A stretch of 64,000 bases of DNA, taken from positions 91,846-155,845 of the forward strand of contig JAQBVF010000003.1 in the NCBI GenBank assembly GCA_027623675.1, in the 5' to 3' direction. The position numbers were made by a program, and so were the translations under genes. Below the pieces are notes generated by a model that worked only from the letters and a program-made list of their open reading frames with translations, was not told where the DNA came from and made no database searches. The first letter of the stretch is position 1. Each line of letters starts with the position of its first letter. Shown here piece by piece: positions 1 to 64,000 of the stretch. This DNA comes from Chloroflexota bacterium (lineage in GTDB: Bacteria; Chloroflexota; Dehalococcoidia; Lucifugimonadales; UBA3495).

Positions 1-401
1 TGGGACTTGGCATTTTCCAGCAGGATCTGGTCGAACTGGGGACGCCAGACCTGATACGAATGAGGGTAGCGCCGGCTGGTTTCTTTGAAGTACCAACTCC
101 AGGGCGTGTCGCCGCTGCCCCAGACCATGGTCGCGCCGTACTTGGGCAGGAACCCGGCGCTCTCCACGGCCGGCAGCGCGCCCAGCTCCTCTAACACCGG
201 TATCGAAGCTGGCAGCAGAGATTCGCCGACGTGGTTGCGGGGGAACCTCTCCCGTTCTAGGACAATCACCTGCCAGCCTTTGCGCGCCAGCATGATGGCT
301 GCGGCGCTGCCCGCCGGGCCCCCGCCGATCACGATAACGTCGGCGCTCAGGTCTAGGCCGGAATCGTCTCGGGTTACGTCTGAGGGGTCATTGGTGCTCA
401 T
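1..401 (-). CDS. FAD-dependent oxidoreductase, flavin-dependent halogenase-like (runs off the window; N-terminal part only)
   Basis: Not in the ORF track. Manual minus-strand translation from ATG at 401: MSTNDPSD...DVIVIGGGPAGSAAAIMLARKGWQVIVLERERFPRNHVGESLLP...YQVWRPQFDQILL, containing the GxGxxG FAD motif and the FPRxHxGESLLP halogenase/geranylgeranyl reductase-type motif. Confidence 0.8.
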   Translation of the reverse strand, partial: MSTNDPSDVTRDDSGLDLSADVIVIGGGPAGSAAAIMLARKGWQVIVLERERFPRNHVGESLLPASIPVLEELGALPAVESAGFLPKYGATMVWGSGDTPWSWYFKETSRRYPHSYQVWRPQFDQILLENAKS

Positions 402-535
402 AGCGACATATTATGCGCGGGCGGCTCCCGCTTGGGAATCCCCGTTGGGTGGTGTCCGCTTGGCAGAAACAGATTCCCCCGGCCAAAAGACGATGGCCTG
501 GGGAATCGTTACGCTTTGTCCGGTACGCCGGGCCG

Positions 536-1795
536 TTAATCCCCGGCTGGCGCGGGCGCTTCCTCGAAGGGCTTACCCGTGGCCGGGTTCACCTCGAAGG
601 AGCTGGGCAGTTCCAGATCATTGGCGATCTCGCGGACCGCCGGTATGACCTCTTCGCCCATGAGCCTCAGGCTGCGCATGGCGTCGTCGTGGGTCATGGC
701 GCCATCGCCGTCCCAGAAGAAGACGCTGCCGGGGCGCAGGTACTCAAGGACGTGACGTATCTTGGGAATCACCGTTTTCGGCGTTCCCGTGATGATGGTG
801 TAGTCCTTGATCTGCTGCTCGAAGGGCCGTCCCAACACGCCGCCGGCCCCGCCCCTGGCCGTGGTTGCCACCGCCTGGGTCGGCAGCACCTGGCTGCGGG
901 ACGTAAGACCGGGCAGGCTGGTCAGCGCCGGGTTGTTGGTGCCTTCGTTGCCGGCCAAGAAGGGGTTGCTCGGGCCCTGGATGTATTTGCGGGCGGTCTG
1001 CTCGGCCAACTCCTCGGTCTCGTCCACGTGGACCTTCCAGAGGTAGCCCAGGTTCTGGGGGCCGGACTCGTAGCCCTGTTCGGCGGCGGCCTCATGGTAA
1101 AGGTCGAAGGCCTGTTTGGTCGGATCCATCTCGGTGGAGAGCATGATGTAGGGGATGCGCTGTTCCGCGGCCCACATCAGCGAATTTCGGCTGACCACGC
1201 CGGGCAGCCAGATCTGAGGGTGGGGCTGCTGGTAGGGACGCACCCAAGGGTTCACGTGCCGGAATTGATAATGCTTGCCCTCCCAACGGAAGGGTCCGGG
1301 AGTGGTCCAAGCCTTCACGATGAACTCGTGGGCCTCTTTGAACCGTTCCCAGTTGTAGGCGGGGGGCGCGTTGTGGGCCACGCTTTCGCGGCCGGTGCCA
1401 CGGACCCATCCCGAGACCAGGCGTCCTTTGGATATGAGGTCAATCATGGAAAGCTGTTCGACCAGCCAAAGGGGGTCGTCCCAGATGGGCAGGATGTTGC
1501 CCAAAAGAACGATCTTGGCCCGGTTGGTGATGCGGGCCAAGATGGACGCCTCAACATTCATCGCGCCGCCCATGCAGAACGGCGTGCTGTGGTGCTCGTT
1601 CAGCATCAGGCCGTCGAAGCCCATCTCCTCGGCGTAGACCTTCTCATCGAGGTAGCGGTTGTACAGGCTGGCGCCCAGCTCGGGGTCGTAGGCGGAGTTG
1701 CTAACGCCCAGGTCCTTTATGGGCGTGCCGGTGGCTCCGAAGAACCCCGACTTCTGGTCCTGGTACGGCCTCTCGGTGAAGTATCCGATGAACAT
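536..1795 (-). CDS. LLM class (luciferase-like) flavin-dependent monooxygenase
   Basis: AEEMGFDGLMLNEHH, MIDLISKGRLVSGWVRG and PYQQPHPQIW motifs. Confidence 0.92.
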   Translation of the reverse strand: MFIGYFTERPYQDQKSGFFGATGTPIKDLGVSNSAYDPELGASLYNRYLDEKVYAEEMGFDGLMLNEHHSTPFCMGGAMNVEASILARITNRAKIVLLGNILPIWDDPLWLVEQLSMIDLISKGRLVSGWVRGTGRESVAHNAPPAYNWERFKEAHEFIVKAWTTPGPFRWEGKHYQFRHVNPWVRPYQQPHPQIWLPGVVSRNSLMWAAEQRIPYIMLSTEMDPTKQAFDLYHEAAAEQGYESGPQNLGYLWKVHVDETEELAEQTARKYIQGPSNPFLAGNEGTNNPALTSLPGLTSRSQVLPTQAVATTARGGAGGVLGRPFEQQIKDYTIITGTPKTVIPKIRHVLEYLRPGSVFFWDGDGAMTHDDAMRSLRLMGEEVIPAVREIANDLELPSSFEVNPATGKPFEEAPAPAGD

Positions 1796-2117
1796 GGCTC
1801 AATTCCTTCCGGTCCGGATGCCAAGATTGGGTCAGGCTGGCTAAAACCATCACGCTCGTGCTGACGTGTGCCGCATTATAGCATCGGTCTCGGCCCGTTG
1901 TGCCGAGTTAGCCGCGGTTCTGGCAGTGGCGTTTGCCTGCGGTGGGGTCGGCTATACCTAAAACCCAAAGCGCGGCGGGCAGCGCCAAGCCGACGGGGTC
2001 GGTTCGAGATCTTCACCCCTTAGATCTGGCGGGCCAACTAGGCATCACCCCCCTGGGTCCACCATGGCCGCGTGGCGAGACCCGTGCAAAACAAGGGTAG
2101 CCTACGTCGAAATCCGC

Positions 2118-2146
2118 TTGAAACGCCCAGACCTATATGATAAGCT
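2118..2146 (+). promoter_or_regulatory. Putative sigma70 promoter of hppA
   Basis: TTGAAA-17 bp-TAAGCT with a TG extension, about 90 bp upstream of the ATG. Confidence 0.45.
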
Positions 2147-2233
2147 TCGCACGCCTAAAATCAGGCCGTTCGCACTCGTGTAGTAATGCTAACCGGTACC
2201 CTTCGAGCCTGTAACTTTTAAGAGAGACTCTTC

Positions 2234-4255
<2,022 letters not shown>

Positions 4256-4272
4256 GCCGTACCGCAAAAAAC

Positions 4273-4310
4273 CAAAAAGGGCGTCCCGGTTGACCGGGGC
4301 GCCCTTTTTA
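4273..4310. terminator. Bidirectional intrinsic terminator
   Basis: AAAAAGGGCGTCCCGGT-TG-ACCGGGGCGCCCTTTTT hairpin with A and T tails, between convergent genes. Confidence 0.85.
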
Positions 4311-4372
4311 ATTTGCCGGGATTGCATACGGGTGGTTGGTGCCTATCCCCGGCGGCTATTCCCTATGCTGGT

Positions 4373-4942
4373 CTAATCGGAGGCTTCGAGGTCCACTATG
4401 CGGGCGGTGGCGTCTTCTCCGTCGACTTCCAGGATGCCGATCGTGCCCAAGACGCCCCGCTTGTGCCGGCGTCCAGGGTAGGTCGGGCTGCCGGGGTTCA
4501 TGATTAAGACGCCGTCCCAGTTGGTGATCAGTTCCTCGTGTGTGTCGCCGAAAAGCACCACGTCCACCGGCTCTTTGAACTTGCGGGCCAGGATCTCGCG
4601 TCCGTTGCCTTCGGGCAGCACCAGGCTGGCGCCGTCGGGGCTGGTGGGGATCTTTGGTCCAGGCCACTGGATGTCGTGAATCATGCCGATGGACACCCCC
4701 TCAGCCTTTACCACGCGGGTGGTCATGGCCAGCCGGTCTCCGTCTTCCAGCGGGTCTTCATACCCCCGGACCGCCAGCAATGGGGCCACTTCTTCCAGGT
4801 AGTCCAAGACGCCCAAGCACTCCAGGTCGCCGCAGTGGAGAATCAGTTCCACGCCGCGCAGGGCGTCCCGAATCTTTTCCGGCAGGTCTCTCCCGCTGCC
4901 CGCCGAATGTGTGTCTGAAATCACGCCGATCTTTACTGTCAC
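4373..4942 (-). CDS. Metallophosphoesterase, YfcE/MJ0936 family
   Basis: ISDTH, HCGD, VRG, FGDTH and NPGS calcineurin-like motifs. Confidence 0.9.
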   Translation of the reverse strand: MTVKIGVISDTHSAGSGRDLPEKIRDALRGVELILHCGDLECLGVLDYLEEVAPLLAVRGYEDPLEDGDRLAMTTRVVKAEGVSIGMIHDIQWPGPKIPTSPDGASLVLPEGNGREILARKFKEPVDVVLFGDTHEELITNWDGVLIMNPGSPTYPGRRHKRGVLGTIGILEVDGEDATARIVDLEASD

Positions 4943-5004
4943 AGGCTCACCGGTATCGTGGTAAATTTTTCGCTGCTATGTCGCACCAGGCATGGCCCGG
5001 AACG

Positions 5005-6024
5005 TCATATGGCTGCCGGCTGTGGCGCCAGAGCCGCGATGGTGCGGCGAATGGCCTCCAGGCTGGCGCCGTGGGGGAAAGTGGCGATTGGCATGTCGGC
5101 CCCCGCCTGCCGGAATCTTGCCAGTTGGCTGCGGCACTGGTCCGGACCGCCCAGGACTGCCACGCTCTCCAGCATCCGCTCCGACACCGAGGCGGCGGCG
5201 CGTTCCCGGTCTCCCGAACCCCAAGCTTCCCGCACGGCCTGGGCCTCGGCGGCGAATCCGGCGCGGCTGAAACTCTCGAAGTAGAACGTCCCCATCCCGC
5301 CGATATAGTACGCCATATGGGCCCGCAGCAGTTGCTCGCCGTGGGCCAGGTCTTGCGCGTTGTCGGCGGCGTAGCACATCAGATAGGGCGCGGCAGTCAC
5401 GTCGGCGATGCTTCGGCCAGCCTTGCTGGCGGCGGTGGCGATCTGCTCTTTCAGGTCCGGCAGGCGTTCACGGTTGGCCCAGATGGGCAGCCAGCCGTCG
5501 GCCATCTCGCCGGTCAGGGCCAGGTTCTTGGGCCCCAAGCTGGCGATGTAGATGGGGATGCGCTCTTGCACCGGCGGGGAAATCATGCGGAACCGTGCCA
5601 TCTGGTAGAACCGGCCTTGGTGATCGACGGTCCCGCCGGCCAGGGCCTTGCGCAGAATCTCGATGTACTCGCGGGTCCGGGCCAAGGGGGCGTCGAACGG
5701 CACGCCATGCCAGCCTTCAATCACCACCTTGCCGCTGCTGCCCAGGCCCAAGATAGCCCGGCCCTTGGACAGGATATCCAGCGATGCGACGGTCTGCGCG
5801 ATGAGCGCCGGGGTCCTGCTGAACACCGTGACGATGCCCGTGCCCAGGCGCAGGTTCTCGGTATGGCAGGCCACCATGGTCAGCACCGTAAAGGCGTCCC
5901 GGCCCCAGGACTCGCCGGTCCAGAACGAGTGATAACCCAGCATGTCGGCCTGTTGGGCGATGGCGATCACGTCTTCGTCGCCGGTTTCCCGGCTGGCGTT
6001 CAGGAATAACCCGATATCGTTCAT
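5005..6024 (-). CDS. LLM class oxidoreductase (probably F420-dependent)
   Basis: ESWGRDAF, LGTGIV, SRTPALIAQT, GRAILGLG and GPKNLALTGEMADGW motifs. Confidence 0.88.
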   Translation of the reverse strand: MNDIGLFLNASRETGDEDVIAIAQQADMLGYHSFWTGESWGRDAFTVLTMVACHTENLRLGTGIVTVFSRTPALIAQTVASLDILSKGRAILGLGSSGKVVIEGWHGVPFDAPLARTREYIEILRKALAGGTVDHQGRFYQMARFRMISPPVQERIPIYIASLGPKNLALTGEMADGWLPIWANRERLPDLKEQIATAASKAGRSIADVTAAPYLMCYAADNAQDLAHGEQLLRAHMAYYIGGMGTFYFESFSRAGFAAEAQAVREAWGSGDRERAAASVSERMLESVAVLGGPDQCRSQLARFRQAGADMPIATFPHGASLEAIRRTIAALAPQPAAI

Positions 6025-6153
6025 CGAAGGGTCCTATCGCAACGTTCGCGTTGGGTGGATGGCGGGAGGTCTCAGCGATTATAGGGGAGGGAGTTGGGTG
6101 CGCGCCAGAAACCGGGGACGGTCTGGACAGGCGGCGGCTGACAACGAAAAAGG

Positions 6154-6729
6154 CTAGTTGCGGCTTTCCCAGAGGGTGAAGTAATCGGGCGAATCGCCCT
6201 TGAACGCTTCCGTGACCTGCTGTTCGCTCAACTTCTGCATGATGGTCATCTCCCGTTCCACCAGGTCGGAGATGGTGCCCTCCCACCGGTCTGACTCGGC
6301 GCCTTTGACGCTGGAGTGAATCAGGTCCCTCAGACCGTCCAATATCCTGCCGGTGTGGGTGGCAAGGGCGCCGCCGCTGACCACGTAGACCACCACCGAG
6401 GGGATCTCGTCTTCGTCGTCCACCTGCACCCCCAGCCGGTCCAGGATGAACGTCATGGCGATATCACGGACCGTCTCTTCGACGACGACCGGCAGGTTGA
6501 TGAAGTGGGAGAAGGGGGACTCGTTGGATGAACGCAGCGACTCTGAGAACTCGGCCTCCACCGTGCGGTAGAACTCGTCGTCGAAGACATCTTCGGTCTT
6601 GAGGAGCAGGACCTGGGAGCTGTCTTCCCGGGCGTCAATCACGAGGAATTCGGTTAGATGAGGAAAGATGCAGAGTTGAATATCCGGACGCCCGCCGCCG
6701 GGTAATTGTGGGTTGAACAGTTGTTCCAT
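6154..6729 (-). CDS. Hypothetical acidic protein
   Basis: 191-aa ORF with protein-like composition filling the gap downstream of otsA; family not recognised. Confidence 0.75.
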   Translation of the reverse strand: MEQLFNPQLPGGGRPDIQLCIFPHLTEFLVIDAREDSSQVLLLKTEDVFDDEFYRTVEAEFSESLRSSNESPFSHFINLPVVVEETVRDIAMTFILDRLGVQVDDEDEIPSVVVYVVSGGALATHTGRILDGLRDLIHSSVKGAESDRWEGTISDLVEREMTIMQKLSEQQVTEAFKGDSPDYFTLWESRN

Positions 6730-6917
6730 GTATCCCGTTTGTTCTGCTTCCTTCAGGCTTGGCCCACGCTAGAGACATGTGGCCCAAGACACGAGGAACC
6801 TTGGGTGGGGCATCGGTGGGCGCCTTGCCAACACTTTAAACCCGGAAAATGTAATTTGCCAGCCTTTGCGCCTGGCGGGTCCCTGGGGGCGGAGAACCCA
6901 AATCAAACGCGATCAAC

Positions 6918-8417
6918 CTAAAGAAGGTCTGAGATGTCCTTCAATTGCTGGTAGAGCCAGTGATTGATGTCCTCCCGGTGTACAGAATCGGACATCCGGG
7001 TGGCCCGGTCTTTCCGGTCCTCTGGGGACATCGTTATCGCTTGGTGCAGCGCGTTCATGGTGCCTTCGACGTCGGTGGGTGACACGCTTAGCGCGCCGTC
7101 GGCCAGTTGGCGGTGCACCCCGCTGCTGTGTGAGAGCACCAGCACGCCGTCGCGGCCGTTGACCACCGGCCCTTCCTTGGCGACTAGGTTCATGCCCTCG
7201 ACCAAGGTGTTCACCAACAGGGCATCGTACAGCTTCATTCCCGCGATCGCCTGAGTGTAGTTGTTCTCGATGAATGGTAATATCGGCTGCCAATCATCGT
7301 TCCCGTGGTTGTTGTTGATCTGCTGGATCACCTGCTGAATCTCGTCCATGTACCGCTGGTACTGGCGGATGTGGGTCCGGGACGGCACGAGGAAGGCCAG
7401 GAATTTAACCCTGCCCTTGAGCTCGGGGTAGCGGTTGAGCAACAGCTCGTAGGCGCGGAACCCCCGGACGATGTTCTTGTTGGGCTCGGCCCGGTCGATC
7501 CGCACGATGGTTATCTCGCCGGTGTCGGCGGCAAGCTTGGACTCGTAGTCCAGGGCGCGGGGCGAGTTGGCGATGCGCTGCACCTCCTCCACGTTGATGG
7601 AGATGGGGTAGACCTTAACCGAGGTTGCATGGCCGTTGCGCATGACCGTGTTATTGGTTCGGTCGACGCTCACATCTGGGACGAATTCTTCAACGGTGTC
7701 AAGGAAGCAACGAACGTCGCCGATGGTCTGGAAGCCCAGCAGGTCGGTGGCACACAGCGATTCGCAGATGCGGCGGATGATGTACTCGGGAATCATGTGC
7801 CAGTACAGGGGCGTGGGCCAGGGTATGTGTATGAAGTGCTGAATGACAGCGTTGGGAACTCCCTGCCGCACGAACTCGGGCATCAGGTACAGGTGGTAAT
7901 CGTGGCCGATGACGATGGGCGCCTGTTCCGTGGAACGGGCTTCTTCGATCACGGCGTTGGCGAAGGCCTGGTTAACCGGAATGTAGCCCGTTTCCCAGGC
8001 GTCGTGTACGGCGGCGTCGACGTTGGGGTTGTACGGCGGGTTCCACATGTAGTGCTGCAGGAACCAGAGAAGCGGGTTGCAGAGGACGTTGTAGTACTTG
8101 TGGTACACGCGCCTGGGAGTGACCACGTAGCGCAGGTTAATCTTGTGGTTGGGCAGGGGGGACCGTAGGTGGGGACCTTGGCCGTTCTGGGAGACCACCC
8201 GGTCGCCCTCCCCCATGGCGCTGGCCACCCAGGTGAACTCGTGGTTCTGCATCATCGAGCTAAAAGCGGTGACCACACTGCCGCTGCCCCGGCGGGCTTC
8301 CGGGCGGCCTTCGGCGGACATCTGGTGTTCAACCGGGCCGCGGTTACTTACCAAAATGAGAGGGCGCTGCGAAAAAACGGCGTTGCAAAGCTCGTTCAGT
8401 TCTGCGGCGTCAGCCAT
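6918..8417 (-). CDS. otsA: Alpha,alpha-trehalose-phosphate synthase (GT20)
   Basis: VSNRGP, HDYHLYLMP, FIHIPWP, LLGFQT, PSRT and EGMNLVAKE motifs. Confidence 0.9.
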   Translation of the reverse strand: MADAAELNELCNAVFSQRPLILVSNRGPVEHQMSAEGRPEARRGSGSVVTAFSSMMQNHEFTWVASAMGEGDRVVSQNGQGPHLRSPLPNHKINLRYVVTPRRVYHKYYNVLCNPLLWFLQHYMWNPPYNPNVDAAVHDAWETGYIPVNQAFANAVIEEARSTEQAPIVIGHDYHLYLMPEFVRQGVPNAVIQHFIHIPWPTPLYWHMIPEYIIRRICESLCATDLLGFQTIGDVRCFLDTVEEFVPDVSVDRTNNTVMRNGHATSVKVYPISINVEEVQRIANSPRALDYESKLAADTGEITIVRIDRAEPNKNIVRGFRAYELLLNRYPELKGRVKFLAFLVPSRTHIRQYQRYMDEIQQVIQQINNNHGNDDWQPILPFIENNYTQAIAGMKLYDALLVNTLVEGMNLVAKEGPVVNGRDGVLVLSHSSGVHRQLADGALSVSPTDVEGTMNALHQAITMSPEDRKDRATRMSDSVHREDINHWLYQQLKDISDLL

Positions 8418-8508
8418 GCTGCGTGCCTGTCAGGATCCTTTTTAGCATCCCGTCACCCAAGTCAGAGACGATTCCAGCCGAGACTGGTTTGTTCTGAATA
8501 ATCGAAGT

Positions 8509-8550
8509 ATTTAATCAAATCCTACGGTTGTGAACGGATTTTGATTAAAT
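8509..8550. promoter_or_regulatory. AT-rich inverted repeat upstream of otsA
   Basis: ATTTAATCAAATCC-N13-GGATTTTGATTAAAT, near-perfect arms. Confidence 0.5.
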
Positions 8551-8671
8551 GAATATAATGATTTCGCCTACCATGTATCGGTTTCGGCAACATCATCGTT
8601 CGGTGGATTCCCAGTTGTCAAGACAGATTGCCGGGCCTGGTTCCACGTCTTCGGGGCATGCCCAGCCTGGC

Positions 8672-9448
8672 TTACGCCGTCCGTCCCGCCAGCTTGGCGA
8701 TGGCCGGTAAGACCTCTGCCAGCTTGGACACGGTGATATCGGGTTCGGATTCGGGGTCGTTGGGGTCTTTACGTTCGTCGAACCCGCTGATCCAGACCGT
8801 TTTCATCCCGCAACGCTTGGCGCCCACCACGTCATTCATCACGTGGTCGCCCACATGTATCGTCTGCTCCGGCGTTGCCTCCATCTGGCGGAGGGTCATC
8901 AGGAAAATCGCGGCGGCGGGCTTGGCCAGCTTTACCTCGTCGGAAAAGATCAGGGTGTGAAAGTATTTCAGCATGCCCCGTTCTTCCAAGTAAGCGCGGA
9001 AGGTGAACCCGGGGGTCATACCGGTATTGGAGATCAGCCCGATCCTTAATCCTAAGTCCGTGACTCCTTGCAGGACCCGAACCGCGTCCTCGTGGGCCGG
9101 GGGCGGATGGACCAAGAACGAGTCTGAGTAATGCCGGGCAATCTCATTCATGTATCTAGAGTCATTCCGTTCCAGGCGGTCAACCAGCCCGGGACTGATG
9201 TGGTTGACGAAGATGGACACCTGCTCTCGGAAATCGACGTCCAAGCCCTTTTCACGCAGCTCGCGGCATTGCTGGAAGCAGGACATGTAGGCCCCGTTGA
9301 TCGCCTCCAGGTCGTAGCTCTCGCCGAAATCCTCGATCTCGGTCCGGGCAGCCTCAAGCCGGACCAGAGCGCGCGCCTGCCCCAGGTCCCGCTCGTCTAA
9401 CAACAGGGTCTGCCAAAGGTCAAAGGTTACGGTGGTGATCTCGGCCAA
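8672..9448 (-). CDS. HAD-superfamily hydrolase (class IA-like)
   Basis: FDLWQTL motif I, ISNT, AKP and HVGD...DVVGA; start trimmed to the TTG at 9448. Confidence 0.85.
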   Translation of the reverse strand: MAEITTVTFDLWQTLLLDERDLGQARALVRLEAARTEIEDFGESYDLEAINGAYMSCFQQCRELREKGLDVDFREQVSIFVNHISPGLVDRLERNDSRYMNEIARHYSDSFLVHPPPAHEDAVRVLQGVTDLGLRIGLISNTGMTPGFTFRAYLEERGMLKYFHTLIFSDEVKLAKPAAAIFLMTLRQMEATPEQTIHVGDHVMNDVVGAKRCGMKTVWISGFDERKDPNDPESEPDITVSKLAEVLPAIAKLAGRTA

Positions 9449-9694
9449 TGCTTCTTGAACTCCGCTCTGTTCGGCCCTTAGACCGCGATCTAAAAAGCCC
9501 AAACTCAATTCTACACGATACGAGGTGCTTTGACCGTGTCCGGACCGTATGGTACCGGGAATGACGAATAAGCCAAACTCGGCAACGATGACACCCGGCA
9601 AAAATGTTATGCATCTGCGCCCATAAACGGAGATGCAGGGTAACTCGATCAAAGTCTAGCAGTCATCTCCGCGTTGCCCCCGGCGGCGAGCCGG

Positions 9695-11107
9695 CTAGAG
9701 GGGCGGGCGGCGGGTGTGCCAGTCGGTTGCCTGCTCGTAGGCGTGGGCGGCGCGCAGCACGGTCAACTCGTCGAACGGCTTGCCGGCCAGTTGCAGCCCA
9801 ATGGGCATCCCCTCGGTCGAGAAGCCGCAGGGCACGGAGATGGCGGGGAAACCATTGATGTTGTAGGGACGGGTGTACTGGGTCAGCGCGCCCACCACGC
9901 CCACCTCCTGCTCTCCGGCCATCACCCGGGAGGCCAGGATCTCGGGGGCGGTCACCGGCTCGGTGGGTCCGGCCAGCAGGTCAACGTCATCCAGCAGCCG
10001 CCGTCCTTCCTGGTCCAAGAGAGCGCGGGCCTGCTGCGCCCGCAGATAATCCGCGGCGCTGATGAACAACCCAGCCTCTAACCGTTGCCGCACCGGCTCA
10101 TATAGCTGGTGGCCGTCCTTCTCCAGCAGGTCGCGGTGGTAGGCCGTAGCCTCGGCCATCAACACGGTGCTGGAGATAGCCTGAGACTGGTTGAACATGG
10201 GGAATGAGACCTCTTTGACCACCGCCCCCATGCTCTCCAGCAGGCTGACCGCGTCCTCCACGGCTTTTCTCACCTCGGCGTCCAGAGGGGCATCGAAGTA
10301 TTCTTTGACCATGCCGATGCGGAGGCCGCGCACGTCGCCCGTAAGGGCGGAAGTGTAATCGGGGATAGCAACGTTGGCTGAGGCCACATCCTTGGGGTCG
10401 TAGCCGGCGATGGCGTTCATGGTGATGGCTGTGTCTTCCACCGTGCGCGTCATGGGGCCGGGGTGGTCCAGCGACCAGGACAACGGCGTCAACCCGTGGC
10501 GGCTGACCAGTCCGTAGGTGGGTTTCAGGCCCACGATGCCGCAGAGCGCGGCGGGGATGCGGATGGACCCGCCGGTGTCGCTGCCGGTGGTGATCGTGCA
10601 TTGTCCGGCAGCGTTGGCCGAGCCGGAGCCGCCGCTGGAGCCGCCGGTGACCCTATCGGGGTTCCAGGGGTTGTGCATATGGCCGTAGTCAGGGTTCTCG
10701 CCCGTCGGCCCATAGGCGAACTGGTGCATGTTTAACTTGCCGAGCAGGATCGCCCCGGCCCTCCGAAACCTGGCGGCCACGGTACAGTCTTCGGTCGGGA
10801 CGAAGGTGTCGAAAATCTTGGAGCCGGAGGTTGTGCGCACCCCGCCGGTGTTGTACAGGTCTTTCAGGCCGACGGGGATGCCATGCAGCGGGCCTCGGTA
10901 CCGGCCTGCCTGAATGTCCCTCTCGGCCTGGCGGGCGGCGGTGCGGGACTCGTCGGCCAGGAGGGTGATGAACGAGTTCAACACCGGCTCGGTCTCTTCG
11001 ATTCGGGCCAGATGGGCGTCGATTATCTCAACCGGCGAGACCTCTTTCTTCTGGACCAGCTTGGCGAGGTCCGCGGCGCTCATGTAGCAGATTTCCAGTT
11101 TGTCCAT
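9695..11107 (-). CDS. Amidase signature family enzyme (GatA/AtzE-like)
   Basis: GPLHGIPVGLKD, GGSSGGS and GSDTGGSIRIPA (Lys-cisSer-Ser triad); start taken as MDKLEIC after a GGAGG RBS. Confidence 0.92.
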   Translation of the reverse strand: MDKLEICYMSAADLAKLVQKKEVSPVEIIDAHLARIEETEPVLNSFITLLADESRTAARQAERDIQAGRYRGPLHGIPVGLKDLYNTGGVRTTSGSKIFDTFVPTEDCTVAARFRRAGAILLGKLNMHQFAYGPTGENPDYGHMHNPWNPDRVTGGSSGGSGSANAAGQCTITTGSDTGGSIRIPAALCGIVGLKPTYGLVSRHGLTPLSWSLDHPGPMTRTVEDTAITMNAIAGYDPKDVASANVAIPDYTSALTGDVRGLRIGMVKEYFDAPLDAEVRKAVEDAVSLLESMGAVVKEVSFPMFNQSQAISSTVLMAEATAYHRDLLEKDGHQLYEPVRQRLEAGLFISAADYLRAQQARALLDQEGRRLLDDVDLLAGPTEPVTAPEILASRVMAGEQEVGVVGALTQYTRPYNINGFPAISVPCGFSTEGMPIGLQLAGKPFDELTVLRAAHAYEQATDWHTRRPPL

Positions 11108-11211
11108 CAGGACGGCCTCCCTGGATGTTTGGGCATTTTGGGTAACTTTTACGGAAAGATGCCGGGGCCGGCGGACCGCCTGCCGGGCCAATTTTCGGGC
11201 TGAATTCCGGG

Positions 11212-11406
11212 CTAATTAACCTTGGGGATAAACGCCATGTCCGGCTCGGTGTCGGTCACGTCAATCTTGCGAATGACATCGGCGCTGATGAATACCCCGC
11301 GGGTCTGAGAGTAAAGTTCGTCCAGGTAATCCGGTTCGCCGGTGATGCCCAAGCGTTCTGCCTGCTGGTCGAACTCCTCTCTGGTTAGCTGTTTATCCGA
11401 AGCCAT
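11212..11406 (-). CDS. Small protein upstream of the amidase (GatC/AtzG-like partner?)
   Basis: 64 aa, GAGG RBS, C-terminal EPDMAF resembling small amidase partner subunits. Confidence 0.65.
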   Translation of the reverse strand: MASDKQLTREEFDQQAERLGITGEPDYLDELYSQTRGVFISADVIRKIDVTDTEPDMAFIPKVN

Positions 11407-11587
11407 TTGGGCACCTCTTGTGGGCGGGTCTGGGCCGCAGTCATTATGGCCGAGGTTGTCGTGTCTGGCAATCTTGGCGTGATGCGTGGACAGACGCGCC
11501 GGCAGGCAACGGTGAAAGGCGCGAAACAGGGGCTAGGAAATAAGCGTTAGGTTGATATAATTCACCCTGGCGCGTATAGGCTAATGG

Positions 11588-12454
11588 ATGGCCGTGACCC
11601 GGCATGGAATCAATATGCCCTGGTTTTGGAGGCAACATAACGATGTTTCGTCGAGACAAAGAGCGGGTGGACCTCTTTGTGACGGTGAGGACCTCCCGGC
11701 ATTGGCTCTCGAAGTGCCCGTAGCTGATCCCCTACCCCCGGCCCGCCGAAGCGCCACCCGCCCCAGGGGAGGGGTGACGTGGGGCACCGGACAGATCATC
11801 GCCGGGATCTTCCTGGTCATGTTCTCTCTCTTTGGAGCGGCGGCGCTGGCCTCGCTTCTGGGCTCGCTGTATCCAGAGCAGAGAGATGCCGTGGCGACCT
11901 GGATCAGCGTTCACCTCACGGCCCTGGCGATCGTTGCCGTAGTTTGGGCCCTGGGGCTGCGTTACACCCGGTACCCCCTGGCGGTGCTCAAGCTCAGCCG
12001 GATAAAGGTCCCGAAGAAAAGCACTGTCTTTCTGATGGTTGGGGTCCTGGCCACCAGTTTGATCGCCACATCGATTTACGGCGGCGTCGTTTCCTGGTTG
12101 GGGTGGGACCTGCTCACCCCGCCGGAGCTGAAATCCGACATAGTCTTCAATGGCCCGGCGGTCCTGCTCTCATTCCAGGCCCTGGCATTCATTACGCCCC
12201 TCAGCGAGGAGATATTCTTTCGCGGGTTCGTCTTTGGCGGCTTGTTGGCCCGGTTTGGGCCGTGGCCGGCCATGGTGATCAGTGGGCTGATCTTCAGTGC
12301 CTTTCATCTGTCCCTGGGCGTGGCCGTTCCCATCTTCATCACCGGGTTCCTGCTGGCCTGGCTGTACTGGCGCACCGGCTCGCTTTGGGCGGCCATCGGG
12401 GCGCATGCTGGTCAGAACGCGCTGGCGCTGGGCGTCCAAGCCCTGTCCTCGTAG
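11588..12454 (+). CDS. CPBP (Abi/CAAX) family intramembrane glutamic endopeptidase
   Basis: EEIFFRG, FSAFH and HAGQN motifs; hydrophobic; start uncertain. Confidence 0.9.
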   Translation: MAVTRHGINMPWFWRQHNDVSSRQRAGGPLCDGEDLPALALEVPVADPLPPARRSATRPRGGVTWGTGQIIAGIFLVMFSLFGAAALASLLGSLYPEQRDAVATWISVHLTALAIVAVVWALGLRYTRYPLAVLKLSRIKVPKKSTVFLMVGVLATSLIATSIYGGVVSWLGWDLLTPPELKSDIVFNGPAVLLSFQALAFITPLSEEIFFRGFVFGGLLARFGPWPAMVISGLIFSAFHLSLGVAVPIFITGFLLAWLYWRTGSLWAAIGAHAGQNALALGVQALSS

Positions 12455-12576
12455 ATCTGTGGGGGTAGACACCGTGGGGGTAGTGCGTTAGATTTGCCTA
12501 TACCGCCAGTCACGCGTGTATCGCGGCGTAATGGTGCGTAAATCTCAGTTCAAGGCGTGGGCGAAGCTAGTATCCG

Positions 12577-13383
12577 ATGGGCGAAGCTAGAATCAGGCAG
12601 ATGTTTGATAAAGTCCGGGAGCAGAAGCGTCCCGGATTGATCGTGTTTCTGACCGCTGGGTTTCCCGACATGAAAGCCACGCTGGAACTGGTGCCGGCCC
12701 TGGTTGCGGCGGGGGCCGACATGGTTGAGTTGGGCGTGCCCTTCAGCGACCCCCTGGCGGAGGGGCCGGTTATCCAGGAGTCCAGCTTCCTGGCCCTGCA
12801 GAACGGCACCAGCCTGGAAGACTGCCTGAACGCCGTTGAAACCCTGCGCGATAAGGTCCCGGAAACGCCGTTGGTCTTGATGGGCTACTACAACCCCATC
12901 CACACCTACGGGCTGGTCCCGTTCACGGAGCGCTGCCGGCAGGTTGGCGTGGACGGGCTGATCGCCGTGGACCTGCCCGGATTCGAATCGGGCCCGCTGA
13001 TATCGGAGTGCCAGACACGTGACATATCGGTGATACCGCTGCTGGCGCCCACCAGCACCGATCGGAGCATCAAAGAAGCCTGTGCCGGCGCCAGCGGGTT
13101 CATTTACTGCATCAGCGTCACCGGAGTGACCGGCGCCCGCGACCAGGTGTCCGCCCGCGGCTTCGACCTGCTCGATCGGGTGAAGGCCCACACCGATCTT
13201 CCCCTGGCCGTGGGGTTCGGCATCTCGAACCGTGGCCATGTGGAAGAGGTGGGCAAGACAGCCGAAGCCGCCGTGGTGGGCAGCGCCATGATTCGGGTGA
13301 TGCTGGACTCGCCCAGAGATGAACTGGTGGAGCGGACCACCCGGTTCGTTGCCGGGCTGGCAGGGGTCTCGCTTCCCGCTTAA
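12577..13383 (+). CDS. trpA: Tryptophan synthase alpha chain
   Basis: ELGVPFSDPLAEGPVIQ, LMGYYNPI, GVTGAR and AVGFGIS. Confidence 0.97.
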   Translation: MGEARIRQMFDKVREQKRPGLIVFLTAGFPDMKATLELVPALVAAGADMVELGVPFSDPLAEGPVIQESSFLALQNGTSLEDCLNAVETLRDKVPETPLVLMGYYNPIHTYGLVPFTERCRQVGVDGLIAVDLPGFESGPLISECQTRDISVIPLLAPTSTDRSIKEACAGASGFIYCISVTGVTGARDQVSARGFDLLDRVKAHTDLPLAVGFGISNRGHVEEVGKTAEAAVVGSAMIRVMLDSPRDELVERTTRFVAGLAGVSLPA

Positions 13384-13501
13384 AAGAACAAATCAGAAGA
13401 GCCACGTCTTTTGCTGAATCTCGATAGAGATTCGGGAGAGATTCGGGCGTTCGACTGCCGGGAGACTCCCGGACCTCAGATTTTTAGGAGAATCTCATTC
13501 C

Positions 13502-13855
13502 ATGACAGCTTGCCGCGGAATAAGGGGCGCGACAACCGCCGACGCCAATACCGAGGAAGCCATACACAGGGCCACCACCGAACTGGTGCAGGAGCTGATC
13601 GACGTAAACGATTTGGAAGAGGACTCTCTGGCCGCGGTCTTCTTCACCATGACCCCAGACCTGGACGCCGGTTTCCCGGCCACCGCCGCCCGCAAGTTGG
13701 CCTGGGCCAACGCTCCGCTGATGGATATGACACAAGTGGTCGTGAAGGGCAGCTTGCCCCGTTGTATCAGGATACTTATACTGGTGAACACGGATAAACC
13801 GTCGAAAGACTTGGTGTACGTATACCAACGCGGGGCCAAGGACTTGCGCGCGTAG
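13502..13855 (+). CDS. aroH: Chorismate mutase, AroH class
   Basis: RGIRGATT, FTMTPDLDAGFPA, LPRCIR and GAKDLR. Confidence 0.95.
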   Translation: MTACRGIRGATTADANTEEAIHRATTELVQELIDVNDLEEDSLAAVFFTMTPDLDAGFPATAARKLAWANAPLMDMTQVVVKGSLPRCIRILILVNTDKPSKDLVYVYQRGAKDLRA

Positions 13856-14079
13856 CGGACCGGGCTATTTTGAGGCTACATGGCGCTGGACCGGCGGGTT
13901 TAGCGGGTTAATCAAAGCTAAAACAAACGAGTGGATGGGCCGCGGCGGGCGAGGCCGCAGGCTTCTGTGGGGAGTGTGGCATTCCGTTTCGGGTCCGTTG
14001 GTGCCCTAGATGAAACGGGAAACGATCGGACCCAATACCAATCGGCCATAAGGCCATGTACCAAAAGGTGAGTTCTAAG

Positions 14080-15102
14080 ATGATTGTCGTAATGGCGCGG
14101 GACACCTCCCCCGATGACTTGGAGAACATACGGGAGCGGATCGAAGCCCGTGGAATGAAAGCACAGATCAACCTGGGTATCGAACGGACGGTTGTCGGCG
14201 TAGTTGGGTCCATTCCCCCCGACTTCAAAGACGAGATGGAGCTGATGGCCGGGGTTGCCGAGGTCGTAATGATCTCCAAACCCTATAAGTTGGCCAGCAA
14301 AGAATTCCATCCCGACGACACGATAATCACCGTGGGTGACGCTGTGATCGGCGGACCGAAGCCCGTGATCATGGCCGGCCCCTGCTCGGTTGAGGACGAA
14401 GAGCAGATGGTCTCCACCGCCAAGGCCGTTAAGGCCGCCGGCGCCACGGTGCTGCGGGGCGGCGCCTTCAAGCCGAGGACCTCTCCCTACAGCTTCCGCG
14501 GCATGGGCGAAGACGGGCTGAAACTGCTTCAGTTAGCCAAGGAAGAAACCGGGCTGCCCATCATCACCGAGGTCATGTCCACTGCCGATGTTGAGACGGT
14601 GGCCAAATATGCCGACATCCTCCAGATCGGCGCGCGCAACATGCAGAACTACAGCCTCCTGGACGAGGTCGGCGTCGTCGGGAAGCCAGTCATGGTTAAG
14701 CGGGGCTTGGCTGCCTCATACGAAGAATGGTTGCTGGCCGCCGAATACGTGATGGCCGGCGGCAACGAGCAGGTGATTCTCTGCGAACGGGGCATCCGCG
14801 GCTTCGAAACCTTCACTCGGTTCACTCTGGACGTGGCTGCCGTGCCCGTGATCAAACGGCTCAGCCACCTTCCCATCGTGGCCGATCCCAGCCATAGCAC
14901 CGGCAAGTGGTACCTGGTAACTCCCGTGGCGCTGGCTTCCATTGCCGCCGGAGCCCACGGTCTGCTGATCGAGGTCCACCCCAACCCGGACATCGCCAAG
15001 TGCGACGGGCCCCAGTCGCTCACCTTCGAGAACTTTGACATGCTGATGGAGCAGGTCAACGCGGTCGCTTCGGTGATGAAACAGCCGGTGGTCGCTAGCT
15101 AG
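14080..15102 (+). CDS. aroF: DAHP synthase (class I-beta, N-terminal regulatory domain)
   Basis: AGPCSVE, RGGAFKPRTSPYSF, QIGARNMQN, LCERGIR and DPSH. Confidence 0.95.
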   Translation: MIVVMARDTSPDDLENIRERIEARGMKAQINLGIERTVVGVVGSIPPDFKDEMELMAGVAEVVMISKPYKLASKEFHPDDTIITVGDAVIGGPKPVIMAGPCSVEDEEQMVSTAKAVKAAGATVLRGGAFKPRTSPYSFRGMGEDGLKLLQLAKEETGLPIITEVMSTADVETVAKYADILQIGARNMQNYSLLDEVGVVGKPVMVKRGLAASYEEWLLAAEYVMAGGNEQVILCERGIRGFETFTRFTLDVAAVPVIKRLSHLPIVADPSHSTGKWYLVTPVALASIAAGAHGLLIEVHPNPDIAKCDGPQSLTFENFDMLMEQVNAVASVMKQPVVAS

Positions 15103-15138
15103 CACGGCGATTCTAACGAAGGGCCCGGTTTACAGACC

Positions 15139-15170
15139 AAAGGGAGGGCGATCGCCCTCCCTTTTTTGTT
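15139..15170 (+). terminator. Intrinsic terminator after aroF
   Basis: AAAGGGAGGGCGATCGCCCTCCCTTTTTT perfect palindrome plus T-tract. Confidence 0.9.
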
Positions 15171-15257
15171 ACCCGAAAAATGACCGTCGGCCTAGTCTGT
15201 CGAGGCCGGACCGCACCGTACCAAGCTGTACCGGCGCCTTGAATTATTCCTTGCGCA

Positions 15258-15307
15258 AATAATGATAATATCAATGGATAAGTATTGACAGACACGATAT
15301 AATACTT
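15258..15307 (+). promoter_or_regulatory. AT-rich promoter/operator region of the hemerythrin-like pair
   Basis: TGGATA-17 bp-TATAAT (15275-15303); Fur-box-like AATAATGATAATATCAATG (15258-15276); AAGTATT-N14-AATACTT inverted repeat. Confidence 0.55.
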
Positions 15308-15417
15308 CAACGCAATAATTATTAACATTTCGAATGCAACCCGGCGAACAGAATCCCCAACGTGGCAACTATTAGCATGGCGGACCGACTCATGGATAGT
15401 AGATTGGGAGGACTTGC

Positions 15418-16062
15418 ATGACCGCGGAGATCACCACACTCGAGCATCCCATCGATGCGATGTTTCTGATTCACAAGGCCCTGCGCGGCGAGGCCAACCG
15501 CACCGTGGAGCAGGCCAAATGCCTTGAAACTGGGTGCAGTCTACAGCCCTTCAAGTTGGCGTTCACCGCCTGGGCAACCGCCATCATGTACCACGCCGAG
15601 AAGGAAGTCGGCGCCGGGATGTCCGAATCGATGGACCGGTCCCGCTGCAAGACGGCCCATGACCCCATCGAACGGGTCAAGTGGGCCCTCCTAGAGAAAG
15701 AAGACGAAGAATACTCCAGACTGCTCGAAGGCGTGATGGACGTCATGACTGTTCTGGAAACCGATATCGGCGCCACCAGCGTTATCACCCGCACCAAGCA
15801 GCATCTCTACGGCCAGGTACTCGCCCTGCGGGTCGCTCAGGACGACCACCTGGAGACCGAAGAAGCCATGATCCTTCCCCTGTTGCGCGATAACCTCACC
15901 CCAGAGAACCAGATGAAGGTCGTGGGCGCGTTGCTTATCGACAACGAAGCCGACGACAGGCTTTGGGTGATTAACTGGATGTCCCAAGACCTCACTCCCG
16001 GCGAGAACGAACTTCTAAAGGCTCTCGAGTCCCGCATCCACCAAGCCCATTCCATGGTCTAA
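15418..16062 (+). CDS. Hemerythrin-like (HHE cation-binding) domain protein
   Basis: IHKALR, YHAEKE and DHLETEE..ILP helical His/Glu pattern; GGGAGG RBS. Confidence 0.8.
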   Translation: MTAEITTLEHPIDAMFLIHKALRGEANRTVEQAKCLETGCSLQPFKLAFTAWATAIMYHAEKEVGAGMSESMDRSRCKTAHDPIERVKWALLEKEDEEYSRLLEGVMDVMTVLETDIGATSVITRTKQHLYGQVLALRVAQDDHLETEEAMILPLLRDNLTPENQMKVVGALLIDNEADDRLWVINWMSQDLTPGENELLKALESRIHQAHSMV

Positions 16063-16111
16063 CACTGCGCAGAACCAGACTGTTTCCCGCACTTAATATC
16101 TAGGTGAGGCG

Positions 16112-16843
16112 ATGTCTAAAGAAAACTTTACGCCCTTAGAACACCCCATCGACGTGATGCCGTTGATGCACAAGGCATTCCGGGCGGTGACCGGCCGGAC
16201 CGAGGCGCAGGCCGCCGAAGCCACAACTGTTGAGGATATTGCCCAGTTGAACGAGGCGTTCGGGTTCTGGGTGGAGCAGATCCGCTACCACGCGGCCGTG
16301 GAAGATGAACTTATGACCGGGCCGCTGAAGGGCGACGGGCCCGTCAGGGAATGCGTCCGAGACAACGAGGACGAGCACGCGGTGCTAGCCGGAAAAGCCG
16401 GCGAGTTGGCCCGATTTATCGCCATGGGTAATTCCGCCGGTGTGAAAGAGAGCGTTCGGGCGGCGGCGTTCACTCTGGAAGAAGAACAACACAAAGAACT
16501 GGAGGACCGTTTCCACGAGGTTGAAGACGCCCTCTGCAAGGTCCTGGGCGATAAGAAAGTAACCGCCCGCACCATCCGTCACATCCACAGCCGTGTTATG
16601 CGCGTCCGCATCCTGGAGTTGGACCACTTCGAGAACGAGGAAGCCTTCGTGTGTCCCCTGGTGCGCGACGAGATCGATGAAGCCGGCCAGCTCTACATCG
16701 TCCGCCGGTTGCTAATCGACGACTCGGCGAAAGACCCTCGCTGGGTCATCGACTGGGTGCACTCCGAATTGGACGAAGCCGACCAAGCCCTGCTAGAAGA
16801 CCTGGAGGCCCGCTTCCAAGCGGCTGTCGTTCAGCCCGCGTAA
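16112..16843 (+). CDS. Hemerythrin-like domain protein, paralog of the upstream gene
   Basis: MHKAFR, YHAAVED, DEH and DHFENEE..VCP; shares LEHPID and LLID...WVI with the upstream gene. Confidence 0.8.
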   Translation: MSKENFTPLEHPIDVMPLMHKAFRAVTGRTEAQAAEATTVEDIAQLNEAFGFWVEQIRYHAAVEDELMTGPLKGDGPVRECVRDNEDEHAVLAGKAGELARFIAMGNSAGVKESVRAAAFTLEEEQHKELEDRFHEVEDALCKVLGDKKVTARTIRHIHSRVMRVRILELDHFENEEAFVCPLVRDEIDEAGQLYIVRRLLIDDSAKDPRWVIDWVHSELDEADQALLEDLEARFQAAVVQPA

Positions 16844-16867
16844 GGCGACTCCGCCAGACTGAAGACT

Positions 16868-17202
16868 AAACATGAGTCACCCCAGAGATTCGTCATGGGC
16901 AGCGCGCTACCGGGCAGATGCCGTCATTGCGACTTTCGCCGAAATGGCGGCCGTGCGGAGCAACCACACTAGTCGCCTGGCATTCTGATCCTTCCGCAGA
17001 AGGAGAAGAATCTCTTTGCTTGACTTCAAGGTTGCTATCGTTCCGCGGAACCGGTAGTTGGTCTCCCATCAGCCACGAGATTCCTCGCTTCGCTCGGAAT
17101 GACCAAGGCGCTTGGAATGACCAAGGCGCTTGGAATGACCAAGACGGGCGGAATGACCAAGGCGGCGGCATCCACTCAGGAAACTCCGCGATGACTCATT
17201 TT
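16868..17202 (+). repeat. Composite REP/MITE-like intergenic element, copy 1
   Basis: Terminal IR ATGAGTCA...TGACTCAT, core GAGATTCCTCGCTTCGCTCGGAATGAC and tandem ~18-bp GGAATGACCAAG units; homologous to 21940-22250, 34055-34285 and 51058-51384. Confidence 0.9.
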
Positions 17203-17227
17203 AATTGTCTTCTGAAAAATCCTGGCG

Positions 17228-18310
17228 TTAGACCAGCACCGGCTCCGTATTCTTGACGTAAATCTGGAAGCGGTGGCGGGTGGTGTCGGCGATGATCACC
17301 CGGTTGTTCCGGCCCATCCTCACGGCGCACGGCGCCCAGAGCACCCTCTCCGGAGTGAAGTTGCGGATGCCGTTGCGCTGCCGGATCATGTCGGGGTTGG
17401 ACTTGAGCTTGGCGATGCCCATGTTGGACAGATGGCCGTCTCCCGTGAACTCGGTTATGAACCGGCCTTCCGGGGTCAGCACCTGCACCCGGTTGTTGAG
17501 CCAATCGGCAATGTAGATGTCGCCGTCCTGGTCCACACAGACGCCCGTAGGACGGTTGAACTGTCCCACCGGCGCATCGGTGTGGGTGATGCCGCCCTTC
17601 ACCCGGGCGTTGGTGCAGTCGCCGCCGGTGCCAGGCTGCCCGGCTGCGCCCGGCTGTCCGAAAGTCGCCAGCCACTTGCCGTCCGGGGTGAACGACTGGA
17701 CCCGGTCATTGCGCCAGTCGGCCACGAACACGTTGCCGTCTTTGTCCAGGCAGATGCCCCAAGGCAGGTTCAACTGGCCCTTCTCGGAGCCCGCCGAACC
17801 GAATTGCCCCAGATAATTTCCGTCCAGGTCAAACTTTTGCACCCGGTTGTTGCGGCTGTCCACGATGTACATGGTCTGGTCTTGGCTGATGGCGATCCCG
17901 GAGGGACGGTTAAGCTCGCCGTCGCCGGAGCCTTCGACACCCCAGTGGGAGATGTACTCGCCGTCTTGGTCGTACTTGGTAACCCGGTTCAGCCATTCGT
18001 CGGTGACGTAGACATTGGTGTCTTGGTCCAGGGCGATACCCACAGGCCAGATGAATTGGCCTTTGCCTTCACCGTAGGACCCGAAGGTGGAGATGTACTC
18101 TTCTCCCGTCTTGGCATCCAGCCGGAACACTGTCAGGCGGGTGCCGTCGGGCCGGTCTTCCCGTCCCCGGTTCACGATGTAGGCGATGTCGTCGGAGGTT
18201 ATGGCAAAGTCGATCGGGTAACGCACGCCGGCGCCGTTATGCTCCGCCCTGGCCGCGGTGGATTCGTAGGTGAATGTCCGGTCGTTGATGCCAAGAAATA
18301 CACTAGCCAT
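17228..18310 (-). CDS. NHL-repeat beta-propeller protein
   Basis: Repeated GxGxGQFxxPxGIAxDxDGxVYVxDxxNxRVQ units; no signal peptide. Confidence 0.92.
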   Translation of the reverse strand: MASVFLGINDRTFTYESTAARAEHNGAGVRYPIDFAITSDDIAYIVNRGREDRPDGTRLTVFRLDAKTGEEYISTFGSYGEGKGQFIWPVGIALDQDTNVYVTDEWLNRVTKYDQDGEYISHWGVEGSGDGELNRPSGIAISQDQTMYIVDSRNNRVQKFDLDGNYLGQFGSAGSEKGQLNLPWGICLDKDGNVFVADWRNDRVQSFTPDGKWLATFGQPGAAGQPGTGGDCTNARVKGGITHTDAPVGQFNRPTGVCVDQDGDIYIADWLNNRVQVLTPEGRFITEFTGDGHLSNMGIAKLKSNPDMIRQRNGIRNFTPERVLWAPCAVRMGRNNRVIIADTTRHRFQIYVKNTEPVLV

Positions 18311-18583
18311 CTACGGTCTCCTTTGCCCATGACCCTGGGCTCTGGGAATAGTGAGAGAAGTATAAAGCGCGCGGGAGGGCGCCGCGTAGTCCTTCAACTT
18401 GCCGTATATCTGCAACCGACGGTGTTGAGCGTCGGTCCCCATCAGACGCCCTGGTTGGCGGTATCGTACACCAATCCGGCCGGCGGTGAGAACCTGTGTT
18501 CAACGTGGCCCCCTCATGGCATCCGAAGTACCACTCCAACCTCCTGTAATAGTTGCGGGTGACGGCGGATATTGCCCACCCGG

Positions 18584-19366
18584 TTAAAGCCCCGCGTCCG
18601 CGGCCGATTTACGCATGGCCTCCAGGTAAACGTTACTCGAGGATTGGATCAGCGTCTGGACCGTGCCGTGGAAGTACTGGACGCCCAGGCCCATGAACTT
18701 GGGCACCAGGTTGTCTGGGCAGCTCACACCGGCGATCTTTCCCGCCTCCCGGATGATCTTAACCCCTCGCTCCATCACTTCCTGGACCTCGGGGTGGGTC
18801 TGCTGTCCCACGTAACCCATCGACTGGGACAGGTCGCCGGAGCCGATGAAGAAAACGTCCACGCCTTCGACCTCGACCATCTCCTCCAGGTTCTCGATGG
18901 CCTCTACCTCCTCCAGCATCAGGCAGACCAGGGTGTTTTCATTGGCCTCCGCCGCGTAGTCCCCGGTGGAGCCGGAAAAGCCGAACCCGGCGGGGCGGCT
19001 TCGGCTGAAGATGCCCCGGTTTCCCTGAGGGTAGTACTTGACGGCTTCAACGGCGTTCTGGGCTTCTTCGGCCGTGTTCACGTGGGGAACCTGCACTCCC
19101 CAGGCGCCCCGGTCGAGAAAGGGGCAGATGAATTCCAACTCGTTCCCGATGGGACGCACAATGGGCGCCATGCCGGTAAGCTCTGCCGCCCGAATCATGT
19201 TTTCTGCGTTTTCCACCGTTACATCACCGTGCTCGTTGTCGAGGAGTATCCAGTCATACCCGAGGCTGCCCAGCATCTCGACCATCGTGGCAGAGGGAAA
19301 GGTGAGCATGGTCCCAAACACTGCCTTTCCTTCATAAAGTTTCTTTTTCAGGGTATTTTGCCGCAT
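18584..19366 (-). CDS. HpcH/HpaI aldolase family protein
   Basis: GYDWILLDNEHG, LDRGAWGVQVP, YYPQGNRG and FIGSGDLS; start MRQNTLK after GGAG. Confidence 0.92.
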   Translation of the reverse strand: MRQNTLKKKLYEGKAVFGTMLTFPSATMVEMLGSLGYDWILLDNEHGDVTVENAENMIRAAELTGMAPIVRPIGNELEFICPFLDRGAWGVQVPHVNTAEEAQNAVEAVKYYPQGNRGIFSRSRPAGFGFSGSTGDYAAEANENTLVCLMLEEVEAIENLEEMVEVEGVDVFFIGSGDLSQSMGYVGQQTHPEVQEVMERGVKIIREAGKIAGVSCPDNLVPKFMGLGVQYFHGTVQTLIQSSSNVYLEAMRKSAADAGL

Positions 19367-19618
19367 CGAAAATCTCCTTTCGGTCTCGGATTCCAGTTGC
19401 GCCTGGATGTGACTGGAGTATACTACGCGGCACAACGCCGGGCGTCTGGCTGGTCCAAGTCGGAAATGGACCGCATTTCGGCCCGTGAAATCGGTTGATT
19501 GCGCCCCTCACCAGGCGTCGTTATAATGATGATTATACTGATTGATGATAATCTAAAAGAGTCACGGCGGCGCTTGCAAGAGTCTCGATTTCGCCCATTC
19601 TGATATTGGGAGTGCATC

Positions 19619-20200
19619 ATGTTTCCAGAAGTTACACTGGTACCGCCCACACGTGAGGATGTCCACCGGCTGAGCGGTTGGCTCAAAGACTCAGATGTGA
19701 GCGACGTGTGGTTCGGCGTTGGCAAGAACGGCAAGCCGTTGCACGCCACCTACAATCCGGATGACGTGCTTGCGGGCGGTCCCGAAGACTGGAACCAAGT
19801 CTTCAACGATGACAACAAGTCCATATTCTCGGTCTACGACGGCCATGGCCAACACATCGGGGAAGGGCAGTTGTTGATCGAATGGCCGCTGTTGGAGGCC
19901 CAAGCCCACCTCCTGATCGGCTGCAAAGACATGTGGCATAACCACTATGGGACCAGCGCTCTCATCGGGCTGCTGGACCACGCTTTCGGTCCGCTGGGTC
20001 TCCACCGCGTCTGGGTCGCTGTCCCCGAATACAACGAACCGGGCATGACTATGGTAAAACACCTGGGGTTCGTGCTGGAGGGGCGCCTGCGGAAGACCCA
20101 TCCCAAGAACGATGAGTGGTACGATTCTTCCATCCTGGGTCTGCTGGCTGAAGAATACCCCAGACGCCGAGCCAGGTTGACGGAAACGACGGTCGGCTAG
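19619..20200 (+). CDS. GNAT N-acetyltransferase, RimJ/RimL type
   Basis: YGTSAL..LLDHAF..LGLHRVW, N..GF..EGRLRK and WYD..ILGLL..EY. Confidence 0.85.
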   Translation: MFPEVTLVPPTREDVHRLSGWLKDSDVSDVWFGVGKNGKPLHATYNPDDVLAGGPEDWNQVFNDDNKSIFSVYDGHGQHIGEGQLLIEWPLLEAQAHLLIGCKDMWHNHYGTSALIGLLDHAFGPLGLHRVWVAVPEYNEPGMTMVKHLGFVLEGRLRKTHPKNDEWYDSSILGLLAEEYPRRRARLTETTVG

Positions 20201-20295
20201 CACGGGTCCTTCATCGGTGGGTCGAGGCCGTGGCATGCTTGGCCCGCGTTGCTTGAAAGCAATCACACTACCCAGGAAATTCGGAGGTACCCGAA

Positions 20296-20991
20296 ATGCC
20301 TGTAATCACGATTAACGGCCCGATCGGCTGCGGATCAGTGACCATTGGTCAGATGGTGGCCGAGCAGATGGGACTGAGTTTCGTCGACCGCCTGGTGTTC
20401 ACCGAAGCGTCGCGGATAATAGGCACTCCGGTGGGCACTCTCATCGCCAAGGAACAGCGCGTTGACCGGTTCCGGGACCGCTTGGGCCGGTTCGTTCAGA
20501 CCATGCTGGAGCGTTCGGCCATGTCCGGAGTTAGCGGCGAGCCATATTTTGGCCGGGGTATCGAAAACCTGCCTCCCGAGACGTATATGGACCTGACCGG
20601 TGAATCGGGAGTAGGCGGGAAGGTCGATGACAAGACGTTCATCGACGCCATGACCCAGGTTGTGACCGACATCCACAAAAAAGGCGACGCGGTCATCATC
20701 GGCCGCGGCGCCAACCAGATTCTGGCCGACGCCAGCCAAACGCTGCACGTTGGGCTGCTGGCTCCCCTGGAAGTGAGGGTCGAGACGCTGATGAGCCGGG
20801 AGCATTTCGAACGGGACGAGGCTGAGATTCACGTAATCGAGTTGGAACGTGCCAGAGAGGACTTTGTGAAAAAGTTCTGGAAGGTCCACCCCAACGACCC
20901 GCAGCATTACCACATGATTTTAAATATGGGCAAGATGAGCCCCAAAACAGCGGCGGAGGTCATCGTTCATGCTGCCGGTGATTTGCTTTAG
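20296..20991 (+). CDS. Cytidylate kinase-like family protein
   Basis: VITINGPIGCG, VIIGRGA, LAPLEVRV and DPQHYHMILN. Confidence 0.88.
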   Translation: MPVITINGPIGCGSVTIGQMVAEQMGLSFVDRLVFTEASRIIGTPVGTLIAKEQRVDRFRDRLGRFVQTMLERSAMSGVSGEPYFGRGIENLPPETYMDLTGESGVGGKVDDKTFIDAMTQVVTDIHKKGDAVIIGRGANQILADASQTLHVGLLAPLEVRVETLMSREHFERDEAEIHVIELERAREDFVKKFWKVHPNDPQHYHMILNMGKMSPKTAAEVIVHAAGDLL

Positions 20992-21022
20992 TGCCGGTGT
21001 TCCGTCCTAGGTTTGATCCGAT

Positions 21023-21057
21023 ACAAAAGGGAACGGATATCTTCCGTTCCCTTTTGT
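21023..21057. terminator. Intrinsic terminator
   Basis: ACAAAAGGGAACGGA-TATCT-TCCGTTCCCTTTTGT. Confidence 0.85.
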
Positions 21058-21085
21058 TCATCATGGCCCAAGGCCCGGTCATAGA

Positions 21086-21895
21086 TTGATCCCCTATTCC
21101 GACGCCAGCATCCACCACCGGACATTTCCCGTCGTCAACACCGCTCTGATCGGGATCTCGGTCCTCGTGTTCCTGATCGAGATCAGGTTGGGCGGATTTG
21201 GCACTCTGACGGGAAACGGCGGAATAAACCTGGATATCTTCTTTTTCAAATGGGGCTTCATCTCAAGTGAGTTGACGTCCGGAAAGGCATTTGATTCGCT
21301 GAATACCGGGTTCCAAGTGGTGAACATCGCGACGCCGGTTCCCACGGAGGCTACTATCTTCACGTCCATGTTCATCCATGGCGGCGTGATGCACCTGGCC
21401 GGCAACATGATGTTTCTCTGGGTGTTCGGCGACAATCTGGAAGACCGCTTGGGTCACGTGAAGTACCTGCTCTTCTATCTGCTGGTGGGAGTGGCCGCGA
21501 CCCTGAGTCAATGGGCGATCGATACCGGATCCCAGGTCCCTTTGATCGGCGCCAGCGGCGCCATATCCGGCGTGTTGGGCGCCTACCTGATGATCTACCC
21601 GTTCAACCGGATCAAAGCATTAATCATCTTCTACCTGATCACCGTGGTGGAGATGCGGGCCATGTGGCTTCTGGGGGCCTGGTTCGCGTGGCAGCTGATC
21701 CAGGGTGGGTTGTCTTTGGGAATGGCGAACTCGGTCAGCGTGGCGTTCTTCGCCCACATCGGCGGGTTTGCCGCGGGGGTGGTTCTGGCAGGGTTGTACA
21801 AGCTGGCAATTGGAGAGCCGTTGATCCCGGGCAGTTCATCCGGTGGGGGGTCTCCCTGGGACCACTGGTATCAAACAGGGCGCTCGAGAGACTGA
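21086..21895 (+). CDS. Rhomboid intramembrane serine protease
   Basis: SMFIHGG.MHLAGNM, GASGAISG and AHIGGF. Confidence 0.95.
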   Translation: MIPYSDASIHHRTFPVVNTALIGISVLVFLIEIRLGGFGTLTGNGGINLDIFFFKWGFISSELTSGKAFDSLNTGFQVVNIATPVPTEATIFTSMFIHGGVMHLAGNMMFLWVFGDNLEDRLGHVKYLLFYLLVGVAATLSQWAIDTGSQVPLIGASGAISGVLGAYLMIYPFNRIKALIIFYLITVVEMRAMWLLGAWFAWQLIQGGLSLGMANSVSVAFFAHIGGFAAGVVLAGLYKLAIGEPLIPGSSSGGGSPWDHWYQTGRSRD

Positions 21896-21939
21896 CCGGC
21901 GCTACTAGGCCCGGTCCGTAATGGGTTGACCGGATCTAG

Positions 21940-22250
21940 AAACATGAGTCATCCCGGAGTTTGCTGAGTGGATGTCGCCGCCGTTGTCATTCCGGCCGCC
22001 TTGGTCATTCCGGCCGCTTTTGTCATTCCGATCGAAGAGAGGAATCCCGTAGCTGATTGGAGACCAACTACCGGTCCCGCGGAACGATTGCAACCTTGAG
22101 TCAAGCAAAGAGATTCTGATCCTTCCGCGGAATGAGAAGAATGACAGGTAGCGAGTGTGGTTGCTCGGCACGACCGTCATTTCGGCGAAAGTCGAAATGA
22201 CGGCATCTCCCCGGTAGCGTGCTGCCCGTTGATGAACTGTGGGATCACGT
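21940..22250 (-). repeat. Composite REP/MITE-like element, copy 2 (inverted)
   Basis: Reverse complement of copy 1: AAACATGAGTCATCC end, tandem GTCATTCCGGCCG units, GTCATTCCGATCGAAGAGAGGAATC core; far end degenerate. Confidence 0.88.
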
Positions 22251-22271
22251 GCCCGGCTGCTGCCGCCCGAA

Positions 22272-23666
22272 TCATTCCTCGCCGGTCGCCGAGGGGTAGC
22301 CCCGCTCGATCCAGGCGGGGGTGCCGGCTTCGTCCACCACCTGCACGTTTTTCCGGCCGTCGCGCAGCAGGATGCTGCCGGCGGTGGTGGCCCGCATTCC
22401 CGCCGCACAGACGGTGATCAACGGGAGGTCCCGGGGGATCCCGTCCAGGTGATCTTTCAATTCGCCCAATTCGATGTTCAACGCTCCCTTGATGTGATCA
22501 CCGGCATACTCTCTGCGTTGCCGGACATCGATGACCATCGGCGCGGATAGATCGTCCTGCGCCTGCCGGAGGTGCGCCAGGTCCAACCGGTTGGTCGTTT
22601 CAACGGGGAGGCCGGCTGACTTCCACGCCCCCATGCCTCCCGCCAAGAACCCGTGGACCCGGTCGAAGCCGATCCGGATCAACTGCCGCATCATGTCGTC
22701 GTGCTGGCTGGCGTTAGCGGATAGCAGCACCAGGGGCTGGCCCCAGGGGACCACCCACCCGATCCAGGTGGCCATGTTGTCGCCATGGGGCACGGCATAC
22801 GACCCTGGAACATGCTCTAAGTTGAAGCTGCGTTCGGGCCGGGCGTCGATCAACACTGCTTCGTTGTCCAGGTGGCTGCGGACAGACAATGCCGTTAAAG
22901 AAGACATCCTGGGAACGCCGCCCAGGATGTCAGGGCCCCGTCGGTTGATGTCGGCCATGTACTTGTAGTAGCTGGGATACGAACCTAGACCCGTGAGTGC
23001 GTATCTGACGAAGCTGGTCTCCTCGGCTTCCGCGGCGAAGGGATTGGTCAGCCGCTCCTGGGCGATGGTGGAGTGGCCACCGCCGCTTCCGGCCGCCGCC
23101 GAGCAGAAAGACCCGCCGCCGTGGGTGGGGTAGACCTCGACCTCGTCGGGCAGTTTCAGCAGTTTCTCGTGGATGGTGTTGTGGAGCCAACGGGCCAGGA
23201 ACGGGGCAATCTTGGCGCCGAGCAGGTCAACGCGGGCCGCTCCGCCCAGCATCAGCGCGCCGCCGGTGAAGATCATGGTCGGCCGGCTGCGCACTTCGAC
23301 CATGAATGAGACGCTCTCGGGAGTGTGACCGGGGGTATCCACTACCCGGATCTGGAACTCGCCCAGGTCGAATTCGTCGTTTTCTCTGAGGCGGACCGAT
23401 GGAAAAAGCAGCCCGCCGGATGCGCTGGCGCCCACCTGGCACCCTGTCTGCTCGGCCAACTCCCGTACGCCGGAGACGAAGTCGTTATGGATGTGGGTCT
23501 CGAAGGCGTAGGCGATACGGGTGCCGTGGTCGGCGGCGATCTTGATGTAACGGTCCACATCTCGGGCGGGATCGATGACGACACACCGCCCCGATTGTTC
23601 TGAGCCCACCACGTAACTGTTATTTGACAGGCTCTCGATCCTGACTGTTTCAACAAACATTCTCAT
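22272..23666 (-). CDS. MBL-fold persulfide dioxygenase/rhodanese fusion (CstB-like)
   Basis: ETHIHNDF, TPGHTPE and YPTHG.GS.C; two rhodanese-like domains, the last with a CAAGMRA active loop. Confidence 0.88.
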   Translation of the reverse strand: MRMFVETVRIESLSNNSYVVGSEQSGRCVVIDPARDVDRYIKIAADHGTRIAYAFETHIHNDFVSGVRELAEQTGCQVGASASGGLLFPSVRLRENDEFDLGEFQIRVVDTPGHTPESVSFMVEVRSRPTMIFTGGALMLGGAARVDLLGAKIAPFLARWLHNTIHEKLLKLPDEVEVYPTHGGGSFCSAAAGSGGGHSTIAQERLTNPFAAEAEETSFVRYALTGLGSYPSYYKYMADINRRGPDILGGVPRMSSLTALSVRSHLDNEAVLIDARPERSFNLEHVPGSYAVPHGDNMATWIGWVVPWGQPLVLLSANASQHDDMMRQLIRIGFDRVHGFLAGGMGAWKSAGLPVETTNRLDLAHLRQAQDDLSAPMVIDVRQRREYAGDHIKGALNIELGELKDHLDGIPRDLPLITVCAAGMRATTAGSILLRDGRKNVQVVDEAGTPAWIERGYPSATGEE

Positions 23667-23811
23667 CCACCCCTAGAAGCAAAAGTTTGTCACCGTTAGC
23701 GCACGCCCGGCCAAGCGTCCTTGGCTGTATGGGCGAACTATGGCGTTAGGCGTTAATTGTATACCGCCGGCGGTATTCGGTCACCGAGGCGGCTGGGAGG
23801 GGGGTTGGCAG

Positions 23812-24879
23812 CTACCCCGTCCGTACGGTGATCGGGACCGAATGGACCGAGTTGACCTGGTAGCCGCGATAGTTCCAGTCGGCCAACATGGGCTGTACGT
23901 TGCCGGAACTATCGGTGGCCCGGCAGCGCAGCAATGAGTGGCCCAAGCTGGTGGCGTTCCATTCGATCTTCCAACGCTGCCACGAGTAATCACCGGACGG
24001 CCCTTCCAGATCGGCCTTCCGCCAACTGCGGCCGTCGTCGGTGCTGACCTCCACCTTGGTGATGTGGCCGTCGCCCGACCAGGCCACGCCTTTCACGGTG
24101 TGGGTGCCGGGTTCTACGACCGAGCCCCGGACGGGCGTGCTGATCAAAGACTTCACCTTGAGCCTGCTGACACGGGTTGCCTCAGCGTCGCTCTTGCCAT
24201 CGGTGGCGGGGTAGATGCGGTAGTCAAGCTCGTGGAACCCGCCGTTAGGGTGGTCCATCACGGCGATCTTGGAGAGCCATTTGACCGAGGCCATGCCGTA
24301 CCAGCCTGGTATCAGCAGCCGGATGGGGAAACCGTGGTCCCTGGGTATGGGCTCGCCGTTCATCTCATAGGCCAATATCGTGTCGAGATCCAACGTCTTC
24401 GCCAGTGGCAAGCTCATGGCGTAGCTCATCTCTGTGCCGGCCTGGGGGACTCTGCCTGAATCTTCACCTTCGAAGAGAACGTCGGTGGCGATGCCTTTGA
24501 GGGACGCTTGGTCCAATACCGTCTTGAGGGAAACGCCTTTCCACCGGGCTACGCTGACCGCGCCGTTGTCCCATTGAACGCCTTCAGCTGGGGGCTGCAT
24601 GGTGGAGCGGCTGTTGCCGGCGCACTCCATAACACAGATTACTTCGCGGCTGGGCATCTTGAGCAGGTCGTCGTAGCTGAGGCTGAGGGGGTTATCTACG
24701 TCGCCGGAGACGGACAGGGACCAATCGGCGGTATCGATCTGGGGGGCGGGGAAATGGCTGCGGATGAAGTGGCCTTGGGTGGGGGAGACGGGCACGTGTA
24801 TATCTGGCAGGAATACCCCCGCACAAAGGGGGTCTTCAGATAGAACATTAAGGTCACCAGCGGTTTTTTCGTCTGGCAT
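23812..24879 (-). CDS. Sulfite oxidase-family molybdoenzyme
   Basis: FIRSH, ECAGNSR, NGEPIPRDHGFPIR..PGWYG..SVKWL and C-terminal dimerisation domain (VEVSTDDG.SW). Confidence 0.92.
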   Translation of the reverse strand: MPDEKTAGDLNVLSEDPLCAGVFLPDIHVPVSPTQGHFIRSHFPAPQIDTADWSLSVSGDVDNPLSLSYDDLLKMPSREVICVMECAGNSRSTMQPPAEGVQWDNGAVSVARWKGVSLKTVLDQASLKGIATDVLFEGEDSGRVPQAGTEMSYAMSLPLAKTLDLDTILAYEMNGEPIPRDHGFPIRLLIPGWYGMASVKWLSKIAVMDHPNGGFHELDYRIYPATDGKSDAEATRVSRLKVKSLISTPVRGSVVEPGTHTVKGVAWSGDGHITKVEVSTDDGRSWRKADLEGPSGDYSWQRWKIEWNATSLGHSLLRCRATDSSGNVQPMLADWNYRGYQVNSVHSVPITVRTG

Positions 24880-25117
24880 AGCTTTCTCCTTTCAGATTTG
24901 ATCTGCGCCTGGACGAGGCACGGCTTGTGTGTGATCTAGCTGTGAAGAAACGGAATCATAACACCAACGCCGAACTGGGGCCGGGAAAACGTCTAACCTG
25001 CCGGCGCTTCCGGACAGCCGAGGCGTCACCGGCAACAGATCTAACGCCGCCTGCGGGTGGGAAGGTCCTAAAGGCATGGCCGGCTTGGTTGAAGCTATGC
25101 CCTGGCGCTTCATCCGC

Positions 25118-25261
25118 TTAGTTGCTCGCGGCGGAAGTTTCGCCGGCGGGGCTGGAACCGCTCACCGTGCAGCCATGGCTCGCCGTGGTCGCCAGGAGGA
25201 TCGAGCCGATGACAATGAGCATCATCAATGACCGGCTGGCGCGTAGTTTAAATATGCGCAT
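25118..25261 (-). CDS. Possible small lipoprotein-like peptide (47 aa)
   Basis: Manual translation MRIFKLRASRSLMMLIVIGSILLATTASHGCTVSGSSPAGETSAASN: basic N-terminus, hydrophobic stretch, Gly-Cys. Confidence 0.3.
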   Translation of the reverse strand: MRIFKLRASRSLMMLIVIGSILLATTASHGCTVSGSSPAGETSAASN

Positions 25262-25664
25262 CCTGAATATTCACTCCGTATCTGGGTCCGGTTTAGAGTC
25301 GCGGGCGGGGCGCCAGTTGGGCATCAGACCGGGTGTCCCCTGCCGTGTAAAAACGCAATTGGCAGTATATCTTAACCGGCCTTGGCCAGTACAGTAGTGA
25401 TCCCGGTCCGAAGATCGACTTGCATGGGCCTTAGACCGCCGCGGCAACCGCTGCCGTTGCTCCTGAAGACCTAGAGCGCCGTCATCCAGGCGGTGGACGG
25501 GGCAGGCGCGGGTTCGAGCCTGAAATGATGATGAAGAATGGCGGGATTGTGATAATATATGCCAAGGCATATTCGGCCCGCCTATCTCGCCAAGATATGC
25601 ACGCCTCTGGGCGTTTAAATCATGCTTGAGAACTATCCCGAAAATAAGATCGAGGAGCGATAGA

Positions 25665-27986
25665 ATGCCTGACTACCAGCCCAACGCGGTCCTCTCCAAC
25701 GAAGAATTTGCCGTGGTCGGTTCCAGGCCGGTCCGTCATGATGGCGCCGACAAAGTAACCGGACGCGCCAGGTACGGCGCGGATACCAAATTACCTGGCA
25801 TGCTGTACGGCAAGATGCTTCGCAGCCCCCACGCTCACGCGGTCATAAAATCGGTCGATACCAGCGCCGCCGAGGCCCATCCGGGCGTCTACGCAGTGGT
25901 CACCTCAGCCGATTGGCCCGAGACTTCAATGAAGCTCACCGACCTGGCCGAAGGCTCGCTGCATAACCTGGGCTTCCTGAGCATGAACATCCTGGCCAGA
26001 GGCAAGGCTTTGTACAAGGGCCACCCCATCGCCGCCGTGGCCGCGGTCAGTCCCCACGTGGCTGAAGAAGCAGCGGCCTTGATCAAAGTGGACTATGAAG
26101 TCTTGAAGCCGGTGCTATCCGCAGAGGAGGGGATGAAGCCCGACGCTCCCATCCTGCACGAGCGCCTGGCCGCGGTAACGAGCCCGGCCCTGCGCCCCGG
26201 CGGACTGTTGGATGACGACGCCGAAAGCATGCGGACCAACATCGCCAACAAATTTGAGTTCGTCCTAGGCGACGTTGAACAGGGCTTCAAAGACGCCGAC
26301 GTGATCGTCGAGAAAGAAACCACCACCCAGGCGGTGCACCAGGGCTACATCGAACCCCAGGCAGGCGTGGCCCACTGGCAGGTCGACGGCAAAGTGACCG
26401 TGTGGTCCAGCAGCCAGGGGCAGTTCACCGTTCGCGACCAGACCGCCCGGTTCCTGGGCATCCCGGTCTCCCAGGTCAAAGCCGTTCCCATGGAGATCGG
26501 CGGCGGCTTCGGCGCGAAGGGCATCACCTATGTGGAGCCGATCGCGGCGTTGCTGTCGCGTAAGTCGGGCCGGCCGGTGAAAGTCCAATTGACCCGGACC
26601 GAGGTCTTCGAGGGCACCGGACCCACCTCCGGAACCAAGATCAAAGTGAAGCTGGGCGCAACCAAAGAGGGCAAGCTGATCGCCGCTGAAGCCGAACTGA
26701 TCTATGAGGCGGGCGCTTTCCCCGGCTCCCCGGTGGGCGCCGGCGTCCAGTGCATGATGGGTCAATACGACATTCCAAACGGCCACCTGACCGCCTACGA
26801 CGTAGTGGTCAACCGGCCCAAAGCGGCGGCCTACCGGGCGCCGGGCGCTCCGGCCTCGGCGTTCTGCATGGAAACCGCCATCGACGAACTGAGCCGGAAA
26901 CTGGGGATCGACCCCCTGGAATTCCGCCTGATGAACAGCGCCAAGGAGGGCGTGCGGCGGGTTACCGGTCCCATGACACCCAAGGTTGGGTACATCGAGA
27001 CCCTGCAGGCCACCAAGGACCACGATCACTACAACACCAAGTTGGAAGGCAAGTACCGGGGACGCGGCGTCGCCACCGGGTTCTGGGGCAACAACTCCGG
27101 TCCTTCCTCGGCGGTAGCCGTGGTCAATTCCGACGGCACCGTCAGCTTGACCGAGGGTTCGCCGGACATCGGCGGCAGCCGGGTCGCCATGGCCCTGCAC
27201 GTGGCAGAGGTGCTGAACATTCCCGTTGAGGACATCAAGCCCCAGGTTGGCGACACCGATTCCATCGGCTTCACCTCCAACACGGGCGGCAGCAGCGTCA
27301 CCTTCAAGTCCGGCTGGGCGTGCTATAACGCCGCCCAGAGCGTGAAGCAGCAGATGATCGACCGGGCCGCCAAGATCTGGGAGATACCCGGTGAGGACGT
27401 GGAGTACAAAGAGGCCGTCCTACAGCATAAGTCGGACCCCGAACTAAAGTTGACCTTCAAGCAGATCGCCGCGCGGATGATTCCCACCGGCGGTCCCATA
27501 GTGGGGTCCGCCGGCGTCAACCCGCCCGGCCCCGGCCCGTCCATCGGCTCCCATATCGTCGACGTGGAGGTCGACACCGACACGGGCAAGGTTAGCATCC
27601 TGCGTTATACCGCAGTGCAAGACGCCGGCAAAGCCATCCACCCGTCCTACGTCGAAGGCCAGATCCAAGGCGGCGTGGTGCAGGGCATCGGCTGGGCTCT
27701 CAACGAGGAGTACGTCTACAACGACAGCGGCGTCATGCAGAACAGCAGCTTCTTGGACTACCGGATGCCCACGTCGCTGGACCTGCCCATGATTGACACG
27801 GTGATCGTGGAAGTGGCCAACCCTAACCACCCCTACGGCGTCAGGGGAGTCGGCGAAGTGCCGATCGTGCCTCCGATGGCGGCCATATCCAACGCGATCT
27901 TCGATGCTATCGGCGTGCGCATGAACGACCTGCCCATGTCCCCGGACAAGGTCTTGGAAGCTCTCTGGGCCAAAGAGGGCAAGTAG
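25665..27986 (+). CDS. Xanthine dehydrogenase family molybdopterin-binding (large) subunit
   Basis: KVTGRARY, RSPHAHA, IGGGFGAK, AYRAPG, VEGQIQGG and GVGE; GAGGAG RBS. Confidence 0.93.
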   Translation: MPDYQPNAVLSNEEFAVVGSRPVRHDGADKVTGRARYGADTKLPGMLYGKMLRSPHAHAVIKSVDTSAAEAHPGVYAVVTSADWPETSMKLTDLAEGSLHNLGFLSMNILARGKALYKGHPIAAVAAVSPHVAEEAAALIKVDYEVLKPVLSAEEGMKPDAPILHERLAAVTSPALRPGGLLDDDAESMRTNIANKFEFVLGDVEQGFKDADVIVEKETTTQAVHQGYIEPQAGVAHWQVDGKVTVWSSSQGQFTVRDQTARFLGIPVSQVKAVPMEIGGGFGAKGITYVEPIAALLSRKSGRPVKVQLTRTEVFEGTGPTSGTKIKVKLGATKEGKLIAAEAELIYEAGAFPGSPVGAGVQCMMGQYDIPNGHLTAYDVVVNRPKAAAYRAPGAPASAFCMETAIDELSRKLGIDPLEFRLMNSAKEGVRRVTGPMTPKVGYIETLQATKDHDHYNTKLEGKYRGRGVATGFWGNNSGPSSAVAVVNSDGTVSLTEGSPDIGGSRVAMALHVAEVLNIPVEDIKPQVGDTDSIGFTSNTGGSSVTFKSGWACYNAAQSVKQQMIDRAAKIWEIPGEDVEYKEAVLQHKSDPELKLTFKQIAARMIPTGGPIVGSAGVNPPGPGPSIGSHIVDVEVDTDTGKVSILRYTAVQDAGKAIHPSYVEGQIQGGVVQGIGWALNEEYVYNDSGVMQNSSFLDYRMPTSLDLPMIDTVIVEVANPNHPYGVRGVGEVPIVPPMAAISNAIFDAIGVRMNDLPMSPDKVLEALWAKEGK

Positions 27987-27992
27987 CCCAGG

Positions 27993-28262
27993 ATGGCTGA
28001 GGTCTGGATCCCGCCCAAGCTGCAACAGCTAACGGGCGGCAAGCAGCAGGTCCAAGCGGAGGGCCGTACCGTGCGCCAGGTGATTACCAGCCTGGAGCGG
28101 GACTACCCTGGCATCAGGGAATTCCTCTGCGACGACGAGGAGGACGACCTGACTCCGGGTCTTGCCGTGATCGTGGACGGAGAAGTCAGCCTACTGGGGA
28201 TGTTGGAGAAGGTACAGGAGAACAGCGAGATACACTTTCTCCCCGCTATGGGCGGCGGCTGA
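27993..28262 (+). CDS. MoaD/ThiS family sulfur-carrier (ubiquitin-like) protein
   Basis: Beta-grasp pattern with C-terminal FLPAMGGG. Confidence 0.88.
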   Translation: MAEVWIPPKLQQLTGGKQQVQAEGRTVRQVITSLERDYPGIREFLCDDEEDDLTPGLAVIVDGEVSLLGMLEKVQENSEIHFLPAMGGG

Positions 28263-28407
28263 ACCGGCGATGCGTCGCCTATAACCGACGCCGATGGAGA
28301 ATGGACAATGTGGCGGGGCCTGCGGAAACGCTGGCCCCGCCACTTGCTTATGATCCCAAGTTCAAGATTCAAGCCGGTCTAGAGATTAGATACAGGGGGA
28401 GCGCGTA

Positions 28408-28896
28408 ATGATTAACCGATCAACCGGAAGCAAGACTGATCAAGGCCTGATACGGGTCCGCCCTAAACTCAGCAGCCAGGCGGAACGGGAAATGCGCCGG
28501 GACACTCCGTTGCGCCAGGCCCGCACCTGCTACGGCCATCTGGCTGGGGTCGCCGGTGTGGCGTTGCTGGACGACCTGCTTGGACGGGGCTGGCTGGTGG
28601 AGTCACCAACTCCGGCAACCGGCAGCCGGGTTGGCTACGACCTCACCGAACAGGGGCGGCTGGCGCTGGAAGCATTGGGCCTGGACACCGAAGCCGCCGC
28701 CCAGACCTCCGGCAACTTCGCCTTTGGCTGTTTGGACTGGACCGAGCGGCGGCAGCACCTTGGCGGAGCGTTGGGCCGCGCTGTGACCGCGCATCTTGGG
28801 GAAAAAGGCGTGGTTGCACGAACGCCTGGGGTCAGGGAAGTGAGCCTGAAGAGTAGCCCGGAAGCCTGGTTGGAGGGCGCCGCCCCTAGCCGTTAG
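28408..28896 (+). CDS. Protein matching the C-terminal domain of ARTCYDHLAG-type ArsR/SmtB regulators
   Basis: ARTCYGHLAG and CLDWTERRQHLGGALG motifs; no evident N-terminal ArsR HTH. Confidence 0.75.
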   Translation: MINRSTGSKTDQGLIRVRPKLSSQAEREMRRDTPLRQARTCYGHLAGVAGVALLDDLLGRGWLVESPTPATGSRVGYDLTEQGRLALEALGLDTEAAAQTSGNFAFGCLDWTERRQHLGGALGRAVTAHLGEKGVVARTPGVREVSLKSSPEAWLEGAAPSR

Positions 28897-28958
28897 AGTA
28901 CCCGTCCCTTCTGGCCGCCGGCGACCGGGACGTGAAGAACGGGAATGTGGAGCAGCTG

Positions 28959-29537
28959 CTAGGCCTGCACCGCGCCCCGGAAGCGGTCGCGGATCTGCTT
29001 CGGAGTGTGGGAGACACGGGGGATGCCCTCGGCTGAAGGACGGGCGGGGGCGATGCCGCACTTGACCAGTATCAGGCTGAGTTGGCCGCCGGCAGTGGCC
29101 TCAGTGAGTGCGGAGTCTAGGGTCTCGATCTTTTCAACGCGGCGGGTCCTGGGGTAGCCGGCGGTGGCGGCGGTTTGGGCCAGGTCGAAGTTGGCGCTGA
29201 TGGACGGTTGGCCGCCGGTGGATTCGTAGGCCTCGTTGTCCAGAATGATGTGGACCAGGTTGGCCGGGGCTTCCCAGGCTACGAGCGGCAGCGTTCCCAG
29301 GCTCATCAAGGCGCTACCGTCGCCCTCCAGCACGAAGACGCGTTTATGGGGGACCCGGACGGCCAGGCCCAGCCCCATTGCCGATGCCAAGCCCATGGAG
29401 CCGATCATGTAGACGTTTCCGGGCCGGTCGTCCAGCGCGAACAATTCCCTGGAGATCATGCCGGTGGTGCTCACCAGTAGGTCGTTTGCTCGTACGTGCT
29501 CCAGTATCCTGCCGATGGCGTCGTAGCGGCTGATCAA
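28959..29537 (-). CDS. comE: Sulfopyruvate/phosphonopyruvate decarboxylase beta subunit (TPP-binding)
   Basis: TTGMISRELF, YMIGSMG, GDGSALM and LDN..YESTGGQ. Confidence 0.85.
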   Translation of the reverse strand: MISRYDAIGRILEHVRANDLLVSTTGMISRELFALDDRPGNVYMIGSMGLASAMGLGLAVRVPHKRVFVLEGDGSALMSLGTLPLVAWEAPANLVHIILDNEAYESTGGQPSISANFDLAQTAATAGYPRTRRVEKIETLDSALTEATAGGQLSLILVKCGIAPARPSAEGIPRVSHTPKQIRDRFRGAVQA

Positions 29538-30046
29538 GATATCACCCCAGCCTGGACCAGAAGCGCACCCGGAACCGACCGGTCGTTGATGGCGGCCAGC
29601 AGCCGGTCCAGGGCTAACTCCAGGTTGTCCTGCTCCAGGATTTGGGAGGGCATCTCAAGCAGGTCGAAGAATTGGGGTGTTTTGGCGCCCATGATCCAGT
29701 GCTCCGGGGCGTCGTTGGGCGGACCGCCGTAGCCGCGCCAGCCGACGATGATCAACGCCGGAATCTTGTACATCAAGTTGAACGACGTCAGCGGGTTGAC
29801 CAGGTTGCCCACTCCGGAGTTCTGCATGATTACCCCGCCGATCTCTCCCGGTTTGCCCGGTTCTCCAACAAAGTAGGCCGAGCTGGCGATGCCGAGGGCC
29901 ACATCCTCTCTGACCGCTGGTATGTAGCGGATGTCAGGGTCGGCCAACATCAGGTTGTAGGCGGCGCTGAACGTGGAATCAGGCACCCCGGAGAAGAAAG
30001 TCACTCCCCGCTGTTTCAATGCTCCCCAGAATTGATGGGCGTCCAT
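29534..30046 (-). CDS. comD: Sulfopyruvate/phosphonopyruvate decarboxylase alpha subunit
   Basis: FFSGVPDS, REDVALG, MQNSGVGN and IVGWRG...DAPEH; 4-bp overlap with the beta subunit. Confidence 0.85.
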   Translation of the reverse strand: MDAHQFWGALKQRGVTFFSGVPDSTFSAAYNLMLADPDIRYIPAVREDVALGIASSAYFVGEPGKPGEIGGVIMQNSGVGNLVNPLTSFNLMYKIPALIIVGWRGYGGPPNDAPEHWIMGAKTPQFFDLLEMPSQILEQDNLELALDRLLAAINDRSVPGALLVQAGVIS

Positions 30047-30099
30047 AGTCGCTCCCCGGCCGGCGGATCACGCCAGACTAACATATCTTAGCCTCCAAG

Positions 30100-30163
30100 T
30101 TGACCAACGGTCCGGCAAGGAGTACGATTGTAATCATAAACCCACCCCCAGGGGGTATGGGTT
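30100..30163 (+). promoter_or_regulatory. csoR promoter and CsoR operator
   Basis: TTGACC-17 bp-TACGAT (30100-30128), then AACCCACCCCCAGGGGGTATGGGTT, a C-tract/G-tract pseudo-palindrome typical of CsoR operators. Confidence 0.75.
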
Positions 30164-30169
30164 GGAGGA

Positions 30170-30442
30170 TTGGAGATGATTCCCGAGGTTAAAGGAGACG
30201 CCCTCAAGCGTCTGAGCTACATCGAAGGGCACCTCTCCGGCATCAGAAAGATGCTTGAGGAGGACAAATACTGCGTCGACGTGCTGAAACAGACCTATGC
30301 CGTGCGCCGGGCCATCGAAAAGATGGAAAGCCTGCTGCTGGAAGGGCACCTCAAGTCGTGCGTGCTGGATGGCATCCAGACCGGCCGCGCCGAAGAGATA
30401 GTTGAAGAGCTCAAGGACCTGTATATCCTGTCGAACAGATAG
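30170..30442 (+). CDS. csoR: Copper-sensing repressor, CsoR/RcnR family
   Basis: RLSYIEGHLSGI, YCVDVL and HLKSC (C-H-C Cu(I) ligands). Confidence 0.92.
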   Translation: MEMIPEVKGDALKRLSYIEGHLSGIRKMLEEDKYCVDVLKQTYAVRRAIEKMESLLLEGHLKSCVLDGIQTGRAEEIVEELKDLYILSNR

Positions 30443-30461
30443 GAAACGACGGAGAACGACA

Positions 30462-31067
30462 ATGGCTGCATACGTGATTGGCGACATCAAAGTGACCGAC
30501 CAAGCGACTTTTGCCAAGTATGCCGCAGCGGTGCCCTCCAGCAGCGGGGCGTTCGGCGGCAGATACCTGGTGCGTGGACCGGGCAAATGTGAGACCGCCG
30601 AAGGCGACTGGCTCCCGGAACGCTTTGTACTGGCTGAATATAAAGACGTGGACACCATCAAGGCCTGGTACTACTCGCCGGAGTACAAAGCGCTTACGAA
30701 GCTTCGGCAGAGCGCTTCCACCGGGAACCTGGTCGCCGCCGAAGGGGCGGGCCCCGGCGTACAAGGAAGTGAGACGGGGGGAGCGGGGTACCTGATCGGT
30801 GATATCGAAGTAACCGACCCGGCCACCTACGCCAAGTACGCGGCGGGCGTGCCGGATACGGTGGCGGCATACGGCGGGATATACCTGGTTCGCGGGGCCT
30901 CGGGCGAGGTGTTTGAAGGGTCATGGACCCCCAAGCGGTTGGTGGTGCTGGAGTTCGAGAGCATGGAACGGGCCAAGGCCTGGTACAACTCGCCGGAATA
31001 CGCCGATCTGAAGAATCTGCGCCAAAGCGCCTCCAAGGGCAATCTGATATTCGCCGACGGCGCCTAG
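30462..31067 (+). CDS. Tandem DUF1330 domain protein
   Basis: Two copies of Y.IGDI.VTD...Y...V......GG.YLVRG...EG.W.P.R.V..E....KAWY.SPEY..L..LRQSAS. Confidence 0.9.
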   Translation: MAAYVIGDIKVTDQATFAKYAAAVPSSSGAFGGRYLVRGPGKCETAEGDWLPERFVLAEYKDVDTIKAWYYSPEYKALTKLRQSASTGNLVAAEGAGPGVQGSETGGAGYLIGDIEVTDPATYAKYAAGVPDTVAAYGGIYLVRGASGEVFEGSWTPKRLVVLEFESMERAKAWYNSPEYADLKNLRQSASKGNLIFADGA

Positions 31068-31091
31068 CATCCGCAGCCGATAGGAAGAAAC

Positions 31092-33608
31092 ATGGCTACA
31101 ACCAAAGACGGCATCAAGAAGATTAACCTCCCCGTCGAGGGCATGACCTGCGCCGCCTGCGTGGGCCACGTGGAGAACGCCCTGAACGGCGTTCCCGGCA
31201 TGGTCCACGCCTCGGTCAACCTGGGCACCGAGAAAGCTTCGGTGGAGTTCGATTCCTCCAAGGTGTCCATCGTGCAGTTGCAGGAGGCCGTTTCCAGCGC
31301 CGGATACAAGCTGGGCACCCAATCGGCCTCGCTGAACATCGGAGGCATGACCTGTGCCGCCTGCGTGGGCCACGTGGAAAACGCCCTGCTGGGCGTGCCG
31401 GGAGTATCCCACGCTAGCGTGAACCTGGGCGTGGAAAGAGCATCGGTGGAGTTCATGCCTGGCATGGTGGAACTTTCCGATCTGCAGAAAGCGGTGGAGG
31501 ACTCCGGTTACCGGGTCGAGGGCTTCAACGACGCCGGAGGCCAAGAACGGGAGCTGGAACGCCTTTCCAAGGCGAAAGAGATACGGGAACTTCGTAGCCG
31601 TCTGATCGTGGCTGGTGGCGGAGCCATCTTGTTGTTCCTGGGCACTTTTGACGCCCTGCCCTGGGTTTCCAAGTTCATGGGGCAAGGATACTATCCCTTC
31701 CTGCTCTGGGCGTTGGCTACGCCGGTGCAATTCTGGGCTGGTTCAAATTTCTACACCTCTGGCCTGGGGGCACTGAAACACGGCACGTCCAACATGCACA
31801 CCCTCATCGCCATGGGCACCTCGGTGGCCTATGGTTATAGCGTGGCGGTGGTGTTGCTAAACGCATTCTCGCCGGGCGTGCTGGCGGACAATGGAATTGA
31901 GGCCAAGGTCTACTTTGACACTGCGGCAATCATCGTGGCGCTGATCCTATTGGGCCGCTTCCTGGAGGCCGGCGCCAGGGGCCGCACCTCGGAGGCCATC
32001 AGGCGTCTGATCGGGATGCGCCCCATCTCGGCGCGGGTGGTCCGTGACGGTGAAGAAGTGGACATACCTGTCGACCAGGTCGTTCCCGGAGACGTGGTGA
32101 TGGTTCGCCCCGGAGAGAAGATTCCGGTGGATGGCATGGTCACCGACGGCTATTCGGCGGTGGACGAGTCCATGCTCACCGGCGAAAGCATGCCCGTTGA
32201 GAAGAGCCCTGGTCAGCGGGTCTACGGCGCAACCATAAACTCCAATGGCGCCATGTATTTCGAGGCCACCCAGGTGGGCGGCGAGACTGTCCTGGCCCAG
32301 ATCATCCGCCTGGTCGAGGAAGCCCAGGGCTCTAAAGCGCCCATCCAGCGGCTGGCCGACCAGGTCGCGTCCTACTTCGTCCCGGCAGTCATTGTCGTTT
32401 CCCTGGCGGCGTTCCTGTTTTGGATGCTGCTGGGTCCGGCCCCGGCGTTGACCTTCGCCACCCTGGTGCTGGTGTCGGTCCTAATCATCGCCTGCCCCTG
32501 CGCCCTGGGCTTGGCTACGCCCACGGCCATCATAGTGGGAACCGGCAAGGGAGCGGAAAGTGGGGTACTGATCAAGCAGGCGCAGGCCCTGGAGATCGCT
32601 CATAAGGTTGATACAGTGGTCCTGGACAAGACGGGCACCCTCACCACCGGAAAGCCCGTGGTTACCGACCTGATCGCCTCTGGCGGCTCCGAGCTGGAGC
32701 TATTGTCCCTGGCGGCTTCGGCGGAGCGCGGTTCTGAGCACCCACTGGGCGAGGCCATCGTGATCGAAGCCCAGAACCGGGGTCTTGAGCTTGCCGCGGT
32801 GTCAGGGTTCCAGGCGATCCCCGGCAGGGGCATATCGGCCCAGGTGGACGGCCGGACGGTCCGGTTCGGGAACCAGCTATTGATGGAAGAGGCCGGAGTA
32901 TCTTTGGAAGGCCTGCTTGAGAAGGCGTCGGCGCTGGCGGCAGAGGGCAAGACTCCCATGTACCTGGCTGCGGACGACGTGGCGATGGGGCTGATCGCAG
33001 TGGCCGATACGGTGAAACCCGAGGCGTATGAGGGGTTGGCCAAACTGCGGAGGATGGGACTTGACGTGGTTATGCTGACCGGCGACAACGCCAAGACGGC
33101 CCACGCCATCGCCATTCAACTGGGCGTGGACCGGGTCGAGGCCGAGGTACTGCCCCAAGATAAAGCGGCGGTGGTCAAGCGGCTCCAGGAGGAAGGCCGG
33201 GTGGTGGCCATGGTGGGCGACGGCATCAACGACGCCCCGGCGCTGGCCCAGGCGGACGTGGGAATGGCCATGGCCAGCGGCACGGACGTGGCCATGGAGT
33301 CGGCTGACATAACGCTGATGCGCAGCGACGTCAACGGCGTGGCGATGGCTTTGGAGCTGAGCCGGCAGACCATCCGCACCATCAAACAGAACCTGTTCTG
33401 GGCGTTCTTCTATAACGTGATGCTGATTCCCGTGGCGGCCGGGGCGTTGTACCCTGTATTCCAGGGACTTGGCGGCGTACCGGGCGGCCTGAACTTCTTC
33501 TTCGGTGAGCAGGGCTTCTTGAATCCGGCCCTAGCTGCGTTGGCCATGGCTTTCAGCTCGGTTACGGTGGTCACAAACTCACTGAGATTACGGCATGCTA
33601 AGGTCTAA
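31092..33608 (+). CDS. copA: Cu(I)-exporting P1B-1 ATPase
   Basis: Two GMTCAAC HMA domains, [26 protein letters not shown] and MAFSS. Confidence 0.96.
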
Positions 33609-33678
33609 CAAGATATCTAAAGCGTCTGATCGCGCATCAAACAACGGGACTTAAACGGAGATTTTGGAGGAAAGGAAA

Positions 33679-33984
33679 ATGGCTACAGCGATCGACCCGA
33701 TCTGCCAGATGGAAGTGGACACCGAGAACCCGCCGGGCGGCCAGAGCGAATACGCAGGCGCCACGTACTACTTCTGCGCTCCCGGTTGCAAGGTGGCCTT
33801 CGATAAAGAGCCGGAGAAGTACGCTGGCGGGGCCGAGTCTGAAGGAGATGACCACGGCCACGGCCACGATCACGGTGATCATGGCCACAGTCACGGCCAT
33901 CACATGCCCGAGAACCAACCTGAGATGAAACCGGCGGCGGCAAGCAGGCCGGGGTTCTTTGCCCGCCTCTTCGGCAAGAAGTAG
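33679..33984 (+). CDS. YHS domain protein with His-rich linker
   Basis: DPICQMEV...YYFCAPGCK.AF..EPEKY followed by HGHGHDHGDHGHSHGHH. Confidence 0.9.
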   Translation: MATAIDPICQMEVDTENPPGGQSEYAGATYYFCAPGCKVAFDKEPEKYAGGAESEGDDHGHGHDHGDHGHSHGHHMPENQPEMKPAAASRPGFFARLFGKK

Positions 33985-34054
33985 CGGCCGGCCGTCCTTC
34001 GGGGAGTCTCGTTTTCACGTGGGGCTTTGCCCTAAAATCGTCATCCAGACGGGG

Positions 34055-34285
34055 AACATGGGTCATCCGGGTAGCGTGCTGACTGCCTGTCATTCTTTGC
34101 CTGACTTCAAGGTTGCCATCGTTCCGCGGGACCGGCAGTTGGTCTCCTATCGGCGACGGGATTCCTCGCTTCACTCGGAATGACCGAGGCGGCCGGAATG
34201 ACATACGTGGCCGGGGAATGACCGAGGCGGCCGGAATGACAGGCGTGGCGGCATCCACCCAGCACACTGGAGGATGACGCATGTT
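34055..34285 (+). repeat. Composite REP/MITE-like element, copy 3 (internally deleted)
   Basis: AACATGGGTCATCC...GGATGACGCATGTT terminal IR; GGATTCCTCGCTTCACTCGGAATGAC core and tandem GGAATGAC units. Confidence 0.88.
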
Positions 34286-34396
34286 ACTTGCACCGGTCAG
34301 GCTGAGGGGGAGGAGATTGTTCCTCAGAATAACCCGGTGTTGTACGACCGTTGATGGGGCAGGATGCCAACGAGGGCTTGGCCTGACGTTGCGGCC

Positions 34397-37015
34397 TTAG
34401 GCTGTGGCCCCGTGACAGCGTTTGTATTTCTTGCCGCTGCCGCAGGGGCATGCGGCGTTTCGGCCAATCTTTCCAGCCTTGCCCAACGGCGCCGTGCCGC
34501 GGTTCTTGTCATTGACCGCCTGCATGGGGCTGATCGGGGCGGCTGCCTGGCGGCGTGTCCCCGGAGCGGTCTGCTCGGTCAAAACGGCGTGGAAGACCGT
34601 GCGGATAACCTCGTTCTCGATACCCGCCTGCAGGTCGGAGAACATCTTGTGGCCCTCTGCGCGGTAGACGACCAACGGGTCGCGCTGACCGTAGGCTTGC
34701 AGTCCGACACCGGTCCTCAGGTTCTCCATGCTGGTCAGGTGCTGGACCCAGTGGTTGTCGATGGCCCGCAGCAGCAATAGCTTCTCCACGGTGCGCATCT
34801 GCTCTTCGCCCAGCTCCTCTTCCCTGGCCTGGTAGATGGTCTCGGCGTATTCGTCCAGTATCTCCGTTATCTGTTCCCGCCCCCATTCGTAGACTTGGTC
34901 CTCGGTGGCCAGTTCTGGCGGCACGGGGCAGATCTGGCTGATCTCGGAGATCAGCTCGGTGGGATTCCAGTCATCGACGTGTTTCCCGGGCAGGTAGGTG
35001 GCGGCCCTTTCGGCGAAGGTCCGGCGCAGCATATTGACGAATTTGTCCCTTAGGGACTCGCCGGACAAGGCCTGATGCCGGTCCTTGTAGATGATTTCCC
35101 GCTGATTGTTAAGGACATCGTCGTATTCCAGCAGGTGCTTGCGCATGTCGAAGTGGTAGCCTTCCACCTTGATCTGAGCGCTGCCGATGGACTTGGTGAT
35201 GATCCGGTTCTCCACCGGGGTGTCTTCGTCCAGGCCCGTCCAGCTCATCACCGTCTTGATGCGGTCGCCGCCGAACCGCTGCATCAGATCGTCTTCCAGG
35301 GATACGTAGAACTGGGAGATGCCCGGGTCGCCTTGACGTCCGGCGCGGCCTCGTAGCTGGTTGTCGATGCGCCGGGCGTCGTGGTGCTCGGTGCCGAGAA
35401 CGTGGAGACCGCCCAGGCTGATCACCTGGTCGTGTTCTTCCTTCCAGCCTTCGCGGTCGGTGTCGGCGCCGCCGAGCACGATGTCGGTGCCGCGACCGGC
35501 CATATTGGTGGACACGGTCACCGAACCCAAGCGGCCGGCCTGGGCGACGATGCTGGCCTCATGTTGGTGGTTCTTGGCGTTCAACACCTGGTGGGGAACG
35601 CCCCGATTCTTGAGGCGGTCGCTCAGGTACTCAGAATCTTCGACCGCCGTTGTTCCGACCAGTACGGGGATATTTTGTTCGTGCAATCTGGCGATGTCTT
35701 CCGTGACGACGTTCCACTTTCCGTCCTCAGTCTGGAATACCAGGTCTGAACGGTCTTCCCGGCGCATGGGCAGGTTGGTGGGCACCGCCACGACCTCCAG
35801 CCCGTAAATCTTGTAGAACTCGTCCGACTCTGTAAGCGCGGTGCCGGTCATTCCAGCCAGCTTATCGTAGAGGCGGAAGTAGTTCTGTAGGGTGATCGTT
35901 GCGTAGGTGATGCTCTCGCGCTGGATCTTGATGCCTTCTTTGGCTTCCACCGCCTGGTGCAGCCCGTCGGACCAGCGCCGGCCCGGCTGGAGACGCCCGG
36001 TATACTCATCAACGATGATTACCTCGCCGTCCTGGACCACGTAATCCCGGTCGCGGATCTTGGATATTTCAGCGGTGAGGGCGTTCTCCATGTAGTGGAC
36101 CTGGTGGTAATTCTCCGGGTCGTAGAGGTTGGCGGTGTTGGTCCACTGCTCCATCTTGGAGATTCCGCTTTCGGTCAGGGAGATGGCCCTGGTGCGCTCG
36201 TCAATGGTGTAATCGGTGGCGTCGTCCAGCCGGGTTACCAGCTTGGCAAAGCTCTGATACAGCTGCACCGGTTCCTCGGCGGGACCGCTGATGATCAGCG
36301 GTGTCCGCGCCTCGTCGATGAGGATGTTGTCCACCTCGTCAACGATGGCGTAATGGAGTTCCCGCTGTACCCGGTTCTCCTCGGTCACCACCATGTTGTC
36401 GCGCAGGTAGTCGAAGCCGAATTCGTTGTTGGTGCCGTAGGTTATATCGGCCTGGTAGGCCTCGGGGCGGGAAACGGGCCGGAGATACTCCATGCCGTTG
36501 GGCGCCTCGGTCAAGTCGGGGTCGTACATGAAGGCGCCGTCATGCTGCAGGCAGCCGATGGTCAGTCCCAGGGCGTGGTAGATGGGACTCATCCACACCG
36601 GGTCGCGGCGGGCCAGGTAGTCGTTCACCGTCACGACGTGGACGCCCTTGCCCTGTAGCGCGTTGGTGTAGACGGCCAGGGTCGCCACCAGAGTTTTGCC
36701 TTCGCCGGTCTTCATCTCGGCGATCTGGCCACGGTGCAAGACCATGCCGCCGGTGAGTTGAACGTCGTAATGGCGTTGTTTCAGGTTCCGGCGCGCCGCT
36801 TCGCGGACGGCGGCGAACGCCTCTGGCATGATGTCGTCTAGGGTTTCGCCGTCGTTCAGGCGGCTCCTGAATTCATCGGTGAGAGCCCGGAGTTCTTCGT
36901 TGGTCAGCTTCTGAAAATCCGGCTCCAGTTCGTTGATCTCCTTAACGAAGGGAGCGAATCTCTTGAGAGCCTTCTCGTTGGGGTCGCCGAGCACTTTTTG
37001 GAGTACGGAAACCAT
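34397..37015 (-). CDS. secA: Preprotein translocase ATPase SecA
   Basis: MKTGEGKT, DEVD.ILIDEARTPLIISG, TNMAGRGTDI, QLRGRAGRQGDPG and C-terminal SEC-C CPCGSGKKYKRCH. Confidence 0.98.
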   Translation of the reverse strand: MVSVLQKVLGDPNEKALKRFAPFVKEINELEPDFQKLTNEELRALTDEFRSRLNDGETLDDIMPEAFAAVREAARRNLKQRHYDVQLTGGMVLHRGQIAEMKTGEGKTLVATLAVYTNALQGKGVHVVTVNDYLARRDPVWMSPIYHALGLTIGCLQHDGAFMYDPDLTEAPNGMEYLRPVSRPEAYQADITYGTNNEFGFDYLRDNMVVTEENRVQRELHYAIVDEVDNILIDEARTPLIISGPAEEPVQLYQSFAKLVTRLDDATDYTIDERTRAISLTESGISKMEQWTNTANLYDPENYHQVHYMENALTAEISKIRDRDYVVQDGEVIIVDEYTGRLQPGRRWSDGLHQAVEAKEGIKIQRESITYATITLQNYFRLYDKLAGMTGTALTESDEFYKIYGLEVVAVPTNLPMRREDRSDLVFQTEDGKWNVVTEDIARLHEQNIPVLVGTTAVEDSEYLSDRLKNRGVPHQVLNAKNHQHEASIVAQAGRLGSVTVSTNMAGRGTDIVLGGADTDREGWKEEHDQVISLGGLHVLGTEHHDARRIDNQLRGRAGRQGDPGISQFYVSLEDDLMQRFGGDRIKTVMSWTGLDEDTPVENRIITKSIGSAQIKVEGYHFDMRKHLLEYDDVLNNQREIIYKDRHQALSGESLRDKFVNMLRRTFAERAATYLPGKHVDDWNPTELISEISQICPVPPELATEDQVYEWGREQITEILDEYAETIYQAREEELGEEQMRTVEKLLLLRAIDNHWVQHLTSMENLRTGVGLQAYGQRDPLVVYRAEGHKMFSDLQAGIENEVIRTVFHAVLTEQTAPGTRRQAAAPISPMQAVNDKNRGTAPLGKAGKIGRNAACPCGSGKKYKRCHGATA

Positions 37016-37184
37016 TGATCAAAAGACCTCTTGGGCAGACATTGATCGGCGGCTCGAATGCCGCCGGCAATGATACTGACGGGATTTTTGAGCATAAAAA
37101 TGGCCCAAAACTAATTGTATTGTATCGAAACACCACTGGTGATGCACGCCCACCGCGCGCAATATAGGCGGTTGAAGCACCGGA

Positions 37185-38187
37185 CTAAACGCTAAAGCTG
37201 GGCCTGGCGCTGCCCGTAAGTTCACTTAGGCTTGAAACCCCGGACTGGCCGGCCCATTCCTTCAACTCGCTCAAGATACGCCAGGGAGCGGCGAGCCCCA
37301 CCAAGTTAGCGCTACCTATCTGTACGGCGGAAGCGCCCGCCAGGATGTATTCCGCGGCGTCTTCTCCGGTGAAGATTCCGCCGACACCGATGATCGGCAC
37401 GTCGACCACTTTGGCGACCTGGTAGACCAGCGCCAAGGATATGGGTCGCAGGCCCGGCCCGGAGAGTCCGCCGGTGATGTTGCCCAATACCGGCTGGCGG
37501 GAGTGCACGTCGATACGCATGGCGGGCATGGTATTGCAGATGGTCAGAGCGTCGGCTCCGGAGTCCACGGCGGCTTTGGCGATCACCGTGATGTCGGGCA
37601 CGTTGGGGGCGAGTTTGGCCAGGACGGGCAGGTCTGTATTGGCCCTGACCGCCGCCACCGCTTGCGCCGTTAGGCTGGCGCTGTGGCCGAATAGCGAGCC
37701 GTCTTCAACGTTGGGGCAGCTGAGGTTGAGTTCGATACCCTGGAACCCGGCCCCCCGGTTGGTCATGGCCGCCATCTCGGAGAACTGCTCCACGGAATCG
37801 GAGGCGAAACTGAGCAGCACGGTGGCGTTCCACCGGTCCCAAGTTGGGGTAACATCGCGCAGGGCGGCCTCGATGCCGGGGTTGGTGAGGCCGATGGCGT
37901 TTAAGAATAGGGTGTCGCCTGCGTCCCAAGCCTCGCGGTAAGACACCGGGTACCACTGGGGTTCGGGGTTGCCTTGGCGGGCCAGGCGGGTGACAGTCTT
38001 TGGGACTACCGCGCCCAGTTGGCCCAGGTCCATGTCTTCGGTTATGCCCCGGCCGTAGCCGTCATAACCGAATGTGCCGGAGGCAATCATCACCGGGTTG
38101 GCCAACCGCAGGTGATGGGGGTTGCCAGGGGCCAGATCTACGGATAGGTCTGGCCCCTGATCATGCTCACCGTGATATTGCTTGGCG

Positions 38188-38207
<20 letters not shown>
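37185..38207 (-). CDS. pyrD: Dihydroorotate dehydrogenase family 1 catalytic subunit
   Basis: [35 protein letters not shown] and GGLSG; start (38207 or 38198) overlaps the rpoC stop region. Confidence 0.93.
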
Positions 38208-42660
<4,453 letters not shown>

Positions 42661-42668
42661 CCTGACCA

Positions 42669-45600
42669 TTAAATCGTCTCCAGAGGCTGGAATAGATCGG
42701 TTTCGTCGGCCATTCCCTGGCTCATCGGCGCACGCCTGTCCTCGTTCAGCAGCTCAACGGCAAGGCCAAGGCTTTGCAGTTCCTTGAGCAGAACGTTGAA
42801 CGATTCGGGTACGCCGGGCTGGCCGATGGGCTCGCCTTTGACGATCGCTTCGTACGTTTTTACGCGTCCGGCAACGTCGTCGGATTTGACCGTTAGAACT
42901 TCTTGCAGGTTGTATGCCGCGCTGTAGGCTTCCAGCGCCCAAACTTCCATCTCACCGAAGCGTTGACCGCCGAACTGGGCTTTGCCGCCCAGAGGCTGCT
43001 GGGTAATCATGGAGTAGGGGCCGGTGGAACGCGCGTGAATCTTGTCTTCCACCAAGTGGATGAGCTTCAGGATATAGATGTTGCCCACGGTTACCAATTG
43101 GTCGAAGTTCTCGCCGGTCCGGCCGTCGCTGAGTTCAAACTTACCGAAGGTGGGCGGCGCTATGCGCTGCTCCCGGTGGACCTTGAGGGCAGCTTTGTGC
43201 ATCTCTTCGATGAGCATGCCGGTGGTGTCGATCCCGGCTTCATCGGTCAGCCACATGCGCAGGCAGGCCTCACGGGCAACGCCGAGTTTGCCGTCGTCGA
43301 ATATCTCCCTGGGGTTGTAGCCCTTGGACTCTAGCCAGCGGTCCACCTGGGGGTAGTCAACCTCGGGGATGCCGTCGGTCGGCCCGAGATGGGACGCGCC
43401 AGCCTGCTCGGTGAACCACACGCGGGCCAGGGCGTCTTCGATGGCCGCGTCGCCTGCTCCGTCGAACACGGGGGTGGCAGCCCTGAAATTCAGACCGCGG
43501 GCGGCCCAGCCCAGGTGAGTTTCCAGCACCTGGCCCAGGTTCATCCGGGAGGGAACGCCGATCGGATTCAGGATGATTTCCACGGGGGTACCGTCGGCCA
43601 GGTATGGCATGTCCTCTTCGGGCAAGATGCGGGCGACCACGCCCTTGTTGCCGTGGCGGCCGGCCATCTTGTCTCCCACCGATATCTTCCGTGTCTGGGC
43701 GATCCAGACCCTAACGGCCTGGTTCACGCCCGGCGACAGGTCGTCCCGGTTCTCGCGGGTCAGGACCTTCACGTCGATGACCTTGCCGCGCTCCCCGTGG
43801 GGCACGCGCAGCGAGGTGTCCTTAACGTCGCGCGACTTCTCGCCGAAAATGGCGCGCAGGAGCTTTTCCTCGGCGGTCAGCTCGGTCTCACCCTTGGGAG
43901 TGACCTTGCCCACCAGGATGTCTCCGGGGCCGACGTCGGCGCCCACGCGGATGATGCCCAGGTCGTCTAGGTCCCGCAGGCTGGTCTCGCCCACGTTGGG
44001 TATGTCGCGGGTGATCTCTTCGGGGCCCAGTTTGGTTTCCCGGGCTTCCATCTCATGCTTCTCGATGTGGATGGAGGTGAAATAGTCGTCTCGGTATAGG
44101 CGCTCACTCACGATGATGGCGTCTTCGTAGTTGTAACCCTCCCAGGACATGAAGGCCACCAGCACGTTCTGGCCCAAGGCCAATTCGCCGTGGTCGGTGG
44201 ATGAGCTGTCGGCCAGAACGCTGCCGACCTCAACCACGTCGCCCTTGGTGGCGATGGAGCGCTGGTCGAAGCAGGTCCCCTGGTTGGTCCGCGAGAACTT
44301 GATGACGGGATGCGCGAACTCTTTCCCATCTTCATCGGTCACGATGATCTGTTTGCCGGTGACCGAAGTCACCACGCCATTGACTTGGGACGTGACCAAC
44401 TGGCCGCTGTCGCGGGCAACACGGCCTTCGATTCCGGTGCCGACAACGGGAGCCTGTGCACGCAACAGCGGCACCGCCTGGCGTTGCATGTTGGACCCCA
44501 TCAGGGCCCGGTTGGCGTCGTCGTGCTCCAGGAACGGGATCAGGGCCGCCGACACGCTCATTATCTGCATGGGCGAAACGTCCATGTAGTCGATCAGATC
44601 GGGCGTTTCCTGGGTGTAATTCTCACCTACCCTAAGCTCAACGCGCTCCTGGACGAACTGGTTCAGGTGGTCGAGATGGGCATTGGCCTGGGCGACCCGG
44701 AAGTCTTCTTCCTGGTCGGCCGAGAGATAGACGACGTTTTCGTCGCCGGTGCCAACGTATGGATGCACGTTGATGATTGTGCCCTTGGGTAGTTGGCTCA
44801 GGGCGTTGATCTTGTTCGCCCCGATGGCCCGTCCCTTGGCCACGATGGTCTTGCCCTCTGCGTCCATGACGGACTCGGTAACTGTGCGGCCCTTCAGGTC
44901 GTCGGAGTCGTTGGGAAGGGTCTTGAACACCTTCCGGTAGGGCGACTCGATGAAGCCGAACGGGTTGATCCTGGCGTAAGAGGCCAGTGAACTGAGCAGG
45001 CCGATGTTGGGGCCTTCAGGCGTCTCTATGGGGCAGATGCGTCCGTAGTGGGAGAAGTGAACGTCCCGCACGTCGAACCCGGCCCGTTCCCGGGACAGAC
45101 CGCCGGGGCCCAGGGCTGAGAGCCTCCGCTTGTGGGTCAGCTCGGCCAACGGATTGGTCTGGTCCATGAACTGGGACAGCTGGGAGCCGCCGAAGAATTC
45201 CCGGACCGCGGCCACCACGGGGCGGATGTTGACCAGCCCCTGGGGCGCGGCGGCTTCGGGGTCCACCAGCGTCATCTTCTCTTTGACCATGCGCTCCATG
45301 CGGAGCAGGCCCACGCGGACCTGGTTCTGGACCAACTCGCCCACGCCACGGACGCGGCGGTTGCCCAGATGGTCGATGTCGTCGGGGTGACCCTCGCCTT
45401 GGTTGATGCGGATCATGGTCCGGATGACCGAAACCACGTCGTCCAGGCTCAGAGTCATCAGGTCATTGTTGCCGGCTTGTCCCAGGCGGCGGTTCAACTT
45501 GTAGCGGCCCACGCGGCCCAAGTCGTAGCGGCGCGGCCCGAAGAACAGATTGCGGAACAGCGTCCGCGAGTTCTCCAGGCTGTTCGGTTCACCGGGCCTG

Positions 45601-46445
45601 AGGCGGCGGTAGAACTCGATCTGTGCGGCCGCTATGCGCCGGGCGGCGTCGGCGTCGAATTCCCTGTCCTCGTGTAGCCATTCCCATAGGGAGCGCAGGT
45701 CATCTTCTTTGAAGTTCAGGTCCTTGGGCTCCAGGACAGGGTCCTTGTCCAAGGTGGTCTGCATGTACCGGTGGCTCTCGTCGGTGTCGATATCACTGAA
45801 CAGGGCCATCATTTCGTCGTCTTCGGCCACGCCTAGGGCGCGCAGGAAGGTGGTCGCGGAGACCTTGCGTTTTCGGTCAACCTTGACGGAGATGATGTCC
45901 TTGGAGCTGGTCTCGAACTCCAGCCAGGCGCCCCGTGAGGGAATCAGCTTGGCCGAGCAGAGGTTGCGGTTGCTGATGGCGTTGCGCTCTGAGACGAAGT
46001 AGATGCCGGGTGAGCGCACCAACTGGCTGACCACGACGCGCTCGGCGCCGTTGATGATGAAGGTACCGTTGGAGGTCATCATGGGGATGTCGCCCATGAA
46101 GATCTCTTGTTCCTTGATCTCGCCGGTCTCTTTCATGACCAGACGGGTCTTCACGTAGAGGGGTTGAGAGAAGGTTATCTCCCGCTCTTTGGTCTCCTGC
46201 GGAGAATATTTGGGGTCGCGGAAGTAGTGCTCCTGGAAATGCAATTCGTACTTATTGCCGGTGTAATCGGCAATGGGTGAGATCTCTTTGTATACTTCAA
46301 CCAACCCATCAGATTTTAGCCAGTCCCAAGACTGTATCTGACTTTGAATCAGATTGGGAACGTCGAGTATCTGAGGAATCTTCGCATAGGTTTTGACATC
46401 GGGCAGTTGCATAGATTGCCCTTTGAGAACGGGTGACAAAGCCAT
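42669..46445 (-). CDS. rpoB: RNA polymerase beta subunit
   Basis: [31 protein letters not shown] and [13 protein letters not shown]. Confidence 0.99.
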
Positions 46446-46611
46446 TTACCCTCTCCTTACCGGAAGTGGACGTGATTGGCCATGGGGCCTAGTGCCAGAG
46501 GCGCGAGTGCCCGGGGCGGGCAAGTATGTAGGAAAAACGAGTGTTGGGGATGGTTGCCTATACGTGTGGTGAGCGAATACGTAGTTTGAAGCATACACTT
46601 ATCAAACCTCA

Positions 46612-46639
46612 ATTATACTAGTAATCACACGGATGTCAA
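46612..46639 (-). promoter_or_regulatory. Consensus sigma70 promoter for rpoBC
   Basis: Minus strand TTGACA-16 bp-TATAAT, about 165 bp upstream of the rpoB start. Confidence 0.8.
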
Positions 46640-46979
46640 TATTGCGGCTTGGTATTTTCGGTGGTTTCCACCCGATTTGTCAAGGGCCGGATTTTCTTCG
46701 TCTCCCATGCAACTTCTCTATGCCTGGCGGGAGACCTTGTTCGGCGACTTTTTTGGTTGTCCGGAGACCGCTTTGGACCAGATTGGTCCTCTATGATTTA
46801 CCGTACGAATGGGCTATTATCACTGCAAGAAATTTCGTGGCGCCCCAAGATTACTTGATCGCGGGTTCTTAAATTTGGTTGCCCGCGCCCGGTGGCTGTT
46901 AACCCAAGTTGCGGAATAAGGCCAAGCATGGCCGCCGGGCGCGGGGCCCGGCCAAACTTTAGTACTCGTTCAGGACTCG

Positions 46980-48329
46980 ATGGCAAATTTCAGCCTCAAG
47001 CCCTCAAACATGGTGCTCGCCGGACGTCCCGTGCATTACGCATGGGTGATCGTGGCGGTTGCCGCCTGTATGAGGCTGTTCAGTTCGTCGTTCCGTTCAT
47101 CCTCCAGCATCCTGATACCCCGGCTGGTCGATTCCTTCGGCTGGAGCTACGGCGCCGTGGGGCTAGGTTTCTCCATCCAGTGGATCGTCTCTGGGCTGTT
47201 CGGCCCACCCGCTGGCATGTTGGGCGACCGTTACGGAGTTCGCTGGACCATGGCTCTGGGAGCGGCCTTGTTCATCGTGGGCATGGTTCTCACCGGCACG
47301 ATGAACCACCTCTGGCAGTTCTACCTGTACTTCGGTGTGATTCTCAGCGCCGCCATGGGCATCTTCCAGGTGCCGCTCACCGCGGCCGTCACCCTCTGGT
47401 TCCGCAAGCGCTTGGGCACGGGAATGGGGCTGTTGCAGTCGTCTCAGGGCATCGGGCCGTTGGTCGCGGTGCCGGTTATGCTGATCATCATTGAACTGTT
47501 CGGCGGCGATATAGGCGGCCTCCGGGCTGCCTTTATCATCCCGGGCATCGTCGGCGGGACCATCTTGTTGTTGCTGGTGCGCCTGTTCTACAACGAGCCG
47601 GCCGCCATCGGGGTCCGGGCCTTGGGAGCGCCGGAAGACGAGCCCATCAAGGCGGTCCAGACCCGTGATGTCGCCAAGGTCCGGACCAAGGTATTCCTCA
47701 AACAGGCCCAGCGGACCAGCGCTTTTTGGAACCTGATCGGCATCCATTTCTGGGGCTGCGCCGGCCACGCCATCATCCTGGTTTACCTGGTGGCCATGGC
47801 TGAGGACGAAGGCGTCTCCAAGGGCTTGGCTGCGGGGGCATTCGTGACCATGTCGGTCACCAGCACCATCACCCGGTTCGCCGTGCCGGTGATCGCCGAC
47901 CGGATGGGCAGCAAGCCCGCCATGGCCGGCTGCTTCTTCCTACAGGTTGCTCCCATATTCCTGCTGTTCTTCGCCCAAGAGGCGTGGCAGTTCTACCTCT
48001 TCGCCGTGTTGTTCGGCATCGGGTTCGGCGGCGAGATGAGCGCCTTCCCCATCATCAACCGCCAGTACTACGGCAGCGGCCCCATCGGCACGACCTACGG
48101 CTACCAGATGATGGGCGCCGGCGTGGGCATGGCCACCGGAGCCCTCATCGGCGGTCAGCTGCGGGACTGGACCGGCAATTTCGACGCCACCATGGCGCTT
48201 TCACTGGTCCTCAGTTTCATCGGGGTGATCAGCATAATGGTGCTTCCCACCACCAAGAAAGAGTTGCTGCCCAACTGGGAAGCCGAGTTGACCCCGGCAA
48301 ACGCCGCGTCCACCGCCGCCGACGACTAG
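46980..48329 (+). CDS. MFS transporter (OFA/MCT-like)
   Basis: YAWVIVA, GMLGDRYGVRW motif A, WFRKRLG and IADRMG; ~12 hydrophobic segments. Confidence 0.92.
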   Translation: MANFSLKPSNMVLAGRPVHYAWVIVAVAACMRLFSSSFRSSSSILIPRLVDSFGWSYGAVGLGFSIQWIVSGLFGPPAGMLGDRYGVRWTMALGAALFIVGMVLTGTMNHLWQFYLYFGVILSAAMGIFQVPLTAAVTLWFRKRLGTGMGLLQSSQGIGPLVAVPVMLIIIELFGGDIGGLRAAFIIPGIVGGTILLLLVRLFYNEPAAIGVRALGAPEDEPIKAVQTRDVAKVRTKVFLKQAQRTSAFWNLIGIHFWGCAGHAIILVYLVAMAEDEGVSKGLAAGAFVTMSVTSTITRFAVPVIADRMGSKPAMAGCFFLQVAPIFLLFFAQEAWQFYLFAVLFGIGFGGEMSAFPIINRQYYGSGPIGTTYGYQMMGAGVGMATGALIGGQLRDWTGNFDATMALSLVLSFIGVISIMVLPTTKKELLPNWEAELTPANAASTAADD

Positions 48330-48484
48330 CCAGGTCTCGTCGCCCCGGTCCGGTTTTTCCCAGCCTCACCGCCCTTCTGGTGCCACGCCTCCGGCTATGT
48401 GCTAAACTCCGTTATCGAATCTGGCGACGCCCCGAATCTCCGGGGATTGCCCTGAATTTCTCTGAGTTTTAGGAGGGCGCTACG

Positions 48485-49909
48485 ATGCTGGACCTAATCA
48501 TTAAAGGCGGACAAGTTGTAACTCCCATGGGCGTGGGCGAATGGGACGTTGCGGTACAGGGTGAAAAGATCGTGGCGGTGGCTGCTCCCGGCGCCCTGAC
48601 CGGCGAGGCCGGCCGCGTCATCGACGCCACCGGCATGATGGTGGTGCCGGGCGGCATCGAGCCTCACGCCCATATCTCAGCCCCCATCATGGGCCACGGC
48701 GACCTGTTGACCGCGCCGCCTGAGGAAGTTAGCCGGGCCGCATTGTTCGGCGGGACCACTACGCTGCTGGACTTCGCCATCCAATACCCCGGCATCGACA
48801 TCCCCCAGGCGATCCAAGAGCGGACGGGGGTCTGGCAAGGAAATTCCTACGCCGACTACGCCCATCACCTGATGCTCCTGGGCGACATCCCGCCGGAGAT
48901 ACTGGGGTCGCTGCACGAGGCGGTGGAAGACGGTTTCCCGACCATCAAGATATTCACCACCAACATCCGGCCTCCCGCCACCACCGGTGAGCCGCGCATG
49001 GTGGGCACCGGCCACCTGCACGACCTGATGGAGGAGGTCCAGCGGATGAACGCCATGCTGCTGGTCCACTCTGAGGACGACGATATGGTGCAGCACATGT
49101 ACCGGAAACTGGCCCGCGAAGAGCGGACCGAGTGGTACAACATGCACCACGTCCACAGCGCAGAGTCGGAGGACGTCTCCTTCCGCCGGGTGCTCCGGGT
49201 GGCTGAATGGACTGGCGCTCCGGTCTACTTCGTGCACGTTAGCGCGACTCAAGGACTGCAGAATATCCTGGAGGCGCGTTCCAACGGACGGCCGGTCTAC
49301 GGCGAGACCCTGCACAACTACTGCTGCTTCAGCGCCGACAACTACAAAGAAGAGAACGGGATGAAGTACCACACCTACCCGTCTTTGAAGTCGGAAGCCG
49401 ACCGCCAGTCCCTGTGGGACGGCATCGTGCATAACGGCCTGAGCACCATGGCCACCGACGAGTATTGCACATCCTGGGAGACCAAGATCTCTGGCCGGAC
49501 CGTCTCCGACGTTACCGGCGGCCATAACGGCGCCGAAGCCCGCATGGGCGTCACCTACAGCGAGGGCGTTTCCCGGCGGGGCATGTCCCTGCAGCGGTTC
49601 GTGGACGTTACCTCGGCCAACGCCGCCAAGATCATGGGCCTCTATCCCCGGAAGGGCGTGTTGGCCCCCGGCAGCGACGCAGATATCACCCTGATCGACA
49701 CGAACTTCAAACGCAAGCTGACCATTGACGACTTCCACATCTCCGACTACAGCATCTGGGAAGGCTTCGAGGCCGACGGCTGGCCCGTGACCACCATCCT
49801 TCGAGGCAACGTGGTGGTGGACAACCGGGAGTTCAAGGCCGCCGCCGGCAGCGGCCAGTTCATCCCCCGGAAGGTCGACACAGCGGTAACCAACCGCCCG
49901 GTGGCCTAG
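48485..49909 (+). CDS. Cyclic amidohydrolase (dihydropyrimidinase/hydantoinase family)
   Basis: PGGIEPHAH, GGTTT, TIKIF (carbamylated Lys), VHSED, FVHVS, ATD and GSDAD. Confidence 0.88.
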   Translation: MLDLIIKGGQVVTPMGVGEWDVAVQGEKIVAVAAPGALTGEAGRVIDATGMMVVPGGIEPHAHISAPIMGHGDLLTAPPEEVSRAALFGGTTTLLDFAIQYPGIDIPQAIQERTGVWQGNSYADYAHHLMLLGDIPPEILGSLHEAVEDGFPTIKIFTTNIRPPATTGEPRMVGTGHLHDLMEEVQRMNAMLLVHSEDDDMVQHMYRKLAREERTEWYNMHHVHSAESEDVSFRRVLRVAEWTGAPVYFVHVSATQGLQNILEARSNGRPVYGETLHNYCCFSADNYKEENGMKYHTYPSLKSEADRQSLWDGIVHNGLSTMATDEYCTSWETKISGRTVSDVTGGHNGAEARMGVTYSEGVSRRGMSLQRFVDVTSANAAKIMGLYPRKGVLAPGSDADITLIDTNFKRKLTIDDFHISDYSIWEGFEADGWPVTTILRGNVVVDNREFKAAAGSGQFIPRKVDTAVTNRPVA

Positions 49910-50016
49910 CAAAATAGGCGCGTTTCCTTAAGCCCGTGTGGGCGAGACAACACGTCCACACGGAACCCAGGATTGGAAACCCAGGACCGGGAGTCCAAGA
50001 CAGATAGGAGCAAGAT

Positions 50017-50550
50017 ATGGCACGGATCAAGTTGGTGCCGACAGATGAGTTGACGCCGGGCCTGCGCGAGATTGCGAAAGGCGCGGAGGCCCACAAGCTT
50101 AATCCGGCCATCTTTCAGGCGGCCGGCAACCTGCCTGATGCCTACGAAGCGTTCTGGGCGTTCTACGCTCCCCTCAAACTTGAAGGGCTGTTGGAGCAGC
50201 GGCTGAAAGAACTGGTGCGGCTCAAGATCGCCGACCTGAACGACTGCGCCACTTGAAGGCTGGGCAGGGCTGTACCGGCGGTGCAGCAAGGAATGACCGA
50301 AGAGATGGTGGCCAGTCTGGTTGATTTTGAGAATGCCGCCATCACCGACCGGGAGAAGATGGCGGTCCGGTTCGCCCAACTGATGGCGACCGACCACCAC
50401 AGCATGGATGATGTTTTCTTCGAACAGCTGCGCGCCGAGTTCACCGACCCCGAGATCTTCGAGCTGGGCATGATCACCGGCCAGTTCATCGGCTACGGCA
50501 GGCTGATATCCATACTTGACCTGGAGAACCACGGCCAACCGCCAACCTAG
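50017..50550 (+). CDS. AhpD/carboxymuconolactone decarboxylase family protein, probable selenoprotein (TGA 50254-50256 = Sec, C-A-T-U)
   Basis: ORFs 50017-50256 and 50281-50550 are in one frame, separated only by TGA. Read-through gives 177 aa ...LKELVRLKIADLNDCATURLGR...TDREKMAVRFA...FTDPEIFELG, one complete AhpD-like protein. Confidence 0.85.
50257..50287 (+). promoter_or_regulatory. Putative bacterial SECIS element
   Basis: 12 nt after UGA, 8-bp stem GCUGUACC/GGUGCAGC with a G-starting GGC apical loop 20 nt from the UGA. Confidence 0.65.
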
Positions 50551-50558
50551 GAGGTTCG

Positions 50559-51020
50559 ATGATGACCACGTCCAACAGGGAGACTGAGGCCATGCGGGAG
50601 CGGCTCCGCAGTTTGATCCCGGCCGGCGGGAAAGACGGCCCGACCCAGGGCGTGAACCACATCGCGGTGTTTGCCAAGGACCTGGAGGCGACGGCCAAGT
50701 TCTACAGTGAAATCATGGACATGCCGGTGATCCGCATCGCGCCCAACCGGGACGCGGACGAGTCCACCCACATGAACGTGGCCATCGGGAACGGAATGTC
50801 GCTGGCATTCTTCGACTTCCCGCACGTGCCCCGGCTCAGGCGGCGCGCCCCCGAGGGTGTGGGTAACGTGATGCACATCGCCCTCCCCATTGCCAAGGAA
50901 GTCTTCTTGGACCTGAAAGGCCGGATGGACCGCAACAAGGTCAAATACCAGGAGGTTGGCGGGTCGCTGTACGTGAAAGACCCCAACGGCCTGGCCATCG
51001 AGTTGATGCCCTACGATTAG
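50559..51020 (+). CDS. VOC (glyoxalase/bleomycin resistance) family protein
   Basis: GVNHIAV..KDLEAT.KFY, HIAL and SLYVKDPNGLAIEL. Confidence 0.9.
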   Translation: MMTTSNRETEAMRERLRSLIPAGGKDGPTQGVNHIAVFAKDLEATAKFYSEIMDMPVIRIAPNRDADESTHMNVAIGNGMSLAFFDFPHVPRLRRRAPEGVGNVMHIALPIAKEVFLDLKGRMDRNKVKYQEVGGSLYVKDPNGLAIELMPYD

Positions 51021-51057
51021 CGTTCGGCTTTCCGGAGCCTTGTACTCAAGACCAAAG

Positions 51058-51384
51058 AGGCGTCCCAGAGTTTCATCATGGGCCGCACCCTACCGGGCAG
51101 ATGCCGTCATTTATGCGAAAGTCGAAATGACGGTCGGGCAGATCAACCACACTCGCTACCGGTCATTCTTGTCCTTCCGCGGAAGAATCAGAATCTCTTT
51201 GTTTGATTTCAAAGTTGCTATCGTACGGTGAGACCCGGGGGGTGGTCTCCCATCAGCAAGGAGATTCCTCTCTTCGCTCGGAATGACAAAGGCGGCCGGG
51301 GGATGACAAAGGCGGCGGCATCCACCCGGCAACCTCCGGGATGACAAAGGCGGCGGCATTCACCCACCAAATTCAGGGACGCCT
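51058..51384 (+). repeat. Composite REP/MITE-like element, copy 4
   Basis: Same internal sequence (TACCGGGCAGATGCCGTCATT..., GAGATTCCTCTCTTCGCTCGGAATGAC, tandem GATGACAAAGGCGGC) but terminal IR AGGCGTCCC...GGGACGCCT. Confidence 0.88.
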
Positions 51385-51419
51385 ATTTGTGTGGACATAA
51401 CCTTTGGTGATCGCGGTCT

Positions 51420-52613
51420 CTAGCGCGGCAGAATGCCCCTGCGGTCCAGGATCCGGGCGAACTCGGCGATACCGTCTCGAATGGTTTCGACGGTTGGGTG
51501 CCCGAAGCAGAGCCGCACGCAGTTGGAGCCTTCGCCGGTCGGCGAGAACTGGGATCCGTTGTAGTAGCTGACCCCTTCGTCGAATATCTCTTCTTGCACC
51601 GCGGCCAGGTCGGTACCCTCGGGAAATCTTACCCAGACGTAGAGTCCGCCCTGGGGCGCGGTCCATTCCACGGAACTTCCGAAGTTCTCTCCCAAGGCGG
51701 CAACCATGGCGTCCCGCTTGGCGGCCAGCGCCCGGTTCTGCTCTTCGATGTGGTGGTTGAGACCGCCTTTCATGTATTCGGCGATGGTTAGGGCGGTGAA
51801 CTGGCTCACCGCGCCGCCCGACTTGAAGCTCCAGGCCCGCCCGATGACCTCCTTGGGGGCCACCAGGTAGCCCATGCGCATGCCGGGGGCGATGATCTTG
51901 GAGAACGAGCCAACGTAGACCACCCGGCCGGTGTCATCCAGGGAGTGGAACGATGTCACGTCCTCTCCCTCGAACCGCAGGTCCGCGTAGCAGTCGTCTT
52001 CGAACACGGGTATGCCGTGTTTGCCGGTAACATCCAGCACCTGCTCGCGGCGTTCCAGGCCCATGGTCCAGCCCAGCGGGTTCTGGAAGGCGGGGATGGT
52101 GTAGAGGTACTTAACCTTCTTGCCCTTGGCCAACTGCTCCGTGATAACCGCGTCCAGGTCTTCGGGGATGATGCCGCCGTCGTCGCATCTGACGCCGACT
52201 ACATCGGCCCCGTAACGCCTCATCTGGTTCAGGGTCCCCAGGTAGACGAACTCCTCAACGAGAACAACGTCGCCGGGGTCGGTTAGGGCCTGAATCACGA
52301 TGCCGATGGCCTCGCCCGAGCCGGAGGTCAGCACCAGGTCGTCGGCGGTCACCTTCATGTTGCGGTCTCGGCTCAGCTTCTCGGCCACCAGCCTCCTCAG
52401 CTCAGGGTCTCCGGACGGGGACGAATAGTACGCCAGGTCCCAGCCTTCGCGGTCAAGCCCACTCTTAACCGCCTCGACCAGCCCGTCCAGGGGCAGCAGG
52501 TCCGGGTCCGGGTAGGCTACGGCAAAGTCATACTTGGAGTGCCGGACGTTGCCCGGAGGGGCGTCTCGCGACCCCGCCGAGAATAGGCTTTCGTAGTTGA
52601 ATCGTTCGGCCAT
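51420..52613 (-). CDS. PLP-dependent aminotransferase (class I, ARO8/MocR-domain-like)
   Basis: YTIPAFQNPLG, FEDDCY and GSFSKIIAPGMRMG. Confidence 0.92.
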   Translation of the reverse strand: MAERFNYESLFSAGSRDAPPGNVRHSKYDFAVAYPDPDLLPLDGLVEAVKSGLDREGWDLAYYSSPSGDPELRRLVAEKLSRDRNMKVTADDLVLTSGSGEAIGIVIQALTDPGDVVLVEEFVYLGTLNQMRRYGADVVGVRCDDGGIIPEDLDAVITEQLAKGKKVKYLYTIPAFQNPLGWTMGLERREQVLDVTGKHGIPVFEDDCYADLRFEGEDVTSFHSLDDTGRVVYVGSFSKIIAPGMRMGYLVAPKEVIGRAWSFKSGGAVSQFTALTIAEYMKGGLNHHIEEQNRALAAKRDAMVAALGENFGSSVEWTAPQGGLYVWVRFPEGTDLAAVQEEIFDEGVSYYNGSQFSPTGEGSNCVRLCFGHPTVETIRDGIAEFARILDRRGILPR

Positions 52614-52739
52614 CGTTCGCTCCCTGTTGGTGGGTTGGATATCCTAAAGCATTGGTTTGGGCAACCGGGTTCTTGTCCTCGCGCCGAACCGTGGGCTGGG
52701 CGCCAGAATGATATCTGGCCATCGCGTTAGGCGAGTGCG

Positions 52740-53075
52740 TCAGTACAGCCCCTCGTCGCTGAAGAAGGGTTTGTCGGCGTCGGGGCTTTCTTTGCCCAGG
52801 ATGCGGTCGGTGTGGAGCAGGCCGGCACGGTTCCAGAGAACCAAAATGGCCCGGTCCATCAGGTTTTGGGGGAGGGATATCCGCCGTCCGTGTTTGAGTG
52901 CGAGCCATTCGGCGTAGCCAACGGAAAAATATTGCTCCATGAACGGGGTTGGTTCGGCCTCCGCGGAAGCGAATTCTAGGATGATGTCCGGAACTTGAGC
53001 GCAGGTGATATCCGGTTGTTCCTCGGCCATCTTTAGGAAGCGCGCTTGGGCCTCCAGGTCCATCGGTTCGGGCAT
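52740..53075 (-). CDS. Hypothetical protein
   Basis: 111-aa ORF with protein-like composition, co-oriented with its neighbours; family not recognised. Confidence 0.7.
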   Translation of the reverse strand: MPEPMDLEAQARFLKMAEEQPDITCAQVPDIILEFASAEAEPTPFMEQYFSVGYAEWLALKHGRRISLPQNLMDRAILVLWNRAGLLHTDRILGKESPDADKPFFSDEGLY

Positions 53076-53185
53076 AATTCACGCCAGCCATAGGTCTAAA
53101 AATAATCTTGGCGGAGACTTTTACGCCTCCGCCAAGGATCGTTGCCGGTTGATGCCGTCAGCGGGGTTTGCCGCTGGGCGGGGAA

Positions 53186-54250
53186 TCAGAGATTGAGCTG
53201 GGGCACCAGGTAGCCAGACTGCTTCTTGTAGATCTGCAGGCGGCTGCGTTGGGTGTCCGCGACCATCAGGCGGTTATTGGCTTTGTCCCATTCCACCGCG
53301 GTCGGCTGGGCGAAGGTCCACTCAGGCTCGGTGCTGCGGACCTCCCGGCGGCGCTTGGCGTAGTCGGCGTTGGCGTCGACGGTCATCTGGGCCCACTGGG
53401 AGAGCTGTTGAGCGTCACCCACCAGCGAGGTCAGGAAACGGCCATCGGCGGTGAAGATGTGCACCCGGCCCCGGTCCCAAGCGTTCTTGGTCCAGTCGCA
53501 GATGTAGATGTCCCCGTCCGGGTCAACGGCCACATCGGTCGGGCTGTTCAGTTCGCCGCGCTTGTTGCCGGGCCGTCCAATCTGGGCTTCGAACTTGCCG
53601 TCGGCCGAGAATTTCTGTACCCGGTGGTTGCCAAAGTCGGCGACGTAGACCTTGCCGTCCTGGTCGATGGTGATGCCCCAAGGGGAATCGAACTGCCCTT
53701 CGCTCACGCCCTTGTTGCCAAAGGAGCTGATGAAGGAGCCGTCGCTGTTGAACATCCGGACCTGGTGGCTCCGGCTGTCACTCACGTAGACGGTGCCATC
53801 AGAGGCGATGGCGATGCCGGCCGCGCCGTTGGGCTCGGCTTCTCCCGGTTGGACGGTGTTGAAGGCGCGCAGCAACTGGCCGTCTTGGTCGAATACCGAC
53901 ACGCGGTTCAGCCATTCGTCGGTGACGAACAATTCACCCTGATCGTTGCAAGCGATACCGGCGGGCCAGATCAATTGGCCGTCGCCGTTACCGTATCTGC
54001 TGAATTCGCCCAGGAACTTCTCATCGCCCCATTCGGGACCGATGGTGAGCTTGGATATCCGCTGACCTACTCCGGTGCGGTTCCAACCAACGTTGCTGAT
54101 GCTCTCACTGCCCCGGTTGGTTACGAACGTTGTTCCGTCGGGGGTGATGGTCATGGAATTGGGCCAGTTGAAGCCCATCCCAGACTGGGAGCCGCGGCCA
54201 ACGTTGTGGCTGTAGTCGTAGGTCCTGCCTGCCACTGTTTCCGTAAGCAT
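53186..54250 (-). CDS. NHL-repeat beta-propeller protein (paralog of 17228-18310)
   Basis: GQLIWPAGIA, VTDEWLNRV and GQFDSPWGI..DQDG.VYVAD..NHRVQKF repeats. Confidence 0.92.
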   Translation of the reverse strand: MLTETVAGRTYDYSHNVGRGSQSGMGFNWPNSMTITPDGTTFVTNRGSESISNVGWNRTGVGQRISKLTIGPEWGDEKFLGEFSRYGNGDGQLIWPAGIACNDQGELFVTDEWLNRVSVFDQDGQLLRAFNTVQPGEAEPNGAAGIAIASDGTVYVSDSRSHQVRMFNSDGSFISSFGNKGVSEGQFDSPWGITIDQDGKVYVADFGNHRVQKFSADGKFEAQIGRPGNKRGELNSPTDVAVDPDGDIYICDWTKNAWDRGRVHIFTADGRFLTSLVGDAQQLSQWAQMTVDANADYAKRRREVRSTEPEWTFAQPTAVEWDKANNRLMVADTQRSRLQIYKKQSGYLVPQLNL

Positions 54251-54393
54251 TATATTCCTCCGAATGTTGAAACCCGGCTTTCCAGCGTTTCGTAGGTTGA
54301 GGTGGCCGGGGTATTTGACTACGGGCGGCGCTTGTTGCGCCGCCCGCTCTGTTCTGAATCTGCCAGCGAGCCGTTGAGGGCTAGTTGGCCGGC

Positions 54394-55524
54394 TTAGGCG
54401 AAGATGGGCAACTTCTCGAAGCTGCCGTCCACGATGGGCTTGCCGTCCAGACCCATCCAGTCCTCCAAGACGGTGGTGTACAGGCCGCGGAAGTCGTAAT
54501 TGGGAACGACGTCGCCCTGTTCCAGGTCCTCGGACTTCAGAGAAGGGAACTCGCTGTATTGTCCGCCCTTCACAGCGTCGCCGAACATGAAGGCGGCCCC
54601 GCCGGCGCCGTGGTCGGTGCCGGAACCATTGTCATGGGTCCGCCGTCCGAACTCGGTGAACATCAAGACGGAGACGTTGTCGCTGGCGTTATGCTCGCGG
54701 AGGTCGTCCAAGAAGGCGGAAAGGCCCTCGGAAACGTCCTTCCACAGCTTGTCGGCCATGCCATTCTGGTTGGAGTGGCTGTCGAAGCTGCCGTGGTCGA
54801 CGTAGAAGACGCGGGTGCCGAAGTTGGCCATGTGCACCTGGGCGATGCCCTTCAACTTCTTGGCGATACTGGTATCGGGGTACTCGACGTTGGAGGAGTA
54901 CATGCCCGGGGCTTTGTTCAGGATGTCGGCGCCTTCAAGGGTGTCCAGACCGGTCTGGCCCATGTAGTCCATGACGGCGCTGCTGCCGATGGCCGGCGAG
55001 TACATCCGGGCGAAGCGGTCCAGGATCTTGTTCCGCTGCTCCACCTCGGTGATGCCGGGGAGCAGGCCATAGTTGTCGAGGTCGTCGACAACCGCCACCG
55101 GGGTTCCCGGCAGGGCCAGGGCGCGGAACAGGGAGGGACCGAAGCTGACGGTGGTCAGAACGTTCTCTTTCTTCGGGTCGATGTCGCGGGTGGCGCGGCC
55201 CAGCCAACCCTCAGTTCCCAACTGGATGGGCTCGCAGGTGTGCCAGATGTCCATCGAGCGGAAGTGGGAGCGGGGAGACTTGGGGTAGCCGATGCCGTGA
55301 ATCACGGCCATGTCGCCCCGGTCGTACACCTTTTTCAAGGGCCCCATCTCGGGATGGAAACCTACTTGGTCGTCGACCTTGATGATGCGGTCCTCGGCGA
55401 TCCCGACGGTGGGCCGGGCGTCCCGGTAGATCGGGTTGGCGTAGGGAATAACTGTGTTTAAGTAGTCATTGCCCCCCGACAATTGAAATACAACTAAGAC
55501 CGGGTCTTTCTTCGTGCTAGTCAT
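54394..55524 (-). CDS. DUF1501 domain protein
   Basis: LVVFQLSGGND.LNTVIPY, RSHFRSMDIW, GWLGR, FDSH and TEFGRR..NGSGTDHG. Confidence 0.9.
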   Translation of the reverse strand: MTSTKKDPVLVVFQLSGGNDYLNTVIPYANPIYRDARPTVGIAEDRIIKVDDQVGFHPEMGPLKKVYDRGDMAVIHGIGYPKSPRSHFRSMDIWHTCEPIQLGTEGWLGRATRDIDPKKENVLTTVSFGPSLFRALALPGTPVAVVDDLDNYGLLPGITEVEQRNKILDRFARMYSPAIGSSAVMDYMGQTGLDTLEGADILNKAPGMYSSNVEYPDTSIAKKLKGIAQVHMANFGTRVFYVDHGSFDSHSNQNGMADKLWKDVSEGLSAFLDDLREHNASDNVSVLMFTEFGRRTHDNGSGTDHGAGGAAFMFGDAVKGGQYSEFPSLKSEDLEQGDVVPNYDFRGLYTTVLEDWMGLDGKPIVDGSFEKLPIFA

Positions 55525-55546
55525 CTGTTAGCTATCCTCCTACGGT

Positions 55547-56950
55547 TTAAGCGTACTGGTACTCGCGCAGCGAGACGATCAATTGCAGCAGCTCGGATAC
55601 GCGGGCAGTGGATTTTTCGATGTCGTCCGTGGAGGCCCAGGCGAAATCGCCGCCTTCAGCGACGAAACCGACCAACTCGACGTGGCTCTCCGGATTGACT
55701 TCCAAGGGACCCATCAGGTCGAGGGCGCCGTTGACCACGGCTTCGGGGGAGGTGTCGCCCTTGGCGATCAGCCGGTCGACCATGTTCCTGATACCGGGGT
55801 GGGAGACGTCGCCCACCAATTCGGCGGTGAAGTTAACGCGGCGCATCAGGGAGCCGCTGTTGATCCACTCGGCGCCGGTGTGCCAACCCTCGACGGAAGG
55901 CGGGTTGAGCAGGTCCTGGCCCATATAGTTGGGCTGGCGGGACAGGTCGCCGATGCCGGGTGCGGGGAACTCCGCTCCGCCGACCATCCGAAGGGTACCG
56001 ACCACCACCTCGGTGGGGTTCTTGAGACGCTCGAAGCGGGAGTTCTTGAAGAAGTCGGAGTTGAACAACACACGCAGGGCGGTGCGGATGTCGTAGCTGT
56101 TATTGATCAGGGTGTTGGCCAGCAGGTCAACCGCTTCGGGATCTCGGGGCGGGGTCACCGACCATGCGGGGACCTGGACCTCGTCGGCCACGAAGAAGCT
56201 GTAGAGGTGCCGGGCGATGAACCGGGCACAGGCCGGGTCGTCGGTGATGTACCGGATGATGTCTTCACCGTTGTGGTTGCCGGTGTGGCCCAGGAAGGTC
56301 TTCTCGCTGTCGTCGTGGTCTTCCTCGCGGTATTCGAAGAACCAGTCGTGCCGGCCGATGGGGCCACGGGGCAGCTTGGGCTCGATGGTCCAGCCGGTGA
56401 AGGCGCGGGAGCAGTCCCGGACGTCCTCTTCGGTGTAGTTGCCGACGCCCATGCTGAAGAGTTCCAGCAATTCACGGCCCCAGTTCTCGTTGACCGCGTC
56501 GGCGTGGTTGTCGTTGTTGTCCAGCCAGTAAATCATGGCTGGGTCTTTGGCCATCTCAAGGAGCAGTTCGCGGAAGTCGCCCATACCCTTGTGGCGGAAC
56601 TTGACGATCATGTCCATGACGTCGTCGTAGTGGTCGACCTTGGAAACGCCGGTGGCGAAGATGCCGTGCCAGAAAAGGGACATCTTCTCTTCCAAAGGCC
56701 GCTTGGTGTTCACCAGGTCGTGCAACCATTCGGCGGCGCCCATGCCAGGGAGGGTTCCCGGACGCCAGGTCCAGGGGTGGAACCGCATCATTTCGTTGCG
56801 GTCGAGTTCTACTTGGTCTTCGGGATTGAGAAGCTCCTCCACTGTGGCTTCGTAACCCTTGGCTACGCAAGCTTCAAGCTCGTCCCGGGTGGCGCCAAAT
56901 CCGGCGCGGCGCATGAGGTGGGCCATTAAGGCGATATCTTGGTCACTCAT
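55547..56950 (-). CDS. DUF1800 domain protein
   Basis: HLMRRAGFG, EKMSLFWH..FAT, DPAMIYWLDN, NENWGRELLELF and PPSVEGW. Confidence 0.9.
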   Translation of the reverse strand: MSDQDIALMAHLMRRAGFGATRDELEACVAKGYEATVEELLNPEDQVELDRNEMMRFHPWTWRPGTLPGMGAAEWLHDLVNTKRPLEEKMSLFWHGIFATGVSKVDHYDDVMDMIVKFRHKGMGDFRELLLEMAKDPAMIYWLDNNDNHADAVNENWGRELLELFSMGVGNYTEEDVRDCSRAFTGWTIEPKLPRGPIGRHDWFFEYREEDHDDSEKTFLGHTGNHNGEDIIRYITDDPACARFIARHLYSFFVADEVQVPAWSVTPPRDPEAVDLLANTLINNSYDIRTALRVLFNSDFFKNSRFERLKNPTEVVVGTLRMVGGAEFPAPGIGDLSRQPNYMGQDLLNPPSVEGWHTGAEWINSGSLMRRVNFTAELVGDVSHPGIRNMVDRLIAKGDTSPEAVVNGALDLMGPLEVNPESHVELVGFVAEGGDFAWASTDDIEKSTARVSELLQLIVSLREYQYA

Positions 56951-57059
56951 ATTGCTCCTCCCATTGGGTGTTGTACGTTAGTCCACCGGACATCTCGGTT
57001 TTTTCAGACCGGAAAAGGACACATTCAAGGCGCACCGCGCCCTGTGGCTCTAGTCTCGT

Positions 57060-57089
57060 ATCTTAGTGCGGCGCGGATTTGATTGTCAA
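57060..57089 (-). promoter_or_regulatory. Putative sigma70 promoter for the DUF1800-DUF1501 operon
   Basis: Minus strand TTGACA-18 bp-TAAGAT. Confidence 0.55.
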
Positions 57090-57319
57090 TAACTATCAAA
57101 TAATCGTTTGAAGGTTGCGCATGCCTTGTTTTGGCCCGTTTTCACGCCTATCCGCGCCCTGGGAAAGACCAACCGTTCCGCCATAAATCCCCTTGAGAAT
57201 GGGCCGCCGCCGGGTTAGACTTCGCGTTCACCGGCCAACTTAGCAGACAGCAGACCGATTTACCTCTACCACAAGAACGGGACCTTGAACCACGGGACTT
57301 TGAAACTGAGAGGCCAGAG

Positions 57320-58069
57320 ATGCGGTTAGAAGGAAAGGTTGCATTGATCACCGGGGCGGCCAACGGGCAGGGCGCCGCCGAAGCCAGATTGTTCGCCCAA
57401 GAGGGCGCCAAGGTTGTGCTGGCCGACGTGGCTGACGTGAAAGGCGCCGCGGTGGCCGCCGAGATCGCCGAGGCCGGAGGCGACGCGCTTTTCGTACACC
57501 TGGACGTTGCCAATGAGGACGACTGGGACGCGGCCATCCGGTCGGCGGTCGCCAGCTTTGGCAAGCTCGATATCCTGGTGAATAACGCCGGTATCTGGCG
57601 GCGGGGCCACGTCCTCGAAACGTCTTCCGACCAGTGGGACACGATCATGGACATCAACGCCAAAGGGGTGTTCCTGGGCACCAAGGCGGCGATCCCCGAG
57701 ATGCGGAAGGCGGGCGGCGGCTCCATCATCAATATCTCGTCCACCGCCGGCCTGGTCGGAAGCAAGACCAGCTCCGCCTACAGCGCATCCAAAGGCGCCG
57801 TGCGGCTGTTCAGCAAGTCGACGGCCATCCAGTACGCGTCAGAGGGAATCCGCGCCAACTCCATACACCCCGGACCCATCGACACCGACATGGGGGACCA
57901 GGTGTGGCCCGACGCCGACAGCCGGGAGAGGTCGATCTCCCGCACCGCCCTATCTCGGATAGGCACGGCCCAGGACATCGCGTACGGGGCCCTTTACCTG
58001 GCGTCCGACGAGTCGTCGTTCGTCACCGGCGCCGAACTGGTGATCGACGGCGGGGTGACGGCGCAATAG
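57320..58069 (+). CDS. Short-chain dehydrogenase/reductase (classical SDR)
   Basis: TGAANGQG, NNAG, YSASK, HPGPIDT and DGG. Confidence 0.95.
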   Translation: MRLEGKVALITGAANGQGAAEARLFAQEGAKVVLADVADVKGAAVAAEIAEAGGDALFVHLDVANEDDWDAAIRSAVASFGKLDILVNNAGIWRRGHVLETSSDQWDTIMDINAKGVFLGTKAAIPEMRKAGGGSIINISSTAGLVGSKTSSAYSASKGAVRLFSKSTAIQYASEGIRANSIHPGPIDTDMGDQVWPDADSRERSISRTALSRIGTAQDIAYGALYLASDESSFVTGAELVIDGGVTAQ

Positions 58070-58091
58070 AGCCGCACCGCGAGTTGCCGGT

Positions 58092-59459
58092 TTAACCCCG
58101 CAACAGGTCGGCCAGGGGGCCGACGGGGCCGATGTCTTCCACGTTGTCCAGCATCTTGAGGGCGGCGGCGGCGTTCGCATCGGACAGGGCCACGGCGGCG
58201 GTGTCCAGAAACTTGGCGCGGACGTCTTCGGCGGTGGCGCCGCGCAGTGAGCCTGTGGTGGCGCGGTCGGCCCGTTGGGTTAGCACCCGTCCGTCCTTCA
58301 GGTGGATCTCCACTTCGTTATAAGCCTCGGTCCAACTGGTCTGGCCCTCGTAGCCGGCGTGGCGTTTCATCTCGATCTTGGGAATAAGTTCCTGGGCTTC
58401 GGGGCGCATCACCTGTTCGTCGGTGAAGGTCGACATGCCCACCCGGCCATCCAAAAGCTCGGCGGCCAGGCAGTATTGCATGCTGAATTTGCCCTCCAAC
58501 CCCTCTTTGGGGCGGGAGTGAATCAGGGAGCGGGGCGGGTCGAAGTCCACCCGGACCTCGATGCGCTCGATGTTGGCTGCCGCCAGAGTCTCCTGTTGTT
58601 GCAGACTGGTGACGGCGTCTAGGGCGAGGTGGGCGCTGCCGCAGCAGGGGTACTTCTTGATCTCGATGCCCGACTCAATCATGAAACAGCGGCTGCCCAA
58701 TGCCGCGGCCGCCCGCTCCGGATCGTAGTTGTTGCCCCCGGAGAAAGCCCGCATGAACCCGAACCGTCCCTCAAGGGCGTCGGTGCCCGATGTGAAGCCG
58801 CCCTTCACCAACTTTGCGGCGGTGATGCCCGACTTGCAGGCGTGACCGGCGTGGAATGGCTTGGTCATGGTGCCGAAGTTCTGGCGCAGGCCCGATGACT
58901 GGGAGGCCCCCAGTGAGATGGCCATGGCGGTCTGCTCTTCATCGAGGCCCAACAGCCGGGACGCGGCGGCGGCGGCCCCGAGTGCCCCGAGGGGACCGGT
59001 GGGGTGCCAACCAAGGTCGTCGAAGTAGGCGGGGCTAATGGACTCGCCCACGGCGCAGGCCACTTCAAATCCCAACAGGTAGGCCAGCAGCATGTCACCG
59101 CCGGATGCGCCCGCTTCCTCGGCGACCGGCAGCGCGGCGGGGATGAGCACGGCGCTGGGATGGGTCTTGGTGATGAAGGTGATGTCGTCGTAATCCAGGG
59201 CGTGAGCCATGGCCCCGTTGATCAGGCCGGCCTCCGGAGCGCTGGTCTTGAAGCCGCGGCCGATGACGCTTGCGGTGGGATTGCCGCCGATGTCGCCGAT
59301 GTAGTTGACCAGGACGTCGGCCAAGGGCTCTTTGGACCCGGCCAAGGCGCAGCCCAGGCAGTCTATGATGGCCGATTTGCCCGCGGATATGGCTTCGGGA
59401 GGGAAATCCTCCAGGCCGGTATTTACCACGTATTGAGCGATCTTTTTCGTCAGTTCCAT
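58092..59459 (-). CDS. MmgE/PrpD family protein
   Basis: HALDYDD, THPS, GWHPT, TKPFHAG, KKYPCC and KFSMQY; start trimmed to MELTKK after GGGAG. Confidence 0.92.
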   Translation of the reverse strand: MELTKKIAQYVVNTGLEDFPPEAISAGKSAIIDCLGCALAGSKEPLADVLVNYIGDIGGNPTASVIGRGFKTSAPEAGLINGAMAHALDYDDITFITKTHPSAVLIPAALPVAEEAGASGGDMLLAYLLGFEVACAVGESISPAYFDDLGWHPTGPLGALGAAAAASRLLGLDEEQTAMAISLGASQSSGLRQNFGTMTKPFHAGHACKSGITAAKLVKGGFTSGTDALEGRFGFMRAFSGGNNYDPERAAAALGSRCFMIESGIEIKKYPCCGSAHLALDAVTSLQQQETLAAANIERIEVRVDFDPPRSLIHSRPKEGLEGKFSMQYCLAAELLDGRVGMSTFTDEQVMRPEAQELIPKIEMKRHAGYEGQTSWTEAYNEVEIHLKDGRVLTQRADRATTGSLRGATAEDVRAKFLDTAAVALSDANAAAALKMLDNVEDIGPVGPLADLLRG

Positions 59460-59574
59460 CTGGTTCTCCCGAGAGCCTGGGTAGAGATTTGGCGTAGTGT
59501 TCAGCATCAGTAAAACACTCCCAGCCCGCCCAATCAAGCGGCGCGGGCTGGCACTTAAGCGGCGGCAGGCATGG

Positions 59575-59688
59575 TTATACACCAGCGATCGGGGCCCGGT
59601 GGATAAGCCGCAAATCGGTTGATAAGTGCCGGAGAGCTTCGGGATAACCCGCCAGATCAGGTGAGGAATATCAACCAAGTGTTGATAA
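59575..59688. promoter_or_regulatory. Cluster of DnaA-box-like 9-mers
   Basis: TTATACACC 59575, GGTGGATAA 59598, GGTTGATAA 59617, TCGGGATAA 59639, ATATCAACC 59668 and TGTTGATAA 59680. Confidence 0.45.
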
Positions 59689-59827
59689 CATCGGGCCACT
59701 TGCCGCTCTATCGGCGGCGGGGTATCATTGGCCGACATCTGGGGCGCACTAATTGGGGCGCACGATCCGGGATTCAGCGATCACACCGATTTAAACTGAG
59801 AGACAAACCAAGATTTCGGGAGGGTAT

Positions 59828-60217
59828 ATGAGCACTTCGATCAGCGGACGAGAGGTGGCGCTTGTTAGCGGAACGGCTTCTCCGGACACGACCGCCCAGA
59901 CCCCTGGGATGGTCCGGAGGCCCGGCATCGACAGCAACACGGCCGGCGCCAAGAAGATCTGGCTGGGCCATGTGGAGTGCGTGCCCAACACGATGGGACC
60001 GCCCCACCATCACGGCGAGGCTGAGACCGCCGCCTACATACTAAAAGGGCATATCCGTGTCTATTACGGCGAGGACTACAAAGAATTCATTGAGGGCGGC
60101 CCCGGCGATTTCCTGTTCGTGCCGGCCAACTTCAACCACATCGAGGGAAACCCCTACGATGAGCCGGCCGAAGCGGTGCTCTCGCGCGGCCCCGACAACA
60201 TCGTCATAAACCTGTAA
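59828..60217 (+). CDS. Cupin domain protein
   Basis: PHHHGEAET..YILKG and GPGDFLFVP...HIE cupin motifs. Confidence 0.9.
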   Translation: MSTSISGREVALVSGTASPDTTAQTPGMVRRPGIDSNTAGAKKIWLGHVECVPNTMGPPHHHGEAETAAYILKGHIRVYYGEDYKEFIEGGPGDFLFVPANFNHIEGNPYDEPAEAVLSRGPDNIVINL

Positions 60218-60461
60218 GCCAGTTGGCACAACCAGATAGAGCGCGCCGACAACCGGCCCGGCCTAGATAAGCCGGGCCGGTCGCATTTTGGACCGATATA
60301 GGCCCTTGGCCCCGTTCTTCTCTCTCGATTCATCAACAAAGCTAGGTTTTGGTAACCGAACAGGCTGTATACTAGACGCGGCATTGCGACACGGCCGTTC
60401 CCCGAGAATCACCGGCGTTCACCCGGTCGTCCGCTGTTTAGGAACCTAGAGACCCCGCGAA

Positions 60462-61838
60462 TTGATCAAAGAAAAAATCACACAGAAAATAATGTCGCCC
60501 CGGAAAATGTTCTATGGCTGGTGGATCGCAATCATATCCGCCAGCGTGGACTCACTGAAGCACGGGACTTTCAACAAAGGTTTCACCTCGTACATCATCC
60601 CCCTGCGCAACGAATTGGGCATCGGCGTTGCCGCCATCTCATTCGCCGAGATGCTGGGCCGCATGGAAGGCGGGTTGCAGGGTCCGCTCATGGGCTGGGC
60701 TACTGACCGTTTCGGGCCACGCCTGATTTTAATGTTCGGCGGCATCACCTCCGGCCTGGGCTTCATCCTCCTCTCGTTCACCCAGAACTACCTGTATTTC
60801 ATCTTGGTCTTCGTGGGGTTGCTGTCTCTGGGATTCAGGGCGGGCTACAACAACGCCACCATGCCGGCCATCAACCAATGGTTCCGGCGGCACCGTGGTC
60901 TGGCGATGGGAATCGCGGGCATGGGCACGGCCATCGGCGGTACGGCCATCGCGCCCCTGATGGGATTCCTAGTGCTGAGCGCGGGTTGGCGCCCGGCGGC
61001 GTTCATCTCAGGCGTGATCATCTTGTCGGTGGTCATACCGTTATCGTTCCTCATCCGCCGCGACCCCGAGAGCATGGGGATGCGGCCCGACGGCGACCCG
61101 ATCCCCGATGATGAGATCAACACCGCCACGGTGGAAGAGAGCGCAGATCCCATTCGCCACCGGCACGGGGCCGCGATCCTTCATGCCGGGGAGCCGGATT
61201 TCATGGCCTTCGAGGCCATGAGGACCCCCACATACTGGATGCTGGTCCTGGCCGTTGGTATGCGGAACACCGTCCATTCCGGGACCACATTCCTAATGGT
61301 GCCGCTGGCGGTCTGGTTCCTGATGGGGTCGGGCCGCAGCGAGGACGCCTCCCAACCGATAGCGGTGGGGTTCATCGGCGTGATGTCCTTCAGTCTACTG
61401 CTGATGACGCCCATCGTTGGCTGGCTGGGCGACCGGTGGTCGAAAAATAAACTGAGCTCGGCCTGTATGATCGGTGGAGCGTTGTCTCTGCTGATGCTGG
61501 TGGAGGACAACGGAAACATCTGGCAATTGGTGGCTTTCGTGGTGCTGTTGGCCTTCTCTGAAACGGCCAACCCACTGGCCTGGGCGATCATGGGAGACTA
61601 TTTTGGGCGGCGGAGTTACGCCACCCTTCGAGGCTGGCAACACCTGCCGGACCAGTTGATGTCCATGAGCACACCGGTGTGGATGGGGCTGATATTCGAA
61701 CACACCGGCAGCTACCGGTGGGCGCTGATACCGTTGGTCCTCATCTACTGTCTGGCGGCCGTATTCTACTGGGTGATACCCGCCCCAAAGACACCGGCCC
61801 GGGTGCTGGCCTACCGGAAACAGGCTGAAAAGCCCTAG
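60462..61838 (+). CDS. MFS transporter
   Basis: FYGWWI, GWATDRFGPR, WFRRHRGLA and GWLGDRW; start may be the ATG at 60492. Confidence 0.92.
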   Translation: MIKEKITQKIMSPRKMFYGWWIAIISASVDSLKHGTFNKGFTSYIIPLRNELGIGVAAISFAEMLGRMEGGLQGPLMGWATDRFGPRLILMFGGITSGLGFILLSFTQNYLYFILVFVGLLSLGFRAGYNNATMPAINQWFRRHRGLAMGIAGMGTAIGGTAIAPLMGFLVLSAGWRPAAFISGVIILSVVIPLSFLIRRDPESMGMRPDGDPIPDDEINTATVEESADPIRHRHGAAILHAGEPDFMAFEAMRTPTYWMLVLAVGMRNTVHSGTTFLMVPLAVWFLMGSGRSEDASQPIAVGFIGVMSFSLLLMTPIVGWLGDRWSKNKLSSACMIGGALSLLMLVEDNGNIWQLVAFVVLLAFSETANPLAWAIMGDYFGRRSYATLRGWQHLPDQLMSMSTPVWMGLIFEHTGSYRWALIPLVLIYCLAAVFYWVIPAPKTPARVLAYRKQAEKP

Positions 61839-63019
61839 CCCGCCGGCCCAGTCATCGCCGCGGCGAATCCCTGGACGGCCCCCTCTAGGACCCAGTCCTC
61901 AACGCAGTACGATATTCGGAAGTACCCTGGCGTGCCGAAACCCCGGCCCGGCACGACCAGAACGTTGCTGTTTAGCAGCGTGCGGCAGAAAGCCACGTCG
62001 TCTTCGATGGGAGCTTTGGGGTACAGGTAGAACGCTCCCCGGGGCCGCACAACCTCGTAGCCCAATTCCCCCAGGTTCTGGCAGAGGTAGTCTCGCTTTT
62101 TCTGGTAGTACCCTGCGTCCACGCTGACGCCTTGAAGATTGCGGACGATGTGCTGCATCAGCGCCGGGGCGTTCACGAAGCCCAGAGTGCGATTGCAGAA
62201 GGCCAGCCCGGCGGAAAGTTCCTCTTTGCCGGCGTAGTTGGGGTTCACGGCGATGTAGCCGATGCGCTCACCGGGCAGGGCCAGGTCCTTGGCGTGGGAG
62301 GTGACCACCACGCTGTTGTCGTAGTGGGGCAGCACCTGCGGGAAGCTCATGCCGTCGAAGATGATGCGCCGGTACGGCTCGTCGCTGATCAGGAATATCT
62401 CGGCGCCGTATTCGGTCTGTTTGCGCTGGAGCAAAGCGGCGAGTCCGCTTAGGCTTTCCTCTGAGTAGACGGCGCCGGAAGGATTGTTGGGCGAGTTGAC
62501 CATGATGGCCCGGGTCTTGGGCGTGATGGCGGCTTCGATGGCGGCCAGGTCGGGCTGGAACAGGTCGTCGCAGGCGGCAACCACCGGCACCCCGCCGTGG
62601 TTGTCGATGTAGTAGAGGTATTCCCAGAAGTAGGGCGACAGGATAATCACCTCGTCGCCTTCGTTGAGGATCGTTTTCAGCACCACGTTGGCGGCGGCGG
62701 CGGCCCCGCAGGTCATGATCACATCGGCCCCGGAGAAGTCCAGGCCGGTCTCGTTCTTCAGGCCGTCGGCCACGGCCTGGCGGGTCTCCATGTAGCCGGG
62801 GTTGGCCATGTAGCGGTGCATGCCGGCGATGGGGGAGTTGGCCAGGCGTTTCAGCTCATCGTGGAACTCTTGGGGCGGCTCCATCACCGGGTTGCCCAAA
62901 GACAGGTCAAAGACCTTGTCGGCCCCGATCTGGGCCTTCAGCGCCATCCCCTCTTCAAAGACGCGGCGGATCCACCCGCCTTCGTCCATGAACCGCCGGA
63001 CCTTCTGCGACACCGCCAT
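61835..63019 (-). CDS. Pyridoxal phosphate-dependent aminotransferase (aspartate aminotransferase-like)
   Basis: FDLSLGNP, NSPNNPSG, ISDEPY and SHAKDLALPGERIG; start trimmed to MAVSQK after GGAGG. Confidence 0.92.
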   Translation of the reverse strand: MAVSQKVRRFMDEGGWIRRVFEEGMALKAQIGADKVFDLSLGNPVMEPPQEFHDELKRLANSPIAGMHRYMANPGYMETRQAVADGLKNETGLDFSGADVIMTCGAAAAANVVLKTILNEGDEVIILSPYFWEYLYYIDNHGGVPVVAACDDLFQPDLAAIEAAITPKTRAIMVNSPNNPSGAVYSEESLSGLAALLQRKQTEYGAEIFLISDEPYRRIIFDGMSFPQVLPHYDNSVVVTSHAKDLALPGERIGYIAVNPNYAGKEELSAGLAFCNRTLGFVNAPALMQHIVRNLQGVSVDAGYYQKKRDYLCQNLGELGYEVVRPRGAFYLYPKAPIEDDVAFCRTLLNSNVLVVPGRGFGTPGYFRISYCVEDWVLEGAVQGFAAAMTGPAG

Positions 63020-63200
63020 GCCAGTTCCTCCGCTAGATATCTTCGGGAATACATACAGGTTGGCCGCCATTGGTGAATACCCAAAGCAGCCCGTGATTCA
63101 AAGCCAGGCGAGTGTAGCAACGGGGGTAATAGGTGTCAAAGGCGGGTACTCGTCTTCCTAACGTTGCCCCGCACTGTGGATACGGTTGTGCTACTGCGGC

Positions 63201-63866
63201 CTATCCGCCATCCATCCGCCAGCCGAACTCGCGGCCGAAGTGGCGGACCAGGCCGCCGCGCACCAACTCCGTGTCCACCGGCCGGCCCAGGATCTGCGCC
63301 ATTGAGGTCACGGGGCGGTCTGAGATGCCGCAGGGGATGATGTTCCGGTAGTAGGCGAGGTCGGTGTTCACGTTCAGGGACAATCCGTGGAATGCGACGC
63401 CGCGGCTGATCTTCACGCCGATGGCTGCAATCTTGCCCTGGCTGGTCCAGACCCCGGTGTTGCCCGCCTCGCAGTTGGCGGTGATACCCATGTCCGCCAG
63501 GGCCGCGATGACCACCTGCTCAAGCGTGCGTACGTACTTGACCGGCCCGCCCCAGTCCTTAAGGTTCACTATCGGGTAGACGACCAACTGGCCCGGTCCG
63601 TGGTAGGTTACCTGGCCGCCCCGGTCAGTCTCATACACCGGGATACCCTTTGCCGCCAGTTCATCCTCCGGCAGCAGAACGTCCGACTCCTTGCTCAGGC
63701 GGCCCTTGGTGTAAACGTGGGGGTGCTCCAGCATGAGCAGCGTGTTGGGTTCCTGGCCGGAGTGGACCTTTTCCACCAACTCCAGTTGCAGGCTGCGAGC
63801 CTTGAGGTAGTCGATCTCACCGAGCCAGGTGGCGCGGCAGATTTTTGGGGAAGACACGGTGTTCAA
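63201..63866 (-). CDS. lipB: Lipoyl(octanoyl) transferase
   Basis: EHPHVYT.G, RGGQVTYHGPGQLVVYP, KIAAIG, HG..LN and IIPCG. Confidence 0.96.
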   Translation of the reverse strand: MNTVSSPKICRATWLGEIDYLKARSLQLELVEKVHSGQEPNTLLMLEHPHVYTKGRLSKESDVLLPEDELAAKGIPVYETDRGGQVTYHGPGQLVVYPIVNLKDWGGPVKYVRTLEQVVIAALADMGITANCEAGNTGVWTSQGKIAAIGVKISRGVAFHGLSLNVNTDLAYYRNIIPCGISDRPVTSMAQILGRPVDTELVRGGLVRHFGREFGWRMDGG

Positions 63867-64000
63867 TAACTTCCTATAGCTAGTCCGCGCTGCCGGTTGT
63901 TCGGCGTTACTACGGGAGGAAAAGCCGGCGGCTATGCCCTTCGACGGGGCTCAGCAACTGTCTTGGATGTCAAGGCGTTTGAAGGCTTGGCTGCCAATCT

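Follow-up and report, generated by a model that had tools for sequence, protein, structure and literature searches.

An in-frame TGA predicts selenocysteine in an AhpD-fold protein with an arginine-type active site from a Dehalococcoidia genome

The window analysed here, a stretch of 64,000 nucleotides from a Chloroflexota (Dehalococcoidia) genome, contains a gene of 177 codons that is interrupted by an in-frame TGA at codon 80. From established bacterial selenocysteine (Sec) decoding, we infer that this TGA is almost certainly read as Sec. The product has a predicted AhpD fold in which Sec80 would occupy the position of the second cysteine of the C-x-x-C motif. Judged by its residues, it is not a canonical AhpD: the catalytic histidine is replaced by an arginine (Arg84) and a further arginine (Arg68) is invariant, features that place it in a large, mostly Cys-containing Arg-type subfamily. 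By analogy with studied AhpD proteins, the gene, with hairpin-aided Sec insertion at codon 80, probably encodes a selenol/thiol reductase of an oxidized substrate, acting for example in general peroxide or disulfide reduction. The coordinates of all features are collected in Table 1.

The ATG start codon is preceded by a Shine-Dalgarno-like AGGAG, and the frame remains open past its only in-frame TGA (TGC GCC ACT TGA, C77-A-T-U80) until a TAG at 50548–50550. Gene calling with table 11 splits it into ORFs of 79 and 89 aa, and the codons linking them (81–88) are open. The initial annotation had described two ORFs parted only by the TGA, had located this TGA at the second Cys of a CxxC motif and had anticipated that standard pipelines would fragment the gene; we find a single 177-codon frame, and the other two statements also hold. 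An exhaustive search returned 1277 relatives of the read-through protein. Among the best 150 of these, 124 homologous domains span the site, and 108 of the 124 have Cys at column 80. Close orthologues occur in the protein collections searched only as half-proteins: none of 43 matches covers more than 51% of the query, and the cluster of the 79-aa N-terminal half has 167 members. A search with this half against proteins of at least 140 aa gave no full-length form among 227 candidates, which is weak evidence. The read-through reading mends a systematic annotation error, in which a gene of an abundant aquatic bacterial group is counted as two hypothetical proteins. No RNA data set is listed as containing the stretch. 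Contigs of two sequencing runs carry it with no other letters, and may themselves be the source of the DNA.

Table 1 Positions of the predicted selenoprotein gene, its elements and neighbours, and of other loci mentioned in the text
Feature	Position	Strand	Evidence
Predicted selenoprotein gene, single, 177 aa, CMD/AhpD fold, Sec (inferred) at residue 80	50017..50550	+	
Shine-Dalgarno-like AGGAG, 6 nt before start	50006..50010	+	sequence
Glu65, equivalent of AhpD Glu118 / PA0269 Glu36	50209..50211	+	118/124 homologous domains; PA0269 alignment
Arg68, invariant in Arg-type homologues, absent from His-type	50218..50220	+	104/104 vs 0/23
Cys77, opens the C-x-x-U motif; by analogy the resolving thiol	50245..50247	+	52/52 loci; 115/124 homologues
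In-frame TGA, Sec80 (inferred), Cys133-equivalent position	50254..50256	+	TGA in 52/52 loci; Cys in 108/124 homologues
Arg84, where AhpD has its catalytic His	50266..50268	+	52/52 loci; homologues 109/124 Arg, 2/124 His
SECIS-like hairpin, 8-bp stem, GGC loop	50269..50287	+	folding, conservation; criteria of PMC13188914 (partial text)
Upstream neighbour, dihydropyrimidinase/hydantoinase-like amidohydrolase, syntenic	48485..49909	+	upstream in 47/47 Dehalococcoidia loci
Downstream neighbour, VOC/glyoxalase-family gene	50559..51020	+	downstream in 20/47 loci
Sigma-70 consensus upstream of rpoB	46612..46639	-	TTGACA-16-TATAAT
tRNA-Sec	G000:C23:60570-60662, L004:1501-1593	+	
Orthologue interrupted by insertion	L096:7330-8924		
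Orthologue remnant, 19 codons	L244:2464-2520		
Loci with a His-type AhpD gene near the orthologue (Rokubacteria/Methylomirabilota)	L094:2088-2618, L097:8013-8543		
MFS transporter, in-frame TGA at residue 244	G000:C13:88901-90193, L133/L153	-	
NMT1-like substrate-binding-fold protein, TGA at residue 73	G000:C21:2830-3747, L137/L173	+	
Second AhpD-like selenoprotein candidate, canonical His type	G000:C43 near 20224, L141:411-890	+	
Second MFS gene, one late in-frame TGA	G000:C47 near 14831, L135:281-1525	-	

The TGA is conserved in two overlapping sets of orthologues. The first comprises 61 genomes, in which all 14 full-length matches, at identities of at least 74%, contain one TGA. The second was drawn from 57 loci of a genome collection, 51 of which are orthologues that include the N-terminal half; together with the window they give 52 rows, 47 of them distinct around codon 80. 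Two loci were left out of the counts, L097 with an N-terminal half replaced by unrelated sequence and L099 with poor sequence. Besides the window, the 52 loci include 48 labelled Chloroflexota/Dehalococcoidia, two Rokuibacteriota and one labelled Proteobacteria, and the nearest are labelled Dehalococcoidia or SAR202 cluster. At 63–90% identity, codon 80 is TGA in 52/52 loci and never TAA or TAG. Arg84, situated in the linker between the two annotated halves, is Arg in every one of the 52 loci and is encoded by all six Arg codons, which indicates that the linker is translated and under protein-level selection. Codon differences are mostly synonymous throughout, with non-synonymous shares of 0.24, 0.31 and 0.30 across both halves and the linker.

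A SECIS-like hairpin, GCTGTACC-GGC-GGTGCAGC, follows the TGA after a 12-nt spacer, with 20 nt between the TGA and the loop. In the accessible part of PMC13188914, bacterial SECIS elements are modelled with a loop of 3–9 nt with a G in the first two loop positions (G[G/U]), a stem of 4–16 bp, a spacing of 16–37 nt and a minimum free energy at or below -7.5. Applied by hand, these limits all accommodate the hairpin, with its 3-nt GGC loop, 8 bp, 20-nt spacing and folding energy of -12.6 kcal/mol. The folding energy by itself is modest, both for a 47-nt segment (z = -0.52; 58 of 200 shuffles equally good) and for the 25-nt hairpin alone (z = -2.88; 2 of 200 shuffles equally good). By a rule of our own (at least 6 contiguous pairs, a G in the first two loop positions and a loop start at +16 to +24), 25 of the genome's 30 hand-picked selenoprotein candidates qualify, as against 6 of 166 true TGA stops and 35 of 510 Cys codons; eight pairs are reached by 3/166 and 3/510, respectively. 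The loop is GGC here, as against GU in the loop of 20 of the 30 candidates.

The hairpin is conserved together with the TGA. Its eight pairs are all present in 50 of the 52 loci, its GGC loop in 51, and across the 14 orthologues pairing holds in 111 of 112 cells. When 56 windows of five four-fold synonymous sites are ranked by variability in these 14 orthologues, which are kin and so not independent, the five sites within the hairpin vary least. Covariation is not demonstrated: no pair changed on both sides in the 14 orthologues, and an equally high score is reached by 467 of 500 shuffles. The one both-sided stem change is found only in the two Rokubacteria loci and is probably a single event. 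The 8-bp GGC hairpin described in the initial annotation, 12 nt downstream of the TGA, was recovered, as was the conservation of TGA and hairpin in relatives, one of the points named in that annotation. An Rfam scan of 46400–53200 gave no match at E ≤ 0.1.

The genome (3.07 Mb, 91% complete) carries a full selenocysteine machinery. We found selA (453 bits), selB as a 622-codon frame ending in the C-terminal SelB RNA-binding wing domain (73 bits), selC as a tRNA-Sec with a TCA (UCA) anticodon (70.4 bits against a cut-off of 47), and selD, which itself holds one in-frame TGA. The presence of all four genes supports the earlier proposal that the organism incorporates selenocysteine. The acceptor stem of the tRNA-Sec is one position shorter than in the Rfam model, which suggests an acceptor plus T stem of 12 bp (7/5), like that of epsilon-proteobacteria in the accessible text of PMC4607533. 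TGA terminates 200 of 947 long genes and is therefore not reassigned genome-wide. Across related genomes, selA is present in 56 of 61, and in 12 of the 13 relatives that have an orthologue, the exception (G018) being 78% complete; one of the two Rokubacteria genomes carrying the TGA form also has it. Distant homologues were compared in 43 of 51 phylum genomes, the eight weakest being left out: selA occurs in 32/32 genomes whose best distant homologue has a TGA and in 9/11 of those without one, and the only two of the 43 that lack selA carry Cys forms.

The AlphaFold2 model, built from a 110-sequence alignment with Cys standing for Sec, has a pLDDT of 95.5 and displays the all-helical AhpD fold with a two-helix catalytic hairpin. 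The closest matches by fold, at TM about 0.8 and Z 16–18, are AhpD-like peroxidase-related proteins, headed by 6k40 (Z 18.2, rmsd 2.6 Å over 172 residues) and followed by 2oyo (18.1), 2prr (17.6), Bmp8 (16.4), PA0269 (16.0) and M. tuberculosis (Mtb) AhpD (9.5); gamma-CMD proteins match less well (9.9–11.2). In profile searches the protein scores 25.7 bits against a gathering cut-off of 23 for Pfam CMD (PF02627), a marginal match that falls to 22.1 in a six-frame search, and the Rokubacteria orthologue scores 44.9 bits. Among six AhpD-type NCBIfam models (TIGR01926, NF053654, TIGR04169, NF041238, NF041047 and NF041537) it reaches no cut-off: three give 47.8/81.8 (TIGR01926), 57.3/310 (NF053654) and 20.2/120 bits, and the other three have no match at E ≤ 0.001.

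The AhpD relay consists of Glu118, Cys130, Cys133 and His137, and its histidine (His137/His55) is invariant and essential in AhpD-like proteins, according to the accessible text of PMC3141380. The Glu 12 residues before the first Cys and the C-x-x-C spacing are retained in our protein (E65, C77, U80), with Sec as the second Cys. In place of the His four residues after the second Cys stands Arg84. The initial assignment to the AhpD/CMD family agrees with the predicted fold and the CxxU motif, but the protein is not a canonical AhpD. Compared with Mtb AhpD, Pseudomonas aeruginosa PA0269 (2o4d, 2ijc) and Deinococcus radiodurans AhpD (6k40), with which it shares the fold (Z 15.8–18.2 for PA0269 and 6k40, 9.5 for Mtb AhpD), the Glu and the CxxC spacing at 20–30% identity, the window protein has Sec instead of the second Cys, Thr where these have His or Tyr at Cys+2, Arg at the place of the essential His, and the additional invariant Arg68.

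We typed 140 aligned homologues by the residue at the position of Arg84 and obtained 104 Arg-type, 23 His-type and 13 with other residues. The Arg-type proteins have Arg68 in 104/104, His127 in 73/104 and Gly161 in 77/104 cases, the His-type proteins Arg68 in 0/23 and Asn161 in 23/23; since the Arg set was picked by similarity to the query and the His set consists mostly of related Chloroflexota genes, the counts stand for two clades rather than for independent events. Each of the five solved-structure alignments shown is of the His type. A quick tree places the query in an all-Sec clade (SH-aLRT 99) with Dehalococcoidia, Rokubacteria and one genome labelled Proteobacteria. This clade stands among Cys-containing Arg-type proteins, and the Chloroflexota Sec proteins of the His type fall elsewhere; the tree, which leaves 37 of its 77 inner branches open, fixes neither the closest Cys sister of the clade nor the number of Sec origins. 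A literature search, with most subscription journals and supplements outside its scope, found no study of Arg-type AhpD-like enzymes, and a search for SAR202 plus selenocysteine gave nothing on the topic by title.

On the mechanism that we propose, SelB with Sec-tRNA(UCA) would bind the GGC-loop hairpin 20 nt downstream of the TGA and insert Sec at codon 80. Sec80, at the position of Cys133 of Mtb AhpD, would then attack a peroxide O–O bond or a disulfide. By the same analogy Cys77, as the resolving thiol, would turn the adduct into a selenenyl-sulfide, which would be reduced again by a thiol system of the cell. A selenolate ionises without the need for a base. From their conservation, Arg84 and Arg68 may keep the nucleophile in its anionic form and provide a binding site for an anionic substrate or leaving group. 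Because Cys homologues also have Arg, the pair predates Sec, and it more likely stabilizes the anion or binds an anionic substrate. Sec80 is read as the attacking nucleophile because Cys133 of Mtb AhpD is the exposed, attacking residue that links to AhpC; in Burkholderia thailandensis AhpD the ranking is the opposite, the first Cys being the more important one (both from the accessible text of PMC6626918). The proton relay of AhpD runs through Glu, water and His, and the His is absent here. As this residue is invariant in AhpD-like proteins, peroxidase activity cannot be assumed.

The genomic neighbourhood is stable. In the 47 Dehalococcoidia loci with enough flank for synteny counts, the amidohydrolase gene always lies upstream, within about 210 nt in 44 of them, and the VOC gene, whose ribosome-binding site overlaps the TAG stop of the selenoprotein gene, follows in 20. 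Obligate coupling to the amidohydrolase is ruled out, with the amidohydrolase present in 36/36 family genomes as against 13/36 for the selenoprotein gene. One genome has the selenoprotein gene elsewhere (L054 and L238). We fetched 20 loci that lack it: none has an intact CMD gene as a substitute, a remnant of 19 codons survives in one, and the VOC gene follows directly in seven. The interruption of one orthologue (L096) by an insertion of ~1.6 kb, apparently with inverted ends, and the reduction of another (L244) to this remnant point to dispensability. We conclude that the gene is an accessory redox function in a stable neighbourhood and not a required step of an amidohydrolase pathway; its surroundings look syntenic rather than like an obligatory pathway. 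A promoter and terminator scan gave nothing above chance inside the gene cluster. Elsewhere in the window, a perfect sigma-70 consensus (TTGACA-16-TATAAT) lies upstream of rpoB. The amidohydrolase keeps the hydantoinase metal ligands, has D-E-Y-C in place of the D-H-C of solved hydantoinases and scores below the NCBIfam dihydropyrimidinase cut-off, so its substrate may differ. Two loci from Rokubacteria/Methylomirabilota (L094 and L097) have a His-type AhpD gene close to the orthologue, in a TGA form in one genome and a Cys form in the other, and in both a different VOC gene lies 6 nt downstream of the orthologue.

It is conceivable, though unlikely, that the protein is a substrate-specific catabolic reductase, in which the selenolate removes a halogen or reduces a specific anionic organic molecule, and not a general antioxidant. 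The debrominase Bmp8, which has an AhpD fold, removes halogen with a thiolate. Bmp8 (6ohi, 6ohj) has the fold and size of the window protein and is among its close fold matches (Z 16.4, rmsd 2.6–2.7 Å; profile E 2.6e-20), and its catalytic Cys is implied by the title of a C82A-product complex. The active site appears remodelled as a set, with Arg68, His127 and Gly161 in the Arg type as against Asn161 and no Arg68 in the His type, and the gene lies between small-molecule enzymes in a genome with 18 CMD-domain matches. However, Bmp8, at 16–19% identity, is tied in Z with several peroxidase-related proteins and scores no better than these, and a shared fold shows no function. The distribution of the amidohydrolase described above leaves no conserved pathway context, the loci without the gene hold no intact substitute, and the Rokubacteria orthologues have other neighbours.

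A function in which the Cys/Sec pair binds a metal or metalloid, or carries out a non-redox nucleophilic step, with no selenenyl-sulfide cycle, is improbable. The loss of the His proton relay would be compatible with it, as would the conserved D126-H127 pair, which offers further ligands, and CMD-fold proteins include non-redox decarboxylases (PMC3141380, accessible text). Yet the CxxC/U spacing and Glu65 are exactly those of redox AhpD proteins, the gamma-CMD proteins, described in the same text as having no CxxC motif, match the model less well, and two invariant arginines would be expected to disfavour cation binding. Least credible of all is that the TGA is a real stop, be it through a split gene, a pseudogene or a mistake in sequencing, or that it codes for a different residue, for example Trp or Cys: the databases keep the halves as separate proteins, an in-frame GTG at 50281 could restart translation and the gene is dispensable, but a TGA that never becomes TAA or TAG at such divergence, an Arg84 retained through six synonymous codons between the two supposed genes, the loss of half of the active-site motif upon a cut at residue 80, the complete Sec machinery, the use of TGA as a genuine stop elsewhere in the genome and a homologous residue that is Cys, not Trp, all speak against it.

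As an AhpD/CMD-like CxxU selenoprotein, the predicted protein falls into a known group. In 2005, PMC1088965 described CxxU selenoproteins of the AhpD-like (27 sequences) and CMD-domain (4) kinds, and the GOS data added 299 AhpD-like 1 sequences plus 70 (PMC2398784), which puts AhpD-like selenoproteins among the commonest in ocean metagenomes. The accessible part of a 2026 inventory (PMC13188914) lists several AhpD/CMD-type CxxU families, all of predicted redox function and none experimentally verified. BSepDB reports two Dehalococcoidia with 49 and 46 selenoprotein genes (PMC13326102); one of the two is the genome behind locus L073, which carries an orthologue, and BSepDB may therefore already include the clade. 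Catalogues thus list AhpD/CMD-like CxxU selenoproteins from 2005 onwards and selenoprotein-rich Dehalococcoidia from 2026. With the published AhpD-like (TIGR01926/COG2128) and CMD-like (PF02627) CxxU families (PMC1088965, PMC2398784, PMC13188914), the window protein shares the CMD/AhpD fold, C-x-x-U, an in-ORF SECIS hairpin and Cys homologues; it differs in its score below the TIGR01926 cut-off, in Arg instead of His at Sec+4 and in forming its own Sec clade. Its best NCBIfam match is the YciW-related (seleno)protein model NF053654 (E 1.6e-15), which is of the same length class (179 positions) and likewise a (seleno)protein, but the bit score given above excludes membership.

The recoding itself is ordinary, and the Arg-type active site is the only open point of interest. 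A more speculative proposal, which we regard as quite unlikely, is that the Arg-type branch (E-x2-R-x8-C-x2-C/U-x3-R ... DH ... G-x-G-R) would form an enzyme class with a mechanism of its own, for which the matches include no curated model or solved structure, and that its SAR202/Rokubacteria clade independently adopted Sec for substrate-specific reduction (dehalogenation, oxidised organosulfur) in the breakdown of recalcitrant organic matter. The functions of AhpD-like selenoproteins are still predicted ones (PMC13188914, accessible part), and the Sec clade, with its small, well-folded protein and its natural Cys counterparts, provides a test case.

The approximately 30 selenoprotein candidates of the genome were hand-picked from 113 filtered read-through sites. 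Mostly from their motifs, we take them to include eight UGSC-type, two PrdB-like and two DsbA proteins, together with Prx/Trx/Grx-like, ArsC-like, SelW-like, OsmC, rhodanese, deiodinase-like, DUF3179, BtuF-like and SelD proteins. One further AhpD-like candidate is of the canonical His type (C-R-Y-U-x3-H); it exceeds the TIGR01926 cut-off (113.7 vs 81.8 bits) and lies 2.6 kb from a thioredoxin-like U-x-x-C gene. In an NMT1-like substrate-binding-fold protein with no NCBIfam match, the TGA is present in 23 inspected loci, paralogues have Cys and a GU-loop hairpin is invariant; none of 13 fetched paralogues has a TAA or TAG at the Sec column, such stops lying at the protein end in two and otherwise outside the re-alignments. 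The residue-244 TGA of an MFS transporter is kept in 20/20 close matches (its own gene included, the others at 62–83% identity) with a conserved downstream hairpin, eight distant paralogues have no stop, and the protein is absent from the 119-family table in the accessible part of PMC13188914. The late TGA of a second MFS gene, which has no SECIS-like hairpin, is possibly a nonsense mutation.
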